This document shows positions 1 through 32,000 of a stretch of 32,000 nucleotides of DNA, piece after piece (position 1 is the first letter of the stretch; each line of letters starts with the position of its first letter). The DNA is taken from the NCBI GenBank assembly GCA_003568775.1, contig MWMI01000001.1:30001-62000 (forward strand), read 5' to 3'. Made by a program: the position numbers and the translations under genes. The stretch comes from Candidatus Nanoclepta minutus. GTDB lineage: Archaea; Nanobdellota; Nanobdellia; Nanobdellales; Nanobdellaceae. The notes beneath the pieces were generated by a model. It worked only from the letters and a program-made list of their open reading frames with translations. It made no database searches and was not told the DNA's origin.

Positions 1-1719
1 AGGAAAATAGAAGTAGATGAAATTATAATTCCATTACCGGTATTAGCAGAGCTCCAGCATCAAGCTAATAAGGGATTAGATAAAGGATTCGTTGGTTTAA
101 GGGAAGTACAAAAATTGAGGGAACTTTCGGGGAGATATGGATATAAGATCTTGATATTAGGGGAATATCCAAGGGAGGAAGATATAAAGTTTGCAAAAAT
201 AGGCAAAATAGACTTTTCAATATTAGAAATTGCCAAGAGGATTGGGGGAACCTTGTTTACATCAGATAGGGTTCTCTATGAGCTATCCTTATCTTACGGT
301 GTAGATGCGAGATACGTAAGTTTGGTTACATCTGAAAGACCATCCTATGAAAGGTACTTTACCGAAGATACGATGTCCATACATATAATAGAGGGCTGTA
401 AAATAAAAAGGAAGAGGGGTAGCCCAGGGAATTGGTATATAGAAGAAATAGATGTTTCTATGGATAGAAAATCTATAGAAGATCTAATAGAGGAAATAAT
501 AAGCTTAGCTAGATCCAGGAAGGATAGTTTTATAGAGATAGAGAAGCCCTATAGCATCATCGTTCAACAAGGTATCTATAGGATAGTTATCGTAAAACCT
601 CCTTTATCGAGTAACTATGAAATAACGATTGTGAGACCAATAACAAAGAAGAAGCTAGAAGATTATAGGTTAAGTGAACGTTTGTTGGATAGGCTAGAGA
701 AGAGTGCAGAAGGGATAATTATAGCTGGAAGACCAGGATCTGGAAAGTCTACTTTTGCTCAGGCTTTAGCTGAATGGTATAAGGAAAAGGGGAAGATTGT
801 AAAGACTGTGGAATCTCCTAGAGATCTAATAGTTTCTCCAGATATTGTCCAATATTCAAAAAATTTTGCTAAGTTTGGTGAAATACATGATATCCTTCTA
901 CTATCTAGACCGGATTATGTAATATTTGATGAAATGAGAACAACAGAAGACTTTAGGTTATACATAGATTTAAGGTTTGCGGGAGTTGGTATGATAGGTG
1001 TTGTGCATGTGGAGAGACCTATAGATGCCATCCATAGATTGATTTCGAGAACGGAATTGGGTATAATCCCACATATAGTAGATACGATAATATTCTTAGA
1101 GAAGGGGAACATAGAGGAGGTTTATACGTTATCCTTAAAAGTTAAGGTTCCTACAGGAATGGTTGAAGAGGATTTGGCTAGACCGGTTGTTGAAGTTAGG
1201 AACTTTATTACGGATGAGTTAGAGTATGAGATATATACTTTTGGGGAGGAGATTGTTGTAGTACCAATAAAGAGAGTTGAAAAGGATAAGCTATCCTTAT
1301 TATTGTCGGAAATACTCAAGGAGAAATTCAGTTCTAAGTATGAGGAGGTTACAATAGAGGTTAGGGGAAATACCATTGTCTTTATCTTGCCTAAAAACCT
1401 TAAAAAGAGGTTTTTAAAGAATGAAAAGAGTTTTTTAAGGAAGCTAAAGTATTCTTATGGATTTAACATTGAAGTAGTTTCTAAGAAGGATCTATCGTTT
1501 TTTCAATTGAAAAGGTATGAGATAAGAGACGGCTATATTATTTTAGATTTTGGAAAAGAACTTGCCAGAGAAAAAGTTCTAATAGTATCGGATGATAATG
1601 TAATTGCAAAATTGAACTTGGATAAAAGAGGATTAGTAAAGATAGATATCAATTCCCCAATAGGCAATAAAATAAGAGAAATTCTATCATCAAAAGGAAA
1701 AATTTATGCGAAAATTTAG
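1..1719 (+). CDS. PIN-domain / P-loop ATPase with KH-like C-terminal region (archaeal COG1855-type PilT-family ATPase), 5'-partial
   Basis: Frame 1 is open from nt 1 with no stop before the first ATG at 115, so the gene starts upstream of the window. The N-terminal part (IIIPLPVLAELQHQANKG ... TSDRVLYELS) looks like a PIN domain. It is followed by Walker A GRPGSGKST and a Walker B-like YVIFDEMR. The domain order matches conserved archaeal PIN-ATPase-KH proteins. Confidence 0.7.
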   Translation, partial: RKIEVDEIIIPLPVLAELQHQANKGLDKGFVGLREVQKLRELSGRYGYKILILGEYPREEDIKFAKIGKIDFSILEIAKRIGGTLFTSDRVLYELSLSYGVDARYVSLVTSERPSYERYFTEDTMSIHIIEGCKIKRKRGSPGNWYIEEIDVSMDRKSIEDLIEEIISLARSRKDSFIEIEKPYSIIVQQGIYRIVIVKPPLSSNYEITIVRPITKKKLEDYRLSERLLDRLEKSAEGIIIAGRPGSGKSTFAQALAEWYKEKGKIVKTVESPRDLIVSPDIVQYSKNFAKFGEIHDILLLSRPDYVIFDEMRTTEDFRLYIDLRFAGVGMIGVVHVERPIDAIHRLISRTELGIIPHIVDTIIFLEKGNIEEVYTLSLKVKVPTGMVEEDLARPVVEVRNFITDELEYEIYTFGEEIVVVPIKRVEKDKLSLLLSEILKEKFSSKYEEVTIEVRGNTIVFILPKNLKKRFLKNEKSFLRKLKYSYGFNIEVVSKKDLSFFQLKRYEIRDGYIILDFGKELAREKVLIVSDDNVIAKLNLDKRGLVKIDINSPIGNKIREILSSKGKIYAKI

Positions 1720-1728
1720 TTATTAAAT

Positions 1729-3498
1729 ATGAAAAGAATAGCAATTATAGATAGAGAAAAGTGTAGAGCTCCAGAAAAGTGTAACTATATATGTATTTCA
1801 GTTTGTCCTGTTCAGAAGAATAATAAAGAGATTTTTAAGATAGGAGAAGATAAGAAACCTTTAATTGAGGAAGAACTATGTATAGGTTGCGGTATTTGTG
1901 TAAAGAAATGTCCTTTTAATGCTATAATGATCATTAACTTAGTTAAGGAGCCAGAATCAGATCTGGTCTTTCAGTATGGTCAGAATACATTTAGGCTTTA
2001 TGGATTACCGGTTGTAAAAGAGAAATCCATAGTTGGCATAATCGGTAGGAATGGAATAGGAAAATCTACTGCTATTTCTATCTTTGCTGGTATACTGAAA
2101 CCTAATTTTGGGGAATATAATAAGAACTTTGATGAAAAGGAGATAATAAAGAGGTTTAGAGGAACAGAATTACAGAAATATTTTGAAAATTTGTATTCTA
2201 AGAAAATAAAGGTATCCTATAAGCCTCAAAACGTCTTTATATTTATAAAACTATATGGGGAAAAATCTGTAGAAGAAATTTTAACCAGTTTAATTAAATC
2301 TAAAGAGGAAATGGATAGAATAATAAGAGAATTTAGGATAGAGAATATAATGAAAAGAAAAATAAAAGAGTTATCTGGTGGTGAATTACAAAAGATATTA
2401 TTTTTATTTTCATCTTTAAAGGAACATAACTTGCTTTTATTAGATGAACTAACTAATTATTTAGATATATATGAAAGAGTAAAAATAGCATCATACCTAT
2501 TAGAAATTAAGGAGAAGGGAGACTCTATAGTATTAATAGACCATGATCTATCATTCATAAATACCTTAGCCGATATAATACACATAGTTTATGGAGTTCA
2601 GAAGGCTTATGGTATATTTTCTTCTCCAATTGGAACGAGTGATGGAATAAACCAATACCTCTCAGGTTTCATAAGGAAAGAGAACATAAGGATAAGAGAC
2701 AAGCTTATAAGGTTGGATGTAAAGCCTTATACGGATAAGAAGTTAGGTAAGGATATTGTATCTTGGAAGAACCTATACGTTAAGCTGAACGGGTTTGAGT
2801 TAATATCGGAGGGAGGATCCATAAGAGAAAACGAAATAGTTGGTGTTGTTGGTAGAAACGGAATAGGAAAATCTACTTTTGCAAAAGTACTGGCCGGTGA
2901 ATTAAGTTATGAGGGGGAAGTTAGTAAGGAATGTGAGATATCTTATAAACCCCAATATTTTGATTTTTCGGATGAAGATTTAAATGTTGATCAATTTATA
3001 AGAAAGTTTAATCCAGAATATAGAAAAGAATACAATGAATATCTGTTTAGACTAGGCTTATCCGATCTTTTAGATCATAAAATTAGCTCTTTATCTGGTG
3101 GAGAGGCTCAAACTTTATACTGTTTCTCTGTTTTGGTTAAAGAAGCAGATTTATATATTTTAGATGAACCGTTTGCTTTCCTAGATATAGAGCAGAGGAT
3201 AAATATGGCAAAGTTTATAAGAGATATAATAAAGATAAGGAACAAAGCAGCTTTAGTTATAGACCATGATATAGTGTTATTAGATTACGTTTCTGATAAT
3301 ATAATGTTCTTTGATGGAGAGCCAGGAAGAAGAGGTATAGTTAATAGACCTGTAGAAAATAGGATAGCCTTTAATATGTTCTTAAAGGTAATTGATATTA
3401 CAATGAGGAGAGACGAGAAGAATGGGATACCAAAGATAAATAAGATTCATAGTTATTTAGACAGATTACAAAAAGAAAGAAAAGAATATTATATATAA
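1729..3498 (+). CDS. abce1: ABCE1 / RNase L inhibitor (RLI) ribosome-recycling ATPase
   Basis: N-terminal Fe-S cysteine clusters (CRAPEKCNYICISVCP and CIGCGICVKKCP). Two ABC modules, each with Walker A GRNGIGKST, signatures LSGGELQ and LSGGEAQ, and Walker B LLLLDE and LYILDE. The 589 aa length is typical of archaeal ABCE1. Confidence 0.93.
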   Translation: MKRIAIIDREKCRAPEKCNYICISVCPVQKNNKEIFKIGEDKKPLIEEELCIGCGICVKKCPFNAIMIINLVKEPESDLVFQYGQNTFRLYGLPVVKEKSIVGIIGRNGIGKSTAISIFAGILKPNFGEYNKNFDEKEIIKRFRGTELQKYFENLYSKKIKVSYKPQNVFIFIKLYGEKSVEEILTSLIKSKEEMDRIIREFRIENIMKRKIKELSGGELQKILFLFSSLKEHNLLLLDELTNYLDIYERVKIASYLLEIKEKGDSIVLIDHDLSFINTLADIIHIVYGVQKAYGIFSSPIGTSDGINQYLSGFIRKENIRIRDKLIRLDVKPYTDKKLGKDIVSWKNLYVKLNGFELISEGGSIRENEIVGVVGRNGIGKSTFAKVLAGELSYEGEVSKECEISYKPQYFDFSDEDLNVDQFIRKFNPEYRKEYNEYLFRLGLSDLLDHKISSLSGGEAQTLYCFSVLVKEADLYILDEPFAFLDIEQRINMAKFIRDIIKIRNKAALVIDHDIVLLDYVSDNIMFFDGEPGRRGIVNRPVENRIAFNMFLKVIDITMRRDEKNGIPKINKIHSYLDRLQKERKEYYI

Positions 3499-3502
3499 AA
3501 AA

Positions 3503-3709
3503 CTAAGAGGATCCCAAGAACCTATAGATTGTTGTACCGCAGTTTGGACACTTACCCTTTACAGCCTTTCTTCCATTCTTCAAAGTTATTATCTGTGGAT
3601 CCTTTATTTCTACCTTTTTCTTACATTTTACACAAAATCCTTCATATTTCTCTGCCATACCATTAATATTGAAAGAGTATTTAATAATTTTTCTATGTAA
3701 CTTGTTCAA
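3503..3709 (-). CDS. small zinc-ribbon protein, DUF5679-like
   Basis: CVKCKKKVEIKDPQIITLKNGRKAVKGKCPNCGTTIYRF has a CxxC...CxxC ribbon around the TLKNGRKA motif characteristic of DUF5679. The true start is probably the internal MAEKYEGF (ATG at 3658), which gives about 51 aa. Confidence 0.6.
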   Translation of the reverse strand: MNKLHRKIIKYSFNINGMAEKYEGFCVKCKKKVEIKDPQIITLKNGRKAVKGKCPNCGTTIYRFLGSS

Positions 3710-3716
3710 AGATTTA

Positions 3717-4724
3717 TTAATTTTTATTTTTATTATTATTCTTTAAATTTACTAATATTTTATTGTCTTTTTTTATAACTTCTATAGGGAGATTTAAACT
3801 TTTTATATATTCATCTATTTTTTCTAAGTTATAACCTTCAAATATCCAATAATTTTCCTTTATAATATTTGCAATTTTCAGAAGTTTATTGTATTCTTCT
3901 TTCATTTTTTCCAAAGTTTTTTCTTGATTTTCTATAATTCTTTTTATTTCCTCCTTTTTATTTTCTATTTCCCTTTTCTTATTTTCAATTATTTCCTTAA
4001 AATACATTTCCTCAAAAAACTCGTTTACTTCTTTATACCAGCTGTTATCATAAAGAATTTCTTTCTTTTCTAAAATATAGAGATATATATCATATATCTT
4101 CCTTATTTCTTCATCAGAAAGTTCTTTTATTGGTTTATTTTTTTCTATACCTGCTTCCTTTAGTATATACTCAGCATATTTTTTTGATAACCCAAAATCT
4201 ATTGCTAAACACCTAACGATATCTTTCTTATCACTCCTTTCAATAACTTCAAGGAATTCCTTAAATTCTTTTGGTAATGAAAAGTTCTTTAAAGGTTTTT
4301 TGTATGTTTCTCCAATAGATATATTCCTATAACCGAAGTTCTTATACCTATTAGCATACAATATCTTATCTTTTTTATCAGTTACTATTATCAGACCTTT
4401 TGGTAAGAGTTCTATATAAATTCTTTTATCTTCTATTTCAAACCTAACTATCTTATCATCTTCTAAGAAAATGTTTAATTTTTTATTCAAAAAATCTTTT
4501 TTTAACCTTTCAACAAACTTGTTTTTTATTTTTTCTAGTTTATTGTTCGAAAGGAATATTATTTTCTCTGGAACTACGTAAAGGTATCTTTTATTCAAAT
4601 CTCTTTTATATATTTCAAAAACATAGGCATTTCCTACAGAAAATATATCTCTTATTATTGAGTTATTTATTTTCTCCCCATTTTCATTAAACCATTTTAT
4701 TAGATCTATATAGGTAATATTCAT
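3717..4724 (-). CDS. NFACT-N / HhH / coiled-coil protein (truncated Rqc2/NEMF/FbpA-like ribosome quality-control homolog)
   Basis: The N-terminal 150 aa follow the NFACT-N pattern (FVERLKKDFLNKKLNIFLEDDKIVRFEIEDKRIYIELLPKGLIIVTDKKDKILYANRY...GETYKKP). An HhH-like segment (FGLSKKYAEYILKEAGIEKNKPIKELSDEE) and a K/E-rich coiled coil follow. At 335 aa there is no NFACT-R/DUF814 part. Confidence 0.6.
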   Translation of the reverse strand: MNITYIDLIKWFNENGEKINNSIIRDIFSVGNAYVFEIYKRDLNKRYLYVVPEKIIFLSNNKLEKIKNKFVERLKKDFLNKKLNIFLEDDKIVRFEIEDKRIYIELLPKGLIIVTDKKDKILYANRYKNFGYRNISIGETYKKPLKNFSLPKEFKEFLEVIERSDKKDIVRCLAIDFGLSKKYAEYILKEAGIEKNKPIKELSDEEIRKIYDIYLYILEKKEILYDNSWYKEVNEFFEEMYFKEIIENKKREIENKKEEIKRIIENQEKTLEKMKEEYNKLLKIANIIKENYWIFEGYNLEKIDEYIKSLNLPIEVIKKDNKILVNLKNNNKNKN

Positions 4725-4802
4725 TTTTGATATAGTACTTATAATGTTTAAGCTATTTTATTCGGAAAAAATTTTTAAATTTTAAGATACTATTATCATA
4801 AA

Positions 4803-5393
4803 ATGGCGGTAACAAACCGGGATATAAGATGTAGGACAATGGACGATCTGTTAGTAACATTAGAGAGTGTAGTACCAGAAGAGGATAAGGTAATGTGCTT
4901 AAGAGACATGGGAATTACTAACATACATAAATATGGAGAATATATGGCAAATTTAGAAAAATCTATTAAAGAAAAAGAAGAAAGAAAAAAAGAGCTAGAA
5001 TCTATAGTGGAATTAGAAAAGGAAAAGAGTGATATAAGGTATGCTCCAATTGAACTTTTACCAGGAACGCTATTAGCTTATGTTGCTTATAAATTTTTCG
5101 AAGCTTCTGCAATGAATATCGTCGAAAATTATAAATATTATGGATTAGGCGCTTATGTTGGTTCGGTTATAACAAGTTTAATTGGTCTTTGTATAGGTAT
5201 ACCCGGAGCAGCTCTTCTTTGTGGTGCTTTTAAAGATATAAAAAACTATATTAAAGCGAAATATATTGAGCATAAAATAGGAAAAATTAACGTAGAAGAA
5301 TTGAAAAAAGAGTTGAATAGACTAGGAGAAGATCTGAATAAAGAGAGAGAGTTATACAGTTTATTAAAGAATTATTATAATAAGATATTTTAA
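4803..5393 (+). CDS. hypothetical membrane protein with flanking coiled-coil segments
   Basis: Long ORF in an otherwise empty interval. It has K/E-rich helices (KSIKEKEERKKELESIVELEKEK; VEELKKELNRLGEDLNKEREL) flanking two hydrophobic segments (LLPGTLLAYVAYKFF; GAYVGSVITSLIGLCIGIPGAALLCGAF). I recognise no family, and the start may be the internal MDDLL. Confidence 0.5.
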   Translation: MAVTNRDIRCRTMDDLLVTLESVVPEEDKVMCLRDMGITNIHKYGEYMANLEKSIKEKEERKKELESIVELEKEKSDIRYAPIELLPGTLLAYVAYKFFEASAMNIVENYKYYGLGAYVGSVITSLIGLCIGIPGAALLCGAFKDIKNYIKAKYIEHKIGKINVEELKKELNRLGEDLNKERELYSLLKNYYNKIF

Positions 5394-5473
5394 TGTAGAT
5401 AAAAATAGACCTCTTTATTTTTAATTATTTTTTAAAATTTTTATCAGAGATACTCTTAACAATTTTCTTAATA

Positions 5474-5480
5474 TTTTTAT
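5474..5480 (+). promoter_or_regulatory. TATA-box-like element for the C/D sRNA - tRNA-Leu unit
   Basis: ATATTTTTATG is centred about 24 nt upstream of the C box at 5501. It is nearly identical to the TAATTTTTATC element found the same distance upstream of tRNA-Ile. Confidence 0.4.
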
Positions 5481-5500
5481 GAAGCATAATAGTTATATAG

Positions 5501-5549
5501 ATGATGAAGATTCGGGGCCTTGAATGGTGAAGAAAAGGTTCCATCCTGA
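5501..5549 (+). ncRNA. C/D box sRNA (2'-O-methylation guide)
   Basis: Textbook archaeal architecture in order: C box AUGAUGA (5501-5507), 12-nt guide AGAUUCGGGGCC, D' UUGA (5520-5523), 3-nt spacer, C' GUGAAGA (5527-5533), 12-nt guide AAAGGUUCCAUC, D box CUGA (5546-5549). It is intergenic, has a TATA-like element upstream, and sits in a GC-enriched patch. Confidence 0.65.
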
Positions 5550-5553
5550 GAGA

Positions 5554-5637
5554 GCGGGGGTGCCCGAGAGGTCAAAGGGGTCGGGTTGAGGTCCCGATGG
5601 ATTAGGTCCGTCCGGGGTTCGAATCCCCGCCCCCGCA
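5554..5637 (+). tRNA. tRNA-Leu (anticodon GAG), class II with long variable arm, no encoded CCA
   Basis: Acceptor GCGGGGG/CCCCCGC, 3-bp D stem CCC/GGG, anticodon stem TCGGG/CCCGA with loop TTGAGGT (GAG), 15-nt variable arm TGGATTAGGTCCGTC, T arm CGGGG-TTCGAAT-CCCCG, discriminator A. Total 84 nt. Confidence 0.93.
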
Positions 5638-5738
5638 TAGATTGTGATGAATAAAAGGCTCTAAACGTTTACTGTGATACTTCTATGTAAGGTCTCATCC
5701 CAGTATAGCTTTTATTCCTTTAAACGAATTAAATAATA

Positions 5739-7496
5739 ATGCTAATAATAGCAGAAAAACCGTCAGTTGCCAGAAACATTTCATACTTCTTATCCAATGG
5801 AAACTATAGGAGAATAAAGTTTTCTAATGGAATTTATTATTATTTCTTGAAATTGGATGGGGAAAACATTTTTGTTGTTCCATCTATAGGACATTTATAT
5901 ACAATCTCTGATATGAAGAGGGATTTTAGTTATCCAACCTTTAACTATAAATGGGTCCCCTCTTATTATGAGGATAGAATATTCATAAAGAAAAAATATA
6001 TCGAGATGTTTAGACAATTTTCCAATGAAGATAAAGTAGTTTTAGCTACAGATTATGATATAGAAGGAGAGTTGATAGGATATAACATAATAAGGTTTGC
6101 TTTGAATAGAAGGGATGCTAATAGGATGATATTCTCCGCAATTACTAAAAAAGATATATTAAATTCTTTCTATAATCAAAGGGATAATATAGATTACGGA
6201 ATGGCAATAGCTGGAGAAGTTAGGCATATAGTTGATTGGTTATATGGTATAAACCTCTCCAGGATACTTACAAGATCGCTCTGGCATTATACAAAGGATT
6301 ATATCTTAAGTATAGGAAGGGTTCAGGGACCAACCTTAAAAATAATCTTAGAAAGGGAGAAAGAAATAGAAAATTACAAACCCGAGGAGTATTATGTTCT
6401 ATCCGCAGTTATATTGAAGGATAACTTAAAGATAAAGGCAGTTTATAGGGAAAAATTGAAGAGTAGATCGGAAGCAGAGGATATAAAGAAGAGGATTGGA
6501 AAAAGTGTTAAAGTAATTGATGTAAAAGTAGAAAAGTTATCAGAAGCTCCTCCCCATCCCTATAACCTAACGAACATCCAAGTAGATGCTTATAAACTAT
6601 ATAAAATATCCCCAAAATCAACCTTAGATATCCTGCAGAGTTTATATGAGAGGGGATACGTTTCATATCCCAGGACATCTTCTGAAAGACTTCCGGATAC
6701 AATAGACTTCAGAAGTATAATAGAGAATTTAGGTGAGATAAGCACATACAGAAGATTTTCAGAAGCTTTGGTCAGTAAAAGGGTTTTAAGACCAAACAAT
6801 GGAAAGAAGGAAGATGTCCATCCAGCAATACATCCAACAGGTATAATCCCATCTAATTTATCTAAAAAAGAGTTTTTGATATATGATTTAGTTGTTAGAA
6901 GGTTCTTTGCAACTTTTATGGATCCTGCAATCTTGGAGAGGAATATAGTTCTATTTAGTAACGGTTTAGAGTTTGATTACAAGAAGTGTATTAGTAAGGG
7001 GTGGATGGTTGTATATTGGAATATTCTATCGAAGGTTTTCCTGGAAATTAACTTTAAGGTTGGGGAAGTTTTGAACGTTGAGAAGGTATCTATAAATAAG
7101 AAGAAGACTCCTCCACCTCCTAGATATAACCAAGCTTCCCTTATAAAGAAGATGGAGGAATATAACCTGGGTACCAAATCCACGAGGGCGGAGGTTATTT
7201 CTATATTATATAATAGGAATTATATCGATGGTAGATCCATAAGGCTTACGAAACTAGGGGAGAAAGTGATCGATATATTCGAGAGATACTTTCCAGAAAT
7301 ACTTGATATAAACCTTACAAGAAAAATAGAAGATAAATTGGAGTTAATTATGAAGAATCCGGATTCTTCAATAAAAGATGAGGTTATAGGAGAAGTTATA
7401 GAGATTATAAAGCAAATATCTAATGGGTTGGATGAAAAAAAGATCGGGAAGGAGATCTATGATGCCATAAAATTACTTAATTCCAATAATACTTAA
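5739..7496 (+). CDS. topA: type IA DNA topoisomerase (archaeal TopA / Topo III-like), no zinc-ribbon tail
   Basis: Toprim motifs MLIIAEKPSVARNI and DYDIEGE, the GRVQGPTL motif, and the active-site tyrosine context GYVSYPRTSS (Topo III-type rather than the reverse-gyrase ITYxRTDS type). 585 aa with a single Cys. Confidence 0.9.
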   Translation: MLIIAEKPSVARNISYFLSNGNYRRIKFSNGIYYYFLKLDGENIFVVPSIGHLYTISDMKRDFSYPTFNYKWVPSYYEDRIFIKKKYIEMFRQFSNEDKVVLATDYDIEGELIGYNIIRFALNRRDANRMIFSAITKKDILNSFYNQRDNIDYGMAIAGEVRHIVDWLYGINLSRILTRSLWHYTKDYILSIGRVQGPTLKIILEREKEIENYKPEEYYVLSAVILKDNLKIKAVYREKLKSRSEAEDIKKRIGKSVKVIDVKVEKLSEAPPHPYNLTNIQVDAYKLYKISPKSTLDILQSLYERGYVSYPRTSSERLPDTIDFRSIIENLGEISTYRRFSEALVSKRVLRPNNGKKEDVHPAIHPTGIIPSNLSKKEFLIYDLVVRRFFATFMDPAILERNIVLFSNGLEFDYKKCISKGWMVVYWNILSKVFLEINFKVGEVLNVEKVSINKKKTPPPPRYNQASLIKKMEEYNLGTKSTRAEVISILYNRNYIDGRSIRLTKLGEKVIDIFERYFPEILDINLTRKIEDKLELIMKNPDSSIKDEVIGEVIEIIKQISNGLDEKKIGKEIYDAIKLLNSNNT

Positions 7497-8066
7497 AATA
7501 TCTCTTATCGTTTCTTCTGGATTTCTGTTATTATTAATAATAAATATTTTTTCTTCTTTTAGTATTTCCTTTAATTTTAGGTAGTTTTCCCTAACTTTTT
7601 CTAAGAAGTCTTTCCTCTCATACTCCGTTGTTATTCCCCTTTTCATTAACCTCTCTATTGCAACATCTACTGGAACATCAAGTATAAATACGTAATCCGG
7701 TTTTAATAGAGAGGAGTTTATCTTTTCTAAGAAATCCAAGGTAACACCCTTATATAAGAGTTGGTATGTATAGGAAGAATGGTAGTATCTATCTAGTATT
7801 ACTATGAATCCCTTTGATATTTTATCCTTTATCTCAAGCTGATGTATCTGTCTATCCGCTGCAAACAACAGGGATAAGGCTTTACCAAAGTTCTCATTTA
7901 AATCATGCTTTTTCTCTATAATACTTTTTATAATAGCTTTTATGTCTGATCTAAAAGGTTCTTTAGTTAAGTATACCTTATATCCTTTATTTTCCAGGAT
8001 ATTCTTCAGTAATTCTGCAATTGTAGTCTTTCCGCAACCATCTATACCTTCAATTACAATTAACAT
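7473..8066 (-). CDS. tmk: thymidylate kinase
   Basis: N-terminal P-loop MLIVIEGIDGCGKTT, DRY motif (LDRYYHSS), and the typical 197 aa size. Its 3' end overlaps the topA 3' end by 24 nt (convergent). Confidence 0.9.
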   Translation of the reverse strand: MLIVIEGIDGCGKTTIAELLKNILENKGYKVYLTKEPFRSDIKAIIKSIIEKKHDLNENFGKALSLLFAADRQIHQLEIKDKISKGFIVILDRYYHSSYTYQLLYKGVTLDFLEKINSSLLKPDYVFILDVPVDVAIERLMKRGITTEYERKDFLEKVRENYLKLKEILKEEKIFIINNNRNPEETIRDILSIIGIK

Positions 8067-8081
8067 AATACTAAATTGTCT

Positions 8082-9950
8082 TTATAGGTTTAATAATAGT
8101 GAATCTCCCAATTTTGGGGCATAAGCTTCGATGTTGAGTTTAATCCTTATGGAGTTAACTAGTTCGAAATATTTTGGATGTTCCCCGTGTACGACGAATA
8201 TTTGTTTTGGTTTTGGTTTAAGATGCTTGATGTATCCCAATATTTCCCTTCTATCGGCATGACCGGAGAAACCATCGTATTTCTTATATTTTATTTTAAC
8301 CTCTATCTTTTCGCTATCTATGATAAAGGATTTTTCTCCGTCCAGTATTCTTCTTCCTAGAGTTCCTTGTGCTTGATATGAGACAAAAGCTAACAAATTT
8401 CTCTCATCGTTTGCCAACCTTTTGAAGTATTCCAATATCGGTCCGCCCTGCATCATTCCAGAAGTCGATACCACTATATATGGCTCTTTTGATTCTATTA
8501 TTTGATCCCTCTCCTTTGGATTAACCTTAACTATATATTCCTTCTCGAACAAGTTTTCTCCTCCTAATATCATAGTCCTTACGTAATCTGAAAGGAATTC
8601 TGGATATGCTGTATGTATCATTGAGGTTTCCCAGAGGATACCTTCGGTATATATGTTAACCCTAGGAAGTTCTCCATTCTCTATGTTTTCAATCAACGTT
8701 AAAAGTATATCTTGAGCTCTTCCAACTGATAGAACAGGTATTAGAACTTTTCCATTATCTTTTAATACATCTTTAATATCTTTAATGAACATTTTCTCAG
8801 TTTCTTCCCTTGGTGGATGGTAATCGTTATTTCCGCCATATGTAGACTCTATTATTAATGTTTCCAACCTTTGAAACAGTGTTTTTGGTTTATTCAAGAG
8901 CTTTGTTGGTATATACTTAAAATCACCGGTGTAGAGTATGTTATGTTTATTCTCTATGTTGATATGAACCATTGAGGATCCAATCACGTGTCCTGCATCA
9001 TATAGGCATATTTTTATATCGGGTGTGATGTCTGTTACTTCTCTATATCCTAAAGTATATGTATGTTTTAGGAACTCTTTTATATCCTTTGCCTCATATA
9101 GGCTCTTTTTTCCCTGCATTTTACTAATTTTTACGTAATCTAACATGGAGAGGGATCCTATATCCCTCGTTGGTTCAGTTAGATATACGGGGCCCTTCCA
9201 TCCCAACCTAAAGAGATATGGTATGAATCCTATATGGTCTAAATGAGCGTGAGTGATTATTGCAGCATCTAGATCTAAGATATTGAAGTCTTCTATGTTT
9301 ATCGCAGGATATTTTTCTGTCCCTACGTCCATTCCAACTCCGCAATCTAATAGAACACTGCTCTCATCGGTTTTCAATAGAATACAGGATCTCCCAACTT
9401 CCCTAGTTCCACCCAAGAAGATTATTCTATAATTTCCCCTTTTTAATGTAGATTTTCTAGTTACTATCCTTTCCCCAACTTTGTTTAAAAAAGAAACCCT
9501 ATACTTTGATTTTTTGTGTAAGTAAGATCTAACAATGTCTATTATTCTAGAAGATTTGAGTGGAGATCTCTTTATTACTATATTACAGAAAGTTTTTTCT
9601 CTTATTTCTCTGATAACTCCTTCATCTATTTTTTCAGGTTGATAGGTATCTATAACTATTATGGATCTGTGTCTCTCTAAAAATATGTTCTTATATTTTA
9701 TTTTATATTTATTCAATATTTCTTCACATTTTTCTATTATTTTCTCTTCATTTTCTAATATTTTAGGACTTAGTCTAATTTCTATCCTTTTTTTATATTT
9801 CTGAGCTAAGTTTTTGCCTATCTCAAATCCATTTAAAAATATTTCCTTGTTTGTTACATATACTATAATCTTAGCTGCTTCAAATACAACTTTTTCTACA
9901 TCAGATTCCTTAAATTCCGATAATATTTGAGTTTTTATATCATTCATCAT
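8082..9950 (-). CDS. fttA: aCPSF1 / FttA: KH-domain beta-CASP metallo-beta-lactamase ribonuclease (transcription termination factor)
   Basis: N-terminal KH-like repeats, the MBL motif THAHLDHIG, beta-CASP motifs, and a C-terminal SGHADRREIL...VVHGE. The 622 aa length is typical of archaeal CPSF1. Confidence 0.9.
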   Translation of the reverse strand: MMNDIKTQILSEFKESDVEKVVFEAAKIIVYVTNKEIFLNGFEIGKNLAQKYKKRIEIRLSPKILENEEKIIEKCEEILNKYKIKYKNIFLERHRSIIVIDTYQPEKIDEGVIREIREKTFCNIVIKRSPLKSSRIIDIVRSYLHKKSKYRVSFLNKVGERIVTRKSTLKRGNYRIIFLGGTREVGRSCILLKTDESSVLLDCGVGMDVGTEKYPAINIEDFNILDLDAAIITHAHLDHIGFIPYLFRLGWKGPVYLTEPTRDIGSLSMLDYVKISKMQGKKSLYEAKDIKEFLKHTYTLGYREVTDITPDIKICLYDAGHVIGSSMVHINIENKHNILYTGDFKYIPTKLLNKPKTLFQRLETLIIESTYGGNNDYHPPREETEKMFIKDIKDVLKDNGKVLIPVLSVGRAQDILLTLIENIENGELPRVNIYTEGILWETSMIHTAYPEFLSDYVRTMILGGENLFEKEYIVKVNPKERDQIIESKEPYIVVSTSGMMQGGPILEYFKRLANDERNLLAFVSYQAQGTLGRRILDGEKSFIIDSEKIEVKIKYKKYDGFSGHADRREILGYIKHLKPKPKQIFVVHGEHPKYFELVNSIRIKLNIEAYAPKLGDSLLLNL

Positions 9951-10004
9951 GAATTACAATTCTATATATTTATTTGATTTATTTTATTAAATTTTAATAA
10001 AAAA

Positions 10005-10628
10005 TTATTCAGGTTTTTCAATCCTTTTTTCGATTTTATATGTCTCCTTCTCAATACCCTCTTCAGTGACTACATATACGTCTATACCCTCCCCAGTTCC
10101 TAGGTCCCTTTCAATAGCAGATAGTACAGCTTTTTTTGCAAGTTCTTTTGCCTCATCTTTATCTAAGTCTTTCTTATAACTGGATTCTAAAACACCCAAT
10201 GCATACATCATTCCAGAACCAGTTGCTATAAAATCATCATGCTTTGTTAGACCTCCAAGTTCGTCTATCATATAAATTGAGAAATCGTTTCCATCCTTTC
10301 CAGCAATTATTATCTCTGTATAGAACGGGAAGTATTTATATGAATACATTATCCTTGATAGTAAATTAGCAGCTTCTTCTGCTGTTACTTTTATTTTACT
10401 CCTTAGTTCTTTTAATTTTACTTCTGCAGATAGTATCTTTGCTAACATTTGTGCGTCCGCAACTAAACCAGCAGTTCCCATAACTATAGAATCCGTTATT
10501 TCGTATATCTTCTTAGTAGCCTTATCTATTACCATCAATGCACCTGCTGAAGCTCTTTTATCAGATGCTACTACTACACCATTTTTAAATTTTATGGCCA
10601 CAACGGTTGTACCTGTTTTCTTCTCCAT
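10005..10628 (-). CDS. psmB: proteasome subunit beta
   Basis: Short propeptide then catalytic Thr (MEKKTG|TTVVAIKFKNGVVVASDKR), followed by GTAGLVADAQ and ATGSG motifs. 207 aa. Confidence 0.92.
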   Translation of the reverse strand: MEKKTGTTVVAIKFKNGVVVASDKRASAGALMVIDKATKKIYEITDSIVMGTAGLVADAQMLAKILSAEVKLKELRSKIKVTAEEAANLLSRIMYSYKYFPFYTEIIIAGKDGNDFSIYMIDELGGLTKHDDFIATGSGMMYALGVLESSYKKDLDKDEAKELAKKAVLSAIERDLGTGEGIDVYVVTEEGIEKETYKIEKRIEKPE

Positions 10629-10630
10629 CT

Positions 10631-11254
10631 TTATTTTTTTGCGTATTTGCTTATAACCTCTTCTTCAAAGGAGGTTATAGCCTTTTCAGCCTCTTCCTCA
10701 TTTTTAGCCCCTGTACAGACAAAACTACCTGTGTGGAAGACGAGGAAGGTAACTTCTATATCTTCCTTTTTGTATTTTATTATAGCCCCAGGAAATTGTT
10801 CAGGATTATATTCTACATTTTCTAAGGATTCAATAACCTTTTTACTAACACCTGGCATTTTTCCGTAGTAAGGTTCAGCCTTTCCTACGTAATCTTCTAA
10901 TAAATTGTTTATGTCTATGTTATTATACTTAAACTTACCGTTAGCTACAAAATTTTTTATAGATATTGTATAATCATTTGAGGTGTCTATTCCTATGTCC
11001 TTCAGGGTTTTCCTTAATTCTTCAATATATTTCTTAGCTTCTTTTGAACTCTTTATTCCAGTTATTATCAATTTTCCGCTGTTAAACATTAATATTGTTA
11101 CCTTCTTTTCATTTGTTTCAATCCTATATATTAACCCTGGAAAGTTCTCGGGATCATAAGATGCGTTCTCGAGCTCTATAGCTATCTTATCCAATGGAAG
11201 TCTAGTTTTAAGATCAGCCGCTATAACAACGTTAGAAGGCTCCCAGGTAGCCAT
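10631..11254 (-). CDS. tbp: TATA-box binding protein (with an insertion in repeat 2)
   Basis: Two TBP repeats: NVVIAADLKTRLPLDKIAIELENASYDPENFPGLIYRI...FNSGKLIITG and ISIKNFVANGKF...ENVEYNPEQFPGAIIKY...FHTGSFVCTG. At 207 aa it is about 24 aa longer than a minimal TBP. Confidence 0.9.
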   Translation of the reverse strand: MATWEPSNVVIAADLKTRLPLDKIAIELENASYDPENFPGLIYRIETNEKKVTILMFNSGKLIITGIKSSKEAKKYIEELRKTLKDIGIDTSNDYTISIKNFVANGKFKYNNIDINNLLEDYVGKAEPYYGKMPGVSKKVIESLENVEYNPEQFPGAIIKYKKEDIEVTFLVFHTGSFVCTGAKNEEEAEKAITSFEEEVISKYAKK

Positions 11255-11291
11255 TTATAAATTGTAAAAATAAACTTTATAAATTACCAGC

Positions 11292-14200
11292 CTATATTAA
11301 AATTTTGATCTCTATCTTTCTATTGTCGATATAGAAAGTTTCATAGTCTTTGTCTCCTGCTTTCTCATCAGATATCATTATTTCTGAATCAGTTTCTTTT
11401 TCTAATTGGTTTTTATTTTCTTCCAGTATTTCTATCAATTTTTTATCACCATAAATTATAAATTTACATTTTTCACTTTTTCTTAATCCATTTTTCTTCC
11501 TCATTTCCTGTAATCTTCTTTTTATTTCTCTATATAACCAGTCTTTTTCTAAATTTTCATCAAAGTATGTATCAAACTTTATATAGACATCTATCTTAGC
11601 TATTTTTTCAAATTCCTTATCTATTTCTTTTGCTATCATAATTTCTCTAACGTTTAAACTTTCTTTTATTATCTTTTCCAATTCTTTAATTTCCTCTATT
11701 ATTTCTCCTTTATCTGAATAGAGGTAAAGGCTCCTTAAAGGTTTCCTTATGTTTATGCGCAGAGAGTTCCTTAACCTTAGTCCAGCTTCCAATATATATT
11801 CCAAGATCTCTTTTTGTTTATCAAGCTCTTCATCTAAAAATTCTTTGTTTACTTCTGGAAGATCTTCCAGAATTATACTCTCCTTGTTTATTCCAAAGCT
11901 TTCCTTTAAGTTCAAGAATATAGCTTCAGATATGTGCGGTGTTATTATAGAGAGCAGGTTTATTGTATCGTATAGGACTCTATATATTACCCATAGAACG
12001 GTTTTATAGCCTTCTTTTATCCTTTCTCTAGTTATTTTTATATAGAACCTCGATAGTTCTAGGAAGAGTTTCTCTAAGATTCTACCAGCCTTCCATATTT
12101 CATACTTATCTAATGCACTATACAATTCCGTTTTCGTCTTTTCTAAGAGATATAGCATATATCTATCCTCCCACTCCAGTTTTTCCGGTTTATACTCTGT
12201 TGGATTAAAGTTATAGTATCTACAATACTCCAAGAGATATATATGAGTATTCCAGAGTATATTCAGGGAGTTCTTCTTTACCTCAAGATCTTCCCATCTA
12301 AATGTTAGTTCTTCATAAGCTTCAGTTATCGATGAGAGATACAATCTTGCAACATCTACAGGATATTTCTCTATTATATCTAATGGAGATACAACGTTTC
12401 CAAGAGACTTACTCATCTTCCTTCCCTCTTTATCGAGTACGAATCCATGGACGTATACGTTCTTATAAGGTATTTTACCGAAGTATATCTCCCCTAGGAC
12501 GGCTAGAGAGTAGAACCATCCCCTTAGCTGATCATAACCTTCTATTATGAAATCAACTGGGAATACTTCTGTAGCAAAAGTTGCAGAACCTGAATCTATC
12601 CATACATCCAGTACATCCTTAACCCTCTCCATTTCTTCTCCACATACATCACACTTCATCTTATACCTATCTACCTCTGGTATATGGAGATCGTAGTTGT
12701 ATATCCAGATCATCTCATAATCCTTACTTCCAAAGGATCTAACAATATAGAACTCTTTTTCGGCTTCTTCTAAAACTTTTTCGTTGAGTTTTTCAACTAT
12801 TATTATATCTTTATCTTCTGATTCATTAAATAAATTCTTTAAATCCGATATATTAGAAATCTCATTAATATATCTTATTTTATTTTCATTGAAATATCTT
12901 TTTAGCATTTCCTTTGCATAATCGCTCTTTTTTACTGCAATATATATCCTTTTAGCATCTTTTTTCAGTTCTTTAACGTCCTTTGGTATTTTTATATGTC
13001 CATTCTTGCATCTCCATATTGGAAGTGGAATACCCCAATACCTTTGTCTTGAGATTACCCAATCAGGAGCAGATTTTATTACGTTTTCAAATCCAATCTT
13101 TGCAGAACTTGGTATAAAGTTTACTTCAGATAGATCCATCAATAGCTTTTCTTTTATCTTTCCGATATTTATGAACCACTGGTTTGATAGTTTTATTATA
13201 ACTTTAGATCTACATCTCCAACATATTGGGTAGTCATGTTCATATAATTCAAATAATAGCAGGAGCTTTTTCTTTATTAGAAGGTTTATCCATTTTAAAT
13301 CATCCTTTTTAGCAATCCATCCATCGAAGGCTTTTATATTCCTTACGATTCCTTCGTCATCAACCGTGTTGAAGGGTTTAACGTTATATTTCTTACCGAC
13401 TTCATAGTCCTCGAAACCACATCCAGGTGCGGAATGGACCAATCCCGTACCTTCTTCAACGTTTACGTATTCTCTAGATAGCCATATCTTAAAAGAGTTC
13501 GGGTACTCTTCCTTTATTCTATCTATAATATCCTTCATCTCCTCATAGAACGGATGAATATATTCTTTTCCTTCTAACTCGTATCCATAGAATTCTTCCA
13601 CTATTTCATAATCTACCTTCAATTTTTCTTTTATTGTCTTCAGGAAGTTGGTTGATACAATCCAAAACTCTTCCTTGTTTTCGCTTTCTAGATCTATCTT
13701 CTTTATATTCTCTCCTTCAACTTCTAATTCCTTTAAAAATATGCTTTTTACCTTTATTTTTGCATATTTTTCATCGGGATTTACCATAATACCTAAGTTA
13801 AAGGTGAGAGTCCATGGGGTAGTTGTCCAGATTATGAAATATTCATTTTCCTTTTCTTTAGATCTAAACTTTACATATATTGATGGATCTTTTGATTTCT
13901 TATACATTGGATCCATATATCCGAGTTCTATTTCCTGATTCGAGAGAGGCGTTTGACATCTTGGACACCACCAAACAGGTTTTTGCTCTTCATATATTAA
14001 TCCTTCCTCGTAAGCTTTCCTTAAGGCCTCCCAAACTTTTTCTATGTAATCGTTTTGGATTGGCATATAAACGTAGTCTGTATCCTGCCAGTGAGCTATT
14101 GTATCATATAACTTTACGAATTCTAACATATTACCATATGCGAATTCCTTACATTCTTTTATAAATCTTGATAGGCCTATCTTTGTTTCTATTTCTTTTT

Positions 14201-14498
14201 TGTTTCTTATATCAAGCTGTTTTTCTACTTTTTCTTCTATTGGTAATCCATGCATATCGAATCCTGCCCTAACTTTTACTTCATATCCTTTCTTTGCGAA
14301 ATACCTTAATATAACATCTTTTAATATCCTATTCCACATATGTCCTAGATGTGGTAAACCCGTTGTATATGGTGGACCTTCTAAGAAATTAAACTTCTTC
14401 CTGCCAACGTTCTTTAAGACCCATCTTTCATAAATCTTGTTTTCATTCCAGTACTCCTTTACTTTTCTCTCTGTATCTTTTGAATAAAACTTATCCAT
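11292..14498 (-). CDS. ileS: isoleucyl-tRNA synthetase
   Basis: Class I HIGH (PPYTTGLPHLGH) and KMSKS (KMSKSLGN) motifs. IleRS-specific blocks WTTTPWTL, YPICWRCRSKV...QWFI and DWVISRQRYWGIPLPIW. 1068 aa. Confidence 0.92.
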   Translation of the reverse strand: MDKFYSKDTERKVKEYWNENKIYERWVLKNVGRKKFNFLEGPPYTTGLPHLGHMWNRILKDVILRYFAKKGYEVKVRAGFDMHGLPIEEKVEKQLDIRNKKEIETKIGLSRFIKECKEFAYGNMLEFVKLYDTIAHWQDTDYVYMPIQNDYIEKVWEALRKAYEEGLIYEEQKPVWWCPRCQTPLSNQEIELGYMDPMYKKSKDPSIYVKFRSKEKENEYFIIWTTTPWTLTFNLGIMVNPDEKYAKIKVKSIFLKELEVEGENIKKIDLESENKEEFWIVSTNFLKTIKEKLKVDYEIVEEFYGYELEGKEYIHPFYEEMKDIIDRIKEEYPNSFKIWLSREYVNVEEGTGLVHSAPGCGFEDYEVGKKYNVKPFNTVDDEGIVRNIKAFDGWIAKKDDLKWINLLIKKKLLLLFELYEHDYPICWRCRSKVIIKLSNQWFINIGKIKEKLLMDLSEVNFIPSSAKIGFENVIKSAPDWVISRQRYWGIPLPIWRCKNGHIKIPKDVKELKKDAKRIYIAVKKSDYAKEMLKRYFNENKIRYINEISNISDLKNLFNESEDKDIIIVEKLNEKVLEEAEKEFYIVRSFGSKDYEMIWIYNYDLHIPEVDRYKMKCDVCGEEMERVKDVLDVWIDSGSATFATEVFPVDFIIEGYDQLRGWFYSLAVLGEIYFGKIPYKNVYVHGFVLDKEGRKMSKSLGNVVSPLDIIEKYPVDVARLYLSSITEAYEELTFRWEDLEVKKNSLNILWNTHIYLLEYCRYYNFNPTEYKPEKLEWEDRYMLYLLEKTKTELYSALDKYEIWKAGRILEKLFLELSRFYIKITRERIKEGYKTVLWVIYRVLYDTINLLSIITPHISEAIFLNLKESFGINKESIILEDLPEVNKEFLDEELDKQKEILEYILEAGLRLRNSLRINIRKPLRSLYLYSDKGEIIEEIKELEKIIKESLNVREIMIAKEIDKEFEKIAKIDVYIKFDTYFDENLEKDWLYREIKRRLQEMRKKNGLRKSEKCKFIIYGDKKLIEILEENKNQLEKETDSEIMISDEKAGDKDYETFYIDNRKIEIKILI

Positions 14499-14564
14499 TA
14501 ATCCGACAGGTCATAAATCTATATAAAGCTTCAACATTTTAAACTTTTTTTAAGGAATAAGGAA

Positions 14565-15371
14565 ATGGCGAAGATAGTTATAACGGATAAGCATATACTA
14601 GTTATTGTATTTGCTATATCTATTTTATCCCTCCTATTAGGACTGTTTAATACCTATCAGGTTTATAGCATTGCAAGTTCTATTAGCATTTATAATAGCC
14701 TATCCACAATAAATCTACCATTTTTAAGTGTTTTAAACCCGGTTTATGGAAATTCTTCTAGTATATTAATTTTTGAGTATTTAGATTATCTCTGTCCATA
14801 CTGTGCGAAGTTTGAGGTTGAAACCTTCCAGAAATTGAAGGAGAAGTATATTGATAGAGGGAGGGTTAGCTATGTTGTGAAGAACTTTATTGTTCACGGA
14901 CAGGATGCCGTTAATCTAGCTTTATATGCATCATGCATATACAGCAATAATGGACCAAGTGAATATCAGGATTTTAAAGAGAAAATATATAGAGCCCTTT
15001 ACGATTCTATATTTGTTAAGAGAAATTATACGGAGTTTCAGAGTTCACTAGAAAGTATATTGTCTGGTTATAATATTGAAAGGTGTTTGAACAATAGCTC
15101 CTTTGTAAACTTGACTATGCAGGTATTGAGTATAGATACTAATGAAGCTATGGTCTACAATTTAGAAGGAACTCCAGGATTCTTAATTTTGATAAGGAAA
15201 GATTTATTACCTGAAGAAAAGCTTAGGGAAGTTAAAAAATTGCTTGATAGCTATAAAAGTAGGGGTATGAGCTATTCAATGTGGTTATCTTCTGATAGAA
15301 ACTACGTTGTTATAAGCTTTGCTGGGGCTATGTCATTCGATTTCTTCGATAAGTTCCTTAGCGTTATTTAA
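14565..15371 (+). CDS. membrane-anchored DsbA/thioredoxin-fold thiol:disulfide oxidoreductase
   Basis: N-terminal hydrophobic anchor (ILVIVFAISILSLLLGLF) followed by a thioredoxin-like active site in DsbA context (ILIFEYLDYLCPYCAKFE) and a later GTPGF cis-Pro-type motif. Confidence 0.65.
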   Translation: MAKIVITDKHILVIVFAISILSLLLGLFNTYQVYSIASSISIYNSLSTINLPFLSVLNPVYGNSSSILIFEYLDYLCPYCAKFEVETFQKLKEKYIDRGRVSYVVKNFIVHGQDAVNLALYASCIYSNNGPSEYQDFKEKIYRALYDSIFVKRNYTEFQSSLESILSGYNIERCLNNSSFVNLTMQVLSIDTNEAMVYNLEGTPGFLILIRKDLLPEEKLREVKKLLDSYKSRGMSYSMWLSSDRNYVVISFAGAMSFDFFDKFLSVI

Positions 15372-15405
15372 ATTATTTTTAAATTTTACATAATCTTATA
15401 GTTAA

Positions 15406-16740
15406 ATGCCAAGGCAAAAACCACATATAAACGTAGTAACTATAGGGCATGTAGATAACGGAAAATCAACATTATTAGGAAGGCTATTATGGGATCTAAA
15501 GCTAATAGATGAAAAGATCTTAGAGCAGTATAGACAGCTAGCGAAGGAGCTAGGAAAGGAAACATTCGAGTTCGCCTTCGTTATGGATAAGACTAAGGAG
15601 GAAAGGGAAAGAGGACTAACAATTGATCCAACTTTCTATAAGATAGAGACTAAGAAGTATGAGATAACGTTCGGAGATCTACCAGGACACAGAGACTTTA
15701 TTAAGAACATGATTACTGGTGCTAGCCAGGCAGATGCGGCAGTATTGGTTGTATCTGCAAAGCCAGGTGAAACTGAGACAGCTTTAGGACCAGATGGACA
15801 GGGAAGAGAGCATTTATTGTTGATTAGAACCTTAGGTATACCACAGTTTATAGTAATAGTTAACAAGATGGATGCTGTAAATTATGATCAGAAGAGGTTT
15901 GAGGACGTTAAAAACATGGTATTGAACCTAGCAAGGCAGATTGGATACGATCCAAATAAGAACATAAAGGCAATAATTCCTGTATCTGCTTATAATGGTG
16001 ATAACGTAGCAAGTAAATCCAGCAGAACACCATGGTATACTGGTCCAACCTTTTATGAAGCTTTAGATCTATTTGACGAACCACCGAGATTGGTAGATAA
16101 GCCATTAAGGTTGCCTATAGAGGATGTATACTCTATTAAAGGTGTAGGTATAGTACCTGTTGGAAGAGTAGAATCTGGAAAGATGAGACCAGGAGATAGG
16201 GTAGTAATATTACCATCAAAGAAGCCAAATGGGGTTGTAGGTGAAGTTAAATCTATACAGATGCATCATCAAGACTTAGATGAGGCAGTAGCTGGAGATA
16301 ACATCGGATTTAACCTTAAAGGTGTAGAGAAGCAGGATATAGGAAGGGGAGATTTGGTTGGAAAGATAGGAGAGCCAATGCCAAAGATGGTAGAAGAGTT
16401 AACGGCAAGAATAGTTGTTTTATGGCATCCATCAGCAATATCGGTAGGTTATGCACCAGTAGTACACATCCATACAGCTTCCGTACCAGTCAAGATAGTA
16501 GAGATAGTTTCTAAGATAGATCCAAGAACTGGACAGGAAATAGAGAAGAATCCACAGTTTATAAAGACCGGAGATGCAGCAATTGTAAAGATAGTACCAC
16601 TAAAGCCATTGGCTGCAGAAAGATACCAAGATTTCCCAAACACATCCTTAGGAAGGTTTGCAATAAGAGATATGGGTAAGACAATAGCAGTAGGACAGGT
16701 ATTAGAAATAAAAGAGAAAAAGGTTGAAATAAAGGCTTAA
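15406..16740 (+). CDS. tuf: translation elongation factor aEF-1 alpha
   Basis: G motifs GHVDNGKST, DLPGHRDF and NKMD. Highly conserved along its full length and followed by the S10 gene, as in most archaea. Confidence 0.95.
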   Translation: MPRQKPHINVVTIGHVDNGKSTLLGRLLWDLKLIDEKILEQYRQLAKELGKETFEFAFVMDKTKEERERGLTIDPTFYKIETKKYEITFGDLPGHRDFIKNMITGASQADAAVLVVSAKPGETETALGPDGQGREHLLLIRTLGIPQFIVIVNKMDAVNYDQKRFEDVKNMVLNLARQIGYDPNKNIKAIIPVSAYNGDNVASKSSRTPWYTGPTFYEALDLFDEPPRLVDKPLRLPIEDVYSIKGVGIVPVGRVESGKMRPGDRVVILPSKKPNGVVGEVKSIQMHHQDLDEAVAGDNIGFNLKGVEKQDIGRGDLVGKIGEPMPKMVEELTARIVVLWHPSAISVGYAPVVHIHTASVPVKIVEIVSKIDPRTGQEIEKNPQFIKTGDAAIVKIVPLKPLAAERYQDFPNTSLGRFAIRDMGKTIAVGQVLEIKEKKVEIKA

Positions 16741-16760
16741 TAAACTATTTTTTTATTAAA

Positions 16761-17069
16761 ATGTATTTGAGGATAAAGCTCTGGAGTACTAATTTGGATT
16801 CCCTAAATTCCTTTACAAACGATATTCTAAGCATAATTGAAAAATTAGGAATAGAAAAGAGAGGTCCAATAAACTTGCCAACTAAGGTATTTAGAGTACC
16901 TACAATGAGGACTCTTGGAAAGAGAGGTACCAAAATTTATGAGACCTATCAAATGAGGATTTATAGGAGATTTGTAGATGTTGGCTATGATGAAAGGTTT
17001 ATTAAGAACTTTTTAAGGTTACAGATACCCACAGAGGTAAAACTTTTAATGAAGATAATTAAGAAATAA
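16761..17069 (+). CDS. rps10: 30S ribosomal protein S10 (uS10)
   Basis: RIKLWSTNLDSLNSFTNDIL...RGPINLPTK matches the S10 pattern, and the gene is in the conserved tuf-rps10 position. 102 aa. Confidence 0.9.
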   Translation: MYLRIKLWSTNLDSLNSFTNDILSIIEKLGIEKRGPINLPTKVFRVPTMRTLGKRGTKIYETYQMRIYRRFVDVGYDERFIKNFLRLQIPTEVKLLMKIIKK

Positions 17070-17097
17070 TTTTTATTTTTTCATAATTTATATTTTT

Positions 17098-18096
17098 ATG
17101 AAGTATGTTGTAGTAAGACCAAGGGGTATATATGTCTTTAATGAGAGGTTGGAGAAGGAAGATTTCATTAAAGTTGAACTAGAGGAGAGTGAGATAATAG
17201 ATATACTTTCTGGTAAATTACCTGAAAGAGTTAAGAAATATATAAAGGAAGATTATGTATTTTTGGGACAGAAGTTCGAAGGTTATAATAGTGATTTTGA
17301 TAGAGATAAAATAAGGAAAGCTTTGGATATTATATCCATGGAAGAGGAGGGAATAGATCAATCTAAATTCTATATAGCAACAAAGATGGGAATAGCAAAG
17401 TCCATAACTAGAGATCAGCTTATAATCCAAATAATTATGCTGTTAGATGATATAAACAAGATAACAAACTTAATGGTTGAAAGGTTTAGGGAGATATATA
17501 ACCTTTACTTACCTGAAGTCTCTCAGATGATTGAAGATCATGAAAAGTTCCTAAAGAGCGTTATAGGAAAGAGGAGAGAAGATTTGATGAAGGAATTTAA
17601 GATAGATACAACGATGGGGGGAGAACTAAAGGATAAAGATGTAGAAATAATTAATAAAATCGGAGAAAAAATATTAGATCTCTATAAGTTGAGGGATACA
17701 TTAAAGGACTATGTAGAAGAGTTAATGAATGAAGTTTGCCCGAATTTATCTAAAGTAGCTACACCAACGATAGGTGCAAGGTTAATTGCCTTAGCTGGTG
17801 GTCTGAGAGAACTAGCGATACTCCCATCTTCAACTATACAGGTACTCGGTGCTGAAAAAGCCTTATTCAAGCATCTTACCAAAGGTACTCCGCCACCAAA
17901 ACATGGTGTTATATTCAACCATCCTCTAATACAGAAGCTACCCAGAAAGCAGAGAGGTGCTATGGCCAGAACTTTAGCTTCAAAGATAGCGATAGCAGCA
18001 AAAGTTGATGCATTTACACCAGGAAAGCTTGTTTACGAATCTTTAATAAAAGAACTGGAAGAAAGGTTTAATGAACTAAAACAGGAGAAAAAATGA
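17098..18096 (+). CDS. nop5: Nop5 (Nop56/58) C/D box sRNP core protein
   Basis: Nop domain block GARLIALAGGLRELAILPSSTIQVLGAEKALFKHL...PPKHGVIFNHPLI. Its stop overlaps the fibrillarin start (ATGA). Confidence 0.9.
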   Translation: MKYVVVRPRGIYVFNERLEKEDFIKVELEESEIIDILSGKLPERVKKYIKEDYVFLGQKFEGYNSDFDRDKIRKALDIISMEEEGIDQSKFYIATKMGIAKSITRDQLIIQIIMLLDDINKITNLMVERFREIYNLYLPEVSQMIEDHEKFLKSVIGKRREDLMKEFKIDTTMGGELKDKDVEIINKIGEKILDLYKLRDTLKDYVEELMNEVCPNLSKVATPTIGARLIALAGGLRELAILPSSTIQVLGAEKALFKHLTKGTPPPKHGVIFNHPLIQKLPRKQRGAMARTLASKIAIAAKVDAFTPGKLVYESLIKELEERFNELKQEKK

Positions 18097-18764
18097 AACT
18101 CATACCATTAAAAGAGAATCCTAAGATATTTAGAGATGATAAATGGAGGTTATATACTAAGAATTTAGTTAAGGGACAGAGTGTATATGGGGAGAAGTTA
18201 ATTGAGTATAAGGGAGAGGAATATAGAGAATGGATAGCAAATAGATCGAAGTTGGCAGCAGCCATAAAGAAGAAGATCGGAAAAATACCGATTGAGGAGG
18301 GAGATAAGGTATTATATTTAGGTATTGCTGCAGGTACGACGGCTTCTCATATATCGGATATAATCGGATGGAAGGGTCTAATATACGGTATAGATGTTGC
18401 TCCAAGAATACTTATAGAATTGATGAAGTCTATAGGAAAGAGGAAGAATATAATACCGATCTTGGCCGATGCTTCTAAACCAGATCTTTATCTATCTATA
18501 GTACCAAAGGTAGACCTAGTTTATCAGGATATAGCACAACCACATCAAGTTAAGATACTCATAAATAATGTGGATTTATTCTTGAAGAATAAAGGCTATG
18601 TTTTCTTTGCTGTAAAAGCAAGATCCATTGATGTCAGTAAAGATCCAAGGTTAATATTTGATGAGGTAGGAAAGGAATTAGAAGAGTATGGTTTTAAGAT
18701 AGTTAACAAGGTTAGATTGGAACCTTACCATAAGGATCATATGATGTTCTTGTTACAGAAATAA
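18093..18764 (+). CDS. flpA: fibrillarin-like rRNA/tRNA 2'-O-methyltransferase
   Basis: SAM-binding VLYLGIAAGTTASHISDI, EYREW, and a DVAQP-like DIAQP motif. In the conserved nop5-flpA pair. Confidence 0.93.
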   Translation: MKLIPLKENPKIFRDDKWRLYTKNLVKGQSVYGEKLIEYKGEEYREWIANRSKLAAAIKKKIGKIPIEEGDKVLYLGIAAGTTASHISDIIGWKGLIYGIDVAPRILIELMKSIGKRKNIIPILADASKPDLYLSIVPKVDLVYQDIAQPHQVKILINNVDLFLKNKGYVFFAVKARSIDVSKDPRLIFDEVGKELEEYGFKIVNKVRLEPYHKDHMMFLLQK

Positions 18765-18792
18765 GTTTTTTATTTTTTATAAAGAATCTTTA

Positions 18793-19068
18793 TTGATGGC
18801 CCTGATAGGTAGGAGGATAATAAAAAATAGGAGGAATATGGAAATGATATCCTGTCCACTATGTGGACATGTTTTCTATTCTACAAAGCAGTATACGAAG
18901 CACCTTAATAAATCACATTTAAGGAAAGTTCCAAAGGATAAGAGGAGAAGGAAGAAGATGCTTAAAGGACTTCTAATATTGAAGATAAAGAAAGAAAATA
19001 ATATAGAGTTAGAGAAATATGAAAAAATATTGGAACTAAAGTCTAAACTTAATAATATTAAGCTGTAA
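18793..19068 (+). CDS. small C2H2 zinc-finger protein with basic tail
   Basis: CPLCGHVFYSTKQYTKHLNKSH is a classical C2H2 finger, followed by KDKRRRKK. The likely true start is ATG 18838 or 18844 (MEMISCPLCGH), just downstream of a GGAGG motif at 18830-18834. Confidence 0.5.
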   Translation: MMALIGRRIIKNRRNMEMISCPLCGHVFYSTKQYTKHLNKSHLRKVPKDKRRRKKMLKGLLILKIKKENNIELEKYEKILELKSKLNNIKL

Positions 19069-19618
19069 AAAGCTTTATTTTTTCCTCTCCAGATATTTCT
19101 TTGATTATCCTCTGAGCTAGTATCTTTTTAATATTTTTTAAACCTTTAACTCTGTTTTCTATATCGTTATAAGATTTAAATGGTTCTCTTTCTCTCTCTT
19201 CAAGTATTCTATCTAATACAGCTTTACCTATTCCGGGTATTAGCTCTAAGGAATGTAATCTAACATTTATAGGACCTGCTTTATTAAAGAATTCAACGAA
19301 TTTACTTTCATATTTTTCTAATATTTTCATTATGGCATTTTCCAGATTTTCTTTTGCTAACAGAGTTAGTTCTTCATATTTTAGCCTCTTAATTATTGAT
19401 TTTACTTTTTCCCTTTTGCTGCTTCCTATATAAACTTCTTCCAAGTACTCTACTTTAGTTCCCTGTTTTAGAGTTAAGAGTAAAAGTGTGAAATAGTATT
19501 CCCCTATTGCATATGCTGTAGGCTCTCTTAAGTTCTTTGATGGATCCCCTAATGGTAAGAAGTCTAGTATAACCGCATATTCTTCTATCTTACTATTTTC
19601 TAATCTCTTTTTGAACAT
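19058..19618 (-). CDS. DUF655 / COG1491 family protein (OB-like N-domain plus HhH, predicted nucleic-acid binding)
   Basis: EEYAVILDFLPLGDP...AYAIGEYYFTLL followed by the HhH-like LHSLELIPGIGKAVLDRILEERE...F.SYNDIENRV. It lies directly downstream of Rpo4/F, as in the conserved archaeal cluster. Confidence 0.7.
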   Translation of the reverse strand: MFKKRLENSKIEEYAVILDFLPLGDPSKNLREPTAYAIGEYYFTLLLLTLKQGTKVEYLEEVYIGSSKREKVKSIIKRLKYEELTLLAKENLENAIMKILEKYESKFVEFFNKAGPINVRLHSLELIPGIGKAVLDRILEEREREPFKSYNDIENRVKGLKNIKKILAQRIIKEISGEEKIKLFTA

Positions 19619-19623
19619 AATTT

Positions 19624-19941
19624 TTATAGATATTTTTTAACTATCTCGAGTATCCTTTTTGTATCTTCCTTGGATAAGTTATAGGTGTATAGTATAGTCT
19701 TAAGTTCATCTTCATTCTTCGGTAGCATTTCAACTATCTTAATCCTTATATCTTCGGGGATATTTATATCCTTCAGTTCTTCATATAGTTTTTCTTGATC
19801 CTCCGGAGAAATTTTTTGTATAGTTTGTAAATAGTTCAAAGTTCTTGTTTCTATGTAAGTAAGTTCCCTTTCTTCCTTGTATTTTTCTAATAGTTGAAGT
19901 ACTTTTCCAGGCAATATAGGATACATTTTAATTATATTCAT
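19624..19941 (-). CDS. rpoF: DNA-directed RNA polymerase subunit Rpo4 (RpoF)
   Basis: At 105 aa, the pattern ...ETRTLNYLQTIQKISPEDQEKLYEEL...IKIVEMLPKNEDELKTIL...SKEDTKRILEIVKKY resembles archaeal subunit F. It neighbours DUF655 and L21e genes (conserved context). Confidence 0.65.
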   Translation of the reverse strand: MNIIKMYPILPGKVLQLLEKYKEERELTYIETRTLNYLQTIQKISPEDQEKLYEELKDINIPEDIRIKIVEMLPKNEDELKTILYTYNLSKEDTKRILEIVKKYL

Positions 19942-19993
19942 CCTATTAAATTTCAGTCAAAGAATAAAAATATATTGTCTTTAAAATACATAC

Positions 19994-20293
19994 ATGGTTG
20001 ATAGGAAGGGAAAGGGAAGTAGGAGAAAAACAAGGGATAAACTATCGAAGCATGTTAGAGATAGAGGAAAAATTAAGATAAGGTATATTCTAAAGGAGTA
20101 TAATAGGGGAGATAGAGTATCTATTATAATAGATCCTTCTTTCCATGAAGGAATGCCACATCCGAGGTTTCATGGATTAACCGGTATTATCAAAAACAAG
20201 AGAGGAGATTGCTATGAGGTTATAATCAATGAAGGGAATAAGGAAAAGTTGATTATTGCACATCCTGCACATTTAAGGCCCTTAAAATCTTAG
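19994..20293 (+). CDS. rpl21e: 50S ribosomal protein L21e
   Basis: GKGSRRKTRDKLSKHVRDRGK...YNRGDRVSIIIDPSFHEGMPHPRFHGLTGII matches the L21e pattern. 99 aa. Confidence 0.9.
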   Translation: MVDRKGKGSRRKTRDKLSKHVRDRGKIKIRYILKEYNRGDRVSIIIDPSFHEGMPHPRFHGLTGIIKNKRGDCYEVIINEGNKEKLIIAHPAHLRPLKS

Positions 20294-20348
20294 ATTATTT
20301 TAATTTAAGGTTTTTTAGGTAACAGGTTTTTTGATAAATTATTTTATT

Positions 20349-20421
20349 TGGGCCCGCGGGGATTCGAACCCCGGTCAATGGGTCTGGAGCCCACCGTCCT
20401 ACCTGGCTAGACTACGGGCCC
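20349..20421 (-). tRNA. tRNA-Trp (anticodon CCA), intron-less, no encoded CCA
   Basis: The reverse complement folds as acceptor GGGCCCG/CGGGCCC, D arm GTCT-AGCCAGGTA-GGAC, anticodon stem GTGGG/CCCAT with loop CTCCAGA (CCA), T arm CGGGG-TTCGAAT-CCCCG, discriminator A. Total 73 nt. Confidence 0.92.
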
Positions 20422-20430
20422 ATTCATATA

Positions 20431-20730
20431 TTAGAATTCCTCTGTTTTAATATATCCATTCTTCTTTAACCATTCAACCTCGTTTTGTGAATACGTATAT
20501 AGTATATCTCCCTTCCTATCACCATCTATCTCCCAGGGATCTACTAATACATATGCGTTTTTTATAAGGTATACCTTACTTGAAAGCTTCTTCGGTACCC
20601 TACATATCCTAACTTTACCATCCAGGCATTTAACTCTGGCATGTGCCCAACCAACTACTTCCTCAATTATCCCTATTACCTGTCTATCTTTAGGTAAAGG
20701 AGTTTCTTTATCATTATCTTTTCTTTTCAT
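20431..20730 (-). CDS. aif1A: translation initiation factor aIF-1A
   Basis: S1/OB pattern: GIIEEVVGWAHARVKCLDGKVRICRVPKKL...YVLVDPWEIDGDRKGDILYTYSQNEVEWLKKNGYI. 99 aa. Confidence 0.9.
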   Translation of the reverse strand: MKRKDNDKETPLPKDRQVIGIIEEVVGWAHARVKCLDGKVRICRVPKKLSSKVYLIKNAYVLVDPWEIDGDRKGDILYTYSQNEVEWLKKNGYIKTEEF

Positions 20731-20779
20731 AAGGATATAATAAAAATAAAAAAGAAAAATATAATTACTACCTACCTAG

Positions 20780-20890
20780 TTACTCCTCTTCCTCTTCTTC
20801 TCCCCACTCTTCCTCTTCCTCTTCCCACTCTTCACCCCATAAATCCTCGTCCTCTTCAAAGTCCCACTCGTCTTGGAGATAGACTTTCAT
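20780..20890 (-). CDS. candidate 36-aa acidic/tryptophan-rich microprotein
   Basis: Own translation of the minus strand gives MKVYLQDEWDFEEDEDLWGEEWEEEEEEWGEEEEEE*. It has an ATG and a TAA stop and fills the gap between the NMD3-like and aIF1A genes on the same strand. A TTTATAAA element lies about 22 nt upstream of the ATG. It is below the ORF-track cutoff, and being low complexity its coding status is uncertain. Confidence 0.35.
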   Translation of the reverse strand: MKVYLQDEWDFEEDEDLWGEEWEEEEEEWGEEEEEE

Positions 20891-20913
20891 AGACAAAATA
20901 TATAGCGAAACAT

Positions 20914-21456
20914 TTATAAATATTTCCTGTATAGGAGGATGGTTAGGTAATACATTTTCCTGCCATGTTGCCTATCGTATCCCTTAACTTTTCTGCTAAC
21001 CTTTATATCAAAACCCCTCCTTTTAATATCTTTCAGATGCTTTCTTATTATCCTTGTATCAGATAGGATATAGATATCTATGGAATTGTTGTTTAACTCC
21101 TCCAGCTTCTTTATATATCCTATTTTCTTAAATAAGTTGATCATTTCCTCCATTTCAGATTCTTCAATATTCCTTATTTGGATTATAGTATTATAATCTG
21201 TACTTATAGCTTTTTTACAATCCTCACATACTATATACTCTATCTTCGTCTTATTTGGTACTATTAGATCTTCTATTTTCTTATAGTCTATTTTTTTATT
21301 TTTATAAAAAACCTTTCCACAGTATTTACATATTTTTATTTTCTTTATAAAAATATCTCCCTCCTCCTTACTTTTTCTATAGCATTCTTCACATAGATTA
21401 TCGTATAATTTATCGGTCTCTTTCCCGCAATTTGCACATGTCCTTCTATACTTCAT
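20914..21456 (-). CDS. NMD3-like zinc-binding protein (archaeal homolog of the 60S subunit factor NMD3)
   Basis: Four CxxC pairs (CANCGK...CEECY...CKYCGK...CEDCKK), then the YNTIIQIRN motif typical of NMD3 N-domains and a basic C-terminus. 180 aa. Confidence 0.6.
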   Translation of the reverse strand: MKYRRTCANCGKETDKLYDNLCEECYRKSKEEGDIFIKKIKICKYCGKVFYKNKKIDYKKIEDLIVPNKTKIEYIVCEDCKKAISTDYNTIIQIRNIEESEMEEMINLFKKIGYIKKLEELNNNSIDIYILSDTRIIRKHLKDIKRRGFDIKVSRKVKGYDRQHGRKMYYLTILLYRKYL

Positions 21457-21748
21457 CCTTTACTATAAATATATAGGGAACACCTTTTACATATCTAATC
21501 TCCCCAATATCATCGTCTTTTAAGATAGAGTTCTTTATTAGAATATCTATAGCCTCTTTCCCAATAGCATTTATCATTATTGCTTCCTCCAAAATTGAAG
21601 GTTCAACTTCGTTCACTTCTTCACCTATATAAAAATCGTTTATGGATATTACAACTTCTCCCTCCGAAAATTCTTTCCCATATAAATCTTTATCACATAA
21701 GATTAGGATCAATCCATCTTTAGACTCTATCTTTTTTAAAAAGATCAT
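21446..21748 (-). CDS. DUF424 / COG2412 family protein
   Basis: LILILCDKDLYGKEFSEGEVVISINDFYIGEEV...INAIGKEAIDILIKNSIL...IRYVKGVPYIFI matches the DUF424 pattern. It is commonly found next to aIF2beta in archaea. Confidence 0.65.
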   Translation of the reverse strand: MIFLKKIESKDGLILILCDKDLYGKEFSEGEVVISINDFYIGEEVNEVEPSILEEAIMINAIGKEAIDILIKNSILKDDDIGEIRYVKGVPYIFIVKDEV

Positions 21749-22170
21749 TAAATCTTATATGTTACCGGGGATTCTGCACCACAAGCTTCGCATTTTATGA
21801 AAGTTATCCTATCTTTTTTAACTAATACTGTATCCAACTTCTTGCATATAGGACATCTCACAAAATTTTCAATGAATTTATCTATTTTGGACTTTATAAT
21901 ATCTATGGAAATTTTTTTCTGTATTATTATAATGTTGTTTTCTATTTTACATCCTACATTTAGCTCTTTCTGTAAGAATTTCATTAATAGTTTAATATCT
22001 CTCCTTAATTTTTCTAATATCTCCTTTGTATTTTCTATATATGTAAATTTACCATGATAACTGATTTTTGGTAACGGTATTTCTATCTCTCCCTCTCCTT
22101 TTTTCAATACCTTTCCCTTCTCTTCTAGTTTTTTATATGCTTCATCTAACAATTTTAAATAGGATTTCAT
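21748..22170 (-). CDS. aif2B: translation initiation factor aIF-2 beta
   Basis: YLKLLDEAYKKL N-terminal helix, a central domain, and the C-terminal zinc ribbon VRCPICKKLDTVLVKKDRITFIKCEACGA. 140 aa. Confidence 0.9.
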   Translation of the reverse strand: MKSYLKLLDEAYKKLEEKGKVLKKGEGEIEIPLPKISYHGKFTYIENTKEILEKLRRDIKLLMKFLQKELNVGCKIENNIIIIQKKISIDIIKSKIDKFIENFVRCPICKKLDTVLVKKDRITFIKCEACGAESPVTYKI

Positions 22171-22730
22171 ATAACTTTGTATTTATTTGAAGAAACTTCA
22201 TAAATTTCACCAACGGATAAGAGGTCCTCTATGTATTTCCTTAGGCTATCTTCATCTAAGTCAAAGTATTCCTTTATTTCATCAAATGAAACACCTTCCC
22301 CCTTATCGCTCTCTTTTATGAACTTTAATATATCCTTTCTTATATCCCTTATATCAAATTCAATCTTTTCCTCTTGAACTTCCTTTTTTTCTTCAATTTT
22401 TGTTTTCTTTTTTGTTCTTTTCTTTAATTCCATTAAAAATAATTTTTTCCATAGAATTTCATCCTTTATATCTTCTATTTTTATCAATTTATTTATATAA
22501 ACATAATTATTACCCTGAAATTCCTTTATTTTTCCCAATATTATAACGCTTGAAAATTTATCCACGTTTATGGGTTCATATAAGATCGATTCAAAGTAGC
22601 CCTTCGAATCTAGGCATTTAATTTTTATATATTTCCTTTCGTTAAGTATCTCCACTACCTTCCCTATTAGAGCAACGTTTTTATTAGTATATTCTCCTAT
22701 TTCCGATGATAATATTGGTTTATAGTGCAT
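22167..22730 (-). CDS. OB-fold plus C-terminal winged-helix protein, RPA32/Rpa2-like (putative ssDNA-binding partner of the replisome)
   Basis: The N-terminus follows the RPA32/Stn1-type OB pattern (VALIGKVVEI...YIKIKCLDSKGYFESILYE...SVIILGKIKEFQGNNYVYINKLIKIEDIKDEILW). The C-terminus looks like a wH (GVSFDEIKEYFDLDEDSLRKYIEDLLSVGEIYEVSSNKYKV). It is start/stop-coupled to mcm upstream. Confidence 0.45.
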   Translation of the reverse strand: MHYKPILSSEIGEYTNKNVALIGKVVEILNERKYIKIKCLDSKGYFESILYEPINVDKFSSVIILGKIKEFQGNNYVYINKLIKIEDIKDEILWKKLFLMELKKRTKKKTKIEEKKEVQEEKIEFDIRDIRKDILKFIKESDKGEGVSFDEIKEYFDLDEDSLRKYIEDLLSVGEIYEVSSNKYKVI

Positions 22731-24763
22731 TATGATGTTGGTAAAAACTTTTCAGGGCCAGATTCGTAAATATAACCTTCCTTTAGGAGTTTTTCTATAG
22801 TATTCTTTACATAATCTGGGTCTATATTTAACTTTTCGGAGCTCTTTAATATTTCAGAGATAGGTACTCCACCTGGAAAATCTTTTGAAAGCTCTTTTAT
22901 TATTTCCAATATTTTACTACCTCTTTTTCTCTCTGTAGAAGAGAATCCTGTAGTTATAAGGTCTATATCAAGTTCAGAAGTTTCAGGGTTTATTCCAACT
23001 TGTCTTAAACTATAGGTTAGTAGAGATTCTGCCAATATTACATCCTCTTCTGTTACAACTTCCGATAACCTTATCTTTGCTGAAGCTTCAGCAAGCCTTC
23101 TTATAGAATTTAGCTGTCTCAAGGTAATTGGTATAGTCTCACTACTTGCCCTAGACCTTAGCTCTAAGTAGAACCTCTTTACCCTCTCTATTGCCCTATC
23201 TGTCCATTCAGGATTAATCTTCTTAGCATATGCTATATACTTTCTTAAAAGGTCTAGTGGAATTGGTGGTTGCGGCTTGTGTTTTAGGCTTCCCAATATT
23301 TCATCGGCAATTATTCCATCTATTTCTGGATTTGGGATATCCTGTAATATGAAGATAAGGTCAAACCTATTTATTATCGCTACTGGTAGATCTATTTGGT
23401 CTACTATACTCTTCATCCTATCCCATCTTCCGAACTTTGGATTAGCTGCTGCCAGTACGGATGTATCCGCCCTCAAAGTTGCATGTATGTTTGCCTTATC
23501 TATAGTAATGGTCTTATGTTCCATAGCTTCATGTAAATGTTGTAGTTCTTCGGTGGAAAGTTTATCCATCTCATCTATACATATTATACCACCAGAAGCT
23601 AAGACCAATGCACCAGCTTCTAACGTCCAGCCTCCCTTTAGTATCTCATCCTTCCTCACGGATGCCGTTAAACCTACCGAGGTAGCTGTTATACCAGTAA
23701 CAAACCTTGATTTTGGTGCGATTTCATATACGCTCAATAGAAGGGTAGATTTACCCGTTCCAGGATCTCCAACTAATAATATATGAATGTTCTTTCTAAA
23801 TTTCTTATCGTTTCTATCAGCCCCACCAACCAGTTGTAGGGCTATAGCTTTCTTAACAACTTCATATTGTTTTCCGAATATATCTGGGGCTATGGATCTA
23901 GCAATTAAAGATAATACATCCTCAGATTTTGCAATTTCTCTTATTTTACTCTCATCCTCAGGAGTTATCCTTATTTCCTCAATATCCTTATCCAATGGCT
24001 CTATATAGATAGCATCAATATACTTTTCTAGGAACAATTTATCTGTCTGTTTCTTGAGGTTTTTTACTATTCCAGCAATTCTTACTCTTGTTCCTGGTAT
24101 TGTTTTTCTCTCCATCCTAGGTTCACAAAGGTCCTCCTTTAATATTACAACGATCTGATCGGGCTGTTCACCCTTTTCAATTTGTTCTGCAGGTTCTTCT
24201 ATTAATAGCCTTTGTACGTCTATGTATCCCTCCTCTAACTTTATGAATTTTCCTGTAGTCTTCCTACAGATCGGGCATTTAATTGGTCTAAGTTTCTCTA
24301 TACTAAATTCTTTTGTTTCTAGCCAGAATTCGTTCCCACATTCCTCATGTCTATATTTTACTTTATTAATAACTGGTACAACGCTAGAAGATACTTTTAT
24401 TATTCCATCAACTTGAATTACTTTTCCATAATCTTCAGACCTTATATCCCTTATTCTCTTAATCCTAGTTTTATCGGAAATATCTTTTATTCTTACCTTA
24501 ACGGTTTTTCCTAAATTCAATCTCTTAGTAAAATATAGAGAAAGCAGTTCTAAATATTTTTCAGGTTCTTCTAATATTTTTGTTGCTATTTCATGACCCA
24601 TAGAGAGTAGAATTTTATTATATGGAATTACAACTGAAGACGAGACATTATTTATGTAATCTCTTATCTCTTCTTTGCAATTTTCAAATAATTTTGATAG
24701 ATATTCTTCTTCTATTTCAATAGAGCTGCTTTTAGTTGTAATACTTAAGGTATCCATAATCAA
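22730..24763 (-). CDS. mcm: MCM replicative helicase
   Basis: Zinc motif (HEECGNEF...CPICRK), Walker A ILLVGDPGTGKS, Walker B CIDEMDKL, arginine-finger SVLAAANP, and a C-terminal wH. 677 aa. Confidence 0.95.
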   Translation of the reverse strand: MIMDTLSITTKSSSIEIEEEYLSKLFENCKEEIRDYINNVSSSVVIPYNKILLSMGHEIATKILEEPEKYLELLSLYFTKRLNLGKTVKVRIKDISDKTRIKRIRDIRSEDYGKVIQVDGIIKVSSSVVPVINKVKYRHEECGNEFWLETKEFSIEKLRPIKCPICRKTTGKFIKLEEGYIDVQRLLIEEPAEQIEKGEQPDQIVVILKEDLCEPRMERKTIPGTRVRIAGIVKNLKKQTDKLFLEKYIDAIYIEPLDKDIEEIRITPEDESKIREIAKSEDVLSLIARSIAPDIFGKQYEVVKKAIALQLVGGADRNDKKFRKNIHILLVGDPGTGKSTLLLSVYEIAPKSRFVTGITATSVGLTASVRKDEILKGGWTLEAGALVLASGGIICIDEMDKLSTEELQHLHEAMEHKTITIDKANIHATLRADTSVLAAANPKFGRWDRMKSIVDQIDLPVAIINRFDLIFILQDIPNPEIDGIIADEILGSLKHKPQPPIPLDLLRKYIAYAKKINPEWTDRAIERVKRFYLELRSRASSETIPITLRQLNSIRRLAEASAKIRLSEVVTEEDVILAESLLTYSLRQVGINPETSELDIDLITTGFSSTERKRGSKILEIIKELSKDFPGGVPISEILKSSEKLNIDPDYVKNTIEKLLKEGYIYESGPEKFLPTS

Positions 24764-24823
24764 TACTTTTATTTAAACCTTAAAAAGGAGCTTCCATAGT
24801 AAAACTATAACTAAGGATTATAA

Positions 24824-24830
24824 TTTTTAT
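24824..24830 (+). promoter_or_regulatory. TATA-box-like element for tRNA-Ile
   Basis: TAATTTTTATC is centred about 26 nt upstream of the tRNA 5' end at 24853. Confidence 0.4.
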
Positions 24831-24852
24831 CTTACATCATTAAAATTAATAC

Positions 24853-24943
24853 GGGCCCGTAGCTCAGTGGTGGAGCGCCGGCCTTATATGGTCGGGCTCC
24901 CTAAGACAGCCGGAGGTCGGGGGTTCGATTCCCCCCGGGCCCA
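24853..24943 (+). tRNA. tRNA-Ile (anticodon UAU) with a 19-nt intron at the canonical 37/38 position
   Basis: Acceptor GGGCCCG/CGGGCCC, D arm GCTC-AGTGGTG-GAGC, anticodon stem CCGGC/GCCGG, T arm GGGGG-TTCGATT-CCCCC, discriminator A. The anticodon loop CTTATA is interrupted by TGGTCGGGCTCCCTAAGAC (24889-24907). Exon CUUA pairs with intron UAAG as a 4-bp helix flanked by 3-nt bulges UA|U and AC|A, a bulge-helix-bulge motif. The mature tRNA is 72 nt. Confidence 0.85.
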
Positions 24944-24944
24944 G

Positions 24945-26882
24945 TTATATCCTTTCTACTGTATCTATCTTTAATATGTAAAATAGCTTTTCTAATACGA
25001 TTTTTGTTAAGAGTACTAGGAATATTCTGTGGGGATACTCATCCATTTTCGGTATTATTGGTATGTTTTGATAAAACTCATTGAAAATTCTTGCTAGATC
25101 TATAGAATATTTTGCCAATTTATTGATCTCAAGATTTTTATATGTTTCAATTAGTATATCTTTAAACATGAATAGATTCTTTAACAGTTTCCTTTCAATA
25201 TCAGTTATTTCCTTTATTTCATTTCTCTTCATTATTTCTTCCTCACTTAATCCGGATTTTTTAATTAAGGTATTTATTCTTGCATAGGTATACATCAGGT
25301 ATAGGGCGTTTCCCTCTTCTATGTTAGTCATTCTATCTAAATCAAATACAACTACGCTGTTTGGATCATATTTAAGTATTTCAAAACATATTGTACTTCT
25401 AGCTATCTTGAATGCTAGTTCATCAGTTTTATCCAACACTCCCCTATCCAAAAGTTTTTTTCTCGAAATTTCAGTAGCTTTTTCTAACAAATTGTCAGAA
25501 TTTATAAAGATACCTTTCCTTCCAGACATTTTAACTATATCTTTTTCTTCAGAAACCCCAAACATCTTAGTAGTCTCTTTAGACAGCATAACTAGGTTAT
25601 ATCTATAATGTACATACTTTTTGTTTGGAAAGAGCTCTTCTATTATTTTCTTTATTATTAGCTGTAAATAGGATTGTTCAGATCCAATTACGTTAATTGA
25701 TATATCACAATCGTTAAACTTTCTCTCCAAAGTTCTTCCGTTTACATCGGTCTCATACAAAACTTTTCCATTTGGTTGCTTAATGAACTCTGAATATTCG
25801 AATTCGGCATCTATTATGTTAAGTTTCCAGAACGCATATGCTATGTCCTTTGCCAAATATACTACAGTCCCGTCAGATCTTATCAATACCTTTTTCTTAT
25901 CTTCATATCCATCGAATTCCTTCCATCTAGATAGATCTATAACGTAGGTTCCTCTTTTATCTCCTTCCCTCTCGTATTCTATTAAGCCCCTCTCCTTTAG
26001 TATCTTAAAGGTCTTTTCCCATGAACCCTGATGTATTATATCGGATTCCTTGTTCAATAGATCATAATATATATCAAAGTTCCAGAGTGTTTTTAACTGT
26101 TCTATTAAGACCCTTCTAACTACTTCTTTAGATAAATAAAATACCTCATTGTTGCCTTCCTCTATTTTCTTTAGTATCTCCCTTCTATAGTTCTCAAGGT
26201 TTGGGAAGATTTCATATAACCTATTTACTATCACATATACGAAATCTCCACAGTAATGATCGAATTTTTTTGGGATCCTATATCCATATATCATCTCTAA
26301 GCTATTCATCCTCTCTTCTATAATTTCTATAGCTTTTTCATATGCTTTTTCGTCATTCAAGAAGTTAGATATCTTTTTAGATACTTCCTTTAAATCGAAT
26401 TTATTTGGATCTAATGGAAAACCCAAATAATAAAAGCCTAAAACTACATCTGCAACTTGGGATCCCGTATCGTCTATATAGTTTAGAACCGTAACTTTAT
26501 GACCCAATAAATTGAACAATCTGTACAGGGAATCTCCTAGAATAGAGTTTCTAAGATGGCCAATGTGTAGGGCTTTATTGGGGTTAACGGAAGTATGCTC
26601 AATCAATATTTTTTCCTTTTTTATATCGGAAAAATCCAATAATTTATAGTAATTTTTGATTATTTCATTAAAATTTAACCTTATATTCATATACCCATTT
26701 ACAACTTCATATTTTTCTATATAATTCCCTATCCTATCACAGATTTCTTTAGTAATCTCTTCAATTTTTTTACCTTTTTTTAATTCTTTAAATAATTTGA
26801 TAGAAATATCGTATGGGCTATCTTTTGGAGGATCAGAAAAGGATACATCGAGATCTTCTAATTGTTTTTTTAGGATCCACAT
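24945..26882 (-). CDS. argS: arginyl-tRNA synthetase
   Basis: HIGH region EHTSVNPNKALHIGHLRNSILGD, the MSGRKG variant of KMSKS, and a C-terminal DALR-type anticodon-binding region. 645 aa. Its stop lies 2 nt from the tRNA-Ile 3' end (convergent). Confidence 0.92.
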   Translation of the reverse strand: MWILKKQLEDLDVSFSDPPKDSPYDISIKLFKELKKGKKIEEITKEICDRIGNYIEKYEVVNGYMNIRLNFNEIIKNYYKLLDFSDIKKEKILIEHTSVNPNKALHIGHLRNSILGDSLYRLFNLLGHKVTVLNYIDDTGSQVADVVLGFYYLGFPLDPNKFDLKEVSKKISNFLNDEKAYEKAIEIIEERMNSLEMIYGYRIPKKFDHYCGDFVYVIVNRLYEIFPNLENYRREILKKIEEGNNEVFYLSKEVVRRVLIEQLKTLWNFDIYYDLLNKESDIIHQGSWEKTFKILKERGLIEYEREGDKRGTYVIDLSRWKEFDGYEDKKKVLIRSDGTVVYLAKDIAYAFWKLNIIDAEFEYSEFIKQPNGKVLYETDVNGRTLERKFNDCDISINVIGSEQSYLQLIIKKIIEELFPNKKYVHYRYNLVMLSKETTKMFGVSEEKDIVKMSGRKGIFINSDNLLEKATEISRKKLLDRGVLDKTDELAFKIARSTICFEILKYDPNSVVVFDLDRMTNIEEGNALYLMYTYARINTLIKKSGLSEEEIMKRNEIKEITDIERKLLKNLFMFKDILIETYKNLEINKLAKYSIDLARIFNEFYQNIPIIPKMDEYPHRIFLVLLTKIVLEKLFYILKIDTVERI

Positions 26883-26890
26883 AAAATAAC

Positions 26891-26898
26891 TTTTTAAG
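26891..26898 (+). promoter_or_regulatory. TATA-box-like element for the pilin-like operon
   Basis: TTTTTAAG is centred about 28 nt upstream of ATG 26922, consistent with a leaderless or short-leader transcript. The whole argS/operon spacer is only 39 nt. Confidence 0.35.
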
Positions 26899-26921
26899 TT
26901 AAAAGATTTTAAATAATTCTT

Positions 26922-27128
26922 ATGAAAAAATCAGTTGAAATAGCTTTGGGTACGATAGTGCTTCTAATTGTAGCCCTAATAGTTTTAGTATCTATCATCT
27001 GGCTATATTATTTTGTTTATTCTAGCTCTTCTAGAGGAACATTAAACATAGGAAATGTAGTTGTAAATCAGACTAATCAAACAACCGAAATTTTAAAGAA
27101 TATAACAAACATAAGCATTCCGAAATGA
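26922..27128 (+). CDS. operon gene A: small prepilin-signal-like protein (helix plus glycosylation-sequon tail), unknown family
   Basis: 68 aa. MKKS then the hydrophobic helix VEIALGTIVLLIVALIVLVSIIWLYYFV, then a tail with four N-x-S/T sequons (NQT, NQT, NIT, NIS). First gene of the block. Confidence 0.6.
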   Translation: MKKSVEIALGTIVLLIVALIVLVSIIWLYYFVYSSSSRGTLNIGNVVVNQTNQTTEILKNITNISIPK

Positions 27129-27129
27129 T

Positions 27130-27543
27130 ATGAGGAGTATTTCTACGAGTATTATTGTAGTTTTGATCATTACCTTATTAGTTTTGATAAGTCTAATCGT
27201 CTATTTTTACAGTATATATTCTTCATATAGGGAGAGCAGCGAAAGTATTTCTTCATCAACGAACGAAAGTATGAACGAGTATCTCCTTAGGATGGAATGT
27301 ATAAATAAAAATATCTTCTATATTCAAAAGAAAGTAGAAGAGAGCGTTCTAAGTGGTTATTGCTCATATAATGTTGAAGTAGCTTGTAAGGATATATTTA
27401 TGAAGGACAAAGAACCTTACTATAATTGTACAGTAACTTGTATGGCAAGGACAGGTGCAAATGATTACTCAAGCATTATTTGTACTGTTGAATATAATTG
27501 TAAGAGCGATAAAGTTACAGATATAAAGTGTAAAATAAAGTAA
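27130..27543 (+). CDS. operon gene B: prepilin-signal-like, Cys-rich secreted/surface protein, unknown family
   Basis: 137 aa. The N-terminus MRS-ISTSIIVVLIITLLVLISLIVYFY parallels MRG-ISISDIV of gene J. There is a Ser-rich linker, then a globular part with 8 Cys. It starts 1 nt after the stop of A. Confidence 0.7.
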   Translation: MRSISTSIIVVLIITLLVLISLIVYFYSIYSSYRESSESISSSTNESMNEYLLRMECINKNIFYIQKKVEESVLSGYCSYNVEVACKDIFMKDKEPYYNCTVTCMARTGANDYSSIICTVEYNCKSDKVTDIKCKIK

Positions 27544-27549
27544 ATAAAA

Positions 27550-27717
27550 ATGAAGAAGAGATCTATTGCTATTGAAACGGTAGCATTTATTATCTTATCT
27601 TTGTTAGTCTTAATAGTTGGGATAATAATAGTTTATGGACTCTACAATACGAGTAGATATAATATACAGAAGCTTAACGAAACTTATAACAAGACCTACG
27701 AGGGAATTAACAAATAA
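27550..27717 (+). CDS. operon gene C: 55-aa prepilin-signal-like miniprotein (not in ORF track)
   Basis: Own translation gives MKKRSIAIETVAFIILSLLVLIVGIIIVYGLYNTSRYNIQKLNETYNKTYEGINK*. Its first 14 nt are identical to gene E. The tail has three sequons (NTS, NET, NKT). Its stop overlaps the ATG of D (TAATG). Confidence 0.55.
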   Translation: MKKRSIAIETVAFIILSLLVLIVGIIIVYGLYNTSRYNIQKLNETYNKTYEGINK

Positions 27718-27818
27718 TGGAGTTTACGGAGATACTTAAGATAATTCTATACGTTATCTTATTTGTTATAGGGGTATCAGCGATATTGTTTATAATTGGA
27801 AACGTTCTTAATATATAA
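27717..27818 (+). CDS. operon gene D: 33-aa single-helix microprotein (not in ORF track), paralog of F
   Basis: Own translation gives MEFTEILKIILYVILFVIGVSAILFIIGNVLNI*. Its N-terminus and junction sequence are duplicated at 28952-28983. Confidence 0.5.
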   Translation: MEFTEILKIILYVILFVIGVSAILFIIGNVLNI

Positions 27819-27821
27819 GAT

Positions 27822-28958
27822 ATGAAGAAGAGATCAGTAAGCTATGGAACTATTTTGGGCATTCTATTAGCTGTAATAGTATTTGTTTTTATAATAATAG
27901 TCTCAAGAAACATTTTCTATTCAGCTAACTACGCTGGTAGATGGGAATGCAAGTTTGCATATGCAATTTCTTCACCTTTAGGTTTGTTTAGCCAGGAAAG
28001 TGCAGTTGTACAACAGGCAGGAAATTGGATAGTAGCTGGAGTAATTTTAGGTACTGCTGCTACTCTTGCGGTGGGTACTTTAATTACGAAAAAATATGAT
28101 GTGAAAGGTATAAATTATGTTAGAGTTGAATCTGTTTCTTATAGCTCTTTTTGGACTTATTTTGAACGTTATACTTTAAAGGAAGCATTTTTAAAAACGG
28201 TAAAAAAGGTTTTTACCAATCAAAAGTTCTTAAAAGGGCTTGCAGCATCTGCTGCAGCTTCAGGGCTTTTGTATGGTTTAGCTTCAGCCTCTAATTCTAT
28301 TGCAGAGAATATGCAAAAACCTATACTAGAAGGTTTATGTAAACCAAAGTTTGAAGGATATATCGATACGAATGATCTTGAAAATCAAAATATTCTAGAT
28401 GAATGTATTACTAAGAACTTGAAAAGGGATATTTACAACATCAGTAAAGTAGAGTTCCTAAATAGTCTAGACAGTAGTAATAAAAAGCTTGCATGTGTCC
28501 TATATGAAATTTCTAAATTGGTTGTAAATACTTATGGGGAGACTATTGGAGCGAATGTTAAGGTCGGATACGGAAGAGTCCATTATGTCTTGTTCATTAA
28601 TTATTCTTTGGATAAGTATATATATCTATCGGATTTGATCGCAATGTTAGATTTATTGGGAATAAATTCCAATAAATCGTATTACGATATAATATATGAA
28701 AAAAGCTCAGCATTTGCTAAGGGAGAAGGAGATTTCTATAGGGCCTATAATAACTTCATATCCCAGAAGTTTAATAAAAAGATCTATATAAGTGATAAAG
28801 GATTACCAAAGATAGTTGTTTCTTGTATTAAAATAAGTGATAGTAATGTTGGAACATGTGGGAATGATGATACTATAATACTTGCTGATAAGGGATTATA
28901 TGGTATCTATATATTCTATGATGGCCAAGGAAGCATATTAATAAATTCCATCAAATAA
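27822..28958 (+). CDS. operon gene E: large prepilin-signal-like membrane/surface protein, unknown family
   Basis: 378 aa. MKKRS-VSYGTILGILLAVIVFVFIIIV, then two further Gly/Ala-rich hydrophobic segments (NWIVAGVILGTAATLAVGTLI; LAASAAASGLLYGLASA), 6 Cys, and a C-terminal Cys-loop plus YDG motif shared with H. Confidence 0.8.
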   Translation: MKKRSVSYGTILGILLAVIVFVFIIIVSRNIFYSANYAGRWECKFAYAISSPLGLFSQESAVVQQAGNWIVAGVILGTAATLAVGTLITKKYDVKGINYVRVESVSYSSFWTYFERYTLKEAFLKTVKKVFTNQKFLKGLAASAAASGLLYGLASASNSIAENMQKPILEGLCKPKFEGYIDTNDLENQNILDECITKNLKRDIYNISKVEFLNSLDSSNKKLACVLYEISKLVVNTYGETIGANVKVGYGRVHYVLFINYSLDKYIYLSDLIAMLDLLGINSNKSYYDIIYEKSSAFAKGEGDFYRAYNNFISQKFNKKIYISDKGLPKIVVSCIKISDSNVGTCGNDDTIILADKGLYGIYIFYDGQGSILINSIK

Positions 28959-29092
28959 TGGAGTTTTCGGAGTTTCTTAAGATCCTGGTTGCGATCTTAA
29001 TATTCATATTGGTTTTAGTATTCGTTATGATCTATGTGGCTCCAAACATTAGTATGGGCCTAGAAAAGATAAAGGAATCACAATGGCCGTAG
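28958..29092 (+). CDS. operon gene F: 44-aa single-helix microprotein (not in ORF track), paralog of D
   Basis: Own translation gives MEFSEFLKILVAILIFILVLVFVMIYVAPNISMGLEKIKESQWP*. Its ATG overlaps the stop of E (TAATG). Confidence 0.5.
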   Translation: MEFSEFLKILVAILIFILVLVFVMIYVAPNISMGLEKIKESQWP

Positions 29093-29412
29093 AGCGTGCT
29101 ATTGTAATAATCATCCTTTCATTTATAGGCCTAATAATAGTCTTATTCCTTATACTATACTTCTATAATTATCCAAGGAAGTATGCAGATTACTTTAATC
29201 TAACAAAACAGATAGAAAAAATATCTATCTTACCTTTTACCTTATATAAGAGGAAGAGAGGAGATACTATGTCATTCTTTATATTTTTAATATTAGCGAT
29301 AGTAGTAATAATTGCAGTAACATTGCTGTATTTTCTGTCCTATAAAGAAATAATTTCTATAGATGTTGGAAACAAGACTGAAGAGCTATTGAACATAACG
29401 GAAAGAACATGA
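29083..29412 (+). CDS. operon gene G: two-helix small membrane protein (possibly two helix-plus-tail units)
   Basis: 109 aa. Helix 1 is AIVIIILSFIGLIIVLFLILYFY, followed by a basic KRKRG. An internal ATG at 29269, preceded by GAGGAG, starts MSFFIFLILAIVVIIAVTLLYFL with a sequon tail (NKT, NIT). It overlaps F by 10 nt and H by 4 nt. Confidence 0.6.
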   Translation: MAVERAIVIIILSFIGLIIVLFLILYFYNYPRKYADYFNLTKQIEKISILPFTLYKRKRGDTMSFFIFLILAIVVIIAVTLLYFLSYKEIISIDVGNKTEELLNITERT

Positions 29413-30203
29413 AGGGGGTTATTGGTATTTTAATGAAAGTATTGTTTGAGATCATAGTTTTTATAATCATTATAATGCTGATAATTTATTCTATAAATGC
29501 CTTTGCTCTTTTATCTAATCTTGAGGATAAAAAATATATAAGCTTAGTTAGCTTTATTGAAAGTAACATAAAAGAATCTGGATCAAAGGTTTGGGAAGAT
29601 ACCGTTACATATAATCCATTTGTCTATACCCTTTACTTTAACTTTACAGACGGAAGAATATACCTATATAAATGTGATGTTGTTGAACAGAAGATGGTCT
29701 TTTACAATATTACACAAGATACAATGATAAAAGATTTGGAGAATAGCAACTGCTATCCTATTTATGTAAGTAGAGAAGTTTTAGATGACAAAGTAACAGT
29801 AAGGATAGAGGGAGGTTCTTTGATGGAATTAGAAAACAAGAGAAGTTTATATGTAAGTCTATATAATCTAAAATACTCGGAGGAAACTACTATAGTGAAT
29901 TATGGTGGGACGGAATCTACAATAGTAACTGTCTATGGGGCGAATATAAAGGATATTAGTACTAGCTTTACGATAAGCCAGAGAAGCATAATAAAAGATA
30001 CGTCCTCCTATTTGTTTGGATTAGGAGACAAAATATGGAAGGGTGCTATAGTTTCTTCGGATTGTAGTATGTATTCGGGATATGTTAGATGTATGCTTGA
30101 TTATAAATACCTGATTAATCAAGGTTTTCTATTTCCTGTAAAGCTAACTGTTATTGTTAATTATGATGGAGAAAGGTCTGAAGTAGTCCTAAAGGCAAAA
30201 TAG
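29409..30203 (+). CDS. operon gene H: prepilin-signal-like surface protein, unknown family
   Basis: 264 aa. MKG-VIGILMKVLFEIIVFIIIIMLIIY, then a beta-strand-rich-looking body with 4 Cys and a C-terminal Cys-loop plus NYDGERSEVVLKAK motif shared with E. Confidence 0.8.
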   Translation: MKGVIGILMKVLFEIIVFIIIIMLIIYSINAFALLSNLEDKKYISLVSFIESNIKESGSKVWEDTVTYNPFVYTLYFNFTDGRIYLYKCDVVEQKMVFYNITQDTMIKDLENSNCYPIYVSREVLDDKVTVRIEGGSLMELENKRSLYVSLYNLKYSEETTIVNYGGTESTIVTVYGANIKDISTSFTISQRSIIKDTSSYLFGLGDKIWKGAIVSSDCSMYSGYVRCMLDYKYLINQGFLFPVKLTVIVNYDGERSEVVLKAK

Positions 30204-30234
30204 TTTTTCATAACATAAATAATCAATATATATA

Positions 30235-31269
30235 ATGGACATTGGGGAAATGTTAAACATCCTATTGGCCGTATTTGTTATACTAATATCAATATTTTTG
30301 GCATTAGAACTGCCCTATTTATCCTTGAAATATTCTACTAATTCAAATCCCTTTGCTATATATCATGTTGCAGTTTCTTTAGACTATTTTTCTTCCTTTC
30401 CTGGAAACTTTTATGTAAAAATAGATTATCCAGGTATAGAAAATGTAGAATTTAGGATATCCAGTTATAAAATACAAAATAATTTAATTACTGGAAATTC
30501 ATATGTTTCTGAAGGTATTTGTAATATAAAGAATCATCTTGAAGATATAGCCTTCGATATTATTACATCTGTAATGTTTGCATTTTCTCCAATTAAATTA
30601 GAAGGAGAAGGGGCGGTAAAATCTGCTACAGAAGCTATTATAAAGACCTTGATTGAAGCTAGTAGAGTTTATGCTATTGGTGAAATACTTTCTCTTGGAT
30701 TTACAGCTTTTGGTTATATAGCTTCCGGTAACTTTATGGATGCTTTTAGGAACTTTGTCTTAAGGGTTAATAGAGACAGTATCGGATATTTTAGGGATAT
30801 TGTAATTGAAAAAGGTACTCAATTTACGGAGACTGCTGGTAGGATGATTGTTTCTACTGTTATAAGGCTAATATTGAAATCCCTTAACGTAATGGGACCA
30901 TGGGGATGGGTTATTTCCTTTACGGCTAATCTAGCTATAAGTTTAGCCGATAACGTATATAGCCTGGTAAGGGGGAATTCGGATGTAGAATACAACTGTT
31001 TAAAGGGTATTGTTGGAACAACGCAATACGTTTACGTAGAATTTAATAGGATAGACTTCTCTCAAAACCTTTATGTACCAATAGAATTCCAATATGTTAT
31101 TAAGGATGATCTGGTTTTAAGTAGAGTTGAAGGAGGTTGGTTGTATAAAGTTTATACAATGGACGAAAGTACAGATAAATATTATATACTAAATTACTTT
31201 GAGATCTCTAAGGATAGGGAAAGGATATTCGTTAGGCCAATTTATTCTGAAATAGCTAAAAGTAAATGA
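30235..31269 (+). CDS. operon gene I: N-terminally anchored membrane protein with internal Gly/Ala-rich hydrophobic segments, unknown family
   Basis: 344 aa. MDIGEMLNILLAVFVILISIFLALEL, then later hydrophobic stretches (VYAIGEILSLGFTAFGYIASG; VMGPWGWVISFTANLAISLA). 2 Cys. Confidence 0.8.
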   Translation: MDIGEMLNILLAVFVILISIFLALELPYLSLKYSTNSNPFAIYHVAVSLDYFSSFPGNFYVKIDYPGIENVEFRISSYKIQNNLITGNSYVSEGICNIKNHLEDIAFDIITSVMFAFSPIKLEGEGAVKSATEAIIKTLIEASRVYAIGEILSLGFTAFGYIASGNFMDAFRNFVLRVNRDSIGYFRDIVIEKGTQFTETAGRMIVSTVIRLILKSLNVMGPWGWVISFTANLAISLADNVYSLVRGNSDVEYNCLKGIVGTTQYVYVEFNRIDFSQNLYVPIEFQYVIKDDLVLSRVEGGWLYKVYTMDESTDKYYILNYFEISKDRERIFVRPIYSEIAKSK

Positions 31270-32000
31270 TGAGAGGGATTTCTATATCTGATATAGTACT
31301 ATATATAATAGCAACGGTAGTAATAGTCGGACTATCTTTTTACTTTGCTTTTTTTATAAGTGCGCAATATTCCGTATCTTTAAATTCAGATACGTATCTT
31401 TTATTTTTAAATAGCCTATATTCCTATAGGATAAACTATTGCTTATACAACATTACATCTAATCCCACCTATCTATTCTTCTTCCTTAAGGATATGGATT
31501 TTTCCAACATAAAAGGAATACATAACTGTTTTAGTAAAGTTATAACAAACGTTAGAGTTCTAGAAGGCAATTATTCTACCTATTCAGATGATGACTTGAA
31601 GAGACTCAGTTTGTCCATATGTGGCCAGGAGGATAGTAATTTCATAAGTTTTATAGAAAATAATTACAAAAATTGTGATATATTGATTTATAGAGAAAAG
31701 AACATTTCTTCAGTTCCAATATTTTCGTATTACGATATATATAACTCTAAGCTGGGATGGATAACTGAAACTGCAAGATCTCTCCTCGATCAGGAAGAAT
31801 CTCAGAAAGGTTTTTTGGAAGGATTACTAGAGAATATCTTTAAGGTTGTTTCTCCTATTGGTTATTTAGCATACGAGTATCTTAAGGATTACTATAAAAA
31901 CTTACTATTTGAGAGCTTGAAGACTAGTTCTGAAACCTTCATCAGCTGTAATTTGGATAGGGAATATTCAATATTTCCACTATATTCGGTTCAGAATCTG
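31266..32000 (+). CDS. operon gene J: protein with canonical archaeal class III (prepilin-type) signal, 3'-partial, unknown family
   Basis: It is absent from the ORF track because it has no stop in the window. My translation is open from ATG 31266/31269 to nt 32000: M(M)RGISISDIVLYIIATVVIVGLSFYFAFFISAQ... The ATG overlaps the stop of I (ATGA). Confidence 0.7.
   Translation, partial: MMRGISISDIVLYIIATVVIVGLSFYFAFFISAQYSVSLNSDTYLLFLNSLYSYRINYCLYNITSNPTYLFFFLKDMDFSNIKGIHNCFSKVITNVRVLEGNYSTYSDDDLKRLSLSICGQEDSNFISFIENNYKNCDILIYREKNISSVPIFSYYDIYNSKLGWITETARSLLDQEESQKGFLEGLLENIFKVVSPIGYLAYEYLKDYYKNLLFESLKTSSETFISCNLDREYSIFPLYSVQNL

Follow-up and report, generated by a model that had tools for sequence, protein, structure and literature searches.

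Introduction

The best points of comparison for the locus described here are the 26 C/D sRNAs of Nanoarchaeum equitans (Randau 2012, PMC3491384), which are ~52–60 nt long, carry their boxes in the order C/D′/C′/D, and hold 12-nt guides. These RNAs have no terminal stem and extend only a few nucleotides past the D box, and Nop5 and fibrillarin are present in the organism; some of the sRNAs start directly at the C box, with a box-A promoter ~26 nt upstream (PMC3491384). Two members of the set belong to the dicistrons tRNA-Val-sRNA8 and tRNA-Gly-sRNA3, where the tRNA precedes the sRNA, whose 5′ end is made by RNase Z (PMC3491384). The tRNA-first order recurs with I. hospitalis tRNA-Ser, T. tenax tRNA-Pro, Pyrobaculum tRNA-Met-sR44 (a gap of at most 8 nt), and plant tRNA-Gly-snoR43 (PMC3491384, PMC7994747, PMC6009581). 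In these published tRNA-s(no)RNA dicistrons the two genes share one strand, stand a few nucleotides apart with no signal between them, and stay linked within a clade, and one end of the guide RNA is proposed to arise through the action of a tRNA end-maturation enzyme.

Guide RNAs also travel inside tRNA introns. In Haloferax tRNA-Trp and others, and in the tRNA-Met intron of N. equitans, a C/D sRNA is carried by the pre-tRNA and freed by tRNA processing, as we propose below, but it sits in an intron, is released by the splicing endonuclease, and its guides act in cis on the tRNA. Cleavage 5′ of a tRNA or tRNA-like fold sets the 3′ end of the upstream RNA in MALAT1-mascRNA and in engineered tRNA-guide RNA arrays; these are eukaryotic or synthetic and involve no C/D RNP, which makes the analogy one of mechanism alone. 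N. equitans sRNA14 lies upstream of tRNA-Gly on the same strand (PMC3491384 supplement), but a 32-nt gap with an A/T box separates the two genes, and the tRNA keeps its leaderless promoter. The order sRNA before tRNA, the reverse of the known dicistrons, is described nowhere in the literature examined.

Here we analyze a 32,000-nt stretch of DNA from Candidatus Nanoclepta minutus (the window), in which a C/D sRNA element ends 4 nt before tRNA-Leu(GAG). The element shares with the N. equitans sRNAs its size, box order, guide length, open termini, and short sequence after the D box, as well as the accompanying Nop5 and fibrillarin genes, and its predicted start and promoter are laid out as in those sRNAs that begin at the C box. 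It differs in its guides, which match no sRNA in the N. equitans table, and in a degenerate D′ box. Compared with the published dicistrons, the gene order is inverted: the sRNA comes first, and RNase P in place of RNase Z would make an sRNA end, the 3′ rather than the 5′ end.

Results

Architecture of the sRNA-tRNA-Leu(GAG) locus

The window is A/T-rich (~31% G+C), and its tRNAs are G+C-rich. On the forward strand, positions 5501–5549 display a complete box C/D architecture. The C box AUGAUGA (5501–5507) is followed by a 12-nt D′ guide, AGAUUCGGGGCC (5508–5519), the D′ box UUGA (5520–5523), a 3-nt D′-C′ spacer, AUG (5524–5526), the C′ box GUGAAGA (5527–5533), a 12-nt D guide, AAAGGUUCCAUC (5534–5545), and the D box CUGA (5546–5549). 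A 4-nt linker, GAGA (5550–5553), then leads directly into tRNA-Leu(GAG) at 5554–5637, which was identified by ARAGORN and scores 54.7 bits with the Rfam tRNA model. The linker is predicted to remain as the 3′ tail of the sRNA, with cleavage after position 5553.

Two further elements on the same strand frame the pair. A promoter box, TATTTTTAT, occupies 5472–5480, and the box-to-start spacing typical of this genome predicts that transcription begins at a purine at, or 1–2 nt before, the C box (5499–5501). Downstream of the tRNA, a T-rich stretch, CTTTTATT (5709–5716), likely serves as the terminator of the unit. Also on the forward strand are the genes for Nop5 (aNOP56), a core C/D RNP protein (17098–18096; NCBIfam NF011121, E = 1.3e-85), and fibrillarin, the C/D RNP 2′-O-methyltransferase (18093–18764; NCBIfam NF003275/NF003276, E ~1e-82 to 1e-85).

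The original prediction, made from the letters of the window, had named each of these sRNA and tRNA elements, and all are present where it placed them. Its 12-nt spacing in both halves of the sRNA is borne out (12 + 12 nt), and its placement of Nop5 and fibrillarin within 17098–18764 is upheld by NCBIfam matches with E-values of 1e-85 and 5e-85. Its promoter element needs a small correction: the T-rich box TTTTTAT that it reported does lie at 5474–5480, but the part that is invariant across lineages is instead TATTTTT at 5472–5478 (T33–T39 of the alignment).

Conservation in related lineages

To place the locus among its relatives, we collected contigs bearing homologs of the neighboring topoisomerase I gene (5739–7496) and used topoisomerase I identity as a measure of lineage distance. 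An exact-sequence look-up of the window protein gave no match. The protein shares 99% identity with its counterpart in “Nanoarchaeota archaeon NZ13-N”, which NCBI lists as a taxon distinct from Candidatus Nanoclepta minutus, and the next relatives, at 75–57% identity, are Nanopusillaceae MAGs, Nanopusillus, and Nanobdella. One locus (L081) comes from the same strain and is identical in sequence over the region read (8690–9050). The sRNA-tRNA unit is kept in syntenic loci at 75% (L082), 73% (L084), and 66% (L086–L088) topoisomerase I identity, so that it is common to four lineages, the window and three further ones. No tRNA adjoins topoisomerase I in the more distant relatives (L089 at 62%, Nanopusillus, and Nst1), nor in three Nanopusillaceae loci from a genome-contig scan that otherwise returned mostly distant DPANN archaea, which indicates that the synteny is lost below ~62% identity. 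A scan of viral contigs for the tRNA gave no match.

Within the unit, conservation follows the functional parts of a C/D sRNA. The four lineages agree at every position of the C and D boxes (100% identity), and the C′ box, AUGAAGA in the relatives, has an identity of 0.93. The D′ guide and the D guide show mean pairwise identities of 0.86 and 0.81, respectively, and identity reaches 96% in the tRNA. At 61% identity the D′ box is degenerate, with only its GA invariant (UUGA/UGGA/UAGA/GGGA), and the D′-C′ spacer, UAA in the relatives, falls to 50%. The linker reads GAGA, AGAT, AATT, or TTTT (25% identity), yet its length is 4 nt in every lineage. Outside the boxes and guides, the regions upstream and downstream of the unit are 50% and 56% identical in the four-lineage alignment. 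Both 12-nt guides are thus far more conserved than the spacer, the linker, and the flanks. The conservation near orthologous tRNA-Leu genes that the original prediction had proposed as a check is therefore found in three further lineages, with C and D boxes invariant and guides at 81–86%.

The guide substitutions themselves are of a restricted kind. All but one are transitions, through which pairing with a target can persist by way of G-U pairs: position 1 varies between A and G in both guides, CC gives way to UU at the 3′ terminus of the D′ guide, and the D guide also carries U/C and C/U exchanges. The single transversion, G to U at position 5 of the D guide, occurs in L086.

Proposed processing of the precursor and the tRNA 5′ end

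The arrangement suggests the following pathway. Transcription would start from the TATTTTTAT promoter (5472–5480) at or just before the C box, and RNA polymerase would transcribe the sRNA, then the 4-nt linker and the tRNA, before stopping at the T-rich stretch. L7Ae, Nop5, and fibrillarin would assemble on the C/D and C′/D′ motifs. An RNase P-type activity would then cut the precursor once, endonucleolytically, at tRNA position +1, yielding the mature 5′ end of the tRNA together with an sRNA bearing a 4-nt 3′ tail. Once released, the sRNA would direct 2′-O-methylation of rRNA, with the D guide acting on 23S and the D′ guide on 16S helix 34. We assign a probability of roughly 65% to this explanation as a whole, in which 5499/5501–5553 constitutes a functional guide sRNA gene of ~53–55 nt located in the 5′ leader of tRNA-Leu(GAG).

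Since 4 nt and no signal lie between the sRNA and the tRNA, a single precursor is the simplest reading, and a tail of 4 nt falls within the range of 2–5 nt that follows the D box in N. equitans sRNAs. By eye, no conserved pairing joins the 5′ leader to the 3′ trailer at the sRNA-tRNA junction, which makes a bulge-helix-bulge site for the splicing endonuclease look unlikely. RNase P is the enzyme that makes the +1 cut of tRNAs elsewhere, and we lean toward an RNase P-type activity as the one that separates the sRNA from tRNA-Leu here, as would accord with the release by tRNA 5′-end maturation put forward in the original prediction.

What is known of RNase P in nanoarchaea bears on this choice from both directions. 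N. equitans lacks RNase P altogether (PMC3491384), so that the reversed order of sRNA and tRNA could not work in that organism as its biology is currently understood. The precedent that the original prediction had drawn from N. equitans holds in part: linked tRNA/sRNA units are real there, but they have the opposite order and depend on RNase Z, in an organism without RNase P. Nst1, a terrestrial nanoarchaeote, has a reduced RNase P composed of a shortened RNA and three protein subunits, without Pop5 (PMC3655853, PMC4919917). Searches of the window and the related loci for RNase P RNA and protein genes gave no match, which says little, as these loci cover a small part of the genome (~37 kb of this one).

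These circumstances leave room for a second pathway, in which the sRNA and tRNA are still co-transcribed but the lineage has no RNase P, and the leader is removed either by an endonuclease that cuts the exposed linker beside the protein-bound sRNA or by trimming that the C/D RNP limits. The loss of RNase P in N. equitans and its reduction, without Pop5, in Nst1 would fit such a history, as would the N. equitans-like promoter spacing of the tRNA-Ile and tRNA-Trp genes in the window. Archaeal C/D sRNAs are, moreover, generally freed from longer transcripts by unidentified nucleases after RNP formation (PMC7994747). Against this, Nst1, the nearest characterized relative outside N. equitans, does encode RNase P, and a conserved sRNA embedded in a tRNA leader is most simply taken as evidence that 5′ processing takes place. 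To our knowledge, no RNase P-independent activity of such a kind has been described that produces tRNAs with an exact +1 end. [quoted passage not shown]

Promoter, likely terminator, and probable extent of the transcription unit

The preferred reading, a single precursor cut at tRNA +1, presupposes one promoter for both RNAs. At least 10 genes in the window are preceded by a T-rich 8-mer (TTTTTAAA, TTTTTAT, TTTATATA) that begins 28–31 nt 5′ of the ATG, a spacing that, as read from the DNA, is the geometry of leaderless transcripts. The sRNA conforms to this rule, with ATATTTTTAT at −30 to −21 relative to its C box. TATTTTT begins 29, 30, 34, and 30 nt before the C box in the four lineages, which predicts a start at or 1–2 nt before the C box (4 nt in L084).

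The other two tRNA genes in the window differ from tRNA-Leu in this respect. tRNA-Ile has the same kind of box, TTTTTAT, at −29 to −23 before position +1, and tRNA-Trp has ATATATTAAAA at −34 to −24; with this spacing, both appear to be transcribed as leaderless RNAs, as in N. equitans. A box A of the N. equitans type, ~26 nt before tRNA +1, fits these two genes and is absent for tRNA-Leu. The sequence at −31 to −24 before tRNA-Leu is AATGGTGA, which is not a promoter box and is unlike any in this genome, and we conclude that tRNA-Leu probably lacks a promoter of its own.

The sRNA and tRNA lie on the same strand, with neither promoter nor terminator in the short gap between them, and the 4-nt linker is present in all four lineages. 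After the tRNA, a T-rich stretch follows at a distance of 3 nt in L082 and L084 and of 0 nt in L086; the window has an insertion of 68 nt here, which places the stretch further downstream, at 5709–5716. In one respect the locus departs from the described dicistrons, whose order of tRNA then sRNA with an RNase Z cut is replaced here by sRNA then tRNA. The single promoter proposed in the original prediction agrees with a conserved box at the usual distance for this genome 5′ of the C box and none before tRNA-Leu, and its dicistronic sRNA-tRNA unit finds support in the sequence through conservation, promoter geometry, and the constant 4-nt linker. Co-transcription of the sRNA with tRNA-Leu is thus probable.

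The constancy of the linker could have another origin. tRNA-Leu might also, or only, be transcribed as a leaderless RNA from a weak promoter located around the D′-C′ spacer of the sRNA gene, giving two overlapping units, in which case the 4-nt linker would reflect a fixed distance from this internal box to tRNA +1. The positions concerned (−31 to −24 before the tRNA) read ATAAATGA in L082, L084, and L086, which is A/T-rich and at the right distance; the spacing from this element to tRNA +1 does not vary among the lineages; and other tRNAs in the window appear leaderless, as N. equitans makes all of its tRNAs. However, the window itself has AATGGTGA rather than ATAAATGA at these positions, 6 of the 8 positions fall in the D′ and C′ boxes, and read-through precursors would form in any case, with no terminator between the sRNA and the tRNA. 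Overlapping units of this kind are, in our estimate, unlikely.

Candidate rRNA targets of the two guides

If the element is a guide, as the preferred reading holds, its spacers should find complements in rRNA. We searched two sets of proxy rRNAs. One comes from the supplement of Dennis et al. 2015 (PMC4644070), which aligns 16S and 23S rRNAs from seven archaea, N. equitans among them; the other consists of four rRNA-bearing contigs, which were found via spurious ORFs called on rRNA. Among these contigs, L095 shares 83% identity with N. equitans 23S, and its flanks are rich in A/T.

For all four variants of the D guide, the best or near-best proxy site is 23S AAUGGGACCU(C/U)C at E. coli 118–129, of which AAUGGGACCU corresponds to E. 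coli 118–127 and is identical in N. equitans and L095. The L084 variant forms 10 contiguous Watson-Crick pairs with this site (11/12; permutation p ~0.002–0.02) and the L082 variant forms 9 pairs. The D guide of the window forms 8 Watson-Crick pairs and 1 G-U pair, which is not significant taken alone (permutation p ~0.3). The G-to-U variant of L086 fits the form that 23S takes in L099, AAUGGGAAU. Box C/D guides direct methylation to the base at the fifth pair from the D or D′ box, and the base most likely to be methylated here is predicted to be the G equivalent to E. coli G122, in 23S domain I, a base 8 nt away from 23S-106, the predicted site of N. equitans sRNA19.

The D′ guide has its best proxy site in 16S, at (A/U)UGCCCCGAAUC(C/U), with 10–11 contiguous Watson-Crick pairs. 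Within this region, all seven archaea share AUGCCCCGAA, which is followed by UCU in M. maripaludis. In the L099 16S, 11 contiguous pairs form with the D′ guide of L082/L084 (p = 0.012) and 10 with that of the window (p = 0.035). The predicted Cm is most likely the equivalent of E. coli C1208 in 16S helix 34 (numbering of the 1541-nt copy). At least three alternative D′ sites in 23S reach 8–9 contiguous pairs: E. coli ~1115–1126, the hairpin of the D site, and L095 593–604.

Over the guide variants, permutation p values in the proxy rRNAs range from 0.01 to 0.3. In the rRNAs of these lineages themselves, the targets are predicted to read ...GCCCCGAAUCU... in 16S and ...AUGGGACCUU... in 23S. The original prediction had given target sequences complementary to the guides; no exact match to these was found in the proxy rRNAs, but contiguous near-matches of 10–11 pairs occur in rRNAs of other archaea. 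A lack of any complementary target in stable RNA, which it had named as an outcome that would speak against a guide, did not arise, given the candidate sites in the proxy rRNAs. The tRNA-Leu itself offers no convincing complementarity, with at most 8 pairs, including one G-U, identified by eye.

Two other target assignments were set aside. A double match to 23S GGCCCCGAAGAUGGGAC derived in part from a consensus line that no real sequence has, and it is left as the alternative D′ site at E. coli ~1115–1126. The idea that the two targets are neighbors within 23S domain III was followed up by scanning metagenomes for GGCCCCGAATC-N0-30-GATGGRACCTT; this returned five contigs without an Rfam match, which therefore carry no rRNA, and the hits were treated as chance matches.

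That these targets are candidates drawn from proxies, and that the D′ box is degenerate, lends some weight to the view that the element does not guide methylation at all, being instead a kink-turn (bound by L7Ae) or a hairpin that controls the expression or processing of tRNA-Leu, or an orphan or decaying sRNA. The two guides can also pair with each other over 8 bp (5514–5521 with 5535–5542). This helix, however, lacks compensatory changes and is weaker in L086, and, without support from covariation, we rejected an inter-guide hairpin as a selected feature. The 12-nt spacing is a signature of the methylation ruler, both guides are much better preserved than the adjacent spacer, linker, and flanks, and plausible rRNA targets do exist among the proxies. 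A role other than that of a guide consequently seems quite doubtful.

Assignment to the C/D class

As regards the identity of the element, the box and spacing features that define archaeal C/D sRNAs are present. A C box of the form RUGAUGA lies near the 5′ end and a D box CUGA near the 3′ end, with internal C′ (RUGAAGA) and D′ (NNGA, with GA invariant) boxes between them, the putative partners in a k-loop. The guide spacers are of the 12-nt class (±1), being 12/12 in the window, L082, and L084 and 13/12 in L086. The core proteins Nop5 and fibrillarin are encoded in the window; L7Ae is not among its genes.

A permissive Rfam scan of the whole window, of the kind called for in the original prediction, limited C/D-family matches to four Pyrococcus families, sR5, sR35, sR47, and sR28. 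All four align end to end with 5497–5551, and all score below their gathering thresholds (for instance, 24.3 bits against a threshold of 40 for sR5, and 23.4 against 60 for sR35). It is the boxes and their spacing that resemble these families; the guides differ. Membership in sR5, sR35, sR47, or sR28 was rejected on account of the sub-threshold scores and the different D′ guides in the Rfam alignments. Judged by its sequence features, the element is a member of the C/D class that falls outside every curated Rfam family.

The strict pattern RTGATGA-N12-NNGA-N3-5-NTGANGA-N12-CTGA has one match in the window, with both strands scanned, and a looser pattern, which yields 0.0005 matches per shuffled window, finds the sRNA element and its orthologs and nothing else over 0.92 Mb of DNA. 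Nothing except the shortness of the individual boxes favors the view that short motifs came together by chance in A/T-rich intergenic DNA, and this view is refuted by the absence of the strict pattern from all 2000 first-order Markov shuffles of the window, by the 0.92-Mb scan, and by conservation in four lineages. The element at 5501–5549 is very probably a real C/D sRNA gene.

Discussion

The components of this unit and its logic are familiar. What is new, relative to the literature examined, is the reversed order of its parts, and with it the processing enzyme and the RNA end that this enzyme makes would be different. With the sRNA placed in the 5′ leader of the tRNA, one cut at tRNA +1 would finish both RNAs. 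If this holds, RNase P, or whatever replaces it, joins the enzymes that mature archaeal guide RNAs. The unit further predicts that rRNA is methylated at two places, in domain I of 23S and in helix 34 of 16S.

The question is of particular interest in this clade, as N. equitans, the best-studied nanoarchaeote, is the only organism for which life without RNase P has been reported (PMC3491384). Because the unit needs its 5′ leader to be removed, it would provide a natural and easily assayed reporter of RNase P-type activity in these archaea. Should the clade instead prove to have no RNase P, a C/D RNP-dependent route would be a new way of making a tRNA 5′ end.

Sequence context of the sRNA–tRNA unit

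The box C/D sRNA gene (5501-5549) and the tRNA-Leu gene that follows it at 5554-5637 are retained together in syntenic contigs from related organisms. In the relative L086, the orthologous tRNA gene (9885-9970) carries a UAG rather than a GAG anticodon, a change of G34 to U that is shared by L087 and L088; the remainder of the tRNA is ~93-96% identical. Here an orthologous locus has switched isoacceptors.

Immediately 3′ of tRNA-Leu lies a 68-nt insertion (5641-5708), flanked by TAG/ATAG, that is missing in the relatives L082, L084, and L086, where the T-rich stretch comes directly after the tRNA. A C-box-like GUGAUGA (5644-5650) sits near its start; the insertion lacks a D box, and the window holds no further copy of it. 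The insertion may represent a decayed or mobile sRNA-like element. Within the sRNA itself, 5514-5521 (D′ guide and the first two bases of the D′ box) and 5535-5542 (D guide) share 8 bp of complementarity, with no covariation supporting this helix.

Upstream, a 196-aa ORF (4803-5393) separates the sRNA from the NFACT-N gene and gave no match in Pfam or NCBIfam. L082, L084, and L086 lack this ORF; in them only ~40 nt lie between the sRNA and the start of the NFACT-N gene, and the diverging promoters of the two genes appear to be interleaved. A 14-nt direct repeat at 5385-5398 and 5471-5484 (ATATTTTAATGTAG and ATATTTTTATGAAG) places a duplicate of the promoter-box region of the sRNA at the end of the ORF. 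The RqcH/NFACT protein (3717-4724, minus strand) is only 335 aa long and covers positions 1-325 of a 645-position model; its gene may be split or truncated. Split or truncated genes are common among nanoarchaeotes.

Nop5 and rRNA-bearing contigs

Nop5 (17098-18096), whose gene overlaps that of fibrillarin by 4 nt, is short at 332 aa, and its family-model alignment begins only at residue 95, spanning model positions 127-378 of 417. To retrieve rRNA, we used ORFs in the protein database (P0121, P0124-P0126) called antisense to archaeal 23S rRNA genes (L095 1-1832, L096 3087-6843, L099 1-2863, and L100 1-1973); these ORFs are annotation artefacts. The presence of a LAGLIDADG ORF in the 23S gene of L096 is suggestive of an intron.

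Promoter elements and other tRNA genes

The eIF-1A ORF (20431-20730) is followed, 9 nt after its stop codon, by tRNA-Trp (20349-20421, minus strand), and an A/T box (ATATATTAAAA) at −34 to −24 relative to the tRNA falls within the 3′ end of that ORF. ARAGORN left the tRNA at 24853-24943, which has a 20-nt intron after position 37, untyped; because its anticodon loop reads CUUAUA, it is probably tRNA-Ile(UAU). With TTTTTAT at −29 to −23, this gene is predicted to give a transcript that lacks a leader. T-rich 8-mers (TTTTTAAA, TTTTTAT, TTTATATA) likewise begin 28-31 nt 5′ of the ATG in at least 10 window genes (for example, those at 4803, 14565, 15406, and 17098, and at 19941 and 11254 on the minus strand), a spacing which suggests that most mRNAs of the window are leaderless.

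Follow-up and report, generated by a model that had tools for sequence, protein, structure and literature searches.

What does a dense run of membrane-protein genes without a known family do in a tiny symbiotic archaeon? In Candidatus Nanoclepta minutus, the source of the window (the whole 32,000-nucleotide stretch of DNA that was analysed), twelve such genes (A–L) form an operon flanked by ArgRS and TYW3. The original prediction was of a ten-gene operon encoding pilin-like subunits and small single-helix accessory proteins of one surface structure. Our best explanation, to which we give a rough probability of 0.45, is that these genes form a lineage-specific cluster of pilins and pseudopilins resembling those of type IV filaments (TFF), together with small membrane accessory proteins. 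The features of the locus are given below in window positions.

26883..26921, + strand: putative operon promoter in the A+T-rich intergenic region between ArgRS (divergent) and gene A, with TATA-like boxes
About -32 to -24 from the gene A ATG: TATA-like box CTTTTTAAG, read from the sequence
About -15 to -7 from the gene A ATG: TATA-like box TTTTAAATA, read from the sequence
26922..27128, + strand: gene A, 68 aa; starts MKKS/VEIALGT, then a helix; the short tail carries 4 N-glycosylation sequons
27130..27543, + strand: gene B, 137 aa; N-terminal helix and an 8-cysteine domain
27550..27717, + strand: gene C, 55 aa; starts MKKRS/IAIETV, then a helix; conserved sequons (LNETYNKT) in the tail
27717..27818, + strand: gene D, 33 aa; single helix, starts MEFTE (acidic, without a basic leader)
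27822..28958, + strand: gene E, 378 aa; starts MKKRS/VSYGT, then a helix
28958..29092, + strand: gene F, 44 aa; single helix, starts MEFSE
29083..29412, + strand: gene G, 109 aa; two-helix hairpin with a strongly basic loop
29409..30203, + strand: gene H, 264 aa; predicted 52-residue N-terminal helix, then an all-beta domain
30235..31269, + strand: gene I, 344 aa; starts MDIGE (acidic)
31266..32000, + strand, cut by the window end (full end at window-equivalent 32177): gene J, 303 aa
Window-equivalent 32210-32665: gene K, 151 aa; motif [KR][SGN]/[FYI]ISF
Window-equivalent 32662-34311: gene L, 549 aa; 13 Cys

All ten open reading frames first proposed (A–J) lie where they had been placed, J having been translated separately, with spacings of +1, +6, -1, +3, -1, -10, -4, +31 and -4. 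The stop/start overlaps were likewise read from the sequence, as TAATG at C/D and E/F and ATGA at G/H and I/J. The operon does not end there, however, as K and L follow J beyond the end of the window, ahead of the convergent TYW3 gene, and bring the count from ten to 12. The 31-nt gap before I is present in N. minutus but is not conserved in its relatives, and the A+T-rich regions upstream of the operon in lineages L002, L004 and L007 resemble that of N. minutus. The expectation that a hydrophobic helix starts every product was confirmed by a Kyte-Doolittle scan (19-residue segment within the first 30 residues), which found a strongly hydrophobic N-terminal helix in all 12 products (means 2.5-3.7) compared with 1 of the 26 other window proteins. 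Two of the presumed small single-helix accessory proteins were misdescribed: G has two helices, and I is 344 aa long and is therefore not a small accessory protein.

The block behaves as one conserved unit in relatives, in which the synteny check proposed earlier was run. Gene order is preserved in at least five diverged Nanopusillaceae lineages, and because order, lengths and reading frames persist at merely 24-75% amino-acid identity, we conclude from these comparisons that the operon genes are real. G is conserved in 5 lineages. The 33-aa D is kept in relatives as well, though gene callers missed it in two lineages (L005 and L007), where it persists as an uncalled ORF. The exact sequence of C is absent from the protein collection, and the locus table has no called gene at its position; B has a public record (RIB35546.1), annotated as hypothetical. 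In one lineage the C–L block was relocated as a unit, and in another (L007/L010) E was duplicated. The families are confined to a small clade: E has just 12 homologues among 5.8 billion proteins, an exhaustive phmmer search with H recovered only 6 clusters among 1.84 billion representatives, and a profile search with I found 11 proteins, every one from the same clade, with no relatives in PDB, IMG/VR or a metagenome scan. The operon proteins also diverge two to three times faster than neighbouring housekeeping proteins, which fits a surface structure meeting the host or the environment. N-glycosylation sequons number 13.5 per 1000 residues in the operon versus 3.1 (p = 3e-8), and cysteines 18 versus 8.1 (p = 9e-5); both enrichments count for the pilin reading. 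The operon products are membrane-anchored, fast-evolving surface proteins that are probably glycosylated.

Whether they are also pilin-like depends first on their N-termini. Every lineage examined preserves, in J, K, C and A, a small residue between a basic one and the helix ([KR][ST]VE[IL]A in 4/4 lineages for A; [KR][SA][IVL][AS][IT][ED] in 5/5 for C), and so do four of six E sequences. This part of the claimed motif held, but in B and H it did not: the MRS/IS start of B is true for N. minutus only, other lineages beginning MSE[IF]A[IF]N, and the MKG start of H is not conserved, LF[ED]I being conserved instead. D, F and I, and B in most lineages, have no leader but an acidic N-terminus, and the start of L (SYPAIALL) is not canonical. 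G carries a basic stretch and a small residue ahead of each of its helices (MAVER-A..., KRKRGDT-MSFF...). The small-residue position may be G, S, A, C, T or N depending on the lineage; the residue ahead of the helix is mostly Ser and sometimes Thr, Cys or Asn, compared with the canonical Gly/Ala. J, with [KR][GSC]/[IL]S[IF][ST][DE], has the operon's best class III-like signal. The proposal that this signal is canonical stands in that only J fits the Gly/Ala rule, but a strict FlaFind-like pattern, an approximation written for this analysis, was passed by J in just 2/5 lineages and otherwise only by G (3/5). J retains D or E at +5, an acidic position typical of EppA-type archaeal pilins and of bacterial pilins (PMC4187195). 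PibD's range covers leaders of 3-5 residues (PMC10117864).

The helices themselves provide a second line of evidence. Over about 40 N-terminal residues A, B and C are homologous to one another, and their C-termini are unrelated (hhalign 92-97%; the A helix scores 97% against B and 93% against C), E weakly joins them, and D and F are paralogues (88%). Homologous N-terminal helices with unrelated C-termini are a pattern seen in pilin families, and the A/B/C and D/F paralogy counts for the pilin reading because of this. The AlphaFold2 model of H (pLDDT 86, pTM 0.78) has a predicted pilin-like “lollipop” architecture, and that of J (pLDDT 80) has a helix at the N-terminus and a beta-sheet with a helical insertion. 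In E the helix is followed by the invariant ANYAGRWECKFAYA, by two weakly hydrophobic segments rich in Ala and Gly, and by a C-terminal part rich in beta structure; in I a beta-rich region that is conserved follows the helix, and the centre of the protein is helical and amphipathic.

The statement that no family was recognisable proved accurate, as Pfam, NCBIfam, PHROGs, PDB and Foldseek gave no significant match. None of the curated HMMs for pilins, archaellins or the class III signal came near its cutoff; the strongest, the class III signal model TIGR04205, reached E 0.0018 and appeared in 5/38 sequences, and its weak match to A (E 0.013) was far below cutoff. Profile searches of operon proteins, E among them, against PDB sequences returned zero matches. 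The AlphaFold and Foldseek check that had been recommended was run on H and J, and these helix-plus-beta models matched nothing in the PDB, solved pilins and archaellins included (E > 0.02, TM <= 0.14), nor did the J model match BFVD. Consequently, the operon is a candidate for, and not a proven, surface filament or host-contact structure of no known family. The idea of pilin-like subunits thus finds support in the motif of J, K, C and A and in the H model, but not in HMM or fold matches or in the leaders of B, D, F and I.

As claimed, the window holds no pilus ATPase, platform protein or peptidase, and in every lineage about 10 kb of flanking sequence on each side was likewise free of them. 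An ORF at 115-1719 was considered as a pilus ATPase and rejected, the lone T2SSE-domain match in the window being the Holliday-junction ATPase PINA. The organism is archaellated and carries arl genes (PMC10117864), nanoarchaea have a pilus-type ATPase without identifiable cognate pilins (PMC4858521), and an M. maripaludis pilin locus likewise lacks ATPase, platform protein and major pilin (PMC4187195).

In the main rival explanation, which is somewhat less probable, uncleaved signal-anchor (bitopic) glycoproteins and small membrane subunits would form a membrane-bound surface complex and would not polymerise into a filament. The complex might be associated with the envelope or S-layer, or belong to the cone/portal attachment apparatus. 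A basic residue ahead of a membrane helix is expected in any signal anchor as well. Every product has a membrane helix, the tiny helix-only D, F and G are typical of complex subunits, and five families have no basic leader; Ser, Thr and Asn ahead of the helix are atypical for prepilin peptidases, and the lack of pilin HMM or fold matches and of a nearby assembly ATPase or platform protein also counts for this reading. However, a plain anchor needs neither a conserved small residue nor the +5 acidic residue of J, and paralogy of the N-terminal helix combined with unrelated tails is what pilins typically show. The continuous 52-residue helix of H recalls pilin alpha-1, although a helical stalk would look alike. 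In favour of this reading, no genes have been assigned to the attachment organelle and nanotubes of Nanobdellota (PMC11420986; bioRxiv 10.64898/2026.06.04.730037). Against it, the operon's families are limited to a small clade, whereas the organelle has been reported in several genera and throughout the phylum.

If the TFF-like cluster is the correct reading, all twelve products would insert into the membrane through their predicted N-terminal helix, and A, C, E, J and K, with a basic leader ending in a small residue, would lose that leader to the cell's class III signal peptidase of the PibD/ArlK type. The hydrophobic helices may then bundle to make up the core of the filament or of a short pseudopilus; the ATPase and platform protein that drive this step would, we infer, come from genes in other parts of the genome. 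The C-terminal domains would be glycosylated and disulfide-bonded and point outward. As candidate roles, A and C, small and pilin-like, would be the bulk subunits; minor or tip positions would fall to B, H, J, K and the Cys-rich L of 549 aa; and D, F, G, E and I would be parts of the base or of the assembly machinery embedded in the membrane. A host-contact role for the structure is speculation.

Among known systems, bacterial minor-pilin and pseudopilin operons (T2SS GspG-K; T4aP FimU-PilVWXY1E) also encode pilin-like proteins of very different sizes with a common N-terminal helix. One or more of their large members have inserted domains, as the helical insertion in the beta-sheet of the J model presumably parallels in GspK, and the large Cys-rich last gene L could be a tip adhesin, presumably like PilY1. 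Unlike them, Nanoclepta is an archaeon, its operon shows no sequence or Foldseek similarity, and the processing motif is another. Flp/Tad pilins resemble A and C in being very small (55-68 aa), with a helix, a short tail and an acidic residue near the helix start (IAIE in C), but the Nanoclepta cluster has no G/XXXXEY motif, Flp_Fap Pfam match or Tad genes. Archaeal TFF pilin clusters (M. maripaludis Epd; Sulfolobus Ups and Aap) have in common with the operon co-transcribed proteins of small and large size, a hydrophobic N-terminal helix behind a short charged leader, conservation limited to that helix, heavy N-glycosylation potential and, in EppA substrates, the acidic +5 of J; their pilin genes may also sit away from the ATPase and platform genes (PMC4187195; PMC4858521). 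The Nanoclepta operon differs from them in HMM and fold, in having mostly Ser ahead of the helix, leaders of just 2-5 residues and 5/12 proteins with acidic N-termini and no leader, and in that peptidase, ATPase and platform genes are absent from or near the cluster in every lineage.

An arrangement like the Sulfolobus bindosome (BasABC), in which E, H, I, J and L would be surface binding or uptake proteins held by small pilin-like A, B and C for host-nutrient capture, is improbable. Three small proteins with paralogous helices do head the operon, the organism relies on its host for metabolites according to the literature, and known bindosome substrates carry short PibD-processed class III signals (PMC4187195). 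The resemblance of A to the NCBIfam BasC model is faint, however (E 0.011-0.11 in 2/38 sequences; 12 bits versus 260, far below cutoff), no solute-binding fold was recovered with the models of H and J, and the cluster and its surroundings hold no substrate-binding-protein domain, ABC transporter or BasE/F-like gene. An integrated virus or mobile element encoding membrane or structural proteins is very improbable and largely refuted: ORFans with membrane helices are common in archaeal viruses, but the weak PHROGs and Pfam matches to small viral membrane proteins stem from hydrophobicity, PHROGs gave no significant match, BFVD no fold match and IMG/VR no relative, integrase, capsid and replication genes are absent, G+C content is not deviant, and the ArgRS-TYW3 position is constant across lineages whose housekeeping genes are 62-89% identical.

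The remainder of the window is housekeeping, as originally described, and the suggestion of a reduced, host-dependent genome agrees with the organism being a reduced, host-dependent nanoarchaeon. The window also encodes a membrane-anchored thioredoxin-like protein.

The window comes from Candidatus Nanoclepta minutus. The original prediction described ten co-directional genes at its end, A (26922-27128) to J (running past 32000), encoding membrane proteins with prepilin-like signals. All ten open reading frames (ORFs) are present in the window sequence, spaced by +1, +6, -1, +3, -1, -10, -4, +31, and -4 nt, with the TAATG and ATGA overlaps as first described. The block is larger than ten genes, however. 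A Logan contig (L001) identical to the window sequence (0 mismatches over 12,592 nt) gives J a full length of 303 aa and shows two more genes past the window end, so we treat the operon as 12 genes, A–L. It is flanked by a divergent ArgRS gene on one side and a convergent TYW3 gene on the other; a further small gene, M, adjoins TYW3.

K: 3' of J, beyond the window; 151 aa, starting MRS/FISFF (the slash marks the putative cleavage point)
L: 3' of K, beyond the window; 549 aa with 13 Cys
M: L001 15469-15930 (window-equivalent ~34877-35338), + strand; 153 aa, N-terminal helix, no family match

A hydropathy scan found a strongly hydrophobic segment in the first 30 residues of 13/13 A–M products versus 1/26 other window proteins. 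Public records for the region (RIB35546-RIB35550; BXU00_00350-00370) are annotated without exception as “hypothetical,” and Nanoarchaeota archaeon NZ13-N carries near-identical copies. Gaps of about 31 nt before I (window 30204-30234) and before K (L001 12770-12801) contain TATA-like, A+T-rich boxes. At these two positions, relatives have gaps of 1-12 nt or overlapping genes; because neither gap is conserved, any internal promoters there would be specific to N. minutus.

Conservation of the operon was assessed in metagenomic and MAG sequences of relatives. The 12-gene order between ArgRS and TYW3 is kept in L002, L003/L004, L007-L010, and L011-L013. In one further lineage, C–L were relocated together and now follow AlaRS, with A and B left beside TYW3. 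This translocation without A and B suggests that A-B and C-L are separable modules. M adjoins TYW3 in all lineages, with 54-68% identity, and stays put when the C–L block moves. Another lineage carries a tandem duplication of E, the copies having 32% and 31% identity to N. minutus E.

L005 98-496 and 8094-13363, and L006: translocated C–L lineage (Nanopusillaceae)
L007 7321-8424 and 8464-9525: tandem E duplication
L010 6474-7577 and 7617-8678: tandem E duplication, same lineage

Even D, at 33 aa, is retained where gene callers overlooked its ORF. Between the same genome pairs, identity is 40-75% and 24-50% for the operon proteins and 71-89% and 62-85% for their housekeeping neighbors. The retained gene order and these identities mark A–L as real genes under selection, diverging two to three times faster than their neighbors. 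The close strains represented by L007 and L010 differ by just 12 synonymous and 21 nonsynonymous substitutions, too few for dN/dS to be informative.

The families are tiny and restricted to one clade, labeled Nanopusillaceae by NCBI. A single-sequence search of 5.8 billion proteins returned 12 matches to E, and an exhaustive phmmer search of 1.84 billion representatives returned 6 clusters for H. The profiles of I and J drew 11 and 15 matches, respectively, all from the same clade, and the searches with E, H, I, and J found no homologue in Nanoarchaeum, Nanopusillus acidilobi, or Nanobdella. A scan of 185,579 species genomes added one locus, belonging to a lineage already seen; two scans of metagenome contigs, and scans of IMG/VR with the I and E profiles, yielded no relative.

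The proteins had originally been described as belonging to no recognizable family, and this held throughout: profile searches against Pfam, NCBIfam, PHROGs, and the PDB were all without a significant match. In Pfam, NCBIfam, and PHROGs, no model matched the operon products or 38 orthologues at its cutoff, and profiles of E, H, I, J, and the J N-terminus matched nothing among PDB sequences. Among pilin-type models (e.g., PF07790, PF04021, PF01917, TIGR04205, UpsB, and BasC), the best was TIGR04205 (class III signal), which gave faint matches in 5 of 38 sequences with a best E-value of 0.0018, far below its 65-bit cutoff. BasC (2 of 38 sequences) and UpsB (one sequence, E 0.054) also gave faint sub-cutoff matches, and Pfam pilin families were never among the matches, even weak ones. 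The weak matches that recurred were to generic N-terminal-anchor families, sub-threshold and driven by hydrophobicity. Within the operon, A, B, C, and, weakly, E have their first ~40 residues in common (hhalign 97%, 93%, 92%, and 80%), while their C-terminal parts are unrelated to each other. D and F are likewise paralogous at the N-terminus (88%).

A FlaFind-type criterion calls for a short, charged leader with [KR]-[G/A] as its last residues, followed directly by ~20 hydrophobic residues. A strict pattern of this FlaFind-like kind was found in J in 2 of 5 lineages and in G in 3 of 5, and in no other family. When S, C, T, and N were allowed at the -1 position, matches extended to A (4/4), C, J, K, and G (each 5/5), E (4/6), and B (2/5). 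This relaxed pattern was absent from F, I, L, and M in all sequences scanned; a single match in D (1/5) is a stray inside the helix, with no leader. Comparison across lineages reveals two classes of N-terminus. The first has a basic leader of 2-5 residues, a small residue, and then the helix; the second has an acidic start and no leader.

J (class 1): [KR][GSC]/[IL]S[IF][ST][DE], acidic at +5 in every sequence examined
K (class 1): [KR][SGN]/[FYI]ISF
C (class 1): [KR][SA]/[IVL][AS][IT][ED]
A (class 1): [KR][ST]/VE[IL]A
E (class 1): R[SA]/[VI]S[YF]G, lost in one lineage
G (class 1): R[ATS]/[IL]V
D and F (class 2): MEFxE
I (class 2): MD[IV]G[ED]
B, most lineages (class 2): MSE[IF]A

The exchange of Gly with Ser, Ala, and Cys at one fixed site amid drifting neighbors is the best argument for a constrained position, as a putative peptidase -1 site would be. 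The EppA-type (Epd) criterion concerns two positions of the mature protein: +1 should be Gln, and +5 should be acidic. J has D/E at +5 in all lineages, but its +1 residue is Ile or Leu rather than Gln, and the acidic residue lies elsewhere in C (+4) and A (+2). Two of the motifs first proposed as signals did not survive comparison: that of B is confined to N. minutus, and in H the relatives do not keep MKG, the conserved element being LF[ED]I where the helix begins. G (window 29083-29412) resembles two helix-first modules fused in frame. Its second helix is preceded by KRKRGDT and begins with an internal Met (MSFFIF...), and its counterparts in other lineages likewise have [KR]-rich stretches that close with a small residue. 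Counting charges under the positive-inside rule was too weak to give the orientation of B, D, F, G, I, or L.

In a pilin fold, a long alpha-helix at the N-terminus packs through its C-terminal half against a beta-sheet domain. The predicted structure of H (7 aligned sequences, pLDDT 86, pTM 0.78) has an unbroken helix from residue 2 to 53, followed by an all-beta domain; since the modeled helix continues unbroken through residue 53, Sec-type (class I) cleavage of H after the hydrophobic core is argued against. The model of J (15 aligned sequences, pLDDT 80, pTM 0.65) covers part of the protein and consists of a helix at 7-33, a low-confidence break, a second helix at 41-64, and long beta-strands, among which residues 168-225 form a helical insertion. 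Foldseek returned no match for the J model in the PDB or BFVD, nor for the H model in the PDB.

N-glycosylation sequons are 4.4-fold denser in operon proteins than in other window proteins (13.5 vs 3.1 per 1000 residues, p = 3e-8), and cysteines 2.2-fold denser (p = 9e-5). The short tails of A and C contain conserved sequons. The sole other N-terminally anchored protein in the window is thioredoxin-like.

14565-15371, + strand: thioredoxin-like protein, 268 aa, N-terminal membrane helix, Thioredoxin_4 (E 9e-19), DsbA-like

It is plausible that this protein acts as an extracytoplasmic disulfide catalyst for the Cys-rich operon products. Taken together, the sequons, the cysteines, and the membrane-anchored thioredoxin-like protein point to operon domains that would be extracytoplasmic, glycosylated, and disulfide-bonded.

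The absence of assembly machinery from the window, as originally described, was borne out and extends further: a secretion ATPase, a platform protein of the FlaJ/TadC type, and a prepilin peptidase were all looked for and not found in the 32-kb window, in the 10 kb upstream or 8 kb downstream, or in the operon flanks of five other lineages. One ORF at first resembled a pilus ATPase, with a Pfam T2SSE match above cutoff, and was rejected as such, being PINA, a PIN-domain Holliday-junction branch-migration ATPase (PRK13764, 586 bits; PDB 5f4h, E 3e-121).

115-1719, + strand: PINA; the full gene (L014 8198-9991) encodes 597 aa and begins before the window

In M. maripaludis, too, the pilin locus is without its ATPase, platform protein, and major pilin (PMC4187195). 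N. minutus makes archaella and carries arl genes (PMC10117864), and consequently a class III peptidase would be expected in this organism. PibD cleaves leaders of down to 3 residues (PMC10117864) and is tolerant around the site (PMC10117864, PMC4187195), while EppA substrates have an acidic residue at +5 (PMC4187195). A 2016 census did not find cognate pilins for the pilus-type ATPase in nanoarchaeal genomes (PMC4858521). In one relative, a DUF2341 protein that is missing at this position in N. minutus lies near the operon; DUF2341 is also a domain of PilY-like adhesins encoded at archaeal pilus loci (PMC4858521).

L002 5208-6236, + strand: DUF2341 protein, 342 aa, N-terminal helix, beside ArgRS, ~2 kb upstream of the operon

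Most economically, A–L can be read as a lineage-specific, fast-evolving cluster of type IV filament-like pilins or pseudopilins, a reading to which we assign a probability of about 0.45. Such subunits would have only the N-terminal helix in common and would be assembled by machinery encoded elsewhere. The observations behind the original proposal of a pilin-like surface apparatus were confirmed and extended, and the proposal itself is partly supported, but no product could be placed in a pilin family. We do not rate the pilin reading higher for that reason, and because Ser predominates at the putative -1 position and 5 of 12 proteins fall outside the class III scheme. In addition, a basic residue ahead of the membrane helix is expected of any signal anchor. 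The main rival, an uncleaved membrane-bound surface complex, is a sizable, if minority, possibility, and such a complex could equally form part of a host-contact structure.

A more ambitious and rather unlikely proposal is that A–L encode a nanoarchaeal surface machine, with the ~8-nm filament and portal of the Nanobdellota attachment organelle, or the nanotubes, as candidates; it would be built from two kinds of helix-first subunit. Some subunits would be processed at a non-canonical [KR]-Ser site, while D, F, and I would be leaderless, with a Met-x-x-x-Glu/Asp start mimicking the mature pilin N-terminus. The whole would represent a new branch or hybrid of type IV filament assembly used in host-cell contact. 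The narrow phyletic range speaks against A–L being the attachment organelle of the whole phylum, unless the sequences of its components diverge too far to be recognized. A bindosome-like arrangement appears improbable. A mobile element is very hard to credit, given the stable chromosomal position across lineages, the unremarkable G+C content, and the lack of viral signal in PHROGs, BFVD (Foldseek), and IMG/VR (I and E profiles).

DPANN genomes commonly contain clusters of hypothetical membrane proteins, and A–L do not yet call for a new mechanism. As a pilin-like cluster built of ORFan families, the operon is a clearly delimited candidate that lends itself to testing in a cultivable symbiosis. 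Attached to their host cells, Nanoarchaeota display archaella, a second appendage, nanotubes, and a cone-and-filament attachment organelle, and the structures other than the archaellum have no assigned genes (PMC11420986; bioRxiv 10.64898/2026.06.04.730037). A role for A–L in host attachment is plausible but speculative, and as a defined, conserved set of genes they can be put to the test as the missing piece in the cultivated Nanoclepta–Zestosphaera system. Cleavage at the Ser-type sites would broaden the substrate range known for archaeal prepilin peptidases and would mean that whole pilin sets in DPANN genomes escape standard tools. If A–L are not pilins, they would still be a conserved 12-protein surface complex in a minimal genome.

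The rest of the window from this cultivated hot-spring nanoarchaeon is housekeeping, as first described, with genes including PINA, ABCE1, NFACT, topoisomerase, thymidylate kinase, FttA, proteasome, TBP, IleRS, EF-1alpha, S10, Nop5, fibrillarin, MCM, and ArgRS, among others; the 10 kb upstream is housekeeping too. The window also contains the following tRNA genes and three conserved-looking ORFs.

5554-5637: tRNA-Leu(GAG), ordinary
20348-20422: tRNA-Trp(CCA), ordinary
24853-24943, + strand: tRNA, 91 nt, Rfam 66.7 bits, no normal anticodon readable by ARAGORN
4803-5393, + strand: ORF, 196 aa, no Pfam or NCBIfam match
18793-19068, + strand: ORF, 91 aa, no Pfam match, CPLCG motif
22167-22730, - strand: ORF, 187 aa, no Pfam match

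Introns are common in the tRNAs of Nanoarchaeota, and the tRNA at 24853-24943 probably contains one. The CPLCG motif of the 91-aa ORF suggests a zinc ribbon.
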